Part shown: piece after piece, positions 1 to 64,000 of the stretch
How the letters are laid out: the number at the start of each line of letters is the position of its first letter
How positions within the stretch are numbered: position 1 is the first letter of the stretch
Assembly (NCBI GenBank): GCA_000432255.1
Contig: HF989913.1
Span: 76,755 to 140,754, forward strand
DNA: 64,000 nucleotides
Direction of reading: 5' to 3'
DNA from: Acholeplasma sp. CAG:878
Lineage (GTDB): Bacteria > Bacillota_I > Bacilli_A > RF39 > UBA660
Position numbers and translations under genes: made by a program
Notes under the pieces: model-generated
What the model saw: the letters and a program-made list of their open reading frames with translations, nothing else
Databases searched by the model: none
What the model was told of the DNA's origin: nothing

Positions 1-173
1 AACCTAACGGGGAAGCATCTGGCTCAATTATCGAAACAGAAGCTCCAATTCATGTTTCTAATGTTATGATAGAAGATTCAAAAACTAAAAAACCAACTCG
101 TATCGGTTATACTACAAATAAAGCAGGTAAAAAGGTTAGATTTGCTAAAAAATCTAATGAAAACCTTGATTAA
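1..173 (+). CDS. rplX: 50S ribosomal protein L24, 3' end (partial; gene starts upstream of window)
   Basis: In-frame translation ...[56 protein letters not shown] ends at 171-173; position immediately upstream of rplE is as expected in the spc operon. Confidence 0.8.
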
Positions 174-187
174 GGAAGGAGGGTATT

Positions 188-727
188 ATGAACCGCCTAA
201 AAGAAAAATATACAAAGGAAATCATACCTAGTTTACAAAGCAAATATCAATATAAAAGTGTTATGGAAGTTCCTAAACTAGAAAAAATCGTTGTTAATAT
301 CGGAGTTGGTGATGCCGCACACAATTCTAAATTATTAGAAGCATCACTAAGTGAACTAGAATTAATTACAGGACAAAAACCAATTGCAACTAAAGCTAAA
401 AAAGCTATTGCTGGTTTTAAATTAAGAGAAGGTCAACCTATCGGATGTAAAGTTACATTAAGAGGAGAAAATATGTATAACTTCTTAGATAAACTAATCA
501 GTATTACATTACCTCGTGTTCGTGACTTTAGAGGATTATCTAATAAATCATTTGATGGAAGAGGTAACTATACTTTAGGTTTAACTGAACAATTAATTTT
601 CTCAGAAATCGTATATGACAATGTTGTAAAAGTTCGAGGAATGGATATTGTATTTGTAACTACTGCAAAGACAAATGACGAAGCATTAGACCTATTAAAA
701 GGCTTCGGAATGCCGTTTAAGAAATAG
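188..727 (+). CDS. rplE: 50S ribosomal protein L5
   Basis: 179-aa ORF; strong RBS GGAAGGAGGG 8 nt upstream; conserved L5 sequence and operon order. Confidence 0.95.
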
Positions 728-736
728 GAGGAAATT

Positions 737-922
737 ATGGCTAAGAAAAGTATGATTATAAAGGCTAGTCGTAAACCAAAATATCAAGTACGTCAATATA
801 CAAGATGCGAAAAATGTGGTCGTCCACATGCTGTATTACGTAAATATGGAATTTGCCGTATTTGTTTCAGAGAACTAGCTTACAAAGGACAAATACCAGG
901 TGTTAAAAAATCTAGTTGGTAG
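737..922 (+). CDS. rpsN: 30S ribosomal protein S14 type Z (zinc-binding, 61 aa)
   Basis: 61-aa ORF with CxxC...CxxC (CEKCGRP...CRIC) typical of type-Z S14; sits between L5 and S8. Confidence 0.95.
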
Positions 923-937
923 GAAAAGGAGGATTAT

Positions 938-1333
938 ATGGTAACAGATCCAATTGCAGATATGCTAACGCGTATTCGTAACGCCAATGCAATGCGATAT
1001 GTTGAAGTTGAAGTACCTTCATCAAAATTAAAATTAGAAATTGCAAAGATTTTAAAAGAAGAAGGATTCATCAAAGACTATAAAATTAAAAAGAACAATG
1101 TTCAAGATATTATCGTTTTAAATCTAAAATATGGTGAAAATAAAGAACGTGTTATTACCGGTTTAAAACGTATTTCTAAACCAGGACTTCGTGTATATGC
1201 AAAAGCAAATGAAGTTCCAACTGTACTAAATGGTTTAGGAATTGCTATCATTTCAACATCAAAAGGAATCATGACTGATAAAAAAGCTCGTGAATTATCT
1301 CTAGGTGGCGAAGTTTTAGCTTATATTTGGTAG
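938..1333 (+). CDS. rpsH: 30S ribosomal protein S8
   Basis: 131-aa ORF, conserved S8 sequence, operon position. Confidence 0.95.
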
Positions 1334-1347
1334 AAAGGAAGAGACTT

Positions 1348-1878
1348 ATGAGTCGTATAGGTAATCGTATTTTAAAAGTACCAGCAGGTGTTACCGTAAC
1401 AGTAAATGGTAATATTGTAGAAGTTAGTGGACCAAAAGGAACTCTTTCTACAGAAATCAATCCAAATATTACTGTTAAAGTAGAAAACGAAGAAATTACA
1501 GTTACAAGAAAAAACGATAACTACGCATCTTTCCATGGAACTGCTAATGCTAATATTAAAAATATGATAATTGGTGTTACAGAAGGATATGAAAAGAAAC
1601 TAGAAGCTGTAGGTGTTGGATATCGTTTCGCACTTAAAGATGGAATGTTAGTTGTAACTGCAGGTTTCTCTCATCCAGTTAATGTAGAAATTCCAGAAGG
1701 TATAACTTTGGAAAGTCCAAGTAATACTGAATTAACTATTAAGGGAATTGACAAACAATTAGTTGGTGAGTATGCAGCAAACATAAGAAAAATTAGAAAA
1801 CCTGAACCATATAAAGGAAAAGGTATTCGTTATGCAGGTGAAGTTATTATCCGTAAAGTTGGTAAAAAAGCTGCTTAA
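1348..1878 (+). CDS. rplF: 50S ribosomal protein L6
   Basis: Conserved L6 sequence; start chosen at ATG 1348 (MSRIGNR) behind RBS GAAAGGAAGAG rather than the upstream in-frame extension in the ORF track. Confidence 0.93.
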   Translation: MSRIGNRILKVPAGVTVTVNGNIVEVSGPKGTLSTEINPNITVKVENEEITVTRKNDNYASFHGTANANIKNMIIGVTEGYEKKLEAVGVGYRFALKDGMLVVTAGFSHPVNVEIPEGITLESPSNTELTIKGIDKQLVGEYAANIRKIRKPEPYKGKGIRYAGEVIIRKVGKKAA

Positions 1879-1902
1879 TAAATAATAAAAGGAGACGTTA
1901 TA

Positions 1903-2265
1903 ATGATTAAAAAAGAATCACGTAATGTAGCTCGTTTAGCAAGACATGACCGCGTAAGAGCAAAAGTTAGTGGAACTAGCGAATGCCCACGCTTAAATGT
2001 ATTTAGATCAAATAATAATATTTTCGCACAAATCATCGATGATGTTAAAGGCGTAACTTTAGTAAGTGCTTCATCTAATGATAAAGAACTAAACCTTAAA
2101 AATGGTTCAAATATTGAAGCTGCTACTAAAGTAGGTCAATTATTAGCTAAACGCGCTAAAAAAGAAAATATTACAAAAGTCACTTTTGATCGAGGTGGCT
2201 ACCTATACCATGGACGTGTTAAAGCATTAGCCGAAGCCGCACGTGAACATGGATTAGAATTTTAA
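1903..2265 (+). CDS. rplR: 50S ribosomal protein L18
   Basis: 120-aa ORF, RBS AAAGGAGA, conserved L18 sequence. Confidence 0.95.
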
Positions 2266-2275
2266 GGAGGGTATT

Positions 2276-2779
2276 ATGGAGAAAAGAAAACGCGAACCAC
2301 GCCCAAAATTATATGATGAAGAAATTATCAACATCGGTCGAGTTACAAAAGTAACTAAAGGTGGTCGTCATTTCCGCTTTTCAGCAACAGTTGCTGTTGG
2401 AGACCGAAATGGTAAAGTAGGAATTGGAACAGGTAAGGCTAATGAAGTTCCAGATGCAATTAAAAAAGCAGTTGCTGCTGCTACAAAAAACGTTACAACT
2501 GTTTCAGTTGTTGACGGTACTATTCCACATGAAGCACTAGGTGTTCGTGGAGCAAGTAAAATCATGTTAAAACCAGCTGGAAAAGGTACTGGAGTTAAAG
2601 CTGGAGGAGCTGTTCGTTCAGTTCTAGAATTAGCAGGAGTTAAAGATATCTTATCTAAATCACTAGGTTCAAATACTAAAATTAATATGGCATATGCAAC
2701 ATTAGAAGCATTAAAATCACAAAGAACAATTGAAGAAGTTGCTAAATTACGTGGCAAGAAAGTTGAGGAGATTCGATGA
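2276..2779 (+). CDS. rpsE: 30S ribosomal protein S5
   Basis: 167-aa ORF, conserved S5 ([14 protein letters not shown]...). Confidence 0.95.
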
Positions 2780-3219
2780 AATTACATACATTAGCTCCAA
2801 ATGAAGGTGCTACTAAGACCCGTAAAAGAGTTGGACGTGGTACAGGTTCAGGATTAGGAAAAACTAGTGGAAAAGGTCATAAAGGTCAAAATGCTCGTTC
2901 AGGTGGAGGAGTAAGACCAGGATTTGAAGGTGGACAATTACCTTTATTCCGTAGACTACCAAAAAGAGGTTTTTCAAATGCTTTATTTAAAACAGAATAT
3001 GCTGTAATCAATTTAAGTGATTTAAATAAATTTGAAGATGGTGCTGTTGTTACTCCAGAATTATTAAAAGACATGGGTCTTTTGAAAAAACAATTAGATG
3101 GCATCAAAGTATTGGGCAACGGAAAATTAGAAAGAAAATTAACTGTTAGAGCTCATAAATTCTCTAGCAAAGCTAAAGAAGAAATAGAAAAATTAGGTGG
3201 AAAAACAGAGGTGATTTAA
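2776..3219 (+). CDS. rplO: 50S ribosomal protein L15
   Basis: 147-aa Gly-rich N-terminus typical of L15; overlaps rpsE stop (ATGA), leaving no room for rpmD (L30). Confidence 0.95.
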
Positions 3220-3220
3220 A

Positions 3221-4483
3221 ATGCTTAAAACATTTAAACAAATCTTTAGTCCAAAAAACAAAGATATTCAAAAGCGCATTTTATTCACTCTAGGGTGCTT
3301 AATTATATTTATCGTTGGTCAAGCAATAATAGTTCCAGGAATTAATAAAGATGCATTAGGTACAAATACATTAGGTTTCTTTCAATTAATGAACTTAATG
3401 GGTGGAGGAAGCTTAGAGAGATTTTCAATTTTCGCTTTAGGTGTTATGCCATACATTACTGCATCAATTATTATTCAAATTCTATCAATGGATATTATTC
3501 CATATTTGACAGAATTAACTAAACAAGGTGGAACTGGTAGAGCGCAAATTAATAAAATTACAAGATATACTGGTATTGCTTTAGCATTTATTCAAGGTTA
3601 CGTATATTCATTTGCTTATCTAGGAAATGGAGGAAGTCTAATTAATCTTGATTATATGCAATTTGCTTTAGTTTTAACTGCTGGTACCTCTCTATTATTA
3701 TGGATAGGTGACCAAATGACAGCTAAAGGAATTGGTAATGGAATATCAATGATAATCATGGCTGGAATTATTGCTAATTTACCTACAATGTTTACAACTG
3801 CATTTAATGAAATGATTAAATCAGGAACAGTAGGTATAATTGAATTTATTCTATATGTATTAGTTTATATAGGAATAGTAATTGGAATAGTTTATGTTGA
3901 AGGAGCAGAAAGAAGAATTCAAATTCAATATGCTAATAAATCAAATAATAGTTTTGGTGGTAGACAAAATTACATTCCATTTAAACTTAATTCAGCCGGA
4001 GTAATCCCTGTAATCTTTGCTTCTACATTAGTTTCAATTCCATCATTCATAGCAGCAATTATTAAAAAAGACGCATTTACAAACTTTATTAATAAATGGA
4101 TTGTTATGAACACACCAACTGGATTTGTTTTATATATCGTTTTGATTTTCTTATTTGCATATTTTTATACATTCATGCAAATAAAACCAAAAGATACAAG
4201 TGATAATTTAAACAAAAATGGTGGGTATATACCAGGAATTAGACCGGGTGAAGACACTGAAAAATATATAAGTAAAGTATTAAGTAGAATTACAATTGTT
4301 GGAGCAACATTCCTTGCAATATTAGCAGGTACTCCTATAATATTTGGAGTAATTACAAATTTATCTAGTAATGTAACGCTTGGAGGTACAGGACTATTAA
4401 TCGTTGTTGGTGTTGCTTTAGAAACATATAAACAATTAGAAAGTCAACTACAAAGTAGAAGTTATAAAAAAGGAAGAAGATAA
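3221..4483 (+). CDS. secY: Preprotein translocase subunit SecY
   Basis: 420-aa polytopic membrane protein with conserved SecY sequence and operon position. Confidence 0.95.
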   Translation: MLKTFKQIFSPKNKDIQKRILFTLGCLIIFIVGQAIIVPGINKDALGTNTLGFFQLMNLMGGGSLERFSIFALGVMPYITASIIIQILSMDIIPYLTELTKQGGTGRAQINKITRYTGIALAFIQGYVYSFAYLGNGGSLINLDYMQFALVLTAGTSLLLWIGDQMTAKGIGNGISMIIMAGIIANLPTMFTTAFNEMIKSGTVGIIEFILYVLVYIGIVIGIVYVEGAERRIQIQYANKSNNSFGGRQNYIPFKLNSAGVIPVIFASTLVSIPSFIAAIIKKDAFTNFINKWIVMNTPTGFVLYIVLIFLFAYFYTFMQIKPKDTSDNLNKNGGYIPGIRPGEDTEKYISKVLSRITIVGATFLAILAGTPIIFGVITNLSSNVTLGGTGLLIVVGVALETYKQLESQLQSRSYKKGRR

Positions 4484-4484
4484 A

Positions 4485-5147
4485 ATGAGAAACATCATTT
4501 TAATAGCCCCACCAGCAGCTGGTAAGGGAACACAATCAAAAATGATTTGTGAAAAATATCAAATTCCTCATATTTCAACTGGTGACTTACTAAGAGATGA
4601 GGCAAAAAAAGAAACAAAATTAGGTAAATTAATTCAAAATAAAATGAATAATGGGGAATTAGTAACTGATGAAATAGTTATTGAACTATTAAAAAATAGA
4701 ATTAAAAAACCTGATTGTTCTAATGGTTATGTTCTAGATGGATTTCCAAGAAACATTTCTCAAGCAGAAAAATACTTAGAAATACTAGAAGAATTTAATT
4801 TACCGCTAGGAGATGTAATTTATCTAGAATTACCAAAAGAAATTGCTAAAAAAAGAATTGTTGGAAGATTATCATGTACTAATTGTGGTGCAGTGTATAA
4901 TGACCAATTTGAGGAAAGTAAACCAAAAAATTTAGAAGTATGTGATTTATGTAACAACACACTTTCTAAAAGAGAAGATGACAATGAAGAAGTTTTCGAT
5001 AAAAGATATGATACATATGTTTTAGAAACAAAACCTTTAATTGATTTCTTTGATGAAAAAGGTTTACTATCTAAAATCGATAGTAGTGTAAGCATAGAAA
5101 GTGCTTTCAATGAAATAGAAAAGATTATTAATCGAGGTAATTTATGA
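4485..5147 (+). CDS. adk: Adenylate kinase (zinc-lid type)
   Basis: P-loop GAPPAAGKGTQ; lid with four Cys (CTNCG...CDLCNN). Confidence 0.95.
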   Translation: MRNIILIAPPAAGKGTQSKMICEKYQIPHISTGDLLRDEAKKETKLGKLIQNKMNNGELVTDEIVIELLKNRIKKPDCSNGYVLDGFPRNISQAEKYLEILEEFNLPLGDVIYLELPKEIAKKRIVGRLSCTNCGAVYNDQFEESKPKNLEVCDLCNNTLSKREDDNEEVFDKRYDTYVLETKPLIDFFDEKGLLSKIDSSVSIESAFNEIEKIINRGNL

Positions 5148-5884
5148 TTAAAACAGAAGAAGAAATTGAACTTATGCGAATAGCAGGTAAAATTGTTGGT
5201 GATACACACAATTACTTAAAACAATTTATAAAACCTGGCATAAGAACAAAAGAATTAGATAAATTAGCTTATGATTATATACTAAGTCGTGATGCTACTC
5301 CGTCTTTTAAAGGTTATATGGGTTTTCCAGGTACAGTTTGTATATCAATTAATGATGAGGTTGTACATGGAATCCCAAGTAATCGAAAATTAAAAGAGGG
5401 CGATATAGTATCAATTGATATAGGGGCGTGTTATAAAGGATATCATGGGGATTCAGCTTGGTCTTACCCAGTTGGTAAAATAAGCAAAGAAAAAGAATAT
5501 CTTTTAAAACATACTGAAGAATCTTTATTTGAAGGATTAAAAGAAGCTAAATCTGGCAATAGAATAGGAGATATATCTCATGCTATTGAGAATCACGCTA
5601 AGAAATATCACTTAGGTGTGGTAAAAGAATTAGTAGGACATGGAATAGGTAATTGTGTTCATCAAAAGCCTGATGTTCCTAATTATGGCAAACGAGGTTG
5701 TGGAATGGAACTTAAAAGTGGTATGACAATTGCTGTTGAACCAATGTTAACACTTGGAAGTCCAAAAGTATTTATCTTAGATGATGATTGGACAATTGTA
5801 ACAGGTGATGAAAGTCCAGCCGCACATTTTGAACACACTATTCTAATTACAGATGATGGCTACGAAATTTTGACAAAGAGGTGA
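5144..5884 (+). CDS. map: Type I methionine aminopeptidase
   Basis: 246 aa, conserved metal-ligand context ([17 protein letters not shown]-rich); overlaps adk stop. Confidence 0.93.
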
Positions 5885-5888
5885 TATA

Positions 5889-6104
5889 ATGGCTAAGGAT
5901 GATATAATAGAAGTTGAAGGAAAAGTATTAGAAATTATTCCTGGAGGCGACTTTATCGTCGAATTAGAAAACAAACATACTGTAGTTGCTCGCGTTTCTG
6001 GTAAAATCCGAATGAACATGATTCGCATCTTACCAGGTGATACAGTAGTTTTGGAAATCTCTTCGTATGACCTAAAACGTGGGCGAATCATTTATCGAAA
6101 ATGA
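5889..6104 (+). CDS. infA: Translation initiation factor IF-1
   Basis: 71-aa S1-like fold with highly conserved IF-1 sequence. Confidence 0.95.
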
Positions 6105-6130
6105 ACCTAATTATATAGGAGGGAAATTTT

Positions 6131-6244
6131 ATGAAAATCAAACCATCAGTAAAACCAATGTGTGATAAATGCAAAGTTATTAGACGTAAAGGACGCGTAC
6201 AAGTTATTTGTTCAAATCCTAAACATAAACAAAGACAAGGTTAA
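6131..6244 (+). CDS. rpmJ: 50S ribosomal protein L36 (not in the supplied ORF track)
   Basis: Hand translation [37 protein letters not shown] (37 aa, C-x2-C-x12-C-x4-H zinc ribbon); RBS GGAGGG upstream; canonical position between infA and rpsM. Confidence 0.9.
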
Positions 6245-6258
6245 TAGGAGGTGTTTTA

Positions 6259-6624
6259 ATGGCACGTATTAAGGGTGTAGATATCCCAGATAATAAGCGT
6301 ATTGAAATTGCATTAACTTATATTTATGGTATTGGTCGTAGTCTATCTACTAAAATTTTAGCAGATGCTAAAATTGATGCAAATCGTAAAGCTGGAACTT
6401 TATCAAATGAAGAATTAGTATTAATTCGTGATGAAGTAAACAAATATCTTACTGAAGGTGATTTACGTCGTGAAGTTAACATGAACATCAAAAACAAGAT
6501 GGAAATCAATTGTTATCAAGGCGTTCGTCACAAAAGAGGATTACCAGTTAGAGGACAAAGAACTAACCGTAACGCACGTACTCGTAAGGGTAAAGGTAAA
6601 GTTGTTGCAAATAAGAAGAAATAA
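6259..6624 (+). CDS. rpsM: 30S ribosomal protein S13
   Basis: 121 aa, conserved S13 sequence, RBS TAGGAGG. Confidence 0.95.
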
Positions 6625-6644
6625 AACTTTAAGGAGGTTAAATT

Positions 6645-7028
6645 ATGGCTTATAAAGCACGTAAACGTAAAGTTAAGAAAAATGTTCCTGAAGGAAAAGC
6701 TTTTATTCACTCAACTTTTAATAATACGATTGTTACAATTACTGATAATGAAGGTAATGCAATCAGTTGGGCTTCAGCTGGAACTTTAGGATTTAAAGGA
6801 AGCAAAAAATCAACTCCTTTCGCAGCTGGTATGAGTGCAGAAGCTGCCGGAAAAGCTGCTGTTGAAATGGGAATGAAAAAAGTAGAAGTATTCGTAAAAG
6901 GACTTGGTTCTGGTCGCGAAACTGCAATTCGTTCACTACAAACTGCAGGATTAGAAATTGCATCTATTCAAGATGTAACACCAATTCCGCACAATGGTTG
7001 TCGTCCACCAAAACGTCCACGTGGATAA
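6645..7028 (+). CDS. rpsK: 30S ribosomal protein S11
   Basis: 127 aa, conserved S11 sequence, RBS AAGGAGG. Confidence 0.95.
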
Positions 7029-7047
7029 TAATAAAGGAGGTTTATAA

Positions 7048-7998
7048 ATGCTAAACTTTGAAAAACCAATATTCAAGATAACTGAATATGTAGAAAATAA
7101 TAATTATGGTAAATTTGAACTAGAACCACTAGAAAGAGGTTTTGGAACAACTTTAGGTAATGCATTAAGAAGAGTAATGCTTTCAAGTATGCCAGGTAGC
7201 GCTATTGTGGCAGTTAAAATTGAAGGTGTTATGCACGAATTTCAAACAATGGATGGAATAGTTGAAGATGTTACTTCAATAGTTCTAAATTTAAAAAATG
7301 TCGTTATTAAAAATCATTCAGAAGGAGAAAAAATAATAAGATTAAACACTTCAAAAGAAGGTGTTGTAACTGCTGGTGATTTTGAATGCGACCCAGATAT
7401 CGAAATTATAAATCCAGAGCAAGAAATAGCAACAATTGCTGCAGGTGGAAAATTAGAAATGGAAATGATTGTTTCAAACGGTCGTGGATATGTTCCATCA
7501 ACAGAAAATAAAAAATTTGTTGAAAATAACAAATTAGGCTATATTCCAATTGATGCACTATATTCACCAATTGAAAGAATTAGTTATGAAGTAGAAAATG
7601 CTCGTGTTGGTCAAGATGCTAATTATGATAAGTTAATTTTAAGCGTATATACTAATGGCTCAATTAGACCAGAAGAAGCAGTAGCTCTAGGTTCTAAAAT
7701 ATTGATTGAACACTTCAATATTTTAACAAATCTAAGTGAAATAGCTGATATGACAGGTATTATGAGTGCTAAACAAGAAGATAGTAAACTTAAAAAATTA
7801 GAAACTTCAATTGATGATTTAGATTTCTCAGTTAGAGCTTATAATTGTTTGAAAAGAGCCAATATTAATACTTTAGGAGATTTAACAGAAAAAACAGAAT
7901 TAGAAATGATGAAAATTCGTAATTTAGGTAAAAAATCACTTAAAGAAGTTATGGACAAAATAAAAGAAATGGGACTTAGATTCCGCGAAGAAGACTAG
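7048..7998 (+). CDS. rpoA: DNA-directed RNA polymerase alpha subunit
   Basis: 316 aa with N-terminal dimerisation and C-terminal alpha-CTD ([17 protein letters not shown]...). Confidence 0.95.
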
Positions 7999-8009
7999 GA
8001 GGTAATTTT

Positions 8010-8363
8010 GTGTATAGAAAATTAGGGCGTACCAATAAACACCGTCGTAGTATGCTAGCCAACTTAACTCGTAATCTAATCAAATACGAAAGAATTGAAA
8101 CTACTGAAACAAGAGCAAAAGAAGTAAGAAAATTCTTAGATAAAATGATTACATACGGAAAAGATGGTTCGTTAGTATCAAGACGTAAAGCCTTAGCATT
8201 CTTACAAAACGATAATGAAGCAGTTAAAAAAGTATTCGATGTACTAGCTCCTCGTTACGCTAACCGTAATGGTGGATATACAAGAATATTAAAACTTGAT
8301 GAACGTCGTGGTGATGATGCTTTAATGGCAATTATAGAATTAGTAGAGGAAGATGCAAAATAG
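8010..8363 (+). CDS. rplQ: 50S ribosomal protein L17 (GTG start)
   Basis: 117 aa, conserved L17; GTG at 8010 behind RBS TAGGAGG. Confidence 0.93.
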
Positions 8364-8376
8364 CATCTTTTTTTGT
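8351..8376 (+). terminator. Rho-independent terminator after rplQ
   Basis: Stem AGATGC / GCATCT with loop AAAATA, followed by T8. Confidence 0.7.
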
Positions 8377-8385
8377 TTAATAATA

Positions 8386-8450
8386 AAATGTACGAAATGT
8401 ACAAAATTTAATAAAAAATATGTACAAAATGTACGAAATGTGATATTATT
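8386..8450 (+). promoter_or_regulatory. Four copies of ATGTAC[G/A]AA in two mirrored pairs overlapping a candidate promoter (-10 TATTAT ~8444) for the DUF4143 ATPase gene
   Basis: aaATGTACGAAATGTACAAAat (8388-8405) and atATGTACAAAATGTACGAAat (8420-8437) read directly from the sequence. Confidence 0.4.
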
Positions 8451-8464
8451 TAAGTGGTGAGATA

Positions 8465-9757
8465 ATGAAAAGAAAAATCGAGGAAGAATTACTTAAATGG
8501 AAAAATGATTTTAAAACTCCTTTAATGCTGGTTGGTGCTAGGCAAACTGGAAAAACTTATATAATAGACAAATTTTGTTTAAATAATTTTAAAAACTATA
8601 TTTATATTAATTTAGAAAAAGAAAGTTCTATTGTTGAAATATTTGATAAAACATTTAATCCAGATGAAATAATTGAAAAAATAGAAATACTTAAAAATAT
8701 AAATATAAATGTTTCTGATACAGTTATATTTTTCGATGAAATACAAGTAAGTGAAAGAGCTATAACATCATTAAAATATTTTTGCGAAAGCGAAAAACCT
8801 TATAAAATAATTTGTGCTGGTTCATTATTAGGAGTAAAAATCAACAGATTTAAATCTTCGTTTCCAGTTGGTAAAGTTTTAATTAAATATTTATATCCAT
8901 TAGATTTTGAAGAATTTTTAGATGCAATAGGGGAAGAAAAATTAAAAATAGAAATAAAAAAACACTATGAATCCTGTGTTCCACTATTAGATTGTATACA
9001 TGATAAAGCAATTGATTTATATAAAAAATATTTGATTTTGGGTGGGATGCCATCTATTATAAAAGATTTTATAAATAAAAATATGAAAATAACAGAAGTT
9101 AACTTTGACATACAGGAACAAATAATAACTTCTTATTTGGCTGATATGAACAAATATACGGAAAATTCTGAAGGAATTAAAAATAGTAAAATATATAACT
9201 CTATTCCCAAAGAATTAGCACGCGAAAACAACACTTTTAAATATAGTTTAATATCAAGTGATGCTAGAAAAGTAAGGTATGAGTCTAGTCTAGATTGGTT
9301 ATTAGCAAGTAATATGATTATAAAATGTAACCTTACTTTAAAAAATGAGTCTCCATTAAAAGCATTTATTAACGAGGATAAATTTAAATTGTATTTAAGT
9401 GATTGTGGCTTATTAAGAGCACTATCAAATATAGATTATAGAGAAATATTATTAGATAAAAATATTATGTATAAAGGTGTATTAACCGAAAATTATGTTG
9501 CTTGCGAATTTTTTTCTAAATCAAAGGAATTATATTATTATACTTTTGAAAAATATGAAATAGATTTTTTAGTCAAAATTAATGGTAATCTTATCCCAAT
9601 CGAAGTTAAATCAGGGAGAAGAACAAATAGTAAAAGTTTAAATGCATACATAAATAAATATAATCCAGAATACAGTATTAGATTATCGATGAAAAATTTT
9701 GGCTTTGAAAACAACATAAAGTCTATTCCTTTGTATGCAACATTTTGTATAAATTAA
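8465..9757 (+). CDS. AAA-family ATPase with DUF4143-like C-terminal region (COG1373-like)
   Basis: Walker A GARQTGKT near N-terminus; Walker B-like VIFFDEIQ; 430 aa; accessory insertion in the rplQ-ecfA junction. Confidence 0.75.
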   Translation: MKRKIEEELLKWKNDFKTPLMLVGARQTGKTYIIDKFCLNNFKNYIYINLEKESSIVEIFDKTFNPDEIIEKIEILKNININVSDTVIFFDEIQVSERAITSLKYFCESEKPYKIICAGSLLGVKINRFKSSFPVGKVLIKYLYPLDFEEFLDAIGEEKLKIEIKKHYESCVPLLDCIHDKAIDLYKKYLILGGMPSIIKDFINKNMKITEVNFDIQEQIITSYLADMNKYTENSEGIKNSKIYNSIPKELARENNTFKYSLISSDARKVRYESSLDWLLASNMIIKCNLTLKNESPLKAFINEDKFKLYLSDCGLLRALSNIDYREILLDKNIMYKGVLTENYVACEFFSKSKELYYYTFEKYEIDFLVKINGNLIPIEVKSGRRTNSKSLNAYINKYNPEYSIRLSMKNFGFENNIKSIPLYATFCIN

Positions 9758-9759
9758 AA

Positions 9760-9781
9760 AAAACTGGTAAACAGTTTTTTT
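9760..9781. terminator. Bidirectional hairpin between convergent genes
   Basis: aaaaaAACTGgtaaaCAGTTttttt lies between the 8465 (+) and 9782 (-) genes. Confidence 0.55.
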
Positions 9782-10207
9782 CTATAGAAAAGTTTTTAAC
9801 TTTTCCACACTATCTTCTTGCATGGTAACGTATTCGCTGATTATATTTTTAACTTGTTTATCTAATTCCTTATTATTTAAAATTCTTCGTCCTTCAATTA
9901 TGCCCATATTTGTACCTTGCAATAATAATTCAGCTAATTTAGAACTAGAATGGTCAGTCAAAGTTTTCATGTTTATTCCATACCATGTCATCGCTTTTGT
10001 CATTACTCCAGTTTTATGAACCTCACCTTCATTGTACTCTGGATAAATATCTTCAATTTTTTTAAAAATATCTTTATATTTATTTCTTTCAATTTCTAAA
10101 GTTTTTTTAAGTTCATTGTCCTCTACTTTTTCTAAAACAAAATCAATAGCGTCCACACCCATACAAGAACCCTTACTTATTTCATCTAATGCATTAATAT
10201 TTTCCAT
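9782..10207 (-). CDS. Hypothetical protein (141 aa)
   Basis: ORF with plausible coding composition; no motif recognised. Confidence 0.5.
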   Translation of the reverse strand: MENINALDEISKGSCMGVDAIDFVLEKVEDNELKKTLEIERNKYKDIFKKIEDIYPEYNEGEVHKTGVMTKAMTWYGINMKTLTDHSSSKLAELLLQGTNMGIIEGRRILNNKELDKQVKNIISEYVTMQEDSVEKLKTFL

Positions 10208-10257
10208 AAAATCACCATTAATAATATTCCCAATATTTATAAAATTATTATAAAATT

Positions 10258-10290
10258 TGTTGTTTAATTTTGAATTGTCTTGTATAATAT
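10258..10290 (+). promoter_or_regulatory. Sigma-A-like promoter for the SDR gene
   Basis: TTGTTT, then 17 nt, then TGtTATAAT; lies about 15 nt before the RBS. Confidence 0.5.
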
Positions 10291-10306
10291 TTAAAAGGGT
10301 GATTAT

Positions 10307-11056
10307 ATGAAAGCATTGATAACAGGAGCATCTAGCGGTATAGGAAGAGAATTTGCTATAAAATTAAGTGAGATGGGTTATGATTTAATTTTAGTTGCTA
10401 GAAGAAAAACAAAATTAGAAAAACTAAAAAAAGAACTAAAAACAAATGTTGAAATAATCAATATGGATATTTCAAGTACATATAATTGTATGTCTTTATA
10501 TAATCAAGTAAAAAAAGAAAAAATTGATATTTTAATTAATAATGCTGGTGTTGGGATATTTGGAAAATTCGACGAAACTAAATTAGACCCAGAATTAGAT
10601 ATAATCGATTTAAATATTAAAACAGTTCATACACTAACAAAATTATTTTTAAAAGACTTTAAAAAGAGAAATAGTGGATATATTTTAAATGTGGCTTCAC
10701 TTGCTGCATTCTTACCAGGACCATTAATGGCAACATACTATAGTACCAAAGCATATGTTTTAAACTTAACAGAAGCAATTCATGAAGAATTAAAACAAGA
10801 AAACAGTAATGTATATATTGGAGCATTGTGTCCGGGACCGGTTGATACAGAATTTAATGATGTCGCTAAAGTTCATTTCTCGGTTTCCTCTCAAACTCCA
10901 AGTGAAGTAGTCGATTATGCTTTAAAGAAAATGTTTAGAAATAAATTAGTAATCATTCCAGGTTTTAAAAATAGATTAGGTTTGTTTTTAACAAAATTAT
11001 TACCTTTAAAATTAAAGTTAAAAGTATGTTATCGATTACAAGAAAGTAAACGATAA
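10307..11056 (+). CDS. Short-chain dehydrogenase/reductase (SDR) family oxidoreductase
   Basis: Cofactor motif TGASSGIG; NNAG; catalytic YSTSK. Confidence 0.85.
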   Translation: MKALITGASSGIGREFAIKLSEMGYDLILVARRKTKLEKLKKELKTNVEIINMDISSTYNCMSLYNQVKKEKIDILINNAGVGIFGKFDETKLDPELDIIDLNIKTVHTLTKLFLKDFKKRNSGYILNVASLAAFLPGPLMATYYSTKAYVLNLTEAIHEELKQENSNVYIGALCPGPVDTEFNDVAKVHFSVSSQTPSEVVDYALKKMFRNKLVIIPGFKNRLGLFLTKLLPLKLKLKVCYRLQESKR

Positions 11057-11136
11057 CGCTTTTTTGTGTAATAAATAATTTTTTTCTTGTAAAATATAAA
11101 AATTTATATTATAATAAAACGCATAGGTGGGGAAAT

Positions 11137-11940
11137 ATGGATGTAATTGTAATAGAACATTTAAATTTTAAGTATAATAAAAAACAAATATTTGAAGACT
11201 TTAATTTAACTATTAAAGATAAAAGTTTTGCTACTATTTTGGGAGTAAATGGTAGTGGGAAAAGTACACTAGCAAAAATATTGTTAGGATTATTAAAATT
11301 TGATGGGTATATTAAAGTTTCTGATTTAATGTTATCAAAAACAAATGTAAGAGAAATAAGAAAAAAAATAGGAATTGTTTTTTCAAATCCAGATAATCAA
11401 TTTATCGCTGAAAGTGTTAGAGATGATATAGCATTTACATTAGAAAACATGGGTTATTCAGAAAAACAAATAGAAACAAAAGTTAAAAATATTGCTAAAA
11501 AATTAGGCATATCAGATATATTAACTTTAAATCCAAGTATGTTAAACAATAGCCAAAAACAAATAGTAGCGCTAGCGTCAGCTTTAGTTCATAATCCTGA
11601 TATTTTAATACTAGATGAAGCATTAGAAGAAATAGATTCAATCAAAAGAAAGGAAATACTTATTTTATTACAACAACTAAACAAGGAAGGACTAACTATA
11701 TTAAATATAACTCACGATGTTAATGAAGCAATGTATGGTAGTGAAATTATTATAATTGATAAAGGAAAAGTATTAATCCAAGGAAAAAATGAAGATGTTT
11801 ACAAAGAAGAAAAAATATTTAAAAAGTTAGGCTTTGAATTACCTTTTATGGTTGAATTATCAAATAGACTTATGTTTTATGATTTAATAAAAAAACCTAT
11901 ATATGACATGGAAAAGATGGTGAATACATTATGGAAATAG
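11137..11940 (+). CDS. ecfA: ECF transporter ATPase component EcfA1
   Basis: Walker A GVNGSGKST; Walker B ILILDEA; signature motif degenerate (LNNSQ instead of LSGGQ); first gene of the conserved ecfA-ecfA'-ecfT-truA block. Confidence 0.85.
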   Translation: MDVIVIEHLNFKYNKKQIFEDFNLTIKDKSFATILGVNGSGKSTLAKILLGLLKFDGYIKVSDLMLSKTNVREIRKKIGIVFSNPDNQFIAESVRDDIAFTLENMGYSEKQIETKVKNIAKKLGISDILTLNPSMLNNSQKQIVALASALVHNPDILILDEALEEIDSIKRKEILILLQQLNKEGLTILNITHDVNEAMYGSEIIIIDKGKVLIQGKNEDVYKEEKIFKKLGFELPFMVELSNRLMFYDLIKKPIYDMEKMVNTLWK

Positions 11941-12770
11941 CATTTAAGAATGTATCATACACAGTAAAAGAACCATTTCCTAAAATTATTTTAGGCGATA
12001 TTAATATAGAATTTAAAAGCGGTAAAATAAATGGAATAACAGGTCAAGCTGGAAGTGGTAAAAGTGTATTAGCTCAAATGATAAATGCCTTAATATTACC
12101 CACAAAAGGTTCTATATTAATAGGTGATAGTGAAATATATGAAGGTAAGATTTTTAATATAAAAAATATAAGAAGCAAAATTGGCTTGGTATATCAAAAA
12201 CCAGAAGAACAATTTTTCCTACCAACAGTATTAAAAGAAGTATCATTTGGAATAACTAATTTTAAAGAAAACCAAAGGCAAAAAGAAAATTTAGTAATCG
12301 AAATCTTACAAATGGTTGGTTTAAATGAAACATATTTAAAAAGAAATCCCTTTACTTTAAGTAGTGGAGAAAAAAGAAAAGTGGCAATTGCTTCTATATT
12401 AATTCATGATCCAGAAGTTATAATATTAGATGAACCAACAATCGGTTTAGATAATGCAAGCAAAAAAAACATCATAAAAACAATTAAATCATTAAAAACA
12501 AAATATAACAAAACAGTATTTGTTATATCAAAAGATACAGATTTATTACTTAAAATTTGTGATTATGTTGTAGTTTTAAATAAAGGACAAGTAGTATTAG
12601 AGGGAAACAAATACGATGTATTTACTAATAAAAATTTAGAAGATTATGGAGTTAAAAGACCTGATATTATAAATTTTGAAATGCTTGCACTAAATAAAAA
12701 GAAAGTAAAACTCGGCTATCGTGATGAAATAAATGATTTGATGAAGGATGTGTATCGTTATGTTAAATAA
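11931..12770 (+). CDS. ecfA2: ECF transporter ATPase component EcfA2
   Basis: Walker A GQAGSGKSV; signature LSSGE; Walker B ILDEPTIGLD. Confidence 0.85.
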   Translation: MEIAFKNVSYTVKEPFPKIILGDINIEFKSGKINGITGQAGSGKSVLAQMINALILPTKGSILIGDSEIYEGKIFNIKNIRSKIGLVYQKPEEQFFLPTVLKEVSFGITNFKENQRQKENLVIEILQMVGLNETYLKRNPFTLSSGEKRKVAIASILIHDPEVIILDEPTIGLDNASKKNIIKTIKSLKTKYNKTVFVISKDTDLLLKICDYVVVLNKGQVVLEGNKYDVFTNKNLEDYGVKRPDIINFEMLALNKKKVKLGYRDEINDLMKDVYRYVK

Positions 12771-13512
12771 TTTAACAATTGGAAAATATTATCCAGTAAA
12801 CTCAAAAATACACGATTTGAATCCAACATTTAAAATAATTGCTACATTATTATTTGTTATATCAGTATTTTTAACAAATAATCTATATATGCATATAATA
12901 TTGTTTGCATTTTTATTACTGATTATATCTGCCTCTAATGTACCATTAAAAGCATATTTTAAAACAATTTATAGTGTTAAATGGTTATTACTATTTATTC
13001 TACTTATTAATTTGGTTTTTAAAGTGAGTTTAACTACTAGTATTGTAATGGTTTTAAGAATAATATATATTTTATGGTATACAACTGTTTTAACCTTAAC
13101 AACCACACCAATGGACTTAACCTATGGACTACAAAAAACATTAAGTCCCTTAAAGAAAATAATACCGGTCAATAGAATAGCCTTTTCCTTAGCCTTAGCT
13201 TTGAGATTTATTCCAACAATATTTGATGAAGCAAATATTGTATTAAAATCACAAGCAAATAGAGGTATTGACTATAAATATATTAATTTAAAAGGAAAAT
13301 TATTGGCGATTAGTTCTCTTATTATTCCAGTCTTTAATTTAACTTTACAAAAAGCAGATTTACTATCTGATACTTTAGAAGTGAGATTATATGACATTGA
13401 TTCAGAAAGAAAATATTCAAATTATAATGCTGTTGGAGTATTTGATATGTTATATTTAATTTCACATATAATAATAATTATATTAATAATAATAAATGGA
13501 GTGTTGAAATGA
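12748..13512 (+). CDS. ecfT: ECF transporter transmembrane component EcfT
   Basis: 254-aa polytopic membrane protein in the conserved position; start could instead be the ATG at 12759 (MLNNLTIGKYY). Confidence 0.8.
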   Translation: MCIVMLNNLTIGKYYPVNSKIHDLNPTFKIIATLLFVISVFLTNNLYMHIILFAFLLLIISASNVPLKAYFKTIYSVKWLLLFILLINLVFKVSLTTSIVMVLRIIYILWYTTVLTLTTTPMDLTYGLQKTLSPLKKIIPVNRIAFSLALALRFIPTIFDEANIVLKSQANRGIDYKYINLKGKLLAISSLIIPVFNLTLQKADLLSDTLEVRLYDIDSERKYSNYNAVGVFDMLYLISHIIIIILIIINGVLK

Positions 13513-14252
13513 GATATTTAATAACTTTTGCTTATGATGGGTCTAAGTATAAAGGCTATCAAAAGCAACCTAGAGTAAAAACAATTCAGGGGGAATTGGA
13601 GCGTGCTCTTAAGGAAATAAATAATGACAAACAGGTAGACATTAGCGCATCAGGAAGAACTGATGCAAAAGTTCACGCCTATAACCAAAAAGCACACTTT
13701 GATTTAGATATTAAAATAACTTGTGACAAATTAAAACAAGCCCTAAATAGTCTAATTCCAGGTGATATATATGTTAAATCAGTTGTTGAAGTTAAAGATG
13801 ATTTTCATGCAAGATTTAATGTGAAAGCTAAAGAATATATTTATAAAATAAATATGGGAGAATATAATCCACTTGAAAAAGATTATGTATATCAATATAA
13901 CAAACGATTAGATTTAGTAGAAATGGAGCGAGCACTAAAATATTTAGAAGGTGAACATGATTTTAAATCATTTTCTAAAACAGATGATGAAAAAGAAGAC
14001 TATGTTAGAACAATTATTCAAACTAATATAATTAGAGAAATAAAAGATGTTAATCATTTTACTATTAGTTTTTTAGGAACAGGATTCTTAAGATATCAAG
14101 TCAGAAACATGGTTGGATTATTAATTGAAATTGGTGAAGGAAAAAGAAAAAGTGAAGATATTTTAGAAATATTAGAGGCTAAAGATAGAAGAAAAGCAGG
14201 AATTACTGCTCCAGGTGAAGGACTATATTTAAAAGATGTATTTTATTATTAA
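13509..14252 (+). CDS. truA: tRNA pseudouridine(38-40) synthase
   Basis: Catalytic Asp context SGRTDAKVHA; 247 aa; conserved position after ecfT. Confidence 0.9.
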   Translation: MRYLITFAYDGSKYKGYQKQPRVKTIQGELERALKEINNDKQVDISASGRTDAKVHAYNQKAHFDLDIKITCDKLKQALNSLIPGDIYVKSVVEVKDDFHARFNVKAKEYIYKINMGEYNPLEKDYVYQYNKRLDLVEMERALKYLEGEHDFKSFSKTDDEKEDYVRTIIQTNIIREIKDVNHFTISFLGTGFLRYQVRNMVGLLIEIGEGKRKSEDILEILEAKDRRKAGITAPGEGLYLKDVFYY

Positions 14253-14254
14253 AT

Positions 14255-14288
14255 AACTAGGTTTTAATTTAAAACCTAGTTTTTTTAA
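14255..14288 (+). terminator. Rho-independent terminator after truA
   Basis: AACTAGGTTTT aattt AAAACCTAGTT followed by T7. Confidence 0.75.
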
Positions 14289-14314
14289 TTTCATTGCTAA
14301 TTAAAAATATTTAT
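14283..14314 (+). promoter_or_regulatory. Candidate promoter of the serpin gene
   Basis: TTGCTA, then 17 nt, then TGcTACAAT. Confidence 0.5.
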
Positions 14315-14346
14315 GCTACAATTTATGTGAGAGGAGAAATTTAAAA

Positions 14347-15999
14347 ATGAACGAAAACCAAATTAATTTACAAAACAATGGAACAAAACAAAAAAAATCA
14401 AAGAAAGGGTATATAATAATTCCTATTTTGGTTATTTTATTGGCATTATCCACTTTATTTATAATTAAAAATCTAAATAAAGAAAAAGAAATTGATAGTG
14501 AAATAACTTCAGAAATAAAAAAATCAGCATATCGAATTAATAGTAATTCTTTAGAAAAATTTGATTTATATTTTTTACAATTAGAAAATGGAAAACAAAA
14601 TAAAATTTATAGTCCACTTTCTATAAAATATGCGTTAGAAATGCTTGAAGAAGGAACTACTGGAGAATCTAAGGCTCAAATATCAAATATTATTGGTAGT
14701 TATAAAGCAAATAAATATGTTAATAGTAAGAATATGGCTTTTGGAAATGCGATTTTTATAAATGAATTTTATAAAGATTCTATAAAAAATGAATATGCTA
14801 GTAATTTAAAAAATAAATATAATGCTGCTGTTATAACAACACCTTTCGACTCACCAAATGAAGTAAATTCATGGATAAGCAATAATACATTAGGTTTGAT
14901 TAATAATCTTTATAATGATATATCACAAAATAACTTTTTACTTCTAAATGCTTTAGCAATTGATATGGAATGGGAAGAAAATTTCATACCACAAACAGGC
15001 GAAGTAGAATTTGCGATATACAACCACGAAAACTTTTACTGGTCTGGTGGGGATGAACTTATTCCTAAGAATTTTAAAGATATGGATGAAGAAGTATCAA
15101 CAATGGAAATAATTGCTTCATTTAATAACTATGACATTGTAAAAGAATTAGGCAAAGAAAATATTCGAAAAAAAGTTAAAGAAGAATATTTAAAATATTT
15201 AGAAGACGGCGGTTATATTGAACTTTATGAATATGAAATTTATTTAGGAGAAAAAATAAATGGCTTAAGCGAAGAAGAGATAAAAGAAAAATATTTAGAC
15301 GAATATATAGAAAAATTTCTAGATAAATATATCGAAGATATAGATTCTAATTATAAGAGGGTAGATAAAATAACAGATTTTTCGCTTTATGTAGATGATG
15401 ATGTAAAAGTATTCGCTAAGGATTTAAAAAAATATAATGGTTCACAACTTCAATATGTAGCAATTATGCCAACTAATGAAGATTTAGATAATTATATAAG
15501 TAAGGTAAAAGTTGAAACAATAAATAAATATATCGAAAATTTGAAAAAATTAAAAGCAGATAATTTTAAAGAAGGGGTTGTCACAAAAATAAGCGGATTT
15601 ATTCCTAAATTTAAGTTTGAATATCAATTAGATTTAATGAATGACTTGAAAAAATTAGGAATTACAAATGTTTTTGAAGAAGGTAAGGCAAACTTAGAAA
15701 ATATTTCATCAGATAAATCTTTATATATTAATGGTGCAACTCATAAAGCTAATATTGAATTTACTCAAGATGGAATAAAAGCAGCAGCAGTAACGGAATT
15801 CGGTGCAGGTGGTGCAGGTGCGCCATTTGATTACTTATTTGATGTGCCTGTTGAAGAAATCGATTTAACATTTGATAAACCTTATATGTTTATTATAAGA
15901 GATTTAAACTCTGGTGAAGTTTGGTTTACAGGAACAGTTTATAATCCATTGTTATATTCTTTAGATACAACTAATCCAATTCCTGGTGCTAGTAGATAA
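14347..15999 (+). CDS. Serpin-family serine protease inhibitor, N-terminally membrane-anchored (550 aa)
   Basis: Hinge-like GIKAAAVTEF and serpin C-terminal signature FDKPYMFIIRD; an N-terminal hydrophobic segment and a Lys/Glu-rich insertion make it ~150 aa longer than typical serpins. Confidence 0.85.
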   Translation: MNENQINLQNNGTKQKKSKKGYIIIPILVILLALSTLFIIKNLNKEKEIDSEITSEIKKSAYRINSNSLEKFDLYFLQLENGKQNKIYSPLSIKYALEMLEEGTTGESKAQISNIIGSYKANKYVNSKNMAFGNAIFINEFYKDSIKNEYASNLKNKYNAAVITTPFDSPNEVNSWISNNTLGLINNLYNDISQNNFLLLNALAIDMEWEENFIPQTGEVEFAIYNHENFYWSGGDELIPKNFKDMDEEVSTMEIIASFNNYDIVKELGKENIRKKVKEEYLKYLEDGGYIELYEYEIYLGEKINGLSEEEIKEKYLDEYIEKFLDKYIEDIDSNYKRVDKITDFSLYVDDDVKVFAKDLKKYNGSQLQYVAIMPTNEDLDNYISKVKVETINKYIENLKKLKADNFKEGVVTKISGFIPKFKFEYQLDLMNDLKKLGITNVFEEGKANLENISSDKSLYINGATHKANIEFTQDGIKAAAVTEFGAGGAGAPFDYLFDVPVEEIDLTFDKPYMFIIRDLNSGEVWFTGTVYNPLLYSLDTTNPIPGASR

Positions 16000-16062
16000 T
16001 TGTTTAAAATAGTATTAAAAGCGTGAATTCTAAGTAAAGTCACAATTAAGTGCATTACAACC

Positions 16063-16098
16063 AAAAATGTGTATTTTCATAAGAAAATGCACATTTTT
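16063..16098. other. 16-bp inverted repeat (1 mismatch), spacer 4: serpin terminator and/or operator
   Basis: AAAAATGTGTATTTTC ataa GAAAATGCACATTTTT, 64 nt after the serpin stop. Confidence 0.45.
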
Positions 16099-16270
16099 AA
16101 ATCATTTTAATCTTTTGCATGATAAATCTAGATTAATGCTTAAAGATATTATGTATTTAAAATTTATTGTACATTAATTGTGTACTTTCAATAAAAATTT
16201 TAGGTAAAATATTGAGAAATTTGTCAAAATATGGTAAAATGTCTACATATAATAGACGGGAGATATAAAC

Positions 16271-16975
16271 ATGATAAACTTCATATTAGTTGATGATGAT
16301 CAGAAGTTTGTAGAAATAGTAAAGGCTCTTATTAATGATAAGATGCTTAAAACAAAATTTGATTATAAAATACATACATTTTATGATTATGATAAAAAAT
16401 TTTTTGATGGTGTAGGAAAAATCAAAAATAATAAAATATATATTTTAGATATTGAAACAAAATCCGCTTCTGGAATAGATGTAGCAAGAAAAATTCGTGA
16501 TAAAGATGTTGATAGCGTTATTATCTTTGTAACATCACATAATGAATTAGGTTCTGAAATAGTAAAAGAACAATTGATGTTCTTAACATTCATTTGTAAA
16601 TTTACTAATTTTGAAATTAACCTACAAAATGCAATTACAAAATCACTAGAAATATTAAATCACAAAACAACAATCAGATTTACTGATACCTCTGTTGTTT
16701 ATACAATTCCAATTAAAGATATATTGTATGTTACTAGAGATAGTATCGATAGAAAGTGTATAATTAAAACAGATTATGGAGAATATAGAGTCGGAAAAAC
16801 ATTAGCTGATATAAAAGAAATAGCTAATGGTGAATTAGTTCAGACTCATAGGGCTTGTTTGATAAATGAAGATAGAGTAAGAACATATTCGAAAAATGAT
16901 AATACAGTTAAATTTGATAATGGCGAAACCATAGACTTGATTTCAAGTAACTATTGGAAGGAGCTAGCTAAATGA
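16271..16975 (+). CDS. agrA: AgrA-like response regulator (REC + LytTR DNA-binding domain)
   Basis: N-terminal receiver (ILVDDD...); C-terminal LytTR region (TIRFTDTSVVYTIPIKDILYV...VQTHRACLIN); translationally coupled to the downstream kinase. Confidence 0.85.
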   Translation: MINFILVDDDQKFVEIVKALINDKMLKTKFDYKIHTFYDYDKKFFDGVGKIKNNKIYILDIETKSASGIDVARKIRDKDVDSVIIFVTSHNELGSEIVKEQLMFLTFICKFTNFEINLQNAITKSLEILNHKTTIRFTDTSVVYTIPIKDILYVTRDSIDRKCIIKTDYGEYRVGKTLADIKEIANGELVQTHRACLINEDRVRTYSKNDNTVKFDNGETIDLISSNYWKELAK

Positions 16976-18291
16976 TTGATATATTAACGCTAATATGCAA
17001 TAAATTTTTACTTTGTGTAGTAAATGTAGCGGCTGTTTTGTATGTTATATCAGTAATTTTAAATAAAAAAATTGATTTTAAAAATTATAAAACATATTTA
17101 ATTATATTTTGTTTAATAATATTATTAATTTTAAATTTTTTACTTGTAAATGATTTAGTCAGAATATTAATAAGTACAATTATTGTGGGATTTGCCAATT
17201 ATTTATTGTTTAACGAAAATATAAAGACAACAATAACAAGTACTCTTTTAGAACAAATAATTTCTATTTTATCAGAAATAGTTTATGCAATATCAATAAT
17301 TGTTATTTTGGGAGCAGATGGACATACAATTATAAATAAGTTTTATGGTGAAAGTTTTTCAGTTATAATTATTTCACTGATAGCAGTATTAATAGTTAAT
17401 GTAAAGCCTCTAAAAAAAATATTAGCTAAATTGATTGAGTTGTCACAAAAATTGAAGTTTAATCATATAGCAATTAGTGCATTGTTATTTATTATTGTTA
17501 TTAATATATTATTAGTCGTTGTATATCACGAACTTGATATTTTATCATTGATGATATTAAATCTATTATTCATCTTTATATATGGTATTATTATTTATAA
17601 TAGTTTTTTAGATAAAAATAATATGACAAAAATGCAAGCAGAAAATAAAGCGTTATTAAACAACTTAGAAGAATATGAAAAAATGCTTGATTATCAAAGG
17701 GTAGCTAATCATGAGAATAAAAATCAACTTTTAGTAGTAAGGTCACTATTAAAAGAAAACGAAAATTCTGATGCTTTAAATTATGTGAATGAAGTACTCG
17801 ATGACAAGAAAGATGATAATGATGTTTTATTTGGACGAGCAAAAAAAATTCCTTCAGGTGGATTACAAGGAATTGTATATCAAAAAATGCTTGTTATGAA
17901 CGATAAAAATATTAAACCTATATTAGATGTTAGTAATTCAGTTAAAAAATTCAAACTTGAAAATCTTGATACCAAATTAAATTATGATATATGTAGAATA
18001 ATTGGTGTATTTTTAGATAATGCTATTGAAGAAACAGAAAAACTAGATGAAAGAGAAATTATGTTATCTATGCATGAACAAAATAATGATTTAGTTATAG
18101 AAATTTCTAATAAATTTAAAAATGTACCTGATTTAGAAAGATTAGAAGAAAAAGGATATTCAACTAAAGGCAAAGGTCATGGATATGGATTATCCTTAGT
18201 AAATGATATTGTAAATAACAATAATCAAATTATTAATGAAAAAGGAATTACTAGAAATATATTTACACAAAAGTTGATTATTAAAATGTAG
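16972..18291 (+). CDS. agrC: AgrC-like sensor histidine kinase (polytopic sensor + GHKL domain)
   Basis: ~200-aa N-terminal multi-TM sensor; HATPase region (NAIEET...; GHGYGLSLV); overlaps the regulator stop. Confidence 0.85.
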   Translation: MIDILTLICNKFLLCVVNVAAVLYVISVILNKKIDFKNYKTYLIIFCLIILLILNFLLVNDLVRILISTIIVGFANYLLFNENIKTTITSTLLEQIISILSEIVYAISIIVILGADGHTIINKFYGESFSVIIISLIAVLIVNVKPLKKILAKLIELSQKLKFNHIAISALLFIIVINILLVVVYHELDILSLMILNLLFIFIYGIIIYNSFLDKNNMTKMQAENKALLNNLEEYEKMLDYQRVANHENKNQLLVVRSLLKENENSDALNYVNEVLDDKKDDNDVLFGRAKKIPSGGLQGIVYQKMLVMNDKNIKPILDVSNSVKKFKLENLDTKLNYDICRIIGVFLDNAIEETEKLDEREIMLSMHEQNNDLVIEISNKFKNVPDLERLEEKGYSTKGKGHGYGLSLVNDIVNNNNQIINEKGITRNIFTQKLIIKM

Positions 18292-18322
18292 TTTAAAATT
18301 TTACTACATTTTTTTGTATTCA

Positions 18323-18346
18323 AAAACCCACATTTTTGTGGGTTTT
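18323..18346. terminator. Bidirectional terminator between agrC and agrD
   Basis: AAAACCCACA ttttt GTGGGTTTT, a perfect 9-10-bp stem flanked by A/T runs on both sides. Confidence 0.8.
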
Positions 18347-18372
18347 ATGATAAAATAGAATTTATTTTTTAA

Positions 18373-18492
18373 TTATTTAATTAAACTTTTTGGGCACTCT
18401 GGCTCATCAATTAAAACAACGAAGCAAGCTTGACTTCCAAGGCTAGCAACAAAAGAACCTACTGTAGCGATTAATCCCATTAAAAATGACAT
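18373..18492 (-). CDS. agrD: AgrD autoinducing-peptide precursor (39 aa; absent from ORF track)
   Basis: Hand translation of minus strand: MSFLMGLIATVGSFVASLGSQACFVVLIDEPECPKSLIK*. It has an amphipathic leader, a single Cys, then an acidic DEPExPK tail as in known AgrD propeptides; RBS AAAGGGGA 7 nt upstream; lies immediately downstream of agrB. Confidence 0.75.
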   Translation of the reverse strand: MSFLMGLIATVGSFVASLGSQACFVVLIDEPECPKSLIK

Positions 18493-18539
18493 ACTATTTT
18501 CCCCTTTCTATTCTTTATTATTTAAACATAAGCCTATAT

Positions 18540-19145
18540 TTAAACCTGATTTGCAAGATATGTCTTATAGTTATTATAAGGCAAATTAAATATTTTATAT
18601 ACCAAAGGTGAAATCATACAAGATTGAACAATTAATGATAGTATAAAACTATTTGATATAAAAGTATTATTTATAAATAAAGATGCAAATACATATATTA
18701 TGGCTACAAGCGTTGATAAAAACTTATAGACATTTCTTCTTTTTTGACTAACGATTGGTCTTTTATATGTATCGGCAGGAGCATTTTTAAAGAACAATAA
18801 TATTAATATAATTCCTGCAATTATTTTTAACCATATTGGAATTGTAACTGATTTTGCTAAATAAGGAACTCCAATAAATATAATACTTGAACTTAATAAG
18901 CAAATCCAACTTTTAGTAGCGTGTAATCCAAATGATGGCATCCGTATAAAGTTATATATAAGTAAGAATATTAATACCTCTTTAATTATTCCAAATAATA
19001 TAGATAATATAATAATAATTATGAGTTTACTAATTAACATATATATGCCTTCTAAACCATATTTAATCTCTGCTAATTTTATTTCGTCATAATCACCATT
19101 ATTTCTTAATAAATTGATACATTTATTTACAACATAATTCTTCAT
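18540..19145 (-). CDS. agrB: AgrB-like membrane endopeptidase (AgrD processing/export)
   Basis: 201-aa polytopic membrane protein with conserved His/Cys pair spaced 7 residues apart (FGLHATKSWIC), as in S. aureus AgrB H77/C84. Confidence 0.8.
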   Translation of the reverse strand: MKNYVVNKCINLLRNNGDYDEIKLAEIKYGLEGIYMLISKLIIIIILSILFGIIKEVLIFLLIYNFIRMPSFGLHATKSWICLLSSSIIFIGVPYLAKSVTIPIWLKIIAGIILILLFFKNAPADTYKRPIVSQKRRNVYKFLSTLVAIIYVFASLFINNTFISNSFILSLIVQSCMISPLVYKIFNLPYNNYKTYLANQV

Positions 19146-19264
19146 ATTTTTATTCCTCTGTTTCTAATGATACACCAAAAGCAAACAAAAAAACCATTAA
19201 CTTGTCCTAATTGTACGTTTTTGTGTCCGAAAACACAAAAAAATAAAAAAAAACAACAAAAAAA

Positions 19265-19298
19265 GTCATTTCAGACAAAAAATCGACTATTTCAGACA
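19265..19298. promoter_or_regulatory. LytTR-box-like direct repeat (two ATTTCAGACA units, 22-bp centre-to-centre) in the agrB-cspA intergenic region
   Basis: tcATTTCAGACAaaaaatcgactATTTCAGACAta; on the + strand it is followed by TTAACA, then 18 nt, then TGgTAAAAT (~19302-19335). Confidence 0.4.
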
Positions 19299-19455
19299 TA
19301 ATTTTAACAAATTTAGTTCAAAACTGGTAAAATGATAATTGCCTTTTGGTACTAGTAAAGAATGTCAAAATTTGATATATTAAAATTCTTGAAGTGGTTA
19401 GACAAATGCGTTATACTAGTATTGTAAGAGAATTACTAGAAGGGAGATTTCGGCA

Positions 19456-19668
19456 ATGCGTGGTAAAGTAAAATGGTTCAATAACGAAAAAGGTTATGGG
19501 TTCATTGAATACCGAGAAGGCGAGGATATCTTTGTACATTATTCTTCAATCTTATCTGAAGGATATAAAACACTAGTTGAAGGTCAATACGTTGAGTTTG
19601 AACTAGTGCGTACAGATAAAGGTTTACAAGCCAAAAATGTAGTAGAAATTAAAACTGCCTTAGTTTAG
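19456..19668 (+). CDS. cspA: Cold-shock protein (CspA family)
   Basis: 70 aa; RNP motifs [12 protein letters not shown] and VFVHYS. Confidence 0.9.
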
Positions 19669-19679
19669 GCGTTTTTTTT
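19656..19679 (+). terminator. Weak hairpin plus T8 after csp
   Basis: GCCTtagtttAGGC followed by gTTTTTTTT. Confidence 0.5.
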
Positions 19680-19722
19680 CGCTATTTTTTAAAATTTATA
19701 GTATAATATTGTTGGTGATAGT

Positions 19723-20562
19723 ATGCAAGTAAGAAGTGTGATTTCAGTAATTTTATCATTTTTAATATTTATTTTTATAGGAACTTTTGTATTTATAAAA
19801 GTAGCTAAAAATGTAATAAATTATGAAAATATCGAAAATTATATTGAAAATATTGATGTTTTGGATATAAGAATAAAAAATTTAAATAATTTATTTGGTT
19901 TAAAAATTAAAACAAATGACAATACATTAGGCGATTATATTAAAACCCTTGGTATATATAATGGTTTAACTGAAGAGGAAATTAACCTTATATTGAACGA
20001 TGAAAAATTTGAAAAAAATTTAAAACAACTGATACTTAATTGGTACAAAGAGAGTATGAACACGAATAATACTTATGTTTATAATCCATTAACTAAGTTA
20101 GATATTAACAAAGATTTTATTGATGATATTGGAAATATATTTAAAAACCAAAATAATATAATAACCTCTATTGAAAATATTAATGTCATATTTATTATAG
20201 GAATAATATTGTTTTTAACAGTTTTAACAGGTTTTATTACAAAAACTATATATTATCCATTAATAACATTAGGTATTCCATCATTGATTATTGGAATTGT
20301 TTATACTATGTTGAAATATAATAAAGATTTATTTGCAAATTCTATTAAAACTTTACTACCACTTAGTGACAATTTAACTAATTTAGTACTAGAAAGTGCT
20401 TTAAAATCAAATATAGGAACAATTTTAATAACAATAGGATTAGTTCTTATAATTATATTTACTATAGTAAAACTACACATTAATAAAATGCTTAGAAAAC
20501 TTGAACAAACAAGAAGAATTAATATAGAAGATATTGATATGGATAATATAAAGTATAATTAA
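19723..20562 (+). CDS. Hypothetical membrane protein (279 aa)
   Basis: N-terminal TM plus two central hydrophobic segments; no motif recognised. Confidence 0.55.
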   Translation: MQVRSVISVILSFLIFIFIGTFVFIKVAKNVINYENIENYIENIDVLDIRIKNLNNLFGLKIKTNDNTLGDYIKTLGIYNGLTEEEINLILNDEKFEKNLKQLILNWYKESMNTNNTYVYNPLTKLDINKDFIDDIGNIFKNQNNIITSIENINVIFIIGIILFLTVLTGFITKTIYYPLITLGIPSLIIGIVYTMLKYNKDLFANSIKTLLPLSDNLTNLVLESALKSNIGTILITIGLVLIIIFTIVKLHINKMLRKLEQTRRINIEDIDMDNIKYN

Positions 20563-20565
20563 ATA

Positions 20566-20949
20566 TTAAAATATTGGGTTTTCAATGTCAGATAAACTAT
20601 TATTATCCCAGTTATAGAAAACAACATATAAAACAAGTAAAGCAGTAATTACAGTTAATATAGAAGCAAAAATTTGAATTTTAAAAGGTTTTAAATCTTT
20701 GTTCTTTTCTTTAGCAATTTCATATCCTTCAATATTATCATATAAAATGATTAAAACTATAATCAAAACTAAAAGACGATTAAAAAGCAATATGTATTGG
20801 TCGTCTTTTTTATTTAAAATTCTTTTTCTATTCAATAAATCTTGTCTGTTTTCATAAGTTAAATAAATTGATATAATTATTGTTACTATAAACATTAAAG
20901 CTGTAGCAATATCAATATTTAAAAGTTCAATTTCTTTTTCATTTTTCAT
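20566..20949 (-). CDS. Hypothetical small membrane protein (127 aa)
   Basis: Three hydrophobic segments; convergent with the upstream gene. Confidence 0.45.
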   Translation of the reverse strand: MKNEKEIELLNIDIATALMFIVTIIISIYLTYENRQDLLNRKRILNKKDDQYILLFNRLLVLIIVLIILYDNIEGYEIAKEKNKDLKPFKIQIFASILTVITALLVLYVVFYNWDNNSLSDIENPIF

Positions 20950-20982
20950 ATTAAAGTATATTAAATTTGAATATAATTTAAT

Positions 20983-22239
20983 ATGAAAAAATATTTATTA
21001 ATTTTAATTTTAATACTATGTGGCTGTGGAAACAAAAACATTGAAATGGTTTTTGAAAATAGTCATAATATGAAAATATCGATAAACTTTCCTGAATCGG
21101 GAATAAAAAAATTAGATAACTTAGTTTCTGATTATGTTGATACTATTTATCAAGGTTTTAAAAACGAATATGAAAATGTTTATGCTTTAGAGCAAGTATC
21201 AGAACTTAATGTTGACTATAAATATAGTGTTATTAATGAGCGATATATAAATATCATTCTTTATACATTTATAAATTCATCTAAACTGGCTCACCCAATT
21301 AATGAGGTAAAAACATTTGTGTATGATAAACAAAAAAACAAATTAATAACAATTTACGATTTAATTAATAATAGCCAAATAAATATCTTATTAAAAAATT
21401 TAAAAATGAATATCGTTAGAAAATATAAAGAATGTTTATTATTAGAAAATATATCTTCAAAAATCACCCCCGATGAGGATTATATGTTTAATATAACTAA
21501 AGATAGTATTGTCTTTTATTTTAATCCTTATACAATAACAACTGGAAGTTGTGGGATTATAGATGTCGAAGTTAGTTTAAACAAATTAGACACATCGTTC
21601 AAATCGAAAGAAACTATAAAAAAATATCCTCCAATTACAAAAACAATATCTAAAAATTTGGATTTAAATAAAAAAACAGTTGCTATTACTTTTGATGATG
21701 GACCAAGTAAATATACCAATCAAATTTTGGAGTTGTTAAAAGAGAATAACGCAAATGCTACATTTTTTGTACTAGGAAACAAAGTCAAAGATTATTCTGA
21801 TACAATAAGAAAAAGTATTTCATTGGGTAATGAAATAGGAAATCATTCGTATAATCATAAATGGTTAACCAGTCTAAGTTTAGATGAACTAAATTTACAA
21901 ATATCTAAAACTAATGCTCTAATAAAAGAAATAAGTGGTTATGAATGTAATTTATTTAGGCCAACTTATGGTTCAGTTAATAAAAAAATAAGAGAAAATG
22001 TTGATATGAATATAGTATTATGGTCGGTCGATAGTAACGATTGGAAAATAAAAAATAGCAAAACAATTGCTAGCAAGGTTTTAAGTAAGGTTGACGATGG
22101 TGATATAATACTATTTCATGATACATATGAAAGAACATATAAAGCGTTACAAATAATTGTTCCAACCTTAATTAGTGAAGGCTATCAAATAGTAACTGTA
22201 AGTGAATTAGAAAAAATAAAATTAGAAAGAAATATTTAA
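20983..22239 (+). CDS. Lipoprotein with C-terminal NodB-type polysaccharide deacetylase domain
   Basis: Lipobox LILCGC; NodB motifs TFDDGP, HSYNH and LFRPTYG. Confidence 0.8.
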   Translation: MKKYLLILILILCGCGNKNIEMVFENSHNMKISINFPESGIKKLDNLVSDYVDTIYQGFKNEYENVYALEQVSELNVDYKYSVINERYINIILYTFINSSKLAHPINEVKTFVYDKQKNKLITIYDLINNSQINILLKNLKMNIVRKYKECLLLENISSKITPDEDYMFNITKDSIVFYFNPYTITTGSCGIIDVEVSLNKLDTSFKSKETIKKYPPITKTISKNLDLNKKTVAITFDDGPSKYTNQILELLKENNANATFFVLGNKVKDYSDTIRKSISLGNEIGNHSYNHKWLTSLSLDELNLQISKTNALIKEISGYECNLFRPTYGSVNKKIRENVDMNIVLWSVDSNDWKIKNSKTIASKVLSKVDDGDIILFHDTYERTYKALQIIVPTLISEGYQIVTVSELEKIKLERNI

Positions 22240-22369
22240 AACTATTGAAAAGCATAAAAACATATGGTAAAATTAACATGACGTTTTGCAAAAAATCTAT
22301 ATATTTTACAACAAGACATACTGCATATTTTAAATATGTGGTTTTTTGCGTTATGGAAGGAGTGATAAA

Positions 22370-23353
22370 GTGGCGTCGTATATTGAACTTAGGAACATAA
22401 AAAAACAATTTAAAGTTCCTATTAGAAAAAGTGGCTTGAAAGAAGCTTTTAAAGCATTTTTCAAACGCGAATACAAGCAAATTTTGGCAGTTGATGATAT
22501 TTCTTTTCAAATTGAAAAGGGAGAAATCGTTGGCTACATCGGACCAAATGGGGCGGGAAAAAGTACAACAATTAAAATGCTTACAGGTATTCTTACTCCG
22601 ACTAGTGGTATGTGTGTAGTTGATGGAATGACACCTTATCTTGAAAGAGAAAAATATGTAGCAAAAATAGGTGTTGTTTTTGGTCAAAGAAGTCAATTAT
22701 GGTGGGATATACCAGCAATTGATACATTTGACTTACTAGCAGACATTTACAAATTAAATCATGAAGAATACATAAAAACAAAAGACGAATTAATAAAATT
22801 GCTAAACTTAGAAGAAATAGTTAAAGTACCAGTTAGACAACTAAGTTTAGGTCAAAGGATGCGATGCGAAATTGCTGCTTCACTATTACATAAACCAGAA
22901 ATACTATTTTTAGATGAACCGACAATAGGATTAGATGCTATTTCTAAAACGATCGTTAGAAACTTTATAAAAAAAATAAATAAAGAACAAAATGTTACGG
23001 TAATATTAACTACTCATGATATGAAAGATATTGAAACATTAGCAAAAAGAATTATTTTAATCGGAAAAGGTAAAATACTATATGATGGCTCTTTAACAAA
23101 ACTAAAAAATAGATATAAAACGAATAAATATATAAATGTAGAATGCAATCAGTTAACAAAATTGCGTTTAAAAGGAATAATAAGTCAAACAAAAACAAAA
23201 GATGGTTATGAATTTGTAATAAATTCAAAGATATTAGAAATGTCAAAATTTTTAAATGTTTTATCATCTAAAACTGAAATTAAAAACATCGATATAGAAG
23301 AAGAAAATATCGATGACATTATAGTAAAACTATATGAGGAATTTGAACTATGA
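22370..23353 (+). CDS. ABC transporter ATP-binding protein (ABC-2 type)
   Basis: Walker A GPNGAGKSTT; signature LSLGQRMR; Walker B LFLDEPTIGLD; start set to GTG 22370 behind RBS GGAAGGAG (the track's TTG at 22346 is less likely). Confidence 0.85.
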   Translation: MASYIELRNIKKQFKVPIRKSGLKEAFKAFFKREYKQILAVDDISFQIEKGEIVGYIGPNGAGKSTTIKMLTGILTPTSGMCVVDGMTPYLEREKYVAKIGVVFGQRSQLWWDIPAIDTFDLLADIYKLNHEEYIKTKDELIKLLNLEEIVKVPVRQLSLGQRMRCEIAASLLHKPEILFLDEPTIGLDAISKTIVRNFIKKINKEQNVTVILTTHDMKDIETLAKRIILIGKGKILYDGSLTKLKNRYKTNKYINVECNQLTKLRLKGIISQTKTKDGYEFVINSKILEMSKFLNVLSSKTEIKNIDIEEENIDDIIVKLYEEFEL

Positions 23354-24153
23354 AACCATATTTATCATATTTTAAATTAAGATTCATGACTTGTCTACAA
23401 TATAGAAGTGCAGCTATAGCAGGTATATTAACTCAAGTATTTTTTGCTTTTGTTTATATAATGGTATATTTAGCTTTTTATGAATCAGGAGATGCTAACG
23501 CACCGATGACATTAAAGCAAGTTATAAATTATATGTGGTTAAATCAAATGTTTTTTACTTTAATTTATTTAAGTTATAAAGATAAAGATATAATCAATTT
23601 AATCAAAGATGGAAATATATCATATGAATTAGCAAGACCATTAAACGTATATTTTATGTGGTTTGCAAAAATTTTATCTCAAAGAATTTCTATGATGTTA
23701 TTAAGATGCATTCCAGTTATGGTCTTAGCTTTTGTCCTACCAGAACCTTATAAATTAATGCTCCCATTAAATTTTTCAACTTTTTTATTATTTTTGCTGT
23801 CGTTTTGTATAAGTGCTATTTTAATAACTGGAATCACTATGCTTTTTCATATAATAACTATGTTTACTTTAGATGAAAAGGGGGCTACATCAATTATTAT
23901 AAACATAGCAGATATTTTTTCAGGACAAGTAATACCTCTTCCATTTTTCCCATTGTTTTTACAAAAAGTTGCTATATTACTACCTTTTAGATATATAAGT
24001 GATTTCCCATTTAGAATATATACATCACATATAGTAGAAAACGAAGCAATTATAGGAATAATAATTCAATTTGTGTGGTTAATAATAATTTTAATAGGTG
24101 GTTACCTGCTGATGAATAAAGCTTTAAGTAAAACGATTGTACAAGGAGGTTAA
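23350..24153 (+). CDS. ABC-2 family permease subunit
   Basis: 267-aa six-TM protein overlapping the ATPase stop. Confidence 0.7.
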   Translation: MKPYLSYFKLRFMTCLQYRSAAIAGILTQVFFAFVYIMVYLAFYESGDANAPMTLKQVINYMWLNQMFFTLIYLSYKDKDIINLIKDGNISYELARPLNVYFMWFAKILSQRISMMLLRCIPVMVLAFVLPEPYKLMLPLNFSTFLLFLLSFCISAILITGITMLFHIITMFTLDEKGATSIIINIADIFSGQVIPLPFFPLFLQKVAILLPFRYISDFPFRIYTSHIVENEAIIGIIIQFVWLIIILIGGYLLMNKALSKTIVQGG

Positions 24154-24154
24154 A

Positions 24155-24931
24155 ATGAAACTATACTTAAAATATTTAAAATTACATTTAAAATCAACTA
24201 TGCAATATAAAACATCCTTTATTTTATCTTTTATATCACAATTTTTTGTCGCTTTTTCTTTCTATTTTGTTGTCATTTCTATGTTTGATAAATTCAATAA
24301 CATTAAAGGCTTTACTTTATATGAAGTATTGTTAACTACAGGAATAATATATTTTGGTTTTAGTTTCAATGAATTTTTTGTAAGAGGAATCGATAATTTT
24401 GACAATCAAATTGTGAAAGGAACATTTGATAGAATTTTACTAAGACCAAGAAACATATTTTTTCAAGCTATGGTAGAAGAAATGGATTTTGTAAAAATAT
24501 CAAGAATTCTACAAGCAATAGCAATAATTGTAATTTCCCTAGTTAATTTAAATATACAGTTTAATATATTTAGAATTATAGCCTTTATTTTAATGTTATT
24601 AAGTTCTATCGCTATATTTTTAAGTTTAAATATACTATCAGCCTCATATTGTTTTATAACAATTCAAGGACTAGAAGTTAGACATATATTTACCGATGGT
24701 GGGAAATATGTGGCTCAGTATCCAATTAATATTTATAAAAAAGGTTTTGCTCTATTTTTTACTGTTATAATTCCATATGCTTTTGTAAATTATTATCCTC
24801 TTTTATATTTTACAGGTAAGTCTAATAATATATTTTATTGTTTTAGTCCATTAATCGTTTTAATTTATTTGTTTATTTCTTTTAAAGTGTTTAATATTGG
24901 AGTTAAAAAATATTCAAGTACTGGTTCATAG
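24155..24931 (+). CDS. ABC-2 family permease subunit (second)
   Basis: Polytopic membrane protein; start set at ATG 24155 behind RBS AAGGAGG. Confidence 0.7.
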   Translation: MKLYLKYLKLHLKSTMQYKTSFILSFISQFFVAFSFYFVVISMFDKFNNIKGFTLYEVLLTTGIIYFGFSFNEFFVRGIDNFDNQIVKGTFDRILLRPRNIFFQAMVEEMDFVKISRILQAIAIIVISLVNLNIQFNIFRIIAFILMLLSSIAIFLSLNILSASYCFITIQGLEVRHIFTDGGKYVAQYPINIYKKGFALFFTVIIPYAFVNYYPLLYFTGKSNNIFYCFSPLIVLIYLFISFKVFNIGVKKYSSTGS

Positions 24932-24955
24932 AATGTGAATTTTCACATTCTTTTT
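24930..24955. terminator. Bidirectional terminator
   Basis: GAATGTGAA tt TTCACATTC followed by T6; lies between convergent genes. Confidence 0.8.
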
Positions 24956-24962
24956 TAACTTT

Positions 24963-25403
24963 TTATAACTCAAATTCATCTACTTTAGTTATATAAGAAT
25001 CATCACATCTATTAATTGCAAATATTTCTTTTATATTATTTGTTAAATCAAGGTTAGAATTTAACAAATCAGATAAAGATATAATTCCTACTAATTTATT
25101 ATTTTCAACTACTAATAATCTTTTGATTTTATGTTTAGTCATTAAATTTATAGCTTTACTTATTTCATCGTTTGAATCTATAGTAATTAATTCAGTAGTT
25201 AAATATCCATCTATTTTATTATCATTATTTGCAAGTATTCTAGTTACAATATCTCTATCTGTCAACACACCAACTATTTTATTTTTATTTGCGATAGGAA
25301 CAAATCCAATATCGTATTTTTTCATTATGTTTGCTAGTTCATTTAAACTAGAATTTATATCAAATACAACTAGAGAACTACACATAAAATTTTTAACTTT
25401 CAT
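24963..25403 (-). CDS. CBS-domain pair protein
   Basis: Two CBS repeats (IVGVLTDRDIV..., LVGIISLSDLL). Confidence 0.8.
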   Translation of the reverse strand: MKVKNFMCSSLVVFDINSSLNELANIMKKYDIGFVPIANKNKIVGVLTDRDIVTRILANNDNKIDGYLTTELITIDSNDEISKAINLMTKHKIKRLLVVENNKLVGIISLSDLLNSNLDLTNNIKEIFAINRCDDSYITKVDEFEL

Positions 25404-25458
25404 ATAATCACCACTTATATTTTGTTTTTAAAATTTAAAAATATACATATAATTTAAT

Positions 25459-26220
25459 ATGAGAAGAATGAGATTAAAAAGAAAGATTAAAATGTTTAAT
25501 AAACCAATAAATGTTATAGTGTTTATAATTATAGTTTTTATTATAGCTTTTTTTCTATTACTTAAAGTTGTCAATCTAAAAGTAAATCCAGTTTTATTTG
25601 AATATGCAGAATTAGAATCAAGAAAATTGGCAAGTATTATTATAAATAATGCAGTTGCTAAAAATGTAACAGAAAACATAGATATAGATGAATTATTTAT
25701 AATTACAAGAGATAGCAATAATGAAATTAAAACAATAGATTTTAATCCTTTAACAGTAAATAAAATTCTAACAAAAGTAACAAACAGCGTTCAAATTAAT
25801 TTAAAATATATCGAACAGGGAAAAGTCGAATTGCTCGCACTTACAACAGATGAACTAATTGATTACGATATTAATAAATTAAAAAAAGGAATAATTTATG
25901 AAATACCCACAGGAGTTATATTTAATAACTCTTTTTTATCTAATTTAGGGCCAAAATTACCTGTTAAATTATGTTTAGCAGGTGATATAATAAGTCATAT
26001 AAACACTAAAGTAACTAATTATGGTATTAATAATGCATTAATAGAAGTGGGAGTTGTATTAGAATTAAAAGAACAAGTAATACTACCATTTATGTCCGAA
26101 AGAATAAAAATTGAATGTGAAATACCAGTTGCAATAAAATTAATTCAAGGAACTGTTCCTAATTATTATTTTAATGGATTAGATAAAAATTCCCCATCTG
26201 TAACTTTACCTATTTCTTAA
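25459..26220 (+). CDS. YunB-like sporulation protein (tentative), N-terminally anchored
   Basis: N-terminal TM then a soluble domain of the size and pattern of YunB; assignment is by resemblance only; start could be the ATG at 25492. Confidence 0.45.
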   Translation: MRRMRLKRKIKMFNKPINVIVFIIIVFIIAFFLLLKVVNLKVNPVLFEYAELESRKLASIIINNAVAKNVTENIDIDELFIITRDSNNEIKTIDFNPLTVNKILTKVTNSVQINLKYIEQGKVELLALTTDELIDYDINKLKKGIIYEIPTGVIFNNSFLSNLGPKLPVKLCLAGDIISHINTKVTNYGINNALIEVGVVLELKEQVILPFMSERIKIECEIPVAIKLIQGTVPNYYFNGLDKNSPSVTLPIS

Positions 26221-26317
26221 AAATATTAGATAGATGTAAAGTAGTGTGTTTAACTTTTACTTTCAAACATTTTCCATTTACTAATTGAATAAAAAAAAAT
26301 AATGTGGTATACTAAAA

Positions 26318-28018
26318 ATGGTGATTATAATGAGCAAAAGAAAAGTAAATAAGGCAAGAGTTTTAATTTTTATATTAGGTGTTTTAATTGTTTCATTTAT
26401 AATTTTTTTACTCTTAAAAGGTATTAATAAAGTAGTAATTAAACAAAATTATAAATATTTAGCAAACAATCAAAGTGAAATAACACTTTATACATTAGAT
26501 TATAATGAAACTTTGCAAATAGCAAGAGGTACTAAAGTAGAAATAATTGAAAGTATTACTAACGAAAACAAAGAATATTATAAAATAAAATACAATAATA
26601 CTGAATATTTAGTTTTTAAGGAGAATGTTGTTAATAGCGAAGATGATATCATTTTAGAAAAAGAAATGTATGTAAGAACCCCAGTTACTATTTATGAAAG
26701 TGAAGATTCTATAAAAATTTTAGGTATGGCTAAAAAAGGTGAAAAATTAGATATAGTTGGTTATAACAAAGTTAATGAAGATGGCAGCATTAACATGTAT
26801 AAAATTAAATATAATGATATTGATGGTTACGTTTATGGTAAATATTTAGTTAATAATAAAGAATTATCTTTGGTTAATTATGATGAAGATGGAAATTATC
26901 AAATTCATAAAAAAAGAGGAGATTCGTTTGGCGGTGGGGATGCTGGTAATCTAGATTATTATCCTTATGAAAAAGCAAAATTTGAAAATAATGTTATGCC
27001 TGATGAAGTAAGAGCACTATATCTTAATAGTGGCGTTGTAAGTAATGTCGATGCTTATATAAAAATTGCTAAAAATAGTGGTATAAATGCTTTTGTAGTT
27101 GATATAAAAGATAACACTTCGCCTGCTTATCCAGCAAAAGCTATGCAAGAATATTCGATAACAAATTACAATAAAGCAATTAACAGTTATGAAACATATA
27201 AAAAAGCTATTAAAAAATTAAAAGATGAAGGCTTTTATGTAATAGGAAGAATTACGGTGTTTAAAGACAGTTATTATGCTAAAGACCACCCAGAAGATAC
27301 AATTAAAGATAATAATACTAACTCTTCCTATAACCACGATGGTTCATATTGGCCAAGTGCATTTAAAAGAAATGTATGGGAATACAATGTTAAATTAGCA
27401 ATTGAGTCAGTACAAGAAATGGGATTCAATGAAATTCAATTTGATTATGTTAGATTTCCAGATAGAACAGGTAACTTAGAAAAAAAAGGAGTTATTAATT
27501 TTGGAAATGTGTATAAAGAAGATAAGGCTCAAGCAATCCAACAATTTGTAATGTATGCATGTGATGAAATACACAAACATAATTCTTATGTATCAATCGA
27601 TGTGTTTGGAGAATCGGCTCACAACTATGTAACTGCTTATGGACAATATTGGGCTGCTATATCAAACGTAGCCGATGTTATAAGTGGAATGCCATATCCA
27701 GATCATTTCAGCGCTCACGAATATGGTTTTAATGAAGTTGTATGGACTATTCCTTATAAATTATTAAATTTATGGGGGAATAACTTTGTTATGAAAAGAC
27801 AAAAAGAAATCCCAACACCAGCTATAGTTAGAACTTGGATTCAAACTTATGATACATATAAAAATCCTAAAGTAATTTATGATTCTTATATGATTAAAGA
27901 AGAAATAAAAGGATTATATGATGCTGGATTAAAAGGTGGATTTATGACCTGGAATGGTAGTTCTAACATATCAAAATATGATAGTGTAAAAAGTGCGTTT
28001 GGAGGAAATTATCAATGA
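26318..28018 (+). CDS. Membrane-anchored putative glycoside hydrolase-like protein (YngK/DUF4015-like), 566 aa
   Basis: N-terminal TM; TIM-barrel-like central region (VDIKDNTSP..., FDYVRFPD); family assignment tentative. Confidence 0.5.
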   Translation: MVIIMSKRKVNKARVLIFILGVLIVSFIIFLLLKGINKVVIKQNYKYLANNQSEITLYTLDYNETLQIARGTKVEIIESITNENKEYYKIKYNNTEYLVFKENVVNSEDDIILEKEMYVRTPVTIYESEDSIKILGMAKKGEKLDIVGYNKVNEDGSINMYKIKYNDIDGYVYGKYLVNNKELSLVNYDEDGNYQIHKKRGDSFGGGDAGNLDYYPYEKAKFENNVMPDEVRALYLNSGVVSNVDAYIKIAKNSGINAFVVDIKDNTSPAYPAKAMQEYSITNYNKAINSYETYKKAIKKLKDEGFYVIGRITVFKDSYYAKDHPEDTIKDNNTNSSYNHDGSYWPSAFKRNVWEYNVKLAIESVQEMGFNEIQFDYVRFPDRTGNLEKKGVINFGNVYKEDKAQAIQQFVMYACDEIHKHNSYVSIDVFGESAHNYVTAYGQYWAAISNVADVISGMPYPDHFSAHEYGFNEVVWTIPYKLLNLWGNNFVMKRQKEIPTPAIVRTWIQTYDTYKNPKVIYDSYMIKEEIKGLYDAGLKGGFMTWNGSSNISKYDSVKSAFGGNYQ

Positions 28019-28290
28019 AAACTATAACTATAGAAAATAATAATTATGAGTTAATTGATGACTACAAAAACGGTTTTGAAGAAAATGTATTCAAAGATAA
28101 ATATACTGATTATTTTGATGGATATGATTACATATTAGGTGATTGGGCATATGGTAAATTAAGATTGAAAGGCTTTTGTGAAAGAGAAAATCCACTTTTC
28201 AATAAAATAAATGATTATAGCCTGATAGAAAACTATATAAAAGAAAACTGTGCTTATGACTGTAGATATTTTATCTTAAAAAAGGTGTAA
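28015..28290 (+). CDS. YutD-like protein (DUF1027)
   Basis: 91 aa with the DYILGDWAYGKLRLKGF motif I associate with YutD. Confidence 0.6.
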   Translation: MKTITIENNNYELIDDYKNGFEENVFKDKYTDYFDGYDYILGDWAYGKLRLKGFCERENPLFNKINDYSLIENYIKENCAYDCRYFILKKV

Positions 28291-28291
28291 T

Positions 28292-28852
28292 ATGAATGTA
28301 TATGATTTTGATAATACATTATACAAAGGAGAAAGTTCTTATGACTTTTTCTTCTTTTGTTTAAAAAGAAAACCTAAAATGATTAAATACATTCCAGTTG
28401 TTTTAAAACATATATATAATTATAAAAAATTAAAAATTGATTTTGAACAATTAATAAATAGTTTTAATGAAATATTCAATAAAATATTTAAAACAGAACA
28501 AGAATTAAATGAATTATCAATTAAGTTTTGGGATAAAAATATTTATAAATTAAAAGATTTAGTTAATAATTTAACAACTGATGATATTATAATAACTGGA
28601 AGTCCAGATTTCTTAATGAATATAATTAAAGATAAACTAAATGTTAAAGAAATAATATCTACTAAAATAAACAATAGAAAAATAGAATTTTTATGTTTAG
28701 GCGAAAATAAAGTAAAAATATTTAAAGAATTATATCCAAATAAAAAAATTAATAATTTTTATACTGATTCAATGAACGATTTACCACTTATGAAATTATC
28801 TAATAATGTTTATTTAGTAAAAGGAAATAAAATAGAAAAAATAACAAAATAA
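28292..28852 (+). CDS. HAD-superfamily hydrolase
   Basis: N-terminal DxDxT motif (YDFDNTLY). Confidence 0.7.
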   Translation: MNVYDFDNTLYKGESSYDFFFFCLKRKPKMIKYIPVVLKHIYNYKKLKIDFEQLINSFNEIFNKIFKTEQELNELSIKFWDKNIYKLKDLVNNLTTDDIIITGSPDFLMNIIKDKLNVKEIISTKINNRKIEFLCLGENKVKIFKELYPNKKINNFYTDSMNDLPLMKLSNNVYLVKGNKIEKITK

Positions 28853-28975
28853 TTACGTATCGTTAATTAATGTAATTACTACTTGACTCGTGCATTTTAT
28901 CTTTTCGGTAATAAATAGTATTAAAACATAAGACTTTATCAAAAAAAGGTAAAGTTTTATTTTCTTATAATCCTT

Positions 28976-29004
28976 TACATTAATAGTTAAAAATGATAAA
29001 ATTA
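28976..29004 (+). promoter_or_regulatory. Candidate promoter of prfB
   Basis: TTACAT, then 17 nt, then TAAAAT, just upstream of the ORF0 start. Confidence 0.45.
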
Positions 29005-29009
29005 TTATG

Positions 29010-30117
29010 GTGAATATAATGGAAAACAATGAAATACTAAATATATACAAAAACTACCAAAAAAAAATAAATGAAATGTGGAGGTTACTTTGACACAGAT
29101 AATAAACTAATAAAAATAAAAGAATTAGAAGAAAAGATGTCAAGTGCTACATTTTGGGATAACCAGGAAATTGCTAATAATGTAATTAATGAGTTAAATA
29201 ATTTAAAAAAAATAGTTAATTTAATTAAAACTTTAAAAAATAAAATAGATGCGAACTTAGAGTTATTAAGTTATGATGATATCGAAGTAAAAGAATTAAT
29301 TGTATCTGAAATTGATGAAATAAAAAAAGAATTAGATGATTTAGAAATATTTGTTTTATTAAATGGTCCATATGATAAAAATGATGCAGTATTAGAAATT
29401 CATCCAGGGGCAGGTGGAACAGAAAGTTGTGATTGGGCTAATATGTTATTTAGAATGTACACAAGATGGTGTGAGGAAAAAAATTTCAAATATGAAATAG
29501 TCGAATTACAAAAAGGTGAAGAAGCAGGAATTAAAAGTGTAACTATTATTATCAAAGGAACATATGCTTATGGATATTTAAAATGTGAAAAAGGAGTTCA
29601 TAGATTGGTTAGAATTTCTCCATTTGATTCTAATTCAAGAAGACATACATCATTCGCATCAGTTGATGTAAGTCCTTATTTTCAAGAAGAAAACATCGAT
29701 ATTCAAATAAATCCTAACGATTTAAAAATAGATGTATATCATAGTTCAGGAGCAGGTGGTCAATCAGTTAATACAACTGATTCAGCTGTAAGAATAACAC
29801 ACATACCTACAAAAATAGTAGTAACTTGTCAAAATGAAAGAAGCCAATTACAAAACAAAGAAAAAGCTTTAGAAATATTAAAAAGTAAATTATACAAAAT
29901 AGAATTAGATAAAAGAGATATGGAACTAAAACAAATTAAAGGTGAACAAACTGATATTAATTTTGGGTCTCAGATTAGAAGTTATGTACTACATCCATAT
30001 ACAATGGTTAAAGACCACAGAACAAATACTCAAAATAACAATGCTCAAAAAGTATTAGATGGCGATATTGATATGTTTATAAATGATAATTTAAGGATGT
30101 GCAAAAATGAAAAATAA
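29010..30117 (+). CDS. prfB: Peptide chain release factor 2, expressed via programmed +1 frameshift (ORF0 29010-29084 ends at in-frame UGA; +1 frame continues to 30117)
   Basis: ORF0 MENNEILNIYKNYQKKINEMWRLL* contains the canonical shift cassette GGAGGttaCTTTGAC (29070-29085). The downstream frame encodes RF2 with SPF and GGQ motifs. Confidence 0.9.
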
Positions 30118-30934
30118 AATAAAAATTTTTATTGAATTATTAGTCGCAATAACAATATGTGCTTTTTCATTTAACTTATTTTTACTTCCTACAAAAGTTG
30201 TAAGTGGTTTTAGTGGTATATCAATTATAATAAATTCTATAACAGATATAAAACCATCAATTATAATTATGGTTTTATATGCTATAATATTAGTTATAAG
30301 TTATATATTAATGGGATTTGAACAAACAAAAAATTCAATTATAGGTTCAATATTATATCCTATTTTTGTTGAATTAACCTCTTATATAACGCCATACATA
30401 AATATAGGAGAAACAGAACCTATTGTTATGGCTATATGTGGTTCGGCAATATGTGGATTCGGATATGGAATAATATATAAATTGGGTTATAATACTGGTG
30501 GTAGCGATGTACTGACGCATATTTTAAGTAAATACTTAAAAAAACCAATTGGAACATGTATGGTAATAGTAAATACTATTATAATAGCAGCTACTTTATT
30601 TGTGTTTGACCTACAAACAGCAATTTACTCTATTATTGCCATATTAATAATGAGTTATGTAATTGATAAAGTAATGATAGGGATATCAAAATCCAAATCA
30701 TTTTATATAATTACAGAAAATGAAACAGATGTTAAAAAATTTTTAATAAGTAAACTAAGCCATGGTGTGACGGTTATTCAAGCAAGAGGCGGATATACTG
30801 GTAATATGGTAAAACTTATTATGTGTATAGTACCTACAAAAGAATATTACAAAGTTAAAGAAGAAATATTAAATATAGACAAAAATGCTCTTATATTAGT
30901 GAGCGATACATATGAAGTATTAGGAAATAAATGA
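30107..30934 (+). CDS. YitT-family membrane protein (DUF161 + DUF2179-like)
   Basis: N-terminal five TM segments plus a C-terminal soluble domain. Confidence 0.7.
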   Translation: MKNKIKIFIELLVAITICAFSFNLFLLPTKVVSGFSGISIIINSITDIKPSIIIMVLYAIILVISYILMGFEQTKNSIIGSILYPIFVELTSYITPYINIGETEPIVMAICGSAICGFGYGIIYKLGYNTGGSDVLTHILSKYLKKPIGTCMVIVNTIIIAATLFVFDLQTAIYSIIAILIMSYVIDKVMIGISKSKSFYIITENETDVKKFLISKLSHGVTVIQARGGYTGNMVKLIMCIVPTKEYYKVKEEILNIDKNALILVSDTYEVLGNK

Positions 30935-30935
30935 G

Positions 30936-31640
30936 GTGATTAATTTGGATTTAATAAGGTTTAAAAACGTAAAAAAAACATACAAAAACGGCGTTACGGC
31001 AATTCAAGATTTAACTTTAAACATAAAAAAAGGTGAATTTGTTTTTGTAATTGGTTCGACTGGTTGTGGGAAATCAACATTAATAAAAATGCTTTATCGA
31101 GAAGAAAAACCCACTAGCGGAACTATAAATGTAAGTAATATTGAAGTAAGTAAATTAAAAAATAGAAATGTATACAAAATAAGAAGAAAAATCGGAGTTG
31201 TATTTCAAGATTTTAAATTATTACCAAAGTCTACTGTATATGAAAATGTTGCTTTTGCATTAGAAATATTTGGAGCAACTAATAGTGAAGTTCACAATAA
31301 AGTTTTAAAAGCACTAGAATTAGTTGGATTAAAACATAAAGCCAAAAATTATCCTAATGAATTATCAGGCGGTGAGCAACAAAGAGTTGCAATTGCAAGA
31401 GCAATCGTTAATGGCCCAAAATTATTAATTTGTGATGAACCGACTGGAAACTTGGATCCAGTTACTAGTATGGAAATAATGAAGGTATTAAATGAAATTA
31501 ATAAATTAGGAACAACGATTATTATGGTTACTCATGATACGGAAATAGTAAATAAAATGAAAAAACGAGTAATTTTGTTAGATGCTGGAAGAATTGTTAA
31601 AGATTATGCAGAAGGGGAGTATAGATATGAGGGCATTTAG
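30936..31640 (+). CDS. ftsE: Cell-division ABC ATPase FtsE
   Basis: Walker A GSTGCGKST; signature LSGGEQQR; Walker B LLICDEPTGNLD; GTG 30936 (or TTG 30945) start. Confidence 0.9.
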   Translation: MINLDLIRFKNVKKTYKNGVTAIQDLTLNIKKGEFVFVIGSTGCGKSTLIKMLYREEKPTSGTINVSNIEVSKLKNRNVYKIRRKIGVVFQDFKLLPKSTVYENVAFALEIFGATNSEVHNKVLKALELVGLKHKAKNYPNELSGGEQQRVAIARAIVNGPKLLICDEPTGNLDPVTSMEIMKVLNEINKLGTTIIMVTHDTEIVNKMKKRVILLDAGRIVKDYAEGEYRYEGI

Positions 31641-32532
31641 AATTTTAGGTAGAAATATTAGAGATTCATTTAAAAGTGTTTTTAGAAACTTCTCATTATC
31701 TCTTGCATCTATTTCTTGTATAACTATAACTCTAGTTTTAGTAGCAGTTGCAGTTGTTTTATCTTATAATATAAATAATTTTACAAAAGAAGTTGAAAGA
31801 ACACTAACTATTGTTGTTTTCTTGGATAGAGATACAACTTTAAAACAAGCTGATGAAATTGAAACTAAAATTAATCAATTAGACAATGTTGAAAGTGTTA
31901 TATTTAACGATAAAATGAATATAGCAGAAGATTTGATGGAAAGTAGCGAAGATTACAAGCTGGTTTTAAGTAAATATGATTCAAGAGATACAATGCCTTT
32001 ATCGGATACCTTCCATGTTAAAGCTACAAGTATTGAAAAAATGGATGAACTTGCAAAACAAATTGAAGAAATTGATAAAGTAATGAGTGTTAAGTATGGG
32101 GAGGGAACAATTGACCAATTGATTTCTACATTTAAAATAATTAAAAATATAAGTGTAGTAACAGTAGCTGGTTTAATTTTAGTAACTGCATTCTTAATTT
32201 CTAATACAATTAAAATAACTATTTTTTCACGTAAAAGAGAAATTGAAATTATGCGTTTAGTCGGTGCTTCTAACGTTAATATAAAATTGCCATTTATTTT
32301 TGAAGGACTATTTTTAGGGTTAATCGGTTCTGTTATACCGGTTTTAGTAACAACTTATGGTTATGTTGCTTTATATAAGAACTTTAATGGTCAAGCCTTT
32401 AACTCACCATTTATAAAATTAATCATCCCTGAACCATTTATCTATTATGTATCATTTATTTTAATCGGTATTGGTGTTTTTGTAGGTATGATAGGTTCGG
32501 CAAGAGCAGTTAGAAAATATTTAAAAATTTAA
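31627..32532 (+). CDS. ftsX: Cell-division permease-like protein FtsX
   Basis: Four-TM FtsX topology with a large extracellular loop; ATG 31627 behind RBS GGGGAG; overlaps ftsE. Confidence 0.85.
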   Translation: MRAFRILGRNIRDSFKSVFRNFSLSLASISCITITLVLVAVAVVLSYNINNFTKEVERTLTIVVFLDRDTTLKQADEIETKINQLDNVESVIFNDKMNIAEDLMESSEDYKLVLSKYDSRDTMPLSDTFHVKATSIEKMDELAKQIEEIDKVMSVKYGEGTIDQLISTFKIIKNISVVTVAGLILVTAFLISNTIKITIFSRKREIEIMRLVGASNVNIKLPFIFEGLFLGLIGSVIPVLVTTYGYVALYKNFNGQAFNSPFIKLIIPEPFIYYVSFILIGIGVFVGMIGSARAVRKYLKI

Positions 32533-32601
32533 TTATGACAAGACTAGCAATAGTCTTTTTTCTTTGATATAATATTTTTGAGTTGGCTAAAAGGAGGTAA
32601 T

Positions 32602-34575
32602 ATGGATTTAGAAAATGTTTATGGTATTGGCACTAAAACAATGTCATTGCTCAATAAATTGGGTATTAATAATATATCTGATTTGGTTAATTATTGTCCT
32701 TTTAGATATGATATTTTATCAAGAAGTAATCTTAATGAATTAAAAGATGGTGATAAAATAATAATTGATGGTTTAGTTGAAGTGAATCCTAGGGTTATTT
32801 ATTTAAAAAGAAAAATGGATAAAATGTCATTTGTTATTAATACAGGTAGTAAATTGCTGAACGTTTCAATTTTTAACCGTGGATTTTTAAAGCCTAGGCT
32901 TGGTGTAGGAACTAAATTAACTATAATTGGCAAATATTCGATAAAACAAAATTTAATTGTAGCTAGTGATATAAGATTTGGGCTACTTGGTAACAATGTT
33001 AAAATAGAACCTGTTTATCACGTTACTAGTGGAATTAATAGTAATATGATAAATAGTTTAATTTTAAAATGTATTGATAATTACGAATGTGTTGATTATA
33101 TTCCAAATTATTTAAAAGAGAAATACGATTTTTTATCAAAGAAACAATCTTTAAGAGAGATACATGAACCTTTAGATGAGACATTACTAAAAAGGAGTAT
33201 TATGCGCTTTAAATATGAAGAATTGTTTACTTTTATGCTTAAGGTGGCTATGCTCAAAGAGTTAAAAAAACAAGATGGTTTGAAAAGAGATGTTTCTTTT
33301 GACGAAATTTCTAAAATCATTTCTACTTTACCTTATAAGCTAACTATTGACCAATTGAAAGCGATTGATGATATTTATAATGATTTAATTTCTAATAAAA
33401 GAATGAATAGACTTTTACAAGGTGATGTTGGAAGTGGAAAAACGATTGTTTCATTTATTGCTTTATACATTAATTATTTGAGTGGCTATCAAGGAGCTTT
33501 AATGGCACCAACTGAAATATTAGCTTACCAACATTATTTGAATATGAAAAAATTATTTCCTGATTTAAGAATCGAATTATTGACTGGTAAATTAAAAGTT
33601 TCTGCTAAAAAAGATATTTATAAAAGATTAATTAATAATGAAATCGATGTTTTGATTGGTACTCATGCTTTAATAAGTAATGATGTTACTTATAATAATT
33701 TAGGATTAGTTATAACTGATGAACAACACAGATTTGGTGTTAATCAAAGAAGTAACCTAAAAAATAAGGGAATTATGCCTGATGTTTTATATATGAGTGC
33801 AACACCAATTCCAAGAACTTATGCTATAACATTATTCGGTGATATGGATATTTCTAGCATTAAAACAAAACCGAATGGTAGAAAGGAAATTAAAACTTAT
33901 TTGAAAAGTGAATCAGAAATCAAAGATGTTTTAACTTTAATGTATAATGAACTTAAAAGTGGGCATCAGGTTTATGTTATTGCTCCTTTAATTGAAGAAA
34001 GCGATAAATCGGAACTTAAAAATGTTAATGAACTTAAAGTTAAAATGGATAAAGCTTTTGGTAAATTATATAATATTGATATTATGCATGGTAAACTTTC
34101 TAACAAAGCTAAAGAAGAAGTAATGGAAAAATTTAAGAATAATGATATTCAAATACTTATAAGTACTACTGTAATAGAGGTAGGTGTTGATGTTGCTAAT
34201 GCTACTGTGATGGTTGTTTTTGATAGTTATAGATTTGGATTATCAGCCCTTCATCAGTTAAGAGGTAGAGTCGGAAGAAGTGATTTACAGTCTTATTTTA
34301 TTTTGGTAAGTAACTATGAAGCTGAAAGACTTAAGGTGTTAGTCGATACAAATGATGGTTTTAAAGTAAGTGAAGCTGACTTTAAAATGCGTGGTGGGGG
34401 AGACTTATTTGGTATAAGACAAAGTGGAGATATGAGTTTTAAATTTGCTGATTTGAAGAAAGATTATAAGATGTTATTGACTGCTAAAGAAGATAGTGAA
34501 GAATTTTTGAAGTGTTATAAGGATGATTATGAGTACATTTGTGCTCATGTAAAATTAGTTGACACTTTAGATTGA
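32602..34575 (+). CDS. recG: ATP-dependent DNA helicase RecG
   Basis: SF2 helicase motifs GDVGSGKT, DEQHRFG, SATPIPRT; N-terminal wedge domain; ATG 32602 behind RBS AAGGAGG. Confidence 0.9.
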   Translation: MDLENVYGIGTKTMSLLNKLGINNISDLVNYCPFRYDILSRSNLNELKDGDKIIIDGLVEVNPRVIYLKRKMDKMSFVINTGSKLLNVSIFNRGFLKPRLGVGTKLTIIGKYSIKQNLIVASDIRFGLLGNNVKIEPVYHVTSGINSNMINSLILKCIDNYECVDYIPNYLKEKYDFLSKKQSLREIHEPLDETLLKRSIMRFKYEELFTFMLKVAMLKELKKQDGLKRDVSFDEISKIISTLPYKLTIDQLKAIDDIYNDLISNKRMNRLLQGDVGSGKTIVSFIALYINYLSGYQGALMAPTEILAYQHYLNMKKLFPDLRIELLTGKLKVSAKKDIYKRLINNEIDVLIGTHALISNDVTYNNLGLVITDEQHRFGVNQRSNLKNKGIMPDVLYMSATPIPRTYAITLFGDMDISSIKTKPNGRKEIKTYLKSESEIKDVLTLMYNELKSGHQVYVIAPLIEESDKSELKNVNELKVKMDKAFGKLYNIDIMHGKLSNKAKEEVMEKFKNNDIQILISTTVIEVGVDVANATVMVVFDSYRFGLSALHQLRGRVGRSDLQSYFILVSNYEAERLKVLVDTNDGFKVSEADFKMRGGGDLFGIRQSGDMSFKFADLKKDYKMLLTAKEDSEEFLKCYKDDYEYICAHVKLVDTLD

Positions 34576-34616
34576 TTGGTATTGACTTTTTATAAAAATT
34601 TTTTTATAATTAGGTA

Positions 34617-34723
34617 GCATGATAGTACTAGAAAGTATCATCATGCTAGTCTCTTATATCTATAAAGAGGCTAAACCAAAACCCCCTGAAGACGGAACGA
34701 ATCAATGTTCCGTCATTTTTTTG
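34617..34723 (+). other. Structured ~110-nt element ending in an intrinsic terminator, at the recG/integrase junction
   Basis: Three consecutive stem-loops: TAGCATGA...TCATGCTA, CTCTT-atatctata-AAGAG, and GACGGAAC-gaatcaat-GTTCCGTC, then T7. Confidence 0.5.
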
Positions 34724-34815
34724 CCTTTATTTTCAAGGTTTTTCATAATTTATAATATTTCAAAACTGCTTTTACATTTACTTTTACATTTCCCACTAGG
34801 AAATGTAAGACTTTT

Positions 34816-35921
34816 TTAATCTAATTTATTCATCGTTTGAACTATCTCATCCATCTTATTTTTAAACAGGTGAGAGTAGGTATTTAATGTTTCATCAATT
34901 TTCGCATGACCTAGATATTTGACAACAATCATAATACTTGCACCATTATTAATTAAAACTGAAGCACAAGAGTGTCTAAAGTCGTGAATTCTAATTCTTT
35001 TAACACCAGACAAGTCACAAAATTTATTTTTAGTATGTCTAAGTATTCCATCACCAAGTGGTTCTTTATCTTCAAAGACAAACCATTTTTGATTAAATCC
35101 ATATTGTTTCTTTTCCCTTAAATATAATTCATGTAAATCATTCATAACTCTTTCTGGAACTGGCAATGTTCTTGTACTGGTTCTAGTTTTAGGTGTCGTA
35201 ATGATATATTCGCCAGTTGAGCCTTCCTGAGCAACATTCTTAACTACGGATAGTTCTTTATTAAAGAAATCAATATTATCCCAAGAAAGACCCTTAATTC
35301 GCCTCTGCGAAGGCCACAAAAGAATAATACTTCAAATAATGCTTTCCATTTAATATCATCTATTACTGATATAAATTGTTTAAATTCTTCCCAAGTATAG
35401 AATTGCATTTCTTTTGGTGGCTTATTTGGATCGTTAAACTTTTCCATTTTGTTATAAATAGAAGTAAAGTTAAAATCATGCCATTTAGTTCCATAATTAA
35501 GAATAGTCTTTAATAACTTATAATATCCATTCTTAGTTTTATCAGCTAAATCTAGAGCACCAACTCTTTTTCTCCAAGCAATATAGTGTTCTAATCGAAT
35601 ATCCTTAATCTTTAACTCGTAGAATTCACTTAACTCTCTAATATTTACTCTATAAGATCTTAAAGTCGTTCTTTTAACTTTATCTTTCTTATATTCATAA
35701 AACTCTTCAAATAATTGCTTAAATGTCATACCAGTAACATTTATTTCCTTAGTTTCATAACCAACTATGAAATCTCTTTCAGCTTTTAATGCCTCATTCC
35801 TAGTCATATAACTTTTTGACATATAAGGTTTTGTTCTTCCATCAACCTTAATCTTATCGTAAAAATACCATCTTCTACCATCTTTGGTAGCTTTTTCTTT
35901 TGGTAACTGTCGTACAGCCAT
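34816..35921 (-). pseudogene. int: Tyrosine recombinase (phage-type integrase) disrupted by a 1-nt frameshift
   Basis: Two overlapping minus-strand ORFs (35244-35921 N-part with SAM-like domain; 34816-35319 C-part with catalytic HDFRHS...LGH...Y). The frames join inside the conserved GLRRGEL|KGLSWDNID box and would be restored by one extra A at ~35297-35300. Confidence 0.75.
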
Positions 35922-36026
35922 TTATATACCTCCTTATTGTGCTATACTTCGAATTACCTCTTATACAACTCTAATATAGCACATAAAATAAAAAAAGTCA
36001 GGACTACCTGACTAAATATATTTGTT

Positions 36027-36722
36027 TTATGAATTACTATTATCAAATAATTGATTCATATAATCTATATGAGTTTTAATGTCACTTTCAGAAATTTTTA
36101 AAGGACCTGATGTGATATCTCCAACTAATAGTAGCATATCTTTTTTATCAATTATAGTGAAAAAATAAATTCTTCTAAATGGAGAGTCATTTATAACTTT
36201 TCTTAATCTTTCGGATTTTTCTAAATATACTAAATGTTTAATACTTTTAAAAGCTAAAAAATTTTCTCTATCATTAATAAATAATTCAAAGTATTTTAAC
36301 TCTTTGTTATAGTATTTTGATTTATAATTCTTTTCTTTAATTGTTTTAATTAAAGTTTCTATATAATCATCGTATTTTTTAAACGATTCACCAATTGTAT
36401 CCCCAATATAATGCCAATTATTGTCTAATTCGATATATAACTGATGTTTATTTAATATTCCTTGGGCTTTTCTCGGAATTCCATTTTTTAACATATCTTC
36501 CACACAATTAGGTATTTCCTTTAATCTAGCACTAAATTGGTCATAATACATATTTGTTATTTCAACGCCAAATAATTCATTATTGCCTAAATCTTTCATA
36601 ATAAAGTCCGGCCTTTCCGATGTATCATCTATTAGTGCATATTGTTTTTTATTTTTATCATTATATATATTTTTAAGAATAGTTTTTTCTTTTTCTTTTT
36701 TCTCATCCATAAGTATCACCAA
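36027..36722 (-). CDS. Hypothetical protein (231 aa) of the element
   Basis: Coding-like composition; no motif recognised. Confidence 0.5.
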   Translation of the reverse strand: MVILMDEKKEKEKTILKNIYNDKNKKQYALIDDTSERPDFIMKDLGNNELFGVEITNMYYDQFSARLKEIPNCVEDMLKNGIPRKAQGILNKHQLYIELDNNWHYIGDTIGESFKKYDDYIETLIKTIKEKNYKSKYYNKELKYFELFINDRENFLAFKSIKHLVYLEKSERLRKVINDSPFRRIYFFTIIDKKDMLLLVGDITSGPLKISESDIKTHIDYMNQLFDNSNS

Positions 36723-36756
36723 TAATATTATACAGCATTTCTTAATTACGACATAT

Positions 36757-36993
36757 TTATTTGCTTAAACTAATTATTTTTTCTAATCTGTCAATATCTA
36801 TTTTTAAAACATCAACAACAGCTTGCATCGGTAAGTCATTTCCAGGAATAAAATATCCTTCATTTATTAACTTATCTTTTATTTGCTTTTTAACCTCTAA
36901 TGCTTTATTTCTACCGCAACCTAGTAATTTCATTAAATCTGTTAAATTACACCATTGTTTAGTTATTATTTTCATTGTTTCTTCAGCACTCAT
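36757..36993 (-). CDS. Small HTH protein, possibly excisionase-like (78 aa)
   Basis: Short basic protein with an HTH-like segment (ITKQWCNLTDLMKLLGCGRNKALEVKK); assignment tentative. Confidence 0.45.
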   Translation of the reverse strand: MSAEETMKIITKQWCNLTDLMKLLGCGRNKALEVKKQIKDKLINEGYFIPGNDLPMQAVVDVLKIDIDRLEKIISLSK

Positions 36994-37007
36994 AATTAAA
37001 ACCTCCC

Positions 37008-37262
37008 TTATTTAAAACTATTTATTATTTCTTCTAATTCCTTCTGAATTTTTATATCTTCTTCAGTTAATGGCTCATCACCAGTTGGAATCTTCTGTCC
37101 ATTCCAATATTCATCCCCATAGAGTGGTGGTTCTTTGTTAACTACAATTTCATTAATGTTTAAAACATGAATGTAGTTTTGTCTATGACCTTTTTTATCA
37201 ACATTAGCTCTAATACTTGTTATATAACCATGATATTTTATATAGTCTACTAAATCTTTCAT
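37008..37262 (-). CDS. Hypothetical protein (84 aa)
   Basis: ORF in an operon-like array with neighbours. Confidence 0.4.
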   Translation of the reverse strand: MKDLVDYIKYHGYITSIRANVDKKGHRQNYIHVLNINEIVVNKEPPLYGDEYWNGQKIPTGDEPLTEEDIKIQKELEEIINSFK

Positions 37263-37375
37263 TCCGAAACCTCCTTTACCTTTTACTAAGGCCTTTGTAT
37301 AACTATTATATTTATATATTATCCTTATCTATTATGTTAGTATATTATATCTATATTGTAAGAAATAATATTCTA

Positions 37376-37645
37376 TTATGTTAGAAATTTATTTCTAATA
37401 AATATTTTTCTTCTAAAACTTTTAGGATTTTCAATTGTTATATATCCTTTATCTATTAATGATCTAATTAAAGCTGATATAGTCCTAGTAGAACATTTTA
37501 ATTTATCAGCATAATATTTATTAGATCCAAAAGCATATCCTTTTTGATTTGAATTAGAGAGTAGTAGAGTAAAAAATACAATAGCACTTTTACTAAAATT
37601 ATCATCTAATAAATCATAATATAGTTTTCCATGATTCTTGCTCAT
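37376..37645 (-). CDS. Winged-helix DNA-binding protein, replication-initiator/organiser-like (start set at MSKNHG)
   Basis: wHTH-like YYADKLKCSTRTISALIRSLIDKGYITI; shorter start reduces the overlap with the upstream gene. Confidence 0.45.
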   Translation of the reverse strand: MSKNHGKLYYDLLDDNFSKSAIVFFTLLLSNSNQKGYAFGSNKYYADKLKCSTRTISALIRSLIDKGYITIENPKSFRRKIFIRNKFLT

Positions 37646-37847
37646 CCTTAATCTTTTTCCTTTCTCTTTGTATTGCTTTATCTTTAACCATATCTTTAAA
37701 TGCTTCAGCAGATTCATTCATATATTCAGCCATAGCAACTTCTAAACAATATACTATAAAATCATTTATACTTATTCCTCTAGCATTTGCTTCAACTTTA
37801 GCTAAGTCAAATATATCTTTTCTTAGTCTTAAAACAAATTTATGCAT
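37614..37847 (-). CDS. Ribbon-helix-helix (CopG/Arc-like) DNA-binding protein
   Basis: N-terminal beta-strand plus two helices (FVLRLRKDIFDLAKVEANARGISINDFIVYCLEVAMAEY). Confidence 0.5.
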   Translation of the reverse strand: MHKFVLRLRKDIFDLAKVEANARGISINDFIVYCLEVAMAEYMNESAEAFKDMVKDKAIQRERKKIKDEQESWKTIL

Positions 37848-37861
37848 ATAAATTCACCTCC

Positions 37862-38182
37862 TTAATCATCGTATTTATATTTGCTAAATTTTGATTTAAA
37901 CTTATTCAATGCTTTACTTTCATTTGGATTAGTAACTTTATCCCATTCAAAATCAGAATATATTTGCTCAAGTAGAGCGGTAGAGTAGTATGCTTTTGAA
38001 TATAACTTATCTAGTAATGCATTATTCTTTTCAAATTCTTTTGCCATTTCTTGATTATTAATTCCAGATGACACTAGTTGAACTACAGCTTCTGAAAATG
38101 AAATGTTACATTTTCTTGCATAGTCTAAAATCATGATATCTATATCACTTGGAATAGATATATGTTTTTTAATTTTTGTCAT
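37862..38182 (-). CDS. Ribbon-helix-helix-like DNA-binding protein (106 aa)
   Basis: KHISIPSDIDIMILDYARKCNISFSEAVVQLV resembles an RHH fold. Confidence 0.45.
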   Translation of the reverse strand: MTKIKKHISIPSDIDIMILDYARKCNISFSEAVVQLVSSGINNQEMAKEFEKNNALLDKLYSKAYYSTALLEQIYSDFEWDKVTNPNESKALNKFKSKFSKYKYDD

Positions 38183-38221
38183 AACTTTTAACCTCCTTTC
38201 TTATCCACGATGTGGCTACAT

Positions 38222-38468
38222 TCTGACCACCAAATCATCAATTATTATTAAAATTAATAGAAGAGCATAAGAGATTGATATTAGCACAACAAAAAAGCCT
38301 TATCATATAAGACTTTAGTGTGATATCAAACTTATTTTGCACTTGCAAAATCGAGCCACTAGCGTGGACATTATTTTAATTAATTTCCTTATATTTAAAT
38401 AAATTATAATGGACAAATTAAATCCATAAATCTAGTATTTCATAATAATCAATCCTCCTTTGGTGGTC
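38222..38468. repeat. Perfect 11-bp inverted repeat pair (TGACCACCAAA / TTTGGTGGTCA) bracketing ~225 bp upstream of the RHH operon
   Basis: 38222-38232 and 38458-38468 read directly; each is also flanked by ATTATTA/TAATAAT. Confidence 0.6.
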
Positions 38469-38475
38469 AAACAAA

Positions 38476-38510
38476 AAGAAGATGCAATTCCATCTTCTTC
38501 GATATTTTTT
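38476..38510 (+). terminator. Hairpin plus T-run
   Basis: AAGAAGATG caattc CATCTTCTT ... atatttttt. Confidence 0.45.
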
Positions 38511-38584
38511 CTTATTATACTTAATTTACCATAATTAATAATAAAATAAAAGCCCGTTTACCATGTGAATTTCGTGTTGTTTAG

Positions 38585-39041
38585 GGGGTTGTTTTTGATA
38601 TAAAACCCTTATTTCATCTATATTTATCTCTTATTATACACATTCTATCACATCAAAATTAAAAATGGAAGGCTTTTTTTTGGCTTTTTTCTGTCCTTTT
38701 TGCCGACATTTTTTGTCCTTTTTTTGGCTTTTTTACCGACATTTTGCCGACATTTTTCCGATGCTTTGCCAACATTTTTTCGATATTTTCCATACATTTT
38801 GCTTACATTATAGTTTAACTTCCTATATTACCATTATACAAAAAGCTAACATTCCTTTCAATAGTCCTAATACGTACTTTTTCCGTACCTTTTGCGTACC
38901 TTTTCCGTATTTTTTAAATATCAACATATCTAATTATTCCTATTTTACTATATTTTATCATGTATACAGATATTTACAAGAGGGTTTTGATGTACCCGTT
39001 TAGAGGGTGCATTTTTTGTTTTAAATCCTTATTTTATATGG
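38585..39041. repeat. ~40-bp imperfect direct repeats flanking the iteron block
   Basis: GTTTAGGGGGTTGTTTTTGATATAAAACCCTTATTTCAT (38585-38625) versus GTTTAGAGGGTGCATTTTTTGTTTTAAATCCTTATTTTAT (38999-39040). Confidence 0.55.
38680..38912. repeat. Iteron-like tandem 11-bp phased repeats: ~7 copies of (G/A)CC(G/A)ACATTTT, then 4 copies of CCGTACCTTTT
   Basis: tgccgacatttt / accgacatttt / gccgacattttt / gccaacatttttt / cgatatttt / ccatacatttt ... cgtacttttt / ccgtacctttt / gcgtacctttt / ccgtatttttt. Confidence 0.6.
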
Positions 39042-39101
39042 GTTTATTAAAAAAATGTGAAAATTTTAAAAATTATTTTTTTAAAATTATTGTCAAGAGT
39101 G

Positions 39102-39140
39102 CCGAAAAATCTGGTAAAATTATATTATAAGTACTGTTCA
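39102..39140 (+). promoter_or_regulatory. Candidate promoter of the methylase operon
   Basis: TTGTCA, then 19 nt, then TGgTAAAAT (extended -10). Confidence 0.4.
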
Positions 39141-39197
39141 AAATCATATATTTTATGATATACTGTCTATAGAGGATAGATATAGTGGTGATTAATT

Positions 39198-40316
39198 ATG
39201 AAAAAAATTAGAGTTTTTGAGACATTTTCAGGAATTGGTGCACAAAATAAGGCATTAAAAAATAGCGGACTTGATTATGAAGTAGTAGCAACGAGTGATT
39301 GGTTCATTGATGCAATTTTAGCGTATGATGCTATACATTGCAAAGACGAAAAAATTAGCGTTCCTTCATATGAAAAACAAATAGAGTATTTATCAAAATT
39401 TACATTTAGTGGTGATTCAGTTAAGCCTTATCATAATTTGATGAAAAAAAGTAAAAAGGAAATAAAAAAATTATATATTGCAAATAAACGAACAAAAAAT
39501 CTCGGATCAATAACAGAAATTACTTCAAAGGTTATACCTGACCATGATTTGTTAACATATAGTTTTCCATGCCAAGATTTATCTACTGGTGGAAAGACAC
39601 GAGGAATGAGCAAAGGATCTGGAACTAGATCTGGCTTGCTATGGGAAATTGAAAGAATACTTGGTGAGTTAAATAATGAAGGTAGACTTCCAAAATATTT
39701 ATTGATGGAGAATGTTAAAGCAATCTTAGCGCCATCAAACAAAAGAGATTTTGAGATGTGGAAAAAATTTTTAGAGGATCTTGGCTATAAGAATGAAGTT
39801 ATGGTATTATCAGGAATATATTTTGGAGTGCCACAGGATAGGGCAAGATGCTTTATGGTTAGTATCCTTGGAAATAAAAAACCAAAAATCGAAAAACGTT
39901 TAAAGAAAAATTCATATCCAGCAAGTGACATAAAAAAGTTCTTAAAAACGGATTATACAAATAAGACATATAAAAAAGAAGCTGATGAAGCACAATTACC
40001 TCGAACTAGATCTAGAGAACTAATGTGGAATATTAATAAAAGGGATGTTGAAAATTTAACTTATTTTAACACGATTACATGCAATATGGATAGACAAAAC
40101 AATGCTGGCATGATATTATATGATGGACCAAAAGGAAACTCTTATCGTTTATTGACAGCACGTGAAGCATTTTTACTGATGGGATTTTCTGAAGAAGACT
40201 TTGAGAATGTAAAAAAGCTTGGATTAAGTTATAGAAAAATGATTAAATTAGCTGGTAATTCAATTGTTGTACCGGTTTTAGAAGCAATATTTAAAGTAAT
40301 GTTTGAGGAGAAATAA
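39198..40316 (+). CDS. dcm: DNA (cytosine-5)-methyltransferase
   Basis: Motif I FETFSGIGA (FxGxG); motif IV FPCQDLS (catalytic Cys); motif VI ENV (MENVKAIL); C-terminal GNSIVVPV. Confidence 0.9.
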   Translation: MKKIRVFETFSGIGAQNKALKNSGLDYEVVATSDWFIDAILAYDAIHCKDEKISVPSYEKQIEYLSKFTFSGDSVKPYHNLMKKSKKEIKKLYIANKRTKNLGSITEITSKVIPDHDLLTYSFPCQDLSTGGKTRGMSKGSGTRSGLLWEIERILGELNNEGRLPKYLLMENVKAILAPSNKRDFEMWKKFLEDLGYKNEVMVLSGIYFGVPQDRARCFMVSILGNKKPKIEKRLKKNSYPASDIKKFLKTDYTNKTYKKEADEAQLPRTRSRELMWNINKRDVENLTYFNTITCNMDRQNNAGMILYDGPKGNSYRLLTAREAFLLMGFSEEDFENVKKLGLSYRKMIKLAGNSIVVPVLEAIFKVMFEEK

Positions 40317-40317
40317 G

Positions 40318-41346
40318 ATGGATAAAGTAGTTCTGCCAATTGATAAAAAATCTTTATTTTTGAATATATTTAATGATAATGAATATGGGCATACTGCAAC
40401 TGTATCAACTCCAATTAAGCAAGGAAATTCTACAAATGAAAAATTAGCTCAAATATTCAAAGTTCCAAAACAAATAGATTTTAATGCAAAACCATTATTG
40501 GTTGATGAATTAATAAAAAACTCTAAATCTAAAATAAAAATTAATAATGTGTTTTTGTTTGATAAGATTGCAGTAAATGGTGAACTAATCGAAACTGGAA
40601 AAATTTTATATTGCATGTACATTAAGGAAGAAGTAGATTCCTCCAAAGCACAATATGGAAGAATCAAACTTCATTATCCATTAGGATTAAAATATGAAGA
40701 TAGTGACATTGATATAGACAATAAATATATTATTAATCTTATTTCAAAGAAAGTATTTAATTACGCTTTTATAGTAAATAGTTTTGAATATAACTTTGAT
40801 AATGATATATTGAATTTTAATATAACAATTATTGGGGAAAACAAAATACCATACTCAAAAGTTTTTATCAATAATAAAGGAACAGGAAATAAATTTAATA
40901 GTATTTTTAACGAATTTGCTGAATCTTATGATATGGAAATTATCTCATTAAGACAAAAATTTGGACAAGAAATTGGCCCCGATAATTATTTAGAATACAT
41001 GGAGATAGCAAAAGATAAAGCAATGGCCGAAGGAGAACTATATGCTAGAAAAAAATATAAAAATGATGTAACTAATATATCGTTACTATATCCTTATTCG
41101 TTATACGATTTTGAATGCAGAGAAGGATATAATACCAAATATTATTTAGTATTTTATACTACATCTAATAATGAATACTTTAATATATCGTCAAAAAAAC
41201 TTAAATTCATTAATGATTTTAAAAATAATGTAGAAATATTAGTAATGACAAACATTTTGAATGGGCCCAAAATATCAAAGTATAATGTAGAGCAAATACT
41301 GACATTTTCAAAGAGTATAAATTCAGTAATGCTTAGAAAGGAGTAA
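40318..41346 (+). CDS. Hypothetical protein (343 aa), translationally coupled to dcm; function unknown
   Basis: ATG 2 nt after the dcm stop, behind GAGGAG; no motif recognised. Confidence 0.55.
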   Translation: MDKVVLPIDKKSLFLNIFNDNEYGHTATVSTPIKQGNSTNEKLAQIFKVPKQIDFNAKPLLVDELIKNSKSKIKINNVFLFDKIAVNGELIETGKILYCMYIKEEVDSSKAQYGRIKLHYPLGLKYEDSDIDIDNKYIINLISKKVFNYAFIVNSFEYNFDNDILNFNITIIGENKIPYSKVFINNKGTGNKFNSIFNEFAESYDMEIISLRQKFGQEIGPDNYLEYMEIAKDKAMAEGELYARKKYKNDVTNISLLYPYSLYDFECREGYNTKYYLVFYTTSNNEYFNISSKKLKFINDFKNNVEILVMTNILNGPKISKYNVEQILTFSKSINSVMLRKE

Positions 41347-41349
41347 TCT

Positions 41350-42804
41350 ATGGGAAAGTATATTACACAAATTCCACCAGCTAAATCATTAATTAGTGGA
41401 ATAAGATCAATTGGATATAGTTTTGCGTCTTCTGTTGCAGATATTATAGATAATAGTATTACAGCAAAGGCCTCTGAAATAAATGTATATGCTGATCCGT
41501 TAGATGAACCATATTTCGTGATCTTGGACAATGGGCTAGGAATGAATTATGATGAATTAAAAAACGCAATGACATTTGGCTCAGACAGAAGTGACAAGAT
41601 AGATAATGAATTAGATTTAGGAAGATTTGGTCTTGGATTAAAGTCAGCATCTTTATCACAATGTCGAAAAATGACGGTTATTAGTAAGGAAAAAGATAGT
41701 ATAAATGGTATGTGTTATGATTTAGAAATAATTGAAGCCCAAAATGATTGGGTGCTTGAAGTACTAGATGAAAATGAAGTAAAAAGAATGCCATGTTTTG
41801 AACAATTAAATAAATATGAGACTGGAACATTAGTTATTTGGCAGAATTTTGATAAATTAGATGCATTAGCCACTAATTTTGTAACCTCTTTTAGAAATGC
41901 AGTTGCTGATGCAAAGAAACATGTTGAATTAGTATTTCATTATTATTATGATTCAGTTAGCATTTTTTTCAATAATGATAGGATTGAAAAAAGGGATCCA
42001 TTTTTAATTAATTCAGCTCCTAGACAGCAAACCGGTAGGACAGATCCTATAATAATGAATGGTTCAATTATTACAATTACACCTTATACGCTACCTTTTG
42101 CCAACACCTTAACACAAGAAGAAAAAAAATTATTAGGGAATACAAATATATATGATGAGCAGGGCTTTTATATTTATAGAAATAAAAGACTTATAATTTG
42201 GGGAAGTTGGCTCCATATGAATGTTAGAAGTGAGTTAAGCAAATTGGCTCGTGTTAAAATAGAGATACCTTCTACACTGGATAAAGAATGGAGCTTAGAT
42301 GTAAAAAAATCAACTGCAAAAATTCCGGACAAAATAAAAGATCAGATAAAAGCTTCTCTTGAGGACTCAATACACAGAAGTAAAAGAACAACAAGATTCA
42401 AAGGAGTAAAAGAGCAGCAATTTGAAGACAAGGTGTGGAATAGAATAAATTTAAGAGATGGTTTTGTTAAATATGAATTGAATAAAGAAAATCCATTATA
42501 CAAATTGTTATCAGAAAATCTTTCAGAAACAGATAAAAGATTATTGGATTCGTTTATATTTCAAATTGAGACTGGATTACCAAAGTATTCAATACAAAAT
42601 GACACTCTAGATGATTTGAAAATTGTAAATGATAGTGATAGTAATACACCAGAAGAATTAATTGAGAGAGTATGCAAAGATTTGGAATGCGTACCGAGTT
42701 CCAAAAAAGAAGCAATATTGGATGAATTACTTAAAACAGATGTATATAAGAGTATTTCTGATAAAAGAGATTTAATAATTGAGAGGATTGGTGTTTATGT
42801 CTGA
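41350..42804 (+). CDS. MORC-like GHKL (Bergerat-fold) ATPase
   Basis: N-box ADIIDNSITA; G1 box ILDNGLGM; G2 box GRFGLGLKSAS; RBS AAAGGAG. Confidence 0.75.
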   Translation: MGKYITQIPPAKSLISGIRSIGYSFASSVADIIDNSITAKASEINVYADPLDEPYFVILDNGLGMNYDELKNAMTFGSDRSDKIDNELDLGRFGLGLKSASLSQCRKMTVISKEKDSINGMCYDLEIIEAQNDWVLEVLDENEVKRMPCFEQLNKYETGTLVIWQNFDKLDALATNFVTSFRNAVADAKKHVELVFHYYYDSVSIFFNNDRIEKRDPFLINSAPRQQTGRTDPIIMNGSIITITPYTLPFANTLTQEEKKLLGNTNIYDEQGFYIYRNKRLIIWGSWLHMNVRSELSKLARVKIEIPSTLDKEWSLDVKKSTAKIPDKIKDQIKASLEDSIHRSKRTTRFKGVKEQQFEDKVWNRINLRDGFVKYELNKENPLYKLLSENLSETDKRLLDSFIFQIETGLPKYSIQNDTLDDLKIVNDSDSNTPEELIERVCKDLECVPSSKKEAILDELLKTDVYKSISDKRDLIIERIGVYV

Positions 42805-45577
42805 TTTAGAAACAAAAGCATATAGAATGTTAAAAGAATTTTTAAGAGGAGAGAATAAGTCTATAGAAAAAATAAGGGAGGCTATTGATACAATATTAGA
42901 AATGAGTATTTTCAAAGAATCAAATATAGAAGATATCAAAAATACCATATATGATGAATATATAACTAATATTGGAATTGTAAATCCTGATGCAGAATTT
43001 CTTGTTAAAGATAAAGATTTCAATAATTGGATGAAATTATCCAATGTTTCTACAAATTGCTTTGATAGATATATGGACTATTTAAGGGACATGGATTTTC
43101 CGGAAGACTCAATAGAAAAAATGACTAAGGCAACAAACGATATACTAGCTAGATGTGCTGATCCCAATAATTTAAATGACCATAAGAACTCTAAGAAAAA
43201 AGGCTTGGTAATGGGAGATATTCAATCTGGAAAAACTGCAAATTACACTGCTTTAATAAATTTGGCTGCTGATTATGGATATAAAGTTATAGTACTACTA
43301 GCTGGTATGACAGATTCTTTGAGAGAACAGACACAGAAACGTATTGATTCAGGATTTATTGGTGCCAAGAGTGATACTATAAGTAGTTCAATAATAAATT
43401 TTGTAGGCGTAGGAAAAGAAGAAAACAAGTATTATGCCATTCCTTTAACTAATGTTAATTCAGATTTTGGTAAAGTGGTTAGAGAAAATCAGAATACCAA
43501 TTCTAGCGATTTTAATAAACCACTAATATTGGTTATTAAGAAAAATAAAAGTGTGTTAACACAGGTTAAAGATTATTTAAAACCAGGAATTCATGGAATC
43601 ACTTCAGAAAATATTTTAATTATTGACGATGAAGCTGATAATGCTTCTGTTAATACCAAAAATAGTGATGATCCATCAATTATTAATAAGTTAATTCGAG
43701 ATTTATTTAATAATTTTACTATCGCTTCATATGTTGGATTTACAGCAACACCTTTTGCAAATATATTTATAAATCCATATGATGATGATTTTAATAAGGA
43801 TTTATTTCCATCAGATTTTATCGTTCAATTAAAAGAACCTTCATCATATTTTGGAGCAAATAAGGTTTTTAATAATCTTGGAAGTATTGATGAGCCTAAA
43901 TATAAGCATATAGAAATACTAGATCCGCATGAAAAAAACTTTCTACTATTAACACATAAAAAAGATGACGAAATATTTAGTGTTCTACCTGATAGTTTAA
44001 AGAAAGCAATAAATGATTTCATAATTGTAAATGTCATTAGAACATTAAGAGGGAAAGAATTTAAACATAGAACCATGATGATTAATATTTCTCGTTTTAA
44101 TGCAATCCAATATAAAATATATGATAAAATCAATGATTATATTGATTTGATGAAAAATACCATATCGCAAACTTATAAATCAGATTTTAATAATTTTATT
44201 AGAGATCCTTATATGAATGATTTATATGAAGAATATAATGATGAATTTTTCTCTGAAATAAGAGAAGAATTTACATGGGATCAAATTCAAGAAGGTTTAA
44301 ATAACGAGATTCAACAATTTATAGTTACAGTAGTAAATAATAACAATAAGAAAAATAGATTTAATTATGATAATTATGAAAAAGAAGGAGCTAGAGTAAT
44401 TGCGATTGGGGGATTTATTCTATCGAGAGGTCTTACTTTAGAGGGATTAATGATAAGCTACTTCAATAGAAAAGGCAATGCTTATGACACAGTATTACAG
44501 ATGTGTAGATGGTTTGGGTACAGGCCAGGATATGAAGATTTATGCAGAATATATATGACTCAAGAAAATATTGATAATTTCGAGGATGTAATAGATGCCG
44601 TATCAAATTTAAAAGAGCAATTTAAACAAATGGATGTAGAAAATAAAACACCAGAGGATTTTGGATTAATGGTAAAACAATCGCCAGCTAGATTAAATAT
44701 GCAAATGTTTATTTCGAGTGGAGAAGAGCTTGAAAAATTTGAAAAGATGGGGATTACTGCTAAAAACAAAATGAGAAATACCGAGGAAAAAATAATAACA
44801 CTAAATTATAGTGGAATTGCTACTGATACATCAAAGCTATTTAATGATAAAGCAAAAAATGAAGAAAACAAAAATACAATCGATTTATTATTTAAAAGTT
44901 TAAAAGATAAAGAATTAAATTTAGAGTATGTTAATGGTAGATTAATGGTTCAAAGAATACCGAAAGGCGTTATTTCTGATTTTATTAACAAATTTAAACT
45001 ACCATTTCTAAATAAGAGTTTTGATACAGAGAGTTTATCAGAATATATCAAGAATTCTGTCTTCATGCCAGAATGGGATTTAGTTATAGCAACTGGTTCT
45101 AAGAATGATAATGATTATTGGAACTTCGAAGACTATAATATACCAGTTGTAACTCGTTCGTTTGATATGAATTATTCAGATAACATAATACGTATTTCTG
45201 GAAATAAAAACAGATTGTATGAACCTGGTATTTTTAATAGTGGTTTGAATGATGAACAATTATCACAAGCAAATATGAACATGGTTTATCATGAAAGAAA
45301 AAATCTTATTGCAGAAGACTATTTAAATATTCAAAGGCGCCCATTATTGGTAATATACCCAATTAGGTTAAAAAAGAAAAAGAATTCATCAATCAATGAT
45401 TCTGAAATGAGAGCAATTAGTAATTTTAATAATGGAACTCCATTGTTCGGAATTGCCTTAGGTTTTCCTGGCATTAAAACAAACGAAAGAGTTAGCTACA
45501 GACTAAATAAAGTTAAGATTGAGCAATTATCTCTTGATTTTGAATATGAGGAGGAATATGATCCTAATGAAGATTAA
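42797..45577 (+). CDS. Z1-domain-like P-loop NTPase (928 aa)
   Basis: Walker A GDIQSGKT; DEAD-like Walker B IIDDEADNAS; ATG 42797 behind GAGAGGATTGGTG; overlaps the GHKL ATPase stop. Confidence 0.6.
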   Translation: MSDLETKAYRMLKEFLRGENKSIEKIREAIDTILEMSIFKESNIEDIKNTIYDEYITNIGIVNPDAEFLVKDKDFNNWMKLSNVSTNCFDRYMDYLRDMDFPEDSIEKMTKATNDILARCADPNNLNDHKNSKKKGLVMGDIQSGKTANYTALINLAADYGYKVIVLLAGMTDSLREQTQKRIDSGFIGAKSDTISSSIINFVGVGKEENKYYAIPLTNVNSDFGKVVRENQNTNSSDFNKPLILVIKKNKSVLTQVKDYLKPGIHGITSENILIIDDEADNASVNTKNSDDPSIINKLIRDLFNNFTIASYVGFTATPFANIFINPYDDDFNKDLFPSDFIVQLKEPSSYFGANKVFNNLGSIDEPKYKHIEILDPHEKNFLLLTHKKDDEIFSVLPDSLKKAINDFIIVNVIRTLRGKEFKHRTMMINISRFNAIQYKIYDKINDYIDLMKNTISQTYKSDFNNFIRDPYMNDLYEEYNDEFFSEIREEFTWDQIQEGLNNEIQQFIVTVVNNNNKKNRFNYDNYEKEGARVIAIGGFILSRGLTLEGLMISYFNRKGNAYDTVLQMCRWFGYRPGYEDLCRIYMTQENIDNFEDVIDAVSNLKEQFKQMDVENKTPEDFGLMVKQSPARLNMQMFISSGEELEKFEKMGITAKNKMRNTEEKIITLNYSGIATDTSKLFNDKAKNEENKNTIDLLFKSLKDKELNLEYVNGRLMVQRIPKGVISDFINKFKLPFLNKSFDTESLSEYIKNSVFMPEWDLVIATGSKNDNDYWNFEDYNIPVVTRSFDMNYSDNIIRISGNKNRLYEPGIFNSGLNDEQLSQANMNMVYHERKNLIAEDYLNIQRRPLLVIYPIRLKKKKNSSINDSEMRAISNFNNGTPLFGIALGFPGIKTNERVSYRLNKVKIEQLSLDFEYEEEYDPNED

Positions 45578-46505
45578 TTTTGAAGATAAATTTAAAGAAC
45601 TAAACGCAATTAGCAATATATTAAAAAAGGTTGAAAGTAATAATAAAGTAAAGATTTTTTATGGTTTATCGAAAGAAGGTAAAAAAAGATTAGCATTTTT
45701 ATCAACAATTGTTCCTAGTCAAATAGAATCTACAAAAATGATAAGTGTTAGTTATTATAAAGATAATGAAAATTCAAATTGGTTAAGTTTTGATCTAGAA
45801 AATAATAACTATTCCAATTTATTCTATACTTTTTGTACAGATATGGTTAATTCATTGAGTGGATTAAATGATGAAAAAGAAGAATTAGAATATTTAAAAC
45901 AAAGATTTTATAACTGGAAAAAGATGTTTCAAAATATTTCTACTAAAGAATTATCAGAGGAAAAAGAGCAGGGAATATATGGAGAATTGTATTTTTTGTA
46001 CAAGTATATGATTCCCAAATATGGTGTAGAGAAATCTATTTTATCATGGGCAGGGCCACATAAATTTAATAAAGACTTTTCAATTGACGAAACTTGGTAC
46101 GAAATTAAAACATCAAGTGTTAATGCTAATACAATTGAAATAAGATCAATTAATCAATTAGATTCAGATGTTGATGGTTTTCTAACTGTAGTTAAAGTTG
46201 AAAAAATGTCTATGGAATATAGAGGAGAATTGTCATCTATTTTTGAATTAATTCAAGCTATCATGGGTGAAATTACGAGTATTCAAATTCAAGATGATTT
46301 TCTTAATAAATTAATTGAATTAGGTGTTGGACCTGAAAATAATTTTGGCTCACGCCGCTATGACACAAAAAATATATTATTATATAGTGTGTCAGATAAA
46401 TTTCCTAAGCTTACAAGAAAAAATATAACATTCACTGAAATAGAAAATGTTACTTATACTATTAATCTTTCACAAATTGATAGATTTAAGGTGGAGGAAT
46501 TATGA
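45567..46505 (+). CDS. PD-(D/E)xK-fold nuclease candidate (312 aa)
   Basis: Motif elements GIYGELYFL (E), KDFSIDET (D) and WYEIKT (ExK) in canonical order; RBS GAGGAGGA; start ATG 45567. Confidence 0.55.
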   Translation: MKINFEDKFKELNAISNILKKVESNNKVKIFYGLSKEGKKRLAFLSTIVPSQIESTKMISVSYYKDNENSNWLSFDLENNNYSNLFYTFCTDMVNSLSGLNDEKEELEYLKQRFYNWKKMFQNISTKELSEEKEQGIYGELYFLYKYMIPKYGVEKSILSWAGPHKFNKDFSIDETWYEIKTSSVNANTIEIRSINQLDSDVDGFLTVVKVEKMSMEYRGELSSIFELIQAIMGEITSIQIQDDFLNKLIELGVGPENNFGSRRYDTKNILLYSVSDKFPKLTRKNITFTEIENVTYTINLSQIDRFKVEEL

Positions 46506-48595
46506 TAAGTTTAGAAGAATTTAGAGAGGATTATATAAATGAAATTAATTTAACAGCTATTGAAAATAGCGAGCATCAACCAGATGCTTTCATAGATGAA
46601 ATGTCTGAAACGCTTATAGAAGACTTTTCCATAATTAATGGCTTGGACAGATGCTTTTATTCATTTAATAAAGGAACTAAGGCTTTCAAAAATATGCAAA
46701 TTGATGGTGGCTTTTTAGATCTTCCAGCAAATGTTATTGATTTATTAATTGCAGATTATAATCCTGGAGACGTAACAACAATAACTAATGAATTCATTAA
46801 TTCAAAGTCACAATTGATGATTAATTATTTTGAAAACGTGCTAAAAGGCTATTTTACAAATGCGGAAGATAGTAACGAAGCGGTTCAACTAGCGTATAGT
46901 ATTTTAAATAATTTAGATTCTATAAATAAAATTCACCTAGTTATTATATCTACTAATAAATTAAGTACGAGAGTTAAAACAATAGATTTTCCTGACTTTA
47001 TTTATAATAATAGAAAATTTAAAGTTGAATTAGACGTTATTGATATTCAAATGATATATAATTCCAGATTAAAAGATTTTAAAAAAGAGCCAGTTGTTAT
47101 AAATACTGCTGATTTTGGATTAAATGGTATTCAATGTATAAAAGCTGATATTGGTACCAGCGATTATGAAGCCTACTTAGCAATCGTGCCAGGTAAGTTT
47201 TTATGTGATATATATGAAAAGTATGGTCCTAGATTATTGGAGTCAAACGTTAGATCATTTTTAAATGCTAAGGGAGCTGTTAACAAAGGCATTCGTGGAA
47301 CAATATTAAATGAGAGAACTAAATTTTTTACATATAATAACGGAATTTCAACAGTCGCAAAAGATATTAAGACTAAAATCATTCCTAATGAAGGATTGTA
47401 TATAACTGAATTTAATGATTTTCAAATAATTAATGGTGGGCAAACAACAGCATCTTTAGCATCGGCTGATATTAGAGATAAAGCTCCGCTAGATAATATT
47501 TATGTTCAAATGAAATTAACTATTGTTAAAGAGGATGATCCTGAATTTGTTCATAATATTTCAAAATATGCTAATAGCCAAAATAAAGTAACTGCGGCAG
47601 ATCTTAACTCTAATCATCCATTCTATATAAAAATGGAAGAATTTTCTAGAAAAACATTTGCACCACCTGTTAATAATCAACCATACCAGACACTATGGTT
47701 CTTTGAAAGAGCTCGTGGACAATATGATCAGCCAAAAATGAGTATGACTAAAGCAGAACGTGAAAAATATACTAAGCTAAATCCAAATAATCAAAAATTT
47801 ACTAAAACTGATTTAGCTAAATATTTAAATTCAGCTGCAATGAAGCCATATGCCGTTTCAAAGGGTGCACAATTGAATTTGATTGATTTTCAAACCGATT
47901 TAGAAGCGCAGTGGAATAAAGATAAACTTTCATTTAATGAATTGTTCTACAAAGATTTAATTTCTAAGGCAATCCTATTTAAAACAATAGAGAAAGTTAT
48001 TTCTGAACAGGATTGGTATATAGAGAATAAAGCATATAGGGCTCAATTGGTAACATATTCATTTTCAAAATTAATTTATGAAGTTAAAAAGAATGGTAAT
48101 ATGGAATTGGACTATAAAACAATATGGGATAAGCAAAGTGTACCAGACTATATTATTGACGAAATAATTAACATTTCAAAACTATGCTTTGATGCATTTA
48201 ACGACCCTAATAGAACATTTAATAACATTGGTGAATATACAAAAAGAAAAGATTGCTGGACTATCATAAAAGATAAGACTTATACATTATCTGAAGATAC
48301 TATAGATTCACTAATATCAAAAGAAGAGAAAAAAATAGAAGCTATTAGCGCAAAAAAAGATGAGAAATTAAATAATTCTGTTATGCAGGAAGTTGAAATA
48401 TTTCAACTTGGTATAGATTATTGGAATAGGGTTAAGCAATTAGGTATTGAACAAAATATTTTGAATGGTAGAGATATAGAATTTATAGATTATGCAATTA
48501 AATATTGTAATGGATTAGTAATGGGAATGTCACCTGCACAAACTAAAATTATTTTTGAGATAAAAGACAAATTAGAACAGAATGGAATAAAATAA
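46502..48595 (+). CDS. AIPR-like (abortive-infection phage-resistance family) protein, 697 aa; assigned by size and context rather than a recognised motif
   Basis: Large C-terminal gene of the operon; ATGA-coupled to the nuclease ORF; RBS GGTGGAGG. Confidence 0.45.
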   Translation: MISLEEFREDYINEINLTAIENSEHQPDAFIDEMSETLIEDFSIINGLDRCFYSFNKGTKAFKNMQIDGGFLDLPANVIDLLIADYNPGDVTTITNEFINSKSQLMINYFENVLKGYFTNAEDSNEAVQLAYSILNNLDSINKIHLVIISTNKLSTRVKTIDFPDFIYNNRKFKVELDVIDIQMIYNSRLKDFKKEPVVINTADFGLNGIQCIKADIGTSDYEAYLAIVPGKFLCDIYEKYGPRLLESNVRSFLNAKGAVNKGIRGTILNERTKFFTYNNGISTVAKDIKTKIIPNEGLYITEFNDFQIINGGQTTASLASADIRDKAPLDNIYVQMKLTIVKEDDPEFVHNISKYANSQNKVTAADLNSNHPFYIKMEEFSRKTFAPPVNNQPYQTLWFFERARGQYDQPKMSMTKAEREKYTKLNPNNQKFTKTDLAKYLNSAAMKPYAVSKGAQLNLIDFQTDLEAQWNKDKLSFNELFYKDLISKAILFKTIEKVISEQDWYIENKAYRAQLVTYSFSKLIYEVKKNGNMELDYKTIWDKQSVPDYIIDEIINISKLCFDAFNDPNRTFNNIGEYTKRKDCWTIIKDKTYTLSEDTIDSLISKEEKKIEAISAKKDEKLNNSVMQEVEIFQLGIDYWNRVKQLGIEQNILNGRDIEFIDYAIKYCNGLVMGMSPAQTKIIFEIKDKLEQNGIK

Positions 48596-48598
48596 AAA

Positions 48599-48627
48599 AG
48601 GAAAAACTTATCGTTTTTCTTTTTTCT
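48599..48627 (+). terminator. Rho-independent terminator of the defence operon
   Basis: GGAAAAAC ttatc GTTTTTCT followed by T6. Confidence 0.7.
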
Positions 48628-49637
48628 TAAATTAAAATTTCAACCGCACCACTCGGTGTGGTTTTTTGATATAATAAAAGAGCCCCACCCAGCAAGAAAG
48701 GAGCTCTATATGAATTATACACAATTAACAGAAAAAAAGAAAGCCCAAATTGATATTTTATTAGAACAAGGTATGTCAATGAGAAAGGTAGCTACTATAA
48801 TTGGAATTAGCCATTCTACAATATCAAGATATAAAGCAGGTATTTATAAAAAAAGAAAAATAGATATAAATAAAAAATATGAAATATTTATTAAGTATTT
48901 ATTCGACCATTATGATAGAAAACATCATTCCATAGAAGTATGTATACATAATTTTAAAAAGCAATATAGAGGTGTAAAATGTCCATCTATTCAACAAACT
49001 TATAAATGGGTGAAGGCTGGTAAAATATTCTTGACAAAAGATAAGTTATGTTATAAAAAACGCAAAAGTAAAAAGAATGATATGATGAATCACACTATAT
49101 GGAACATGAAAAATAAAACAGTATTACCAATAAGATTAAAGCCTAAATACATTGAAAATAGAGGTGAAATAGGACATTTGGAAATAGATTCAATACTAGG
49201 CAAGAAAAATGAACAAGAATCAATAATATCAATAGTAGATAGATGTACAAGAAAATTATGGTTAATAAAATCTGAATATAGAAACGAATATTATACAGAC
49301 AAATTAATTTATGAGTTTATTATAAAAAATGAAATACCAGTTAAGTCAATAACTACTGATAATGGATTTGAATTTAAAGTACTAGGAATATGTGCCAAGA
49401 AGCTAGGAGTAAAATTATATAAGTGTGATCCTTATTGCTCATTTCAAAGAGGAACAAAAGAAAGGACAAATGCATTAGTAAGAAGATGGATACCAAAAGG
49501 AAGATCAATGGAATTAATTCCTCAAATATATTTAGATGATATTTGTTTTGAAATTAACACAATGCCAAGAAAAATATTTGACTTTAAAACCCCATGTGAT
49601 GTAGAATTAAATTATAATTAAGTGGTGCGGTTGAAAT
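48628..49637 (+). mobile_element. IS30-family insertion sequence (1010 bp) with 17-bp perfect terminal inverted repeats
   Basis: IRL ATTTCAACCGCACCACT (48628-48644) and IRR AGTGGTGCGGTTGAAAT (49621-49637) flank one transposase ORF; no target-site duplication evident. Confidence 0.85.
48710..49621 (+). CDS. IS30-family DDE transposase
   Basis: N-terminal HTH (MSMRKVATIIGISHSTISRY); DDE region (HLEIDSI...TTDNGFEF...E); start ATG 48710 behind AAAGGAG (the upstream extension in the track runs into the IR). Confidence 0.85.
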   Translation: MNYTQLTEKKKAQIDILLEQGMSMRKVATIIGISHSTISRYKAGIYKKRKIDINKKYEIFIKYLFDHYDRKHHSIEVCIHNFKKQYRGVKCPSIQQTYKWVKAGKIFLTKDKLCYKKRKSKKNDMMNHTIWNMKNKTVLPIRLKPKYIENRGEIGHLEIDSILGKKNEQESIISIVDRCTRKLWLIKSEYRNEYYTDKLIYEFIIKNEIPVKSITTDNGFEFKVLGICAKKLGVKLYKCDPYCSFQRGTKERTNALVRRWIPKGRSMELIPQIYLDDICFEINTMPRKIFDFKTPCDVELNYN

Positions 49638-49638
49638 G

Positions 49639-49673
49639 CGAAAAAAAGAAATAGTTCAAGTGAACTATTTTTC
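49639..49673. terminator. Bidirectional hairpin; serves the minus-strand 430-aa gene
   Basis: A7 then AAATAGTTCA ag TGAACTATTT then T-rich run. Confidence 0.6.
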
Positions 49674-50957
49674 TTTATAAAAATTAAATGTTACTTCTAA
49701 TTCAATGCTATCATCATTAACAATCTCTTCGTATGATTTACCTAATTTAGATTCTAATTCTTCTAAAGTGACAGGTTTATCAAATACTTTAAATGAATAC
49801 ATATCATACTTAATTAAATATCTTGAATAAATATCAGTTTTTTCTTCACGATAACTTTTGTTAGAACTATCTACCTTACTAGTATCACTGAAAGATGACC
49901 AACTAGTGTATGTATATAGTGAATCATCACGGTATTTATAATCATGAGGTTTAGTAGATGAGAAATAAGTTAAATAACCTCTTTTATCCTTATTGTACCA
50001 TCTATATGTATCATCATAATATGAATACATATTAACACCATTACCTTTTTCTTTAGTATATTCATCCCCAGGTTTTTCTACACTATATTTACCATTCTCC
50101 CAATATACTTTAGTTTTACCATCCATTTTATACCATTGGTAACCTTTTTTTGTTTGAATATGTCTATAACTAAATTCTTCTGGATAATCAAGAGACCATT
50201 CACTTGCTTCTGTTTTTAATAATGTGCTTGTATCTTTGTTTGGATAACCTTTAGGAGCAGTAGCACTAAAGCCACTATAGTTTACATTGTACTTATACCA
50301 TTTCCATTTTTTATCACGATAACTATAATAGGTTTTAGTATCTCTTACATATTCTTTAATAACAGCTGTATCTGGAATAGTAGGTAAATTTTTAGAATCA
50401 ATTGGTAAATTCACACCATTTGTTTCATTTTCACTTATTTTATTACTTGGATACCATTTTGTCCATTTAGAATTGTAATGAGTTACTTCTTGATAATTAA
50501 ATAATACTTCTACTTTCATATTTTGAACTTCATTATAGTTAGACGTTTTTTTGTTAAAACCTTTAGTTGTACAATAGGAAGCATTAGCTAAATTAAATGT
50601 TTTAACATATTCATTTCCGTATTTTGTATAAGTAACGCTACCTTCAACTGTTTTCTTTTTAAAAGTAACAGTATCAGTCATATTACTTAATTCTAGTGTA
50701 ATAGCTTCTCCATTTAATTTAGGGTATAAGTTATTACTTTCTAGATAAGAATCTGTAATTTGTATAATTTCATCTTTAATACCATTACATACTTTATTAT
50801 GTTTTCTATTAATAGTACCTTTGATAAAAACAAAAACGACGATTATTATAAAAGCAAAAATTAATAACATTTTAATTCCATCTTTAGATTTAAAATCAAT
50901 TTTTGAAAATCTTGTTTTGCCATTTTCTAGATTTTTTTTGTTCATAAAATAAACCAC
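49665..50957 (-). CDS. N-terminally anchored Trp/Tyr/Lys-rich repeat protein (430 aa), function unknown
   Basis: Single N-terminal TM; recurring W/Y-K motifs (YSYRDKKWKWYKYN, YRWYNKDKRGY, YQWYKMDGK). Confidence 0.55.
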   Translation of the reverse strand: MVYFMNKKNLENGKTRFSKIDFKSKDGIKMLLIFAFIIIVVFVFIKGTINRKHNKVCNGIKDEIIQITDSYLESNNLYPKLNGEAITLELSNMTDTVTFKKKTVEGSVTYTKYGNEYVKTFNLANASYCTTKGFNKKTSNYNEVQNMKVEVLFNYQEVTHYNSKWTKWYPSNKISENETNGVNLPIDSKNLPTIPDTAVIKEYVRDTKTYYSYRDKKWKWYKYNVNYSGFSATAPKGYPNKDTSTLLKTEASEWSLDYPEEFSYRHIQTKKGYQWYKMDGKTKVYWENGKYSVEKPGDEYTKEKGNGVNMYSYYDDTYRWYNKDKRGYLTYFSSTKPHDYKYRDDSLYTYTSWSSFSDTSKVDSSNKSYREEKTDIYSRYLIKYDMYSFKVFDKPVTLEELESKLGKSYEEIVNDDSIELEVTFNFYKEK

Positions 50958-51034
50958 CCAACAACATTATAACATTTTTTTCAATATTTGGACACTTTTT
51001 TTATTAATTTCATAAACTATATTAGGTGGTTTTG

Positions 51035-51382
51035 ATGGGAAAAGAAGAGTTTAAAACATTTGTTAAAAAAAATCCTAAATTGATTAAATATGTACAAGAT
51101 GGTAGTAGTTCTTGGCAAAAGTTTTATGAAATTTATGATATATATGGTGAGGATGAAAACGCTTGGAAAGATTATCTTGGCGTTGCCGAGGTAGCTGCTA
51201 CTACAGCTGGTATAGGTGATGTAGTAAAAATCTTTAAAAATATTAATTTAGATTCCATCCAAAACAGTGTTAGTAGCATTCAAAGAGTATTAGGTGTAAT
51301 TGGAGATTTAACTAATAAAGGCACTAGTACAAAAAAAGAAGAATATAAACCAAGACCAATTTATAAACATTTTGAGGATTAG
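51035..51382 (+). CDS. Small hypothetical protein, possibly YlbD-like
   Basis: ATG 51035 behind AGGTGG; adjacent to a YlbE-like ORF as in Bacillus ylbD-ylbE; assignment tentative. Confidence 0.45.
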   Translation: MGKEEFKTFVKKNPKLIKYVQDGSSSWQKFYEIYDIYGEDENAWKDYLGVAEVAATTAGIGDVVKIFKNINLDSIQNSVSSIQRVLGVIGDLTNKGTSTKKEEYKPRPIYKHFED

Positions 51383-51607
51383 ATGATTTTGGATTTACAA
51401 TTTAAAATAAAAAATAACCCTAATTACACAAAATACTTAAGAGAAAACTCATATTGGTATAAAATATTAAATAGATATCCAGAACAATTTACTAAATTTG
51501 AAGAAGAAGTAAAGGAAAAATATCAATTAAGAACAACTGATAGAATTAGTAAAGCTCTAGACACATTTGAAATGGTTACATCTATTTTATCTACTTTAAA
51601 AAATTAA
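51383..51607 (+). CDS. YlbE-like small protein (74 aa)
   Basis: Size and pattern (YLRENSYWYKILNRYPEQF) resemble the YlbE family; tentative. Confidence 0.45.
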   Translation: MILDLQFKIKNNPNYTKYLRENSYWYKILNRYPEQFTKFEEEVKEKYQLRTTDRISKALDTFEMVTSILSTLKN

Positions 51608-51611
51608 TGTT

Positions 51612-51641
51612 GCTAATACCTTTACTTACATGGTATAATTA
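51612..51641 (+). promoter_or_regulatory. Promoter of trpS
   Basis: TTGCTA, then 18 nt, then TATAAT, 17 nt before the start codon. Confidence 0.55.
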
Positions 51642-51657
51642 ACTATAGGTGATTTTT

Positions 51658-52665
51658 ATGGATAAAATATTAACAGGAATAAGACCAACAGGAAATCTTC
51701 ATATAGGACATTATTTTGGCGCGGTTCAAAATTGGGTGAATTTGCAAGAAAAATATGAATCTAATTTTGAAATTGCCGATGTTCAAGCCTTAACAGATAA
51801 TTTTAATGAACCAGAAAAAGTAAGAAAAAATGTATATGAAATCACTTTAGATTTGTTAGCATGTGGAATTAACCCAGATAAAGCAACTATATTTATTCAA
51901 TCATTAATTCCAGAAATCGCTGAAATGACTATATACTATTCTAATTTAGTTACAGTATCAAGATTATTTAGAAATCCAACTGTAAAAAATGAAGTTAATC
52001 AGAAAAAAGAACTATTCGGTTCGAATGGAGAAAGTATAACTTATGGATTTTTAGGTTATCCTGTTAGTCAGGCGGCTGATATAACAATTTTTGATGGAAA
52101 ATATATACCGGTTGGTGAAGATCAATTACCTTTAATTGAACAAGCAAGAGAAATTGTAAGAAAATTTAACTCTATTTATGGTGAAACATTTGCTGAACCA
52201 GAACATTTATTAACTGAAAATAAGAGAATTAAAGGTTTGGACGGAAATGAAAAAATGGGTAAAAGTTTAGGTAATGCTGTTTATTTAGTTGATAATGAAG
52301 AAATAGTTAGGAAAAAAATAATGGCTGCTGTTACTGACCCAAATAGAATAAAAAAAGATGATAAGGGAAATCCAGATATTTGTATGGTTTACTACTATCA
52401 CAATTTAGTTAATAAAGATAATGTTAATACTATTTGTAGTGAATGTAAAAATGGACAAAGAGGTTGTGTGGCTTGTAAAAAAGAGCTTATTAGAAGCATG
52501 ATGGACTTTTTAAAACCAATTCAAGATAGAAGAAAATATTATGAAGAAAATCCTTTGTTAGTAGAAAAAATATTAGAAGAAGGAACAAAAAGAGCAAGAA
52601 ATAAAGCAATTAAAAAAATGGAACAAGTTAGAAAAAATATGCAAATAGATTATTTTGAAAAATAG
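51658..52665 (+). CDS. trpS: Tryptophan--tRNA ligase
   Basis: Class-I HIGH motif (PTGNLHIGH) and KMSKS variant KMGKS; ~335 aa, the size of TrpS not TyrS. Confidence 0.85.
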   Translation: MDKILTGIRPTGNLHIGHYFGAVQNWVNLQEKYESNFEIADVQALTDNFNEPEKVRKNVYEITLDLLACGINPDKATIFIQSLIPEIAEMTIYYSNLVTVSRLFRNPTVKNEVNQKKELFGSNGESITYGFLGYPVSQAADITIFDGKYIPVGEDQLPLIEQAREIVRKFNSIYGETFAEPEHLLTENKRIKGLDGNEKMGKSLGNAVYLVDNEEIVRKKIMAAVTDPNRIKKDDKGNPDICMVYYYHNLVNKDNVNTICSECKNGQRGCVACKKELIRSMMDFLKPIQDRRKYYEENPLLVEKILEEGTKRARNKAIKKMEQVRKNMQIDYFEK

Positions 52666-52679
52666 AAGTCCTAAAACTT

Positions 52680-53204
52680 CTATTTTTTTGTATAAGATAT
52701 AAATCCGATTATTTCTAAAATCGAGTAAAATATTAATGCAAGGCCAATAAATTTAAATACTAAATTAGTTTTCAAAATTATGTATAGACCACATATAATT
52801 AAAAGTATGGAAACGATTAATCTTGATGTAAATGAGTTTTCTTTTGAGTTGAGTGTGTATATCAATCTCATAATTCCACTATATAAAACCCAAGAACCAA
52901 TAATTAATCTAACAACAGTTTCAATAACTCCTGAACACACTATTGAAATAATTCCTAATATAACTAAAACAATTGATGTTACTAATAAAGAATTATTAGC
53001 TATATTTAAGTTTTTATAAGTTTTTCTATATGATAAATAGTCAATAATTCCTACAATAATTAAAACACCACCTAAAATATAAGCAATAAATTCAACAATT
53101 CCTCCAGGATTTGTAAACAAAACACAACCAAGTATAAAAAATATAATTGAACTTAACAAAGAACTTTTTTCAGAATAATCGATTACATTTACTTTCTTTA
53201 ACAT
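52680..53204 (-). CDS. HdeD/DUF308-like membrane protein
   Basis: 174 aa with six short hydrophobic segments. Confidence 0.5.
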   Translation of the reverse strand: MLKKVNVIDYSEKSSLLSSIIFFILGCVLFTNPGGIVEFIAYILGGVLIIVGIIDYLSYRKTYKNLNIANNSLLVTSIVLVILGIISIVCSGVIETVVRLIIGSWVLYSGIMRLIYTLNSKENSFTSRLIVSILLIICGLYIILKTNLVFKFIGLALIFYSILEIIGFISYTKK

Positions 53205-53298
53205 ATCATCACCTTAATAAGTATAACATAGTTCTTTAATTAAGTCAATTTAAGTTGACAAGTCAACTTAAATACAATATAATTATTTGGGTGAGATA

Positions 53299-53715
53299 AT
53301 GAAAATAGATTTTGATTTTGCAATTATGTATTGTAGACAAATAAAACAAAAATTACAAAATGAAATAACATTAATTCTTAAAAATTATGATTTAACTTGT
53401 CCGCAAGGTTATTTTTTAAATTTATTTAATCATCACTCTATGTTAACTTTATCAGAAATTACAGATTTATTAGGTGTTGATAAAGCATATACAACAAGAA
53501 TAGTTAATTCACTATTACAAAAAGGGTTAGTTGATAAAACAGACAGCATAAGAAAATATTCAGTTTTTTTAACTGAACAAGGTAGGAAAATATTAAAATT
53601 AATTGCTAACGATGTTAAAAAAAATCGTGAAAAATTATTAAATGAAATTGGTGAAGAAGAATTAAATAATTTTAAAAATACATTAAAAAAAATAATAAAT
53701 AATTTGGAGGTATAA
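53299..53715 (+). CDS. MarR-family transcriptional regulator
   Basis: wHTH (LTLSEITDLLGVDKAYTTRIVNSLLQKGLV); ATG 53299 behind GGGTGAG. Confidence 0.8.
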   Translation: MKIDFDFAIMYCRQIKQKLQNEITLILKNYDLTCPQGYFLNLFNHHSMLTLSEITDLLGVDKAYTTRIVNSLLQKGLVDKTDSIRKYSVFLTEQGRKILKLIANDVKKNREKLLNEIGEEELNNFKNTLKKIINNLEV

Positions 53716-53716
53716 T

Positions 53717-56005
53717 ATGTTAGAAATAAGAAATATTAAAAAAAGTTATAAAACGGGAACATTTATTCAACATGCTTTAAAAGATGTTAGTATATCATTT
53801 AGACCAAATGAATTTGTTGCCATTCTAGGGCCATCTGGTAGTGGTAAAACAACACTGCTTAATATTATAGGTGGCTTGGATAGATATGATTCTGGTGATT
53901 TAGTCATTAATGGTAAATCAACTAAAAAATTTAGTGATAGTAATTGGGATAGTTATCGTAATAATTGTGTTGGGTTTATATTTCAAAGTTATAATTTAAT
54001 CAATCATTTAAATATTTTAGAAAATGTTGAAATGTCATTAACTTTAAGCGGAGTTTCTAAAAAAGTTAGAAAACAAAAAGCTCTTGATGCTCTTAAACAA
54101 GTAGGATTAATTAATCATGCTTATAAGAAACCAAATCAATTATCAGGTGGTCAAATGCAAAGAGTTGCTATAGCAAGAGCTTTAGTAAATGAACCAGATA
54201 TAATACTAGCGGATGAACCAACTGGAGCTTTGGATTCTACTACAAGTGTTCAGATTATGGAATTAATTAAAGAAATTGCTAAAGATAAATTGGTTATAAT
54301 GGTAACTCATAATAAAGAATTAGCTTATGATTATGCCAATAGAATTATCGAATTAAAAGATGGAGAATTGATTAATGATACTAATCCACATGAACAAAGT
54401 AAAAACAATCAAGAATACAAAATAAGAAAAACAGCTATGAGTTTTTTTACTGCACTAAGTTTATCATTTAAAAATATAGAAACAAAAAAAGGAAGAACTT
54501 TTTTAACTGCTTTTGCATCTAGTATAGGAATTATTGGAATCGCTTTAATTCTATCCTTATCTAACGGTTTTAATATAGAAGTTGAAAAATTTGAAAAAGA
54601 TGCTTTATCTAGTCTACCAATTATGATTAGTGAACAAACAGTTGAAATGGATGAAGATTCACTTGCTAAAATGCGTGATAGTTTTAAAATTGATAATAAT
54701 TCATATCCAAGTGAAGAGGTAATTTATATTCAAAAAGATATGGTTGAAGACACAACTCATACTAATATAATCAATCAAGAATTTATTGATTATATAGAGA
54801 AAATAAATCCTAAATATGTATCAGGAATATCATATATGCGTTTGGTATCTATAAATGCTTTATCTAAAGCAAAAGATGGCTATAAAATAATAGATAATTC
54901 ATATTTAACAACACTTCCTAAATCTTTAGATGAAAAACAAAATGATGTTGTAGAAGATAACTATGATTTATTAAAAGGAAAATTTGCAACTAATAAAGAT
55001 GAAGTTGTTTTAGCCGTTGATAGTAAAAATAGAGTAAATGAAAAATTACTAGAAATGTTAGGCTTTGATTTATCTAAAGACAATTTTACTTTTGATGAGA
55101 TATTAAACAAAGAAATAAAAGTTGTTTTAAATGATGATTGGTATATTGATAATAATAATTATTTTATTCCTAACTTTAATTATGAAGAATTATACAATAA
55201 TAAAAACAACTTGACTCTAAAAATAGTTGGCATTATAAGAGGAAAGGAAGATGCAAAATTAGTGTCTGCTTCATCAGGAATTGCTTACACAGAATCTTTA
55301 ATTGACTATATAGTAGAAAATAATAGTAAATCAAAAATAGTTTTGAAACAAAAAGAAGTTGATTATAATATTTTAACAGGTGAACAATTTAGAGAAGAAA
55401 AAGATAAAGACGCTGTATTATCATATTTAGGAAATGACAATTTACCAATTTTAGTAAATATATTTCCAAGAAATTTTGATTCAAAAGATGAAATTATTAA
55501 GTATTTAGATGATTATAATGAAACTAAATTAGAAGAAGATAAATTATTATATACAGACATGGCTAGTTTAATATCTAGTTTATCAGGAAGTATTATGGAT
55601 GCGATAACAATAGTTTTAATTGCTTTTTCATCAATTTCTTTAGTAGTATCATGTATAATGATAGGAATAATAACTTATATATCAGTATTAGAAAGAACTA
55701 AAGAAATAGGAATATTAAGAGCTATGGGAGCAAGACGTAAGGATATAACAAGAGTATTTAATGCTGAAACAATTATTATAGGATTGTGTTCCGGATTATT
55801 AGGAATTACTATAGCAAGAATATTAGTGTTTCCAGCTAATATAATTATTTATAATGCAACAGGATTGGATAATGTTGCTAAAATGAATCCATTGCATGCA
55901 TTGTTATTGTTAATTATAAGTATGTTATTAACAGTATTAGGTGGTTTAATACCAGCTAAAGTAGCAAGCCGTAAGAATCCAGTAGAAGCATTAAGAACAG
56001 AATAA
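53717..56005 (+). CDS. Fused ABC ATPase plus FtsX/MacB-type permease (762 aa)
   Basis: Walker A GPSGSGKTT; signature LSGGQMQR; Walker B ILADEPTGALD; C-terminal four-TM FtsX-like permease with a large extracytoplasmic loop. Confidence 0.85.
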   Translation: MLEIRNIKKSYKTGTFIQHALKDVSISFRPNEFVAILGPSGSGKTTLLNIIGGLDRYDSGDLVINGKSTKKFSDSNWDSYRNNCVGFIFQSYNLINHLNILENVEMSLTLSGVSKKVRKQKALDALKQVGLINHAYKKPNQLSGGQMQRVAIARALVNEPDIILADEPTGALDSTTSVQIMELIKEIAKDKLVIMVTHNKELAYDYANRIIELKDGELINDTNPHEQSKNNQEYKIRKTAMSFFTALSLSFKNIETKKGRTFLTAFASSIGIIGIALILSLSNGFNIEVEKFEKDALSSLPIMISEQTVEMDEDSLAKMRDSFKIDNNSYPSEEVIYIQKDMVEDTTHTNIINQEFIDYIEKINPKYVSGISYMRLVSINALSKAKDGYKIIDNSYLTTLPKSLDEKQNDVVEDNYDLLKGKFATNKDEVVLAVDSKNRVNEKLLEMLGFDLSKDNFTFDEILNKEIKVVLNDDWYIDNNNYFIPNFNYEELYNNKNNLTLKIVGIIRGKEDAKLVSASSGIAYTESLIDYIVENNSKSKIVLKQKEVDYNILTGEQFREEKDKDAVLSYLGNDNLPILVNIFPRNFDSKDEIIKYLDDYNETKLEEDKLLYTDMASLISSLSGSIMDAITIVLIAFSSISLVVSCIMIGIITYISVLERTKEIGILRAMGARRKDITRVFNAETIIIGLCSGLLGITIARILVFPANIIIYNATGLDNVAKMNPLHALLLLIISMLLTVLGGLIPAKVASRKNPVEALRTE

Positions 56006-56177
56006 ATATTTGAAAAATGATTTATTGAGTGTTATTATAAATAGTTATAAAACGTAATTGTCGATTTGTACAATTTAATTTGCAAATCAAACAAGTAGAA
56101 GTGATTAGTATGGTTAGACTGAACGATGTAAACAATAAGTCAACATATGGGGAGGGTATTTAGATAACCATAATAAA

Positions 56178-56223
56178 AACCACAAGGGTCTAAAAATAAA
56201 TTCCTTTTGTGGTTTTTGTTTTG
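56178..56223 (+). terminator. Terminator after the ABC gene
   Basis: AACCACAAgg ...15 nt... ccttTTGTGGTT then TTTTGTTTTG. Confidence 0.5.
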
Positions 56224-56225
56224 GG

Positions 56226-56420
56226 GAAAAAGGATTTACATTAGTAGAAATAATAGGAGCGATAGTATTATTGACAGTAATAGGCCTAATAATATATCCA
56301 GTAATAAATAATTTAATAGTGATTGAAACTCTTGATAATACTACTAATACTTCAGCAGATGGAATAAAATCATCTAGTGGTTATGTTCAAATGGTGAAAT
56401 TGTTTATACATTCACTATAA
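56226..56420 (+). pseudogene. Start-less fragment encoding a prepilin-type N-terminus, paralogous to the N-terminus of the 61997 gene
   Basis: Frame translation EKGFTLVEIIGAIVLLTVIGLIIYPVINNLIVIETLDNTT...*; no in-frame ATG/GTG/TTG upstream before a stop; begins inside the terminator T-run. Confidence 0.5.
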
Positions 56421-56520
56421 ATAGTATTAATACAACAATTGGTAAAAGAATGAATACGAAACCAGGTTTCAGAAGGTAGAAATATTTTAAATTTTGTTTT
56501 ATAATTAATATGGTGATATT

Positions 56521-57510
56521 ATGAAAAAAACATATATTATAACTGGCGCTAATGGATTTTTAGGTAATAATATAATAAGATTGCTGCAAAATATTGATTG
56601 CGAAATAAGAGCTTTAGCTCATTCAAAAGAAAAAATTAAAGCATTAGAAAACTTAAATTGTAAAATATATTATGGAGATGTAACTAAAAAAGAAACATTA
56701 AATAGTATTTTTGATGTTCAAAATGCAATTGTAATTCATTGTGCTGGAGATGTTTATATTAAATCAAAATATAGTGAAAATGTTTACAATGTTAATGTAT
56801 TAGGAACTAAAAACATAGCTGATTTGTGTTTGAAAAAAAATTTTAAACTAATTTATGTAAGCAGTGTTCATGCTATTCCGATTAATAAAAATGAAACATT
56901 ATCAGAAATAAAAGAATTTTTTCCTAATAAAGTAGTTGGCTGGTATGCTAAAACAAAAGCAGAAGCCTCAAATTATATTTTAGAATTAGTAAAAGAAAAA
57001 GGACTTGATGCTTGTATAGTTCAACCATCAGCAATTATTGGACCAAATGACTATAGCAATAGTAATTCAAATGAACTAATTAAAGACGTTATGTTAGAAA
57101 AATTTCCTGTTGCAATCAAAGGCGGTTATGATTTTGTAGATGTAAGAGATGTAGCAAGTGGTATTATTAATGCTTGTTATAAAGGAATTAAAGGAGAATG
57201 TTACATTTTATCTAATGAATATTATAGTGTTAGTAAATTGTGTAATTTAGTAAGTGAAGAATGTAATGTTAAAAAAATTAAACTAGCGTTACCTATATGG
57301 TTAATCAAACCATTCGCCCCTCTTTGTGAATTTTATTATAATATTAATAATAAAACACCTCTGTTTACAAAATGTTCATTGTATACAATTGGAAATAACA
57401 TTAAATTTTCTAATGAAAAAGCAAAAAAAGATTTAAACTATAAAACAAGAGATATAAGAAAAACGATTAAAGATACAGTTAATTTTTATAAAAACGACTA
57501 CAATTTATAG
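56521..57510 (+). CDS. NAD-dependent epimerase/dehydratase (extended SDR) family protein
   Basis: Rossmann motif TGANGFLG; catalytic YAKTK; 329 aa. Confidence 0.8.
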   Translation: MKKTYIITGANGFLGNNIIRLLQNIDCEIRALAHSKEKIKALENLNCKIYYGDVTKKETLNSIFDVQNAIVIHCAGDVYIKSKYSENVYNVNVLGTKNIADLCLKKNFKLIYVSSVHAIPINKNETLSEIKEFFPNKVVGWYAKTKAEASNYILELVKEKGLDACIVQPSAIIGPNDYSNSNSNELIKDVMLEKFPVAIKGGYDFVDVRDVASGIINACYKGIKGECYILSNEYYSVSKLCNLVSEECNVKKIKLALPIWLIKPFAPLCEFYYNINNKTPLFTKCSLYTIGNNIKFSNEKAKKDLNYKTRDIRKTIKDTVNFYKNDYNL

Positions 57511-57554
57511 TCGTTTTTAAATGGATAATTAATATTTTAGCTAAACATTTATAT

Positions 57555-59249
57555 CTATCTATCTTTTACTAAAGGATTAAAATTACTAATAGCTGAAACT
57601 AATTTAGGATGTCTAATTACAAAATGAATAACAGGGTCACTATTTTTAGATATAATGACATGAGAATTTTCTATTATAGTAATTGTAATATTTTTAAATG
57701 TTTTATTATCTACAATATTAAGTTTATAATTATCATTTTTATATTTTTTAGTCATTTCTAAGTGTTTTAAATATTCATCATAATTATATTTTATTTTTTG
57801 ATTACAGAATATATTTTCAATTGGAAAATTAAGACTATCATTATCATCTAGTATGTATATATTATCATTAATTACATTATTTTTAAGTATGTTTTTAATA
57901 TTATTTTCTTCTATTTTTTTGTATTTAACTATTTGTTTTATGTCATCTTCACTAATATTATTTCTTTTTAAAATATCAATTAATAATTCATCTTTTATAG
58001 TAAATAAAGGAAGAGTTGATAAAAATCTTTTTCTATTTCCATTTACCTTACTATCTTTAACTAAAAAGTGTTGGTAGTTATCAAAATCATTATAAATATC
58101 CATTAAGGAATTTGCTTTTTTAAGCAATAACCTTGCTTTTTCTTTATAGTATTCTACTTCCTTGCTATTACCTGTTAAATAATATTTACCTTTATTATGA
58201 TTTCCTTTTATACATTCACCAGTAAGAGCGCAGCTACCTGATACATAGTTTAATTGTTCATATATATTATTTTTATTATCTTTAAAATAATAAGGTGAGA
58301 CTTGACCTGTCATATAAATTGGAATCCAACTTTCAAGTCCTAGCATCATTTCATTGAATGGTCGATTTAAGTTATGAATTATATTTAAATGGAGTCCTTT
58401 TTTCAAACTCATTGCAATTGCAAACATCCATTTTTTTCCGAAATCGGTATCTTTTGCCATATCTTCCATCGGCATATCGCTACACATAAATATATCTTCC
58501 ATAGTTTTTGATAAAACAGTTCCTTTAAAAAAATCTAATTCTCCATTTTTCATTTCTTCTATTCCATAATAGTTTTTTGTTTTCACACGGTAAAAGGGAA
58601 TATTAGGTACTTTAAGTTCATCAAATTTGATTACTTTAATATAATCGTTTAAATTAAAATCATCTAAATTGTTTAAAAAGTCATTTATATAGTTTTTATT
58701 TGTTTTGTTATTAGTCAACCAATTATGAAGCAACAAAAATAATTTATTATTGTCTTCAATATCTTTATTTGTACAATTTAATATTGAAAGTAATTTTAAT
58801 TTAGAATCAGTTGAGTATTTAGTTACTATATAATTACAAATTTTATTTGAAAATTCAATTGGGTCAGATGGTTTAGCCTTACCATACCTAATTCTTGATA
58901 TATGCGAAGAATCAAAAGTAATATATCTTGACATCTCATTTATGTTTATTTTTAGGATATTTATTAATTCATTTAAATTCTCGCTGAAATTATCATAATC
59001 AAAGTCATCTTTAGTAATTGAATTTAATAATGTTTCAGTTATGATTTCTTTAGTATGCAAATCAATATTTTGAACTATACTAATTTTATATATAGCAGTA
59101 GCTAACTTTAATATTTGTTCCTCATTTGGTACTCTACTCCCACTTCTATATCGACTTATAACAGATTCTGATATATTTGATTTAAGAGACAATTCTTTAG
59201 AACTAATTTTTAATTCATTTAAATAGTTATTTAGTACATCTTTAAACAT
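57555..59249 (-). CDS. Transcriptional regulator with two tandem XRE-type HTH domains and a ~400-aa C-terminal domain of unknown function
   Basis: HTH1 LKISSKELSLKSNISESVISRYRSG; HTH2 ININEMSRYITFDSSHISRIRYG; ATG 59249 behind AGGTGA (GTG 59258 alternative). Confidence 0.55.
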   Translation of the reverse strand: MFKDVLNNYLNELKISSKELSLKSNISESVISRYRSGSRVPNEEQILKLATAIYKISIVQNIDLHTKEIITETLLNSITKDDFDYDNFSENLNELINILKININEMSRYITFDSSHISRIRYGKAKPSDPIEFSNKICNYIVTKYSTDSKLKLLSILNCTNKDIEDNNKLFLLLHNWLTNNKTNKNYINDFLNNLDDFNLNDYIKVIKFDELKVPNIPFYRVKTKNYYGIEEMKNGELDFFKGTVLSKTMEDIFMCSDMPMEDMAKDTDFGKKWMFAIAMSLKKGLHLNIIHNLNRPFNEMMLGLESWIPIYMTGQVSPYYFKDNKNNIYEQLNYVSGSCALTGECIKGNHNKGKYYLTGNSKEVEYYKEKARLLLKKANSLMDIYNDFDNYQHFLVKDSKVNGNRKRFLSTLPLFTIKDELLIDILKRNNISEDDIKQIVKYKKIEENNIKNILKNNVINDNIYILDDNDSLNFPIENIFCNQKIKYNYDEYLKHLEMTKKYKNDNYKLNIVDNKTFKNITITIIENSHVIISKNSDPVIHFVIRHPKLVSAISNFNPLVKDR

Positions 59250-59387
59250 AAAAATCACCTAGTATAATTATACACTAAATATTGGGCTTATGTAAAAGCA
59301 AATTGCCAAAAAAAACAATGTTTTAAATGGAAACTTGATTGCTTACTATTTTAAACTAAAATATAATAATGAAAGAGGTGTTTAATT

Positions 59388-60443
59388 ATGAAAAACAAAA
59401 TTATATTGATTATTATAAGTGTCTTAGTTATAGCAGGAATTATATTTGGGATTACTAGAATACCTAAAGATGAGGTTACTAGTGATGGTCACAAGTTAAA
59501 AATAACTAAAAATGAAGCTAGTGAAGTACAATTAGAAGATTATCAAACAAATGAATTCAAAATGAAAATACCAACTGGTTGGAAAGTAGAAGTTTTAGGA
59601 GATTATATTCATTATACAATTAAAGCCTATAACCCTAAAAATCCTACATATCAATTTTTCTTTAATATGAAAACTGAAGGATATAACAAATCAGAAGATG
59701 CGAAAAGATGGCAACAAAAGTATTATCCAGATAATATGTTTGCAAAAACTAGCGTAATAGCTACTAAAGATACCGAAGGTTTTTATAAAATATTTAATGA
59801 TTTAGGTCCTTTAAATAATACAAGTACATTTACATTTCCAACAATCACTAATTTTAAAGTAATTGAAAAATTAGGAAAAAGTATTATTGGTGGGGATGTA
59901 TTAAGGGCAACATTTGAAGACGCAAGTGGTAGAGAAGCTGAAGGAATATTTACAGCATATGTTTATGATGTAGGTCCATATTATGTATATGAAAATATCA
60001 TTTCTGGAAAACAAATAGATATACAGTATTTAAACGTATATAATGCTATTTTTTATACTACTCCAAAAGATGAATTAGTAGACTTTGAAAGTGTATTAAA
60101 CGAAGTAGCTTCTTCATTAGAATTTAGTGATAGTTTTATAAATGGATTTAATAAACAACAAGATGCTGTTATGAATAGTTTTCAAAATGTAAGAAATATA
60201 GGAAATCAAATATCTGATGGAATTATGGATTCTTGGAATAAAAGAAGCGCTAGTTATGACATTACAAGTCAAAAACAAAGTGATGCTACTTTAGGTTATG
60301 AAAGAGTCTATGATACAGAAACAAATGAAATTTATAAAGCATATAATGGATTTACTGATGATTATAAAGGTGATAGATATAAACCTATAACAGATAATAT
60401 GTATACAGAAAAAACAAGTGGCTATATTGAAAAGGTAGGATAA
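59388..60443 (+). CDS. N-terminally anchored extracytoplasmic protein (351 aa), unknown function
   Basis: Single N-terminal TM; RBS AAAGAGGTG. Confidence 0.5.
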   Translation: MKNKIILIIISVLVIAGIIFGITRIPKDEVTSDGHKLKITKNEASEVQLEDYQTNEFKMKIPTGWKVEVLGDYIHYTIKAYNPKNPTYQFFFNMKTEGYNKSEDAKRWQQKYYPDNMFAKTSVIATKDTEGFYKIFNDLGPLNNTSTFTFPTITNFKVIEKLGKSIIGGDVLRATFEDASGREAEGIFTAYVYDVGPYYVYENIISGKQIDIQYLNVYNAIFYTTPKDELVDFESVLNEVASSLEFSDSFINGFNKQQDAVMNSFQNVRNIGNQISDGIMDSWNKRSASYDITSQKQSDATLGYERVYDTETNEIYKAYNGFTDDYKGDRYKPITDNMYTEKTSGYIEKVG

Positions 60444-60444
60444 T

Positions 60445-61353
60445 ATGAAAAAGAAAATAATTTGTTTAATCTTATTAATATTAGTAATTATAAGTTTAAT
60501 TTTGGTATTTAATAAAAAAGAAAAAAAAGAAAATCCTCAAGAATATAAAACATTATTAGAAGCAGTTTTGAAAAATAAAGAAAATAATTATAAAAAATTC
60601 TTAGGTGGTGAGGTATTAAATGAGAATACCAGTTTTAGAAACTATGCTTTTATAAGTGGTAATAATGTATATATTTATGATTATAATAAATTAAAAAATG
60701 AAGAATTTAGCCATAAAAAAGTATATACAATTCCAAATGAAATTAAAGTTATGAATATAAAATCTGGTTTTGGTGCTGATATTGAGTTTTATGATTATGA
60801 TGGTAATTTATATACAATACATGATACTAATATCGATAATAATGTAAGAGATTCTTATGATATGTATGAAAATGCTATATATGAATTAAGTGATTATTTA
60901 AAATGGAATTATTCAAAACAATTTTTAGGTAAAGAAATAGATTATGATTTTATGTCTGATTATGTTTATGTTAAAGATAATATTTTATATAGTAAAAACT
61001 ATGGAAATGAAAAATATCCAACTATAGAAAAAGTAAGTGGTAATTACGAAGGAGAAAAAGTAATTAGAATTTACAACGAAAGAATTTTAAAAACAGACAA
61101 AGGTTTTTATGAAATCGTTAGATATTTTGACACTAATTTAAATAAAACAATAACAACAACGATGAAGATTAACTTATTATCTAAATACTATGATGATGTA
61201 TTAACATTTACTTATGAATATGTAATATTAAAAGATTATACATTGATTCCAATTAATGATGTTATGGAAAATAGAATTCGTGAATATCAATATAATTCTT
61301 TTATAAGTGGGTTTAATAGTATGGAAGAAGTACCTACTATATTTGAGGAATAA
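60445..61353 (+). CDS. N-terminally anchored extracytoplasmic protein (302 aa), unknown function
   Basis: Single N-terminal TM; start 2 nt after the preceding stop. Confidence 0.5.
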   Translation: MKKKIICLILLILVIISLILVFNKKEKKENPQEYKTLLEAVLKNKENNYKKFLGGEVLNENTSFRNYAFISGNNVYIYDYNKLKNEEFSHKKVYTIPNEIKVMNIKSGFGADIEFYDYDGNLYTIHDTNIDNNVRDSYDMYENAIYELSDYLKWNYSKQFLGKEIDYDFMSDYVYVKDNILYSKNYGNEKYPTIEKVSGNYEGEKVIRIYNERILKTDKGFYEIVRYFDTNLNKTITTTMKINLLSKYYDDVLTFTYEYVILKDYTLIPINDVMENRIREYQYNSFISGFNSMEEVPTIFEE

Positions 61354-61426
61354 AAACTAATTTTTAGTTTTTTTTCTTTTTAATATATGGTATAATATAT
61401 AGTAATAAATTAAGGAAGAGGAAATT

Positions 61427-61879
61427 ATGGCGAAGAATTATAATGAAATTTATTCAAAAGTAAAGGAATTTAAAAGAAAATATCCAATGACAATCGCATG
61501 GCGATTAAAAGCACACAGTAAATTAGCTTCAAGGTATATAGGCGAAAATGAAAAAGTATTATACGCATTTGCTTGTCAAAACAACCATTTTTCATATGAA
61601 ATATTTATGACTTATGTTGTAGTACTTACAAGTGAAAGAATTATTTTAGCTCAAAAAAGGTTATTCTTTGGTTCATTCTTTAAATCAATTACTCCAGATA
61701 TGTATAATGATTTAACTATTAAAACAGGAATAATTTGGGGTAAATTATGTATTGATACAATTAAAGAAGTAGTTCAACTATCTAACTTAGATAAAGGTTC
61801 ACTACCAGAGTTAGAAAGTACAATTACAAACTTCATGTTGGATGCTAAGAAACAATATCCTGACATTGACAATAAGTAA
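61427..61879 (+). CDS. Hypothetical protein, possibly bacterial PH-domain-like (150 aa)
   Basis: RBS GGAAGAGG; no firm motif. Confidence 0.45.
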   Translation: MAKNYNEIYSKVKEFKRKYPMTIAWRLKAHSKLASRYIGENEKVLYAFACQNNHFSYEIFMTYVVVLTSERIILAQKRLFFGSFFKSITPDMYNDLTIKTGIIWGKLCIDTIKEVVQLSNLDKGSLPELESTITNFMLDAKKQYPDIDNK

Positions 61880-61996
61880 AAAATGGTTTATACTTTTTAT
61901 AGTAGGTGAATGCTTATGAATAAAGGATATAATTTAAATACGAAATAGCTAGATAAAGTCTAGATTTTCGTATTTTTATTTAAGGGGAGGCAAATG

Positions 61997-63841
61997 ATGA
62001 ATAAAAAAGGATTTACATTGATAGAAATGTTAGCAATAATAATACTCTTATCAGTTATAGCACTGATAACATATCCTATTATTAATAATGTAGTAAGTGA
62101 CAGCAAGGATGAAATTTACGACAAACAAATAAGTGAACTAGTGAGACTAGCAAATACATGGGTAACAAAAAATATGGATAGTTTAGAAATAAAAAATGGC
62201 TATAAATATTATTTATCATTTAATGAGCTGTTTGAACAAGGTTTTGTTTCAAAGGAAGATATTATAAATCCCAAAACAGGTGAAAATTTATTAGGATGTA
62301 TGGTAGTTACCTATAATTCATTAACTGATGGGTTTGATGTAGAATATGATGAGAGTTGTATTAAACAGGGAGAATTTGTTGAAGGTAGCGATAATAGTGG
62401 AGCAAATAAGCCAGAATTGTTTGATAACATGCTTCCCGTTTATTATGATAGTTATTTTAAAGTTTGGAAAAAAGCTAATTCTAAAAATTTAAAAACTACT
62501 GTAACTTATAATGTTGGAGATGCTAATTTTGATGGTGTAGTAGATTCTAATGATATAAATTTTTTAAAAAATGCTTCTAATTACAATAAAGTTGCTGATA
62601 CGATATCTCAGTTAGCTGTTGATGTAGATGGTGATGGAGTTATAACAGAAAGTGATTTAAATCTTATAAAAACTACTAAATATTATAATAAAAAAGTTGA
62701 TGATATTAATGAAACAAGAACAGCGTTAGTATCAGATTACAAATGGTATGATTATGATAGTAAAATGTGGGCAAATGCGGTAACAGTAACAGATTCCACT
62801 AGAGAAAAATATTTAAATGCTGAACTTGGAACTACGATAAATATTGATGATATAACTACAATGTGGGTGTGGATTCCAAGGTATAAGTATACAATTTTCA
62901 ATGGAAATAACGGAAGTGCATCAGAACAATTAATTAATGTAACATTTGAATCGGGTGTATCAAGAACTGGAACTGTAAGTTGCGTTGATAATTTTGAACA
63001 AGCAGGTATTAGCGAAATATGTAGTGATACTACAAATAAGGATATAAAAAACAATGTAAGTACATATACCCATCCTGCATTTAAATTTGGAAATACCGAA
63101 TTAACAGGGTTTTGGGTAGGAAAATTTGAAGTAAGCGGAAGCACAAGTGCAGTAACTATTAAACCTAATGTAACATATTTAAGAAAGTCCGTTTCAGTAC
63201 TTTTTAGTTCAATCAAAGGAATGAAAAATACGTATGGAATAACAAATGCTGATTCACATATGATTAAAAATATGGAATGGGGAGCAGTAGCTTATTTAAA
63301 ACAAAGTAAATATGGACTTGGAACAACAAGTATGGGAACTAATAATAATAGTAATAATATAACAGGATGTGGTTCAGAAGCAGGAAGTAGTTCTAGTACT
63401 AAATGTAATACTTACGATACAGCAATCGGACAAAAATCCAGTACAACTGGAAACATTTATGGAGTATATGATATGTCAGGCGGTGGCTGGGATTATACAA
63501 TGGGAAACATGAAAAACGAAAACAATGGATTTTATTCAAGTAATGCTGGTTTTACATCGATACCAGACACTAAATATTATGATAGTTATAAGTATGATGC
63601 ATCTCTACCAAATACTCATACAAGAGGAAAATTAGGAGATGCAACAAAAGAAACATTGACTGTTTTTGGAGATAGTACAAAAGGTTGGGGAAATAAAGGA
63701 GTTAATGCTTATTTGCCTGAATCTACCCATTCTTGGTTTGCCCGTGGTGGTAGATATGATACTTTACGCTATGGCATATTTAGTTATGGAAGAAATGATG
63801 GTAGCGGAGGCACATCACGTGCTATATTATCTTTTCAATAG
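61997..63841 (+). CDS. Prepilin-type N-terminus + dockerin-like repeats + FGE-sulfatase (SUMF1)-like C-terminal domain protein
   Basis: Class-III signal KKGFTLIEM; two Ca-binding dockerin-like repeats (DANFDGVVDSNDINFL, DVDGDGVITESDLNLI); FGE-like motifs GFWVGKFEVS and YGVYDMSGGGWDYTMGN. Confidence 0.65.
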   Translation: MNKKGFTLIEMLAIIILLSVIALITYPIINNVVSDSKDEIYDKQISELVRLANTWVTKNMDSLEIKNGYKYYLSFNELFEQGFVSKEDIINPKTGENLLGCMVVTYNSLTDGFDVEYDESCIKQGEFVEGSDNSGANKPELFDNMLPVYYDSYFKVWKKANSKNLKTTVTYNVGDANFDGVVDSNDINFLKNASNYNKVADTISQLAVDVDGDGVITESDLNLIKTTKYYNKKVDDINETRTALVSDYKWYDYDSKMWANAVTVTDSTREKYLNAELGTTINIDDITTMWVWIPRYKYTIFNGNNGSASEQLINVTFESGVSRTGTVSCVDNFEQAGISEICSDTTNKDIKNNVSTYTHPAFKFGNTELTGFWVGKFEVSGSTSAVTIKPNVTYLRKSVSVLFSSIKGMKNTYGITNADSHMIKNMEWGAVAYLKQSKYGLGTTSMGTNNNSNNITGCGSEAGSSSSTKCNTYDTAIGQKSSTTGNIYGVYDMSGGGWDYTMGNMKNENNGFYSSNAGFTSIPDTKYYDSYKYDASLPNTHTRGKLGDATKETLTVFGDSTKGWGNKGVNAYLPESTHSWFARGGRYDTLRYGIFSYGRNDGSGGTSRAILSFQ

Positions 63842-63885
63842 TTTGTACATATTTAAAATTAAAAAAAATAGAAAATGAAACAACA

Positions 63886-63915
63886 CCCTAGTTAAAATTT
63901 AACTAGGGTTTATAA
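63886..63915 (+). terminator. Palindromic hairpin after the last gene
   Basis: CCCTAGTT aaaattt AACTAGGG followed by a short T-run. Confidence 0.45.
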
Positions 63916-64000
63916 TATAGAATTTAATATAACTAAAAGAGATTATCATTAAATAAATTTTTTGATAATCTCTAAATATTATGTAAAATTTTTGTTTAAT

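Follow-up and report, generated by a model that had tools for sequence, protein, structure and literature searches.

Agr systems have been described in staphylococci and clostridia. The catalytic pair of Staphylococcus aureus AgrB is H77/C84, AgrA of this species has sites made of two direct repeats 12 bp apart, and the staphylococcal follower begins immediately after the ring. The AgrA site is built on a 9-bp motif (PMC11039898). Among characterised autoinducing peptides (AIPs), five-membered rings are by far the commonest (PMC10301443). In Clostridium acetobutylicum, where agrBD and agrCA form separate operons, the AIP R6T0 is predicted to be six-membered and tail-less (PMC10301443). Rc-AIP1 of Ruminiclostridium cellulolyticum consists of Cys plus WFWSY and is a homodetic cyclopeptide, in which the thiolactone made by AgrB has rearranged to a lactam (PMC8251862).

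The window analysed here is a 64,000-nt stretch of DNA from an uncultured, Mollicutes-like human gut bacterium with a small genome of ~1.3 Mb, named Acholeplasma sp. CAG:878 at NCBI; relatives are labelled Mycoplasmatota, Tenericutes or uncultured Bacilli. Judged by its sequence, the locus is a genuine, complete agr-type peptide quorum-sensing system (Table 1). An ORF check bore out the coordinates and strands of four ORFs, with agrA-agrC (+) facing agrD-agrB (-), and all four Agr proteins scored above Pfam or NCBIfam family HMM cutoffs. Together with conservation in the 86 related loci of the comparison set, this upholds the claim of an earlier, sequence-only reading that a complete agr locus is present with agrBD converging on agrAC. 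We put at about 0.8 the probability that this is working agr-type autoinducing-peptide quorum sensing, with the mechanism proposed below (six-residue ring, AgrA repeats and csp promoter). Systems of this kind are already known, and the locus adds a member; its exact proteins carry names in the NCBI records of Acholeplasma sp. CAG:878. The gene module, in which csp stands divergent to agrB-agrD and these converge on agrC-agrA, is kept across uncultured gut Mycoplasmatota/"Bacilli" genomes. All five genes are present in 80 species-level genomes, at AgrB identities down to 50%, a pattern that speaks for purifying selection acting on the system in its entirety. The Mollicutes-like gut host is a point absent from the earlier reading, as are the pherotype polymorphism within the species and the divergent promoter facing csp.

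Table 1. Features of the agr locus and its surroundings, in window coordinates
Feature	Coordinates	Strand	Description	Basis
agrA-agrC promoter	16212..16240	+	Candidate sigma-70 promoter, TTGAGA-17-TAAAAT, upstream TG	Consensus scan, 10/12
agrA	16271..16975	+	agrA-like response regulator, REC + LytTR, 234 aa	Pfam LytTR, Response_reg
agrC	16972..18291	+	agrC-like sensor histidine kinase, 439 aa	HATPase_c_5
Hypervariable segment	17000..17600	+	AgrC sensor-coding; receptor-side pherotype determinant	Within-species nt comparison
First hairpin	18283..18312	.	Stem AAAATGTAG/CTACATTTT including agrC stop codon, then T-run	Sequence
Second hairpin	18323..18346	.	Perfect 10-bp stem (AAAACCCACA/TGTGGGTTTT), 4-nt loop	Folding
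agrD	18373..18492	-	Autoinducing-peptide precursor, 39 aa	TIGR04223 match, NCBI name, frame in 72 relatives
AgrD parts			Leader residues 1-22 (ends GSQA); predicted core C23-I28 (CFVVLI); follower D29-K39 (DEPECPKSLIK)	
agrB	18540..19145	-	Membrane cysteine protease/cyclase for AgrD processing, 201 aa	PF04647, NF002210, H75/C82
-10 box	19167..19172	-	TATCAT, putative autoinduced agrBD promoter	30 nt past proximal repeat of pair B
Repeat pair B	19203..19232	-	Facing agrB, TTTCGGACA-N12-ATTAGGACA; putative AgrA site, P2-like agrBD promoter	
Repeat pair A	19269..19298	+	Facing csp, TTTCAGACA-N12-TTTCAGACA, perfect; putative AgrA site, divergent P3-like promoter	
Divergent promoter	19304..19333	+	TTAACA-18-TGgTAAAAT, towards csp	Consensus scan, 10/12, with TG
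csp	19456..19668	+	Cold-shock-domain protein, 70 aa; proposed output gene of divergent promoter	CSD Pfam

AgrB scored 118.7 bits against Pfam PF04647 (cutoff 23), covering profile positions 2-184 of 185, and 125 bits against NCBIfam NF002210. The His/Cys motif picked out earlier, FGLHATKSWIC, is present and holds H75 and C82, each at least 97% conserved among 81 homologues. For AgrA, Pfam gave 48 bits for LytTR (cutoff 22.6) and 30.5 bits for Response_reg (cutoff 30.2), and the best relative among solved structures was ComE (4cbv). AgrC matched HATPase_c_5 (PF14501, GHKL) with 55.8 bits (cutoff 22). Hydropathy analysis placed 6-7 hydrophobic segments in residues 1-185 of a polytopic sensor spanning approximately residues 1-200, and the same analysis located a kinase core with H247 in the H-box, an N-box near residue 349 and a G-box near 400. 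Neither protein reached equivalog level: the best NCBIfam match of AgrA, which was AgrA, gave 31.5 bits against a cutoff of 400, and AgrC gave 69.3 against 500, in an alignment with the staphylococcal AgrC model that ran over the full length. AgrD in turn fell under the cutoff of the narrower staphylococcal Pfam model PF05931 (12.6 versus 22.7 bits), so these three are distant family members.

In nearly all of the related loci, the stop codons of the two converging operons have between them a hairpin whose stem is preceded by an A-run and followed by a T-run. In the window there are two hairpins, of which the first, AAAATGTAG...CTACATTTT, recurs in many related loci. The second is bordered by an A-run and a T-run, and folding of either strand gave it a z score near -4 (-4.1 and -4.0); a simple terminator scan raised no flag at 18323-18346. 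Of the perfect bidirectional terminator previously read there, the perfect hairpin and its folding on both strands stand, and a function as shared bidirectional intrinsic terminator is putative. Both operons would converge on these shared hairpin terminators. As a PWM scan found no AgrA-type repeat pair upstream of agrA, the agrA-agrC promoter is probably not autoinduced, and agrAC would have its own, apparently constitutive, promoter.

Within the agrB-csp spacer are two pairs of 9-bp direct repeats that point in opposite directions. Their consensus is TTTyArACA, 12 bp separate the two repeats of a pair (21-bp periodicity), and a -10 box follows each pair at a distance of 29-30 nt. The choice of region 19150-19400 for further study in the sequence-only reading was therefore apt, these being two conserved LytTR-type repeat pairs. 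Pair A is the best repeat pair of the 64-kb window at 31.5 bits, a score that is partly circular because the consensus was built from these loci; its exact 10-mer occurs in two places only within the window, both in pair A. Pair B ranks second in the window (17.7 bits); the circularity affects neither this rank nor the -10 offsets. Across the related loci, pair A was found in 45 of 78, at 113-145 nt from the agrB ATG in 41 of the 45 (shuffled background, 10.5%). A -10-like hexamer stood at offset 29-30 from it in 32 of 43 loci, and TGnTAnAAT is conserved across loci. Pair B exceeded the chosen threshold in 22 of 78 loci, ending 41-72 nt from the agrB ATG in 19 of these 22, and 13 of 19 loci with the pair had a -10-like hexamer at the same offset. 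Many loci had pairs below threshold, owing either to drift of the motif in numerous lineages or to too narrow a consensus.

In the proposed mechanism, whose cleavage sites, mature-signal chemistry, AgrA-repeat binding and csp regulation we infer from sequence, phosphorylated AgrA would bind both opposed repeat pairs in the spacer. Pair B would activate agrBD, giving positive feedback, and pair A would activate the divergent promoter reading into the cold-shock-protein gene, so that csp appears to be driven by a second signal-responsive promoter. It is also conceivable, if unlikely, that the repeat pairs are not AgrA sites, or that the agrB-facing pair alone is one, in which case csp would be there by inherited synteny and the true regulon would lie elsewhere in the genome. 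Many bacteria express cold-shock genes at high levels as housekeeping genes, and in the consensus scan csp showed a proximal promoter-like site of its own (TTGAAG-17-TATACT at 19389-19417). The gene beyond csp, which is HPF-like, is likewise common to 48 of 76 loci, so part of the csp linkage is plain inherited synteny, and the number of loci under the repeat threshold points the same way. The shared motif, 21-bp period and -10 distance of the two pairs are nevertheless hard to explain without one regulator for both promoters, and it is the csp-facing pair that is better conserved and forms a perfect repeat in the window. Divergent adjacency of csp and agrB was seen in 79 of 79 informative loci. 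The link survives at least four different outer contexts, which speaks against the synteny reading. So does the arrangement in the 15 loci with two csp genes, in 14 of which an additional, dedicated csp paralogue comes immediately after the pair-A promoter, separated from it by no more than a short leader. AgrA-dependent control of csp remains the preferred reading on these grounds.

The agrD gene lies directly downstream of agrB on the same strand, after a gap of 47 nt, and its product scored 30.9 bits against NCBIfam TIGR04223, the AgrD family model (cutoff 19). All related loci for which enough sequence was available share the agrB-agrD layout, with a hydrophobic leader, a Cys/Ser core and an acidic, Pro-containing follower. 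The three-part organisation of AgrD read earlier is thus supported by HMMs and by conservation, and several details attached to it have to be corrected. AgrD had been called unannotated, which is true solely of the ORF track then used: NCBI has the identical 39-aa sequence, correctly named as a "cyclic lactone autoinducer peptide [Acholeplasma sp.]" (CCY28113.1 / MBS5777900.1), and it occurs on 334 contigs. For the same reason, a "new AIP sequence" was an overstatement; no mention of the AgrD sequence was found in the literature searched. In place of the single Cys described, there are two, C23 and C33, the second of which, in the DEPECP tail, is mostly conserved among relatives.

Alignment of 72 relatives gave the frame GSQA-C-x5-DEPECPKSLIK with exactly five hypervariable positions. 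Near-invariant positions are G-4, S-3, A-1, C0, D+6, E+7, P+11 and K+16, and positions +1 to +5 have entropies of 2.3-3.1 bits each. The ring is Cys/Ser plus five in all 72 peptides, with 66 distinct rings and a Cys that is invariant bar one Ser. Because the hypervariable stretch reaches +5 and invariance begins at D+6 throughout, a six-residue ring, CFVVLI, is favoured over the five-residue core CFVVL suggested before; ring size and leader cleavage site are both predictions from the alignment. The invariant small-x-small S-Q-A before the Cys suggests that the leader is cut directly at Cys, giving a tail-less thiolactone. The tail DEPECPKSL we take to match the staphylococcal follower DE(V/P/A)(E/K)VP(K/A)EL at every position. 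AgrB, through H75/C82, would recognise the follower DEPECPKSLIK and cut before D29, joining the I28 carbonyl to the C23 thiol to form the six-residue macrocycle. Removal of the leader at Cys would then release the thiolactone, and an S-to-N acyl shift may turn this into a homodetic cyclic hexapeptide, a rearrangement shown for clostridial AIPs. AgrC would detect the peptide with its polytopic sensor domain and phosphorylate the REC-LytTR regulator AgrA.

Improbable in the light of the alignment is a canonical agr signal with a five-residue thiolactone CFVVL and a short exocyclic tail, for example (SQ)A, leaving I28 in the cleaved follower. Position +5 is hydrophobic like +4, so the boundary is not fixed by composition alone, but hypervariability runs through +5 before the sharp onset of invariance. 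It is with a six-residue ring that the conserved follower has the staphylococcal length, and the pre-Cys GSQA is invariant, whereas the exocyclic tails of staphylococcal AIPs vary. Five may be the commonest ring size among characterised AIPs (PMC10301443), but six-membered tail-less AIPs are documented (PMC10301443, PMC8251862).

With CFVVLI as the predicted ring, at least three ring alleles occupy one site in the species of the window, CFVVLI, CYVILI and CFAILI; a fourth, CYLVLI, occurs in a close relative (L001), and leader and tail are identical across the four. Same-species variation is confined to two patches, the sensor half (5' half) of agrC and the ring codons of agrD, with agrB excluded. 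Nucleotide identity of the sensor segment to the window is 56-63% in same-species CYVILI strains and 77-82% in CFAILI strains. Elsewhere, same-species loci agree at 97-100%, which applies to every flank, to agrA, the kinase half of agrC, agrB and csp; agrA itself is 99-100% identical between pherotypes. Signal and receptor vary together as pherotypes, each ring with a divergent AgrC sensor, and this co-variation implies that selection acts on signal recognition. A bolder proposal is that in this small-genome lineage a CspA-family cold-shock protein (RNA chaperone) is a direct, hard-wired agr output, made from a P3-like AgrA-dependent promoter divergent from agrBD and standing where staphylococci have the regulatory RNA RNAIII, and that several mutually exclusive pherotypes of a cyclic hexapeptide, possibly homodetic, coexist in one prevalent human gut species; we offer it tentatively, at somewhat less than even odds.

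Small-genome, host-dependent bacteria often lose regulatory systems, agrD is truncated in one relative (L019), and in a same-species strain (L083) agrD and agrC are separated by an inserted gene for a 303-aa HTH-domain protein. In staphylococci, cross-inhibition classically builds on pherotype polymorphism (PMC10482373). Even so, a decaying or silent remnant, or a peptide serving mainly between-strain interference or antagonism and not self-signalling, is very improbable, given four intact ORFs with catalytic and phosphorelay motifs preserved, the module in 80 species-level genomes, the exact AgrD on hundreds of contigs and the ring/sensor co-variation, and given also that interference and self-signalling can coexist.

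Retention of a full peptide quorum-sensing circuit in genomes of ~1.3 Mb suggests that cell-cell signalling matters to the bacteria that carry it, and the exact peptide is carried by hundreds of public gut assemblies. Pherotypes within a species imply that strains of an uncultured commensal recognise, or interfere with, one another in the human gut, the phenomenon that shapes competition among staphylococci. The predicted six-residue signals are simple to synthesise and could be used on enrichment cultures or as probes; recent work with synthetic AIPs of the human microbiome showed that they change gut communities (PMC11953309). The csp link, if true, would provide a compact and testable model for the conversion of a quorum signal into a post-transcriptional response without RNAIII.

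Compared with known systems, the locus shares with S. aureus agr the i/i+7 spacing of the AgrB His/Cys pair, an AgrD in three parts whose follower reads DE..P..L, a kinase of the AgrC type, a REC-LytTR regulator and within-species alleles that pair an AIP with an AgrC sensor. Like P2 and P3, its two divergent promoters each have their own putative regulator site, with the repeat motif TTTyArACA against ACAGTTAAG in S. aureus. In S. aureus, P2 reads a single agrBDCA operon, P3 reads RNAIII and there are specificity groups I-IV, whereas the window has two convergent operons. Rfam gave no match, to RNAIII or otherwise, in 15900-19800 at E <= 1, and the divergent promoter of the window faces csp. 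The S. aureus ring has five residues and a variable exocyclic tail, in contrast to the predicted six-residue ring and invariant pre-Cys GSQA of the window. Also unlike S. aureus, hypervariability spares agrB and falls into two patches, one in the 5' half of agrC and one in the ring codons of agrD, and, unlike staphylococcal-type agr, AgrA and AgrC lie under the equivalog HMM cutoffs. The agr2 locus of Clostridioides difficile R20291 has the same chromosomal order, agrA, agrC, agrD, agrB, but is treated as one co-directional polar unit (PMC4453554), whereas agrD-agrB of the window is on the opposite strand and converges on agrA-agrC. Rc-AIP1 of R. cellulolyticum has six residues with Cys first and no N-terminal extension, and a cut between SQA and C in the window predicts the same free N-terminal Cys; the rings differ (CWFWSY versus CFVVLI), and the product of the window and its leader cut at Cys are predicted. 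C. acetobutylicum agr likewise has split agrBD and agrCA operons, a six-membered tail-less predicted AIP and no known RNAIII-like effector, and in it, as proposed for the window, a neighbouring protein-coding gene is an Agr-controlled effector (PMC10301443). In the window the operons converge, with the order agrA-agrC, and the host belongs to a Mollicutes-like gut lineage and not to Clostridium. The C. acetobutylicum effector is LanM-like and lies downstream of agrCA, whereas the candidate effector here would be a 70-aa cold-shock protein encoded divergently from agrB.

The ORF coordinates and strands bear out the positions at which the sequence-only reading had placed the four genes of the locus. 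In family HMM searches, the agrA-like regulator matched LytTR (48 bits) and Response_reg (30.5 bits), the agrC-like kinase matched HATPase_c_5 (55.8 bits), and AgrB matched PF04647 (118.7 bits, against a cutoff of 23). AgrD fell below the staphylococcal AgrD Pfam model, which is a narrow one (12.6 versus 22.7), and above NCBIfam TIGR04223, "AgrD family cyclic lactone autoinducer peptide" (30.9 versus 19). The window's AgrA and AgrC both fell short of the equivalog (orthologue-level) thresholds set for their staphylococcal counterparts, and comparison of AgrB with PDB sequences gave no match. Exact matches to AgrB, AgrC, and AgrA occur in the NCBI entry for Acholeplasma sp. CAG:878, a so far uncultured bacterium of the human gut; a literature search for agr in RF39 or Tenericutes found no paper on agr in this lineage. 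As judged from its sequence, the locus carries every defining feature of an agr system, and we put the probability that it is a functional agr-type system at about 0.8.

Features of the agr-type locus and of the agrB–csp spacer, in window coordinates
Feature	Position	Strand	Remark
agrAC promoter	16212-16240		putative; good sigma-70-like site
agrA-like	16271-16975	+	4-nt overlap with agrC-like
agrC-like	16972-18291	+	
Second hairpin	18283-18312		agrC stop codon within stem; AAAATGTAG…CTACATTTT
Hairpin	18323-18346	both	perfect 10-bp stem, 4-nt loop, A-run and T-run either side
agrD, 39-aa ORF	18373-18492	-	
agrB-like	18540-19145	-	
Pair B	19203-19232	-	putative agrBD driver, with -10 TATCAT at 19167-19172
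Pair A	19269-19298	+	putative driver of rightward transcript
Putative promoter TTAACA-18-TGgTAAAAT	19304-19333	+	paired with pair A

The locus is an uncharacterised new case of the type, although its peptide gene has already been annotated automatically: the agrD that had been described as unannotated has an exact match at NCBI under CCY28113.1 and MBS5777900.1 ("cyclic lactone autoinducer peptide [Acholeplasma sp.]"), and occurs on 334 contigs, the longest of 1.31 Mb. For the tail motif DEPECP, no paper mentioning the AgrD family was found in the searchable literature library. AgrD is present at every related locus with sequence 3' of agrB. Numbered relative to the Cys, near-invariant columns are G(-4), S(-3), A(-1), C(0), D(+6), E(+7), P(+11), and K(+16, the last residue), and in the Cys-anchored alignment positions +1 to +5 are almost all hydrophobic, with 2.3–3.1 bits of entropy each. 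Five residues separate the Cys (Ser in one locus, L040) from D-E in each of the 72 peptides, among which 66 distinct rings occur. The window peptide was thought to hold a single cysteine and in fact holds two, C23 and C33; the second, in DEPEC, is frequent in the family but can be replaced by T or M, which points to C23 as the cyclisation residue. In L040 (5611-5721) the ring Cys is replaced by Ser (GSEASLVVIFDEEETPKSLIK), and a lactone is predicted. At another related locus, L019 (5268-5384), agrD ends just past the Cys (…GSQACFT-stop), as a pseudogene or through an assembly error, and in P0007, a 57-aa ENA member of the AgrD cluster, the stop codon is read through (…KSLIKFYFIIKPTKMWVFEYKKM), as a stop-loss variant or sequencing error.

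In staphylococci, the follower DE(V/P/A)(E/K)VP(K/A)EL starts right after the ring, and the window follower DEPECPKSL equals it in length and pattern. By this homology, AgrB would cleave AgrD before D29, giving a six-residue macrocycle, CFVVLI. The follower match and the constant run of five variable positions favour this ring over the five-residue ring first proposed, and we consider six residues the probable size. The AIP of Clostridium acetobutylicum is of the "R6T0" type, with six-membered rings predicted for its relatives (PMC10301443), and Rc-AIP1 of R. cellulolyticum consists of Cys plus WFWSY (PMC8251862). Ahead of the Cys, S-Q-A is invariant and compatible with a small-x-small peptidase site; exocyclic tails in staphylococci vary whereas this segment does not, which suggests removal of the leader directly at the Cys. 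In clostridia, a thiolactone with a free N-terminal Cys rearranges into a homodetic cyclopeptide (PMC8251862), and by analogy the CFVVLI thiolactone may do the same. That the mature product is tail-less or homodetic is offered tentatively.

To place the locus among its relatives, species-representative genomes were scanned with AgrB, which gave 80 loci at 50–85% AgrB identity, all in MAGs, from human, goat, rabbit, chicken, and pig guts. The MAGs are labelled uncultured Bacilli, Tenericutes, Candidatus Faecisoma (NCBI: Mycoplasmatota incertae sedis) and, implausibly, Muribaculaceae and Actinomycetes; one relative, L041, is a circular chromosome of 1.26 Mb. Module-bearing MAGs labelled Muribaculaceae, Erysipelotrichaceae, or Actinomycetes include L001, L019, L022, L023, L040, L045, L079, and others, and because they share the module and low-GC sequence, these labels look wrong or the contigs mis-binned. 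On sufficiently long contigs the layout is uniform, with csp (the cold-shock-domain protein gene) on one strand, agrB-agrD on the other, and agrC-agrA converging on them; in nearly all related loci, the converging stop codons are separated by a palindromic A-run/stem/T-run hairpin. The convergent architecture noted from the sequence is thus found in the window and throughout the relatives with enough contig, and the recurrence of layout and hairpin marks it as a conserved lineage trait, not an accident of the window's genome. The perfect hairpin claimed at the convergence point also stands: either strand can form it, at z about -4. It was absent from the output of a consensus terminator scan, yet recovered by explicit folding, and the miss looks like a limitation of the scan. 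The 5' arm of the second hairpin consists of the final agrC codons and stop, an arrangement that recurs in many related loci, so that the 3' end of agrC is doubly constrained, by the protein (…KM-stop) and by the terminator stem.

In the spacer between agrB and csp, the 10-mer ATTTCAGACA occurs in exactly two copies, 21 bp apart, which are its only copies in the 64-kb window; the repeat, missed by a general repeat search, was recovered with an exact pattern and in a custom scan. A strand-aware scan of 78 spacers resolved two opposed pairs of the motif TTTCAGACA, with a 12-bp spacer and 21-bp period. The csp-facing pair (pair A) was found at 45 of 78 loci, 113–145 nt from the agrB ATG in 41 of the 45, and the agrB-facing pair (pair B) at 22 of 78, its end 41–72 nt from that ATG in 19 of the 22; the shuffled background was 10.5% per strand, without positional preference. 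Even with a 570-bp spacer, the pairs are still anchored to agrB. When a weight matrix from the csp-facing sites was run over both strands of the window, its two pairs ranked 1 and 2 of all positions (31.5 and 17.7 bits), and no further AgrA-box pair, upstream of agrA included, scored above shuffle level. A -10-like hexamer lies at offset 29–30 from the proximal repeat in 32 of 43 loci on the csp side and 13 of 19 on the agrB side, no other offset being counted more than 6 times. A 12-bp spacer between paired 9-bp repeats is a hallmark of LytTR regulators. In Staphylococcus aureus, P2 and P3 are divergent promoters at which AgrA recognises a 9-bp motif (PMC11039898). Given these precedents, the repeat pairs and -10 offsets lead us to interpret the spacer as a divergent control region resembling P2/P3. 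An assignment of the perfect pair to agrBD, as its operator (promoter ATGACT-18-TATTTT), was dropped, since the strand-aware analysis gave a separate agrB-facing pair and a -10 geometry matching both sides. Between the csp-facing and proximal csp promoters lies the conserved motif (A)ATGTCGAAWTTTG (AATGTCAAAATTTG in the window, ~19362-19377), which resembles an AgrA half-site minus one base, is found upstream of csp in many loci, and is duplicated in some (e.g. L026, L042, L062).

The transcript predicted from the second promoter runs 115 nt before reaching csp (19456-19668), which also has a separate proximal promoter-like site at 19389-19417. The 5' leader of csp shows no unusual degree of structure (z = -0.53), and an Rfam search of 15900-19800 found no RNAIII, csp-leader, or other RNA family. 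In all 79 informative loci, csp adjoins agrB divergently. Two csp genes are present in 15 loci, in 14 of which the agr-proximal copy lies 215–220 nt from the agrB ATG; these copies are 62–70% identical to the window Csp and sit, with a short leader, directly behind the csp-facing promoter. The linkage and the agr-proximal copies make the cold-shock-domain protein the best candidate for a locus-encoded output. The linkage is in part inherited synteny; past csp, 48 of 76 loci share an HPF-like next gene, and on the agrA side the outlying genes form many different groups. We rate the chances as even that csp, under putative regulation, is a direct output of the locus. The most frequent gene beyond csp is ribosome-hibernation-factor-like (…KINIRGSKIKITDAMKEYVQNKVGKLDKYL…; e.g. 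3864-4418 in the related locus L002), forming a recurrent hpf-csp-agr neighbourhood; the window differs, with a 279-aa membrane protein gene at 19723-20562.

At 90% identity, the AgrD cluster contains four rings, CFVVLI (window), CYVILI, CFAILI, and CYLVLI, with identical leader and follower. The CYLVLI carrier is L001, whose flanks are just 70–97% identical to the window. Six CYVILI or CFAILI contigs match the window's synteny exactly, from the serpin gene through the ABC transporter, and in a sliding comparison of same-species loci nucleotide identity was 97–100% outside two patches. One is the agrC sensor half (about 17000-17600), where identity falls to 56–63% in CYVILI strains and 77–82% in CFAILI strains, and the other is the agrD ring codons; between pherotypes there is next to no difference in agrA, the kinase half of agrC, agrB, the spacer, or csp. 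At the sequence level, this two-patch divergence is the signature of agr specificity groups. In the same-species CYVILI locus L083, a 303-aa HTH_38, HTH_7, HTH_3 gene (5202-6113), which may be an insertion-sequence transposase, is inserted between agrD and agrC and keeps the converging operons apart.

Immediately upstream of agrA, the window encodes a protein of the serpin family, 550 aa long, with a hydrophobic anchor at its N-terminus (14347-15999, +), called from Pfam Serpin among the genes of same-species loci. Its length varies within the species (523 versus 550 aa), its place beside agr is not conserved outside the species, and its surroundings contain no AgrA-type repeat pair. A scan placed a terminator-like, 16-bp near-perfect inverted repeat (AAAAATGTGTATTTTC/GAAAATGCACATTTTT) 3' of the gene, at 16063-16098, which would insulate the agrAC promoter against upstream transcription.

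Human-microbiome AIPs are being mined and synthesised, according to a 2025 survey (PMC11953309), and this locus merits follow-up for its pherotypes in an uncultured gut species, its fixed six-residue frame, and its putative dual AgrA-box spacer facing csp. In contrast to S. aureus, agrB lies outside the variable region, which the convergent layout divides in two patches. C. difficile agr2 shares the gene order A-C-D-B but is treated as co-directional; described as one polar unit, agrA2-C2-D2-B2, it was dropped as a convergent precedent. Functionally, the nearest analogue is the C. acetobutylicum type, which has two operons and a predicted tail-less AIP with a six-membered ring; it has no known RNAIII, and the effector under Agr control is encoded by a neighbouring protein gene (PMC10301443), in parallel with the csp candidate of the window.

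Follow-up and report, generated by a model that had tools for sequence, protein, structure and literature searches.

The island core genes in the window (the whole 64,000-nucleotide stretch of DNA analysed) are preceded by a block of 11-bp repeats. This cis element is genuine, is conserved across a new family of islands and is unusually regular. The repeats form two clusters on either side of a predicted promoter, P2, and among related islands the upstream cluster is conserved both in sequence and in its phase to the -35 element. The block is best filed in a known class, the helically phased repeat arrays at autoregulated promoters. We propose, tentatively and with slightly less than even confidence, that it is a promoter region of intrinsically curved DNA in a small integrative island, operated by an RHH protein.

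Two clusters of 11-bp repeats surround a predicted promoter

The preliminary description had placed 11-bp phased repeats at this site, and we confirm them at 38665-38917, where they are divided into two clusters with a gap between them (Table 1). The identity of the block to itself at a lag of 11 is 0.56, compared with 0.32 ± 0.03 for shuffled sequence (n = 2000, maximum 0.41). This is the strongest 11-bp periodicity of the 64 kb: when the whole stretch is scanned in 250-bp segments, the top eleven, with lag-11 scores of 0.43-0.55, all overlap the block or its immediate flank, and the best segment outside the block scores 0.41. With at most one mismatch, CCGACATTTT occurs 11 times in the window, where 3.6 occurrences are expected, and four of them are clustered at the block.

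Read on the minus strand, the units of the long array have a short G+C core followed by A4-8, as in TGTCGGCAAAA, AGGACAAAAAA and AAGCCAAAAAA. On the plus strand, 13 successive units from 38665 read T4-8 and then the G+C core (TTTTGCCGACA, TTTTTTGTCCT, TTTTTTGGCTT and so on). Approximately eight of the cores are CCGACA-like; the others are of the GGC or GTCC type. The upstream cluster appears on the plus strand as four units of CGTAC(C/T)TTTT, which give GTACG when read on the minus strand. The gap between the clusters is 66 bp, or 6 x 11, and consists of non-repeat units. In the window the unit register is continuous over both clusters, and their A-tracts lie about half a turn apart. Both arrays fall within the top ~1% of the window in predicted curvature, calculated with a wedge model whose parameters are approximate and reportedly those of Bolshoy et al. 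1991. Elsewhere in the host, the intergenic DNA at 19146-19722 is also rich in A-tracts and predicted to be curved.

No other site in the region matches a promoter as well as P2, which agrees with the consensus at 11 of 12 positions. P2 is located inside the gap and reads leftwards. The GTACG cluster stops 5 bp short of the -35 element, and within the predicted transcript the long array spans approximately +20 to +160, making up the first ~150 nt of the leader.

Table 1. Features of the island in and around the repeat block (positions in the window)
Feature	Position	Strand	Description
Tyrosine integrase	34816-35921	-	Frameshifted; abuts recG
231-aa gene	Between Xis-like gene and integrase, 34816..36993	-	Function unknown
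Xis-like gene, 78 aa	36757-36993	-	Core module
SSB/PriB-like OB-fold remnant, 84 aa	37008..37262	-	Full-length in family, 141-147 aa
wHTH gene, 89 aa	37376..37645	-	HTH_36/DnaD_N; resembles N-terminal domain of phage replication initiators
RHH gene, 77 aa	37614..37847	-	HicB/CopG/Arc-like
First core gene, 106 aa	37862..38182	-	RHH-like N-terminus, then long helix
Hairpin "cons"	38250..38356	-	Most conserved non-coding piece of the island family
Three-codon ORF MKY*	38432..38443	-	Strong AGGAGG ribosome-binding site; just past the terminator
Terminator-like hairpin	38475..38500	-	GAAGAAGATGGAATTGCATCTTCTT, then T run; closes P2 leader; conserved in relatives
Module A	38500..38640	-	Homologue of module B; P3-like TATAAT region; left-hand flanking repeat (38579-38617)
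Long array	38665..38807	-	12 clear units (38676-38807) and 1 degenerate (38665-38675), exactly 11 bp each
Promoter P2	38833..38861	-	-35 TTGAAA (38861..38856), 17-nt spacer, -10 TATAAT (38838..38833)
Upstream GTACG cluster	38867..38910	-	4 units: ATACGGAAAAG / GTACGCAAAAG / GTACGGAAAAA / GTACGTATTAG
Module B	38925..39050	-	Contains promoter-like P1 and right-hand flanking repeat (38998-39037)
Defence cargo	39198..46505	+	Dcm methylase, unknown protein, HATPase_c_3, Z1, DUF4420; divergent from core

Open reading frames across the repeats were considered and rejected as coding. The Phe/Cys-rich frame at 38665-39003 (plus strand), correctly called spurious at the outset, is a by-product of the repeats, with no family match and no conservation among relatives. 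A Lys-rich frame of 49 aa on the minus strand has no family support, is unconserved and is broken by 11-bp indels. Relatives share no conserved ORF that runs across the array; the closest of them differ by 11-bp indels, so that any reading frame there would break.

The block had also been described as bracketed by ~40-bp direct repeats at ~80% identity. The alignment gives a lower value, 76% over 42 columns, and its local score of 30 is marginal by itself (shuffles 20.8 ± 2.8, maximum 33). We take the repeat to be real because both copies are kept in relatives and form the cores of two longer homologous, promoter-like modules, A and B, of ~120 bp each. Module B is the junction with the variable cargo. 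Its promoter-like element P1 (TTGTAA-16-TAAAAT with TG, 38979..38952) lies upstream of the GTACG units.

Downstream of the long array, the P2 leader runs through module A to a terminator-like hairpin. In the position of the three-codon ORF that follows, relatives have tiny ORFs of 2-7 codons. The "cons" hairpin, ~400 nt downstream of the repeats, has 24 pairs, nine of them with compensatory changes, and invariant flanks. It has no Rfam match; a scan of 34000-40000 against Rfam gives nothing for the intergenic region that reaches E = 1, and its only weak match falls inside recG. Between P2 and the first core gene lie ~640 nt and two terminator-like hairpins, and P2 may therefore give rise to an RNA of its own.

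The island combines a shared core with exchangeable cargo

The core genes are all read in the direction of P2. The 77-aa RHH protein is the best candidate binder of the GTACG units. The fold predicted for the 106-aa protein has no significant match in the PDB, and its weak matches are rich in RHH proteins. The wHTH protein matches the N-terminal domains of phage initiators in PHROG 186, 19658 and 428 (E 5e-10 to 4e-8), and for the 147-aa protein that relatives carry intact, the predicted fold is an OB fold like that of SSB/PriB (Foldseek probability 1.0, E 4e-7). The copy of the island in the window is decayed, as both its integrase and its SSB-like gene are broken. We found no convincing direct repeat that could mark att sites between the int-side junction and anything downstream, and the far end of the island is therefore undefined.

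Using the wHTH and 106-aa proteins as queries, we collected ~60 related loci. Their sources are gut metagenomes and MAGs that bear the labels Bacilli, Mycoplasmatota or "Clostridium sp. CAG". The loci have the core module in common and differ in the divergently read cargo, which includes Dcm/Z1, Dcm+Dcm+HNH, NUDIX + DUF3427 helicase + MazG, type I restriction and others. One island type was found in different chromosomal contexts. A connection to a helper phage or satellite was considered and rejected: no relatives of the wHTH were found in IMG/VR, and a blastn search of a phage collection gave no match. A scan of IMG/VR with GTACGGAAAARGTACG returned approximately the number of matches expected by chance, by our own rough estimate, and no related arrays.

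A sister group retains only the wHTH and SSB-like genes of the core, followed by a large serine recombinase. These islands have no RHH gene, and upstream of their wHTH gene they carry different arrays with a 12-bp period and TAC-containing cores. Such arrays would fit the wHTH as their binder instead.

Approximately 45 of the related loci have enough upstream sequence and carry an array of 11-bp period at the equivalent place. The repeats are conserved in related elements, beside different defence cargo. One role suggested in the preliminary description, in which curved DNA would activate the methylase promoter, is unsupported: the block stays with the core whatever the cargo, and the promoter to which it is phased lies on the opposite strand.

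The two clusters are conserved in different ways

The upstream cluster consists of 3-6 units of GTACG(G/C)AAAA(A/G) in relatives, and its GTACG core is conserved in all tyrosine-integrase island lineages that have the cluster. The A-tracts stand at fixed distances of -10/-21/-32/-43/-54 from the start of the P2 -35 element. Core and phase are kept in every array-bearing tyrosine-integrase lineage among the ten loci aligned in register; TRF recovers the GTACG(G/C)AAAA unit in many more, including loci in which the wHTH is only 61% identical. P2 is likewise conserved: all array-bearing loci have a GAC(A/T)ATTGAAAGG -35 region and a -10 element of the TATAAT or TGnTAAAAT type, and where the -10 diverges from TATAAT it carries the TG-extended motif.

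In the transcribed array, the period is always 11 (best period 11.0-11.5) and the cores are lineage-specific, among them TGTCGGC, AGAAC, CACCTG, TGAGAC, GGACA and GTACC. Units of A4 with a 7-nt core, A6 with 5 and A8 with 3 all sum to 11 bp. Between the closest relatives, every difference in array length is an exact 11-bp indel, and substitutions in the cores are frequent. One lineage (L020) has an intact RHH gene and the transcribed array only, built of eight GGA-rich units (AAGGACAAAAAA), the upstream GTACG cluster being missing. The pattern is consistent with selection for helical period and A-tracts in the long array and for sequence in the short cluster.

Two further relationships were considered and rejected. 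The first was that the long-array cores co-vary with the RHH-like N-terminus of the 106-aa protein; loci with identical N-termini can have different cores, and L013 and L087 have one core in common although their N-termini differ. The second was that one helical register extends over both clusters. Not only are their A-tracts about half a turn out of phase in the window, but the phase between the clusters is not kept among loci, which argues against one continuous wrapped complex.

The block is associated with the RHH genes

Which of the core genes goes with the block can be judged from islands in which parts of it are missing. The block is present at all loci that have both an intact 77-aa RHH gene and enough sequence upstream, in L020 as the transcribed array alone. 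In one group of islands (L001-4), the start codon of the RHH gene is lost (ATG to AGG), which would leave its product without the beta-strand that reads DNA. In the same islands a single module replaces A and B, and there is no P2 and no array. In a second group (L011/12), both RHH genes, the GTACG cluster and P2 are missing and a short degenerate array is retained. The wHTH of these islands is 88% (L001-4) and 94% (L011/12) identical to that in the window, and the absence of the block despite such identity indicates that it is accessory. Islands of the L001 type are common, represented by many contigs in two chromosomal contexts, and the array-less islands appear mobile. More generally, among islands whose wHTH proteins are 88-96% identical, the block may be missing or the cores of its long array different. 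We infer that the block tracks the RHH genes and not the wHTH, from few independent events, part of which linkage could explain.

A proposed mechanism

We envisage P2 as a sigma-A-type promoter, near consensus, that would fire from the gap toward the core genes. The GTACG(G/C)A4-5 units would be operators, to which an RHH protein of the island, most likely the 77-aa one, would bind cooperatively on one face of the DNA. Their A-tracts may also serve as an UP-like element. Downstream, the 12-13 further units would be transcribed leader DNA, constrained only in their 11-bp period and A-tract, and we propose that they give the DNA intrinsic curvature with left-handed writhe. The curved DNA could lengthen the repressor complex or wrap it, or could fix a supercoil loop in place, and could in this way set the strength of P2 and its sensitivity to supercoiling. 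Transcripts from P2 would reach the terminator, the tiny ORF and the conserved hairpin ahead of the core genes. Given this promoter-operator layout and the leader elements before the core genes, the region would be an autoregulated switch for an operon that includes Xis and Int.

Several observations are consistent with this proposal, among them the regular period, the predicted curvature of both arrays and, as an independent case, a Staphylococcus capitis plasmid (described below) with a similar array upstream of an RHH-like gene. As would be expected of an RHH operator, the GTACG core is conserved across homologues and co-occurs with an RHH gene, in the few independent events available. As in a phased A-tract promoter, a helical repeat lies upstream of the -35 element in a phase that is fixed among homologues. 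Other observations count against the proposal: the 12-bp arrays of the sister islands that have no RHH gene, the missing GTACG cluster in L020, the distance from P2 to the first core gene and the variable phase between the two clusters. Of the three roles offered in the preliminary description, a binding array for the adjacent RHH or wHTH proteins is the best supported; the comparison among loci argues for it at the GTACG cluster and not at the long array.

Comparison with known systems

In the plasmid R388, the stbS site has direct repeats on an 11-bp cycle at an autoregulated promoter, where the small protein StbA, like ParR at its own site, binds on one face of the helix (bioRxiv 10.1101/2022.04.29.490116). 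The island is similar in having two such repeat sets at a promoter and no element-encoded NTPase (bioRxiv 10.1101/2022.04.29.490116). It differs in that StbA is an HTH protein and R388 a conjugative plasmid, whereas the island is integrative and its candidate binders are RHH-like. The ten stbDR repeats, moreover, share one 9-bp consensus. No single consensus holds for all repeats in the island: a core is conserved in the upstream set alone, and those downstream are free to vary.

The parC site of R1 contains 5+5 iterons of 11 bp around a promoter. The block has the same plan, with four units upstream and 12-13 downstream of P2, and shares with parC/ParR type II centromeres the strong curvature (predicted here) and an RHH gene nearby (PMC3130281). 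ParR, the protein that binds type II centromeres, is itself an RHH protein of ~100-120 aa (PMC3130281). Unlike parC, the block is not accompanied by a ParM ATPase, either in the window island or at any related locus; the RHH genes are ~640 nt and terminator-like hairpins away from the promoter, and the downstream units are not conserved in sequence. A second partition system, parH-OF of TP228, is also an array of short boxes with AT-rich spacers that serves as an operator, and the RHH protein ParG coats these boxes (PMC3130281). In contrast to the island, ParG spacing is 8 bp (4-bp boxes and 4-bp spacers), the DNA has no intrinsic curvature and a ParF ATPase is present.

Phased A-tracts are found upstream of bacterial and phage promoters, where their phase to the -35 element sets promoter strength (PMC9825172). 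The A-tracts upstream of P2 resemble these and UP-like elements in their helical pitch and conserved phase (PMC9825172), but they form part of a conserved GTACG repeat and are accompanied by another, longer array beyond the start site. As a whole, the island resembles P4-like satellites (PMC9122126), small integrative elements with a conserved core and an exchangeable anti-phage hotspot. Its core genes are unrelated to theirs, and no capsid, packaging or helper-interaction genes were found in it.

Alternative explanations

The block had at first been suggested to be an iteron origin of replication. The repeats would then be iterons bound by the wHTH, the SSB-like protein would stabilise the opened AT-rich DNA in the gap or next to the clusters, and the excised island would replicate. 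In the SaPI and lambda origins, AT-rich DNA lies between two sets of short direct repeats, close to an initiator-type wHTH gene, and the island looks alike: the AT-rich gap is flanked by two repeat clusters, the wHTH resembles the N-terminal domains of phage replication initiators, a 141-147-aa protein of SSB/PriB fold is universally linked, and the sister islands have their 12-bp arrays just upstream of the wHTH gene. Unlike in iteron origins, however, the block is dispensable in close relatives (L001-4 and L011/12), and its cores do not track the wHTH, as the long-array cores differ between islands with ~95% identical wHTH proteins. Both observations weaken this reading, which we consider unlikely. 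The wHTH is also a bare DNA-binding domain with no recruiting domain, and a helicase/primase module is absent from the island. DnaA boxes occur at chance level across the window with no clustering at the block, and the fixed phase to the -35 element points to transcription. The whole region is AT-rich, so that no one part of it stands out as an unwinding element.

It is improbable, too, that the block is a purely structural promoter element, in which phased A-tracts would have arisen by unit duplication and been kept for curvature or supercoil sensing, with no dedicated binder. This would account for the long array, which conserves only period and A-tract and has high predicted curvature, and A-tract-rich DNA that is predicted to be curved does occur in another intergenic region of the host. 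A period of ~11 bp is typical of bacterial genomes and linked to their supercoiled pitch (PMC4132750; PMC9825172). Against a structural role alone, the upstream GTACG core is kept across diverged lineages while the neighbouring array cores drift, and the block co-occurs with the RHH gene.

We give a similarly small chance to the idea that the block is a cis assembly site with a role beyond promoter tuning. In this case the RHH protein, the wHTH or both would polymerise on the array into a wrapped filament, which would start replication, or segregate or hand over the excised circle as an NTPase-less centromere or an oriT served in trans.

A search of 72,556 plasmids with the region gave a single match, a Staphylococcus capitis plasmid. 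It has seven GGTAC(G/C)NAAAA units at 11-bp spacing directly upstream of a gene for a 94-aa RHH-like protein, which is followed by a 130-aa gene and a MobP2 relaxase. At the corresponding position, homologues of the 94-aa protein in Staphylococcus epidermidis (50-54% identical) have repeats with other cores. We found no experimental characterisation of these Staphylococcus arrays in the literature. The MobP2/MobL modules (NZ_CP110785, NZ_CP066374) thus share with the island an 11-bp GTAC and A-tract array before an RHH-like first gene, and differ from it in encoding a relaxase. They show that GTAC and A-tract repeats at 11-bp spacing recur before RHH-led operons, and they raise an oriT-like reading of the block. 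It might be a site of transfer or segregation, either the accessory-protein array of an oriT whose relaxase acts in trans or an stbS-type NTPase-less centromere of the excised circle. The conserved hairpin with invariant flanks ~400 nt downstream and the likeness of the two repeat sets to stbS and parC would be in keeping with this. The RHH region of the 94-aa protein does align with the 106-aa family, but weakly (hhalign probability 26%). Furthermore, genes for a relaxase, ParM, ParA or TubZ were found neither in the window island nor in any related island, no nick motif was identified at the conserved hairpin, and the array-less islands appear mobile. We regard such a function as quite improbable.

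A role at the RNA level is very improbable: the long array is wholly transcribed, between P2 and the conserved terminator, and some lineages (L020) have GGA-rich units, as might suit a ~350-nt A-rich repeat leader or small RNA, acting to titrate or recruit a factor that binds RNA or to adjust read-through to the core genes, but the predicted fold of the transcript is not better than that of shuffles (z = -1.7), Rfam gives no match, the unit cores are unconserved, and the strict 11-bp length over different unit types fits a constraint on the DNA helix better.

Implications for the island family

The islands apparently form an undescribed family, abundant, small and integrative, that moves defence systems among uncultured small-genome gut Bacilli. 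Searches of IMG/VR and of collections of phages and plasmids turned up no relatives. From its gene content, the family core would comprise an initiator-type wHTH, an SSB-like protein and a recombinase, together with a hotspot for cargo. Anyone mining for new defence cargo can use the conserved junction next to module B as a practical landmark. The long array offers a clean natural case of selection on period and A-tracts with free cores, next to a cluster selected for its sequence, and the contrast between the two could help to separate shape readout from base readout. If the block is the RHH-operated promoter region that we propose, it would be the cis site, and the RHH protein the small protein, that switch these islands on; identifying the two is a first step towards how their cargo spreads.

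A conserved hairpin and a short ORF beside the terminator

The most highly conserved of the island family's non-coding pieces is a hairpin element on the minus strand of the window, for which Rfam returned no match. Across 11 loci, its flanks, TTTTGCAAGTGCAAAATAAG and CTCTTATGCTCTT, are unchanging and its stem is variable, with compensatory changes in 9 of the 24 pairs; most versions contain an inner terminator-like hairpin. The element is kept even by islands that lack the array of 11-bp phased repeats. This retention and its top-ranking conservation mark it as a candidate for one of several roles: a structured leader, an attenuator, an oriT or an sso-like site. Directly 3' of a separate hairpin, the terminator-like one at 38475-38500, lies a three-codon ORF, and relatives carry ORFs of 2–7 codons at the matching position (MKT*, MNKKYIT*, MKEKENSP*).

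Coordinates of features in the window and in compared loci from other contigs (L-numbers)
Feature	Location	Strand	Remarks
Conserved hairpin element	window 38250-38356	minus	compensatory changes in 9 of 24 pairs
ORF MKY*	window 38432-38443	minus	strong AGGAGG ribosome-binding site at 38451-38458
SSB/PriB-like gene (predicted)	e.g. L001 5384-5827
Its window remnant	window 37008-37262		84 aa
Tyrosine integrase	window 34816-35921		split by frameshift
Helicase gene	L005 6072-8765; also L085/L086
12-bp arrays	e.g. L022 4695-4755, L025 4656-4720		upstream of P1-like promoter
GGTAC(G/C)NAAAA repeats	L080 3484-3560		seven, 11-bp spacing; Staphylococcus capitis plasmid NZ_CP110785, about 44930-45010
GTACG-type repeat runs	L035/L038, about 4260-4320; also L031/L044		11-bp; IMG/VR contigs
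A-tract-rich DNA	window 19146-19722		intergenic

Island core genes and a second cargo slot

A protein of 141–147 aa is universal in the family and is predicted to adopt an SSB/PriB-like OB fold. Only a remnant of its gene is left in the window, where the integrase is also disrupted; this island copy is probably immobile. In some islands, the Xis-like gene and the integrase are separated by the gene for a UvrD/PcrA-like helicase that bears a Top1-type zinc ribbon; this position is a second cargo slot within the island core. The sister islands L022-L026 encode a large serine recombinase alongside the wHTH and the SSB-like protein, and the RHH genes are absent. Their 12-bp arrays (GTTACACAAAT x 5, GATACTAAAAA x 7) lie directly 5' of a promoter resembling P1, the promoter-like site at the cargo junction.

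Related repeats and A-tracts elsewhere

Outside the family, the S. capitis repeats are flanked by a conserved palindrome (TTTGACAGTGTCAAA) on one side and, on the other, by an RHH-like gene that is the first of a MobP2 relaxase operon. In the homologues from Staphylococcus epidermidis, these units are replaced by repeats of the TAGCTACCCAAA type. Short GTACG-type runs, for example GGTACGGAAAAAGTACGATTTTTGTACGAATTTAGTATGATTTT, also occur in unrelated viral contigs.

The A-tract-rich intergenic region contains many A-tracts with short cores (ACACAAAAAAA, CAACAAAAAAAGTC, TTTCAGAC x 2). The 150-bp segment with the window's strongest predicted curvature falls inside it, suggesting that this host may make general use of phased A-tracts at its promoters.
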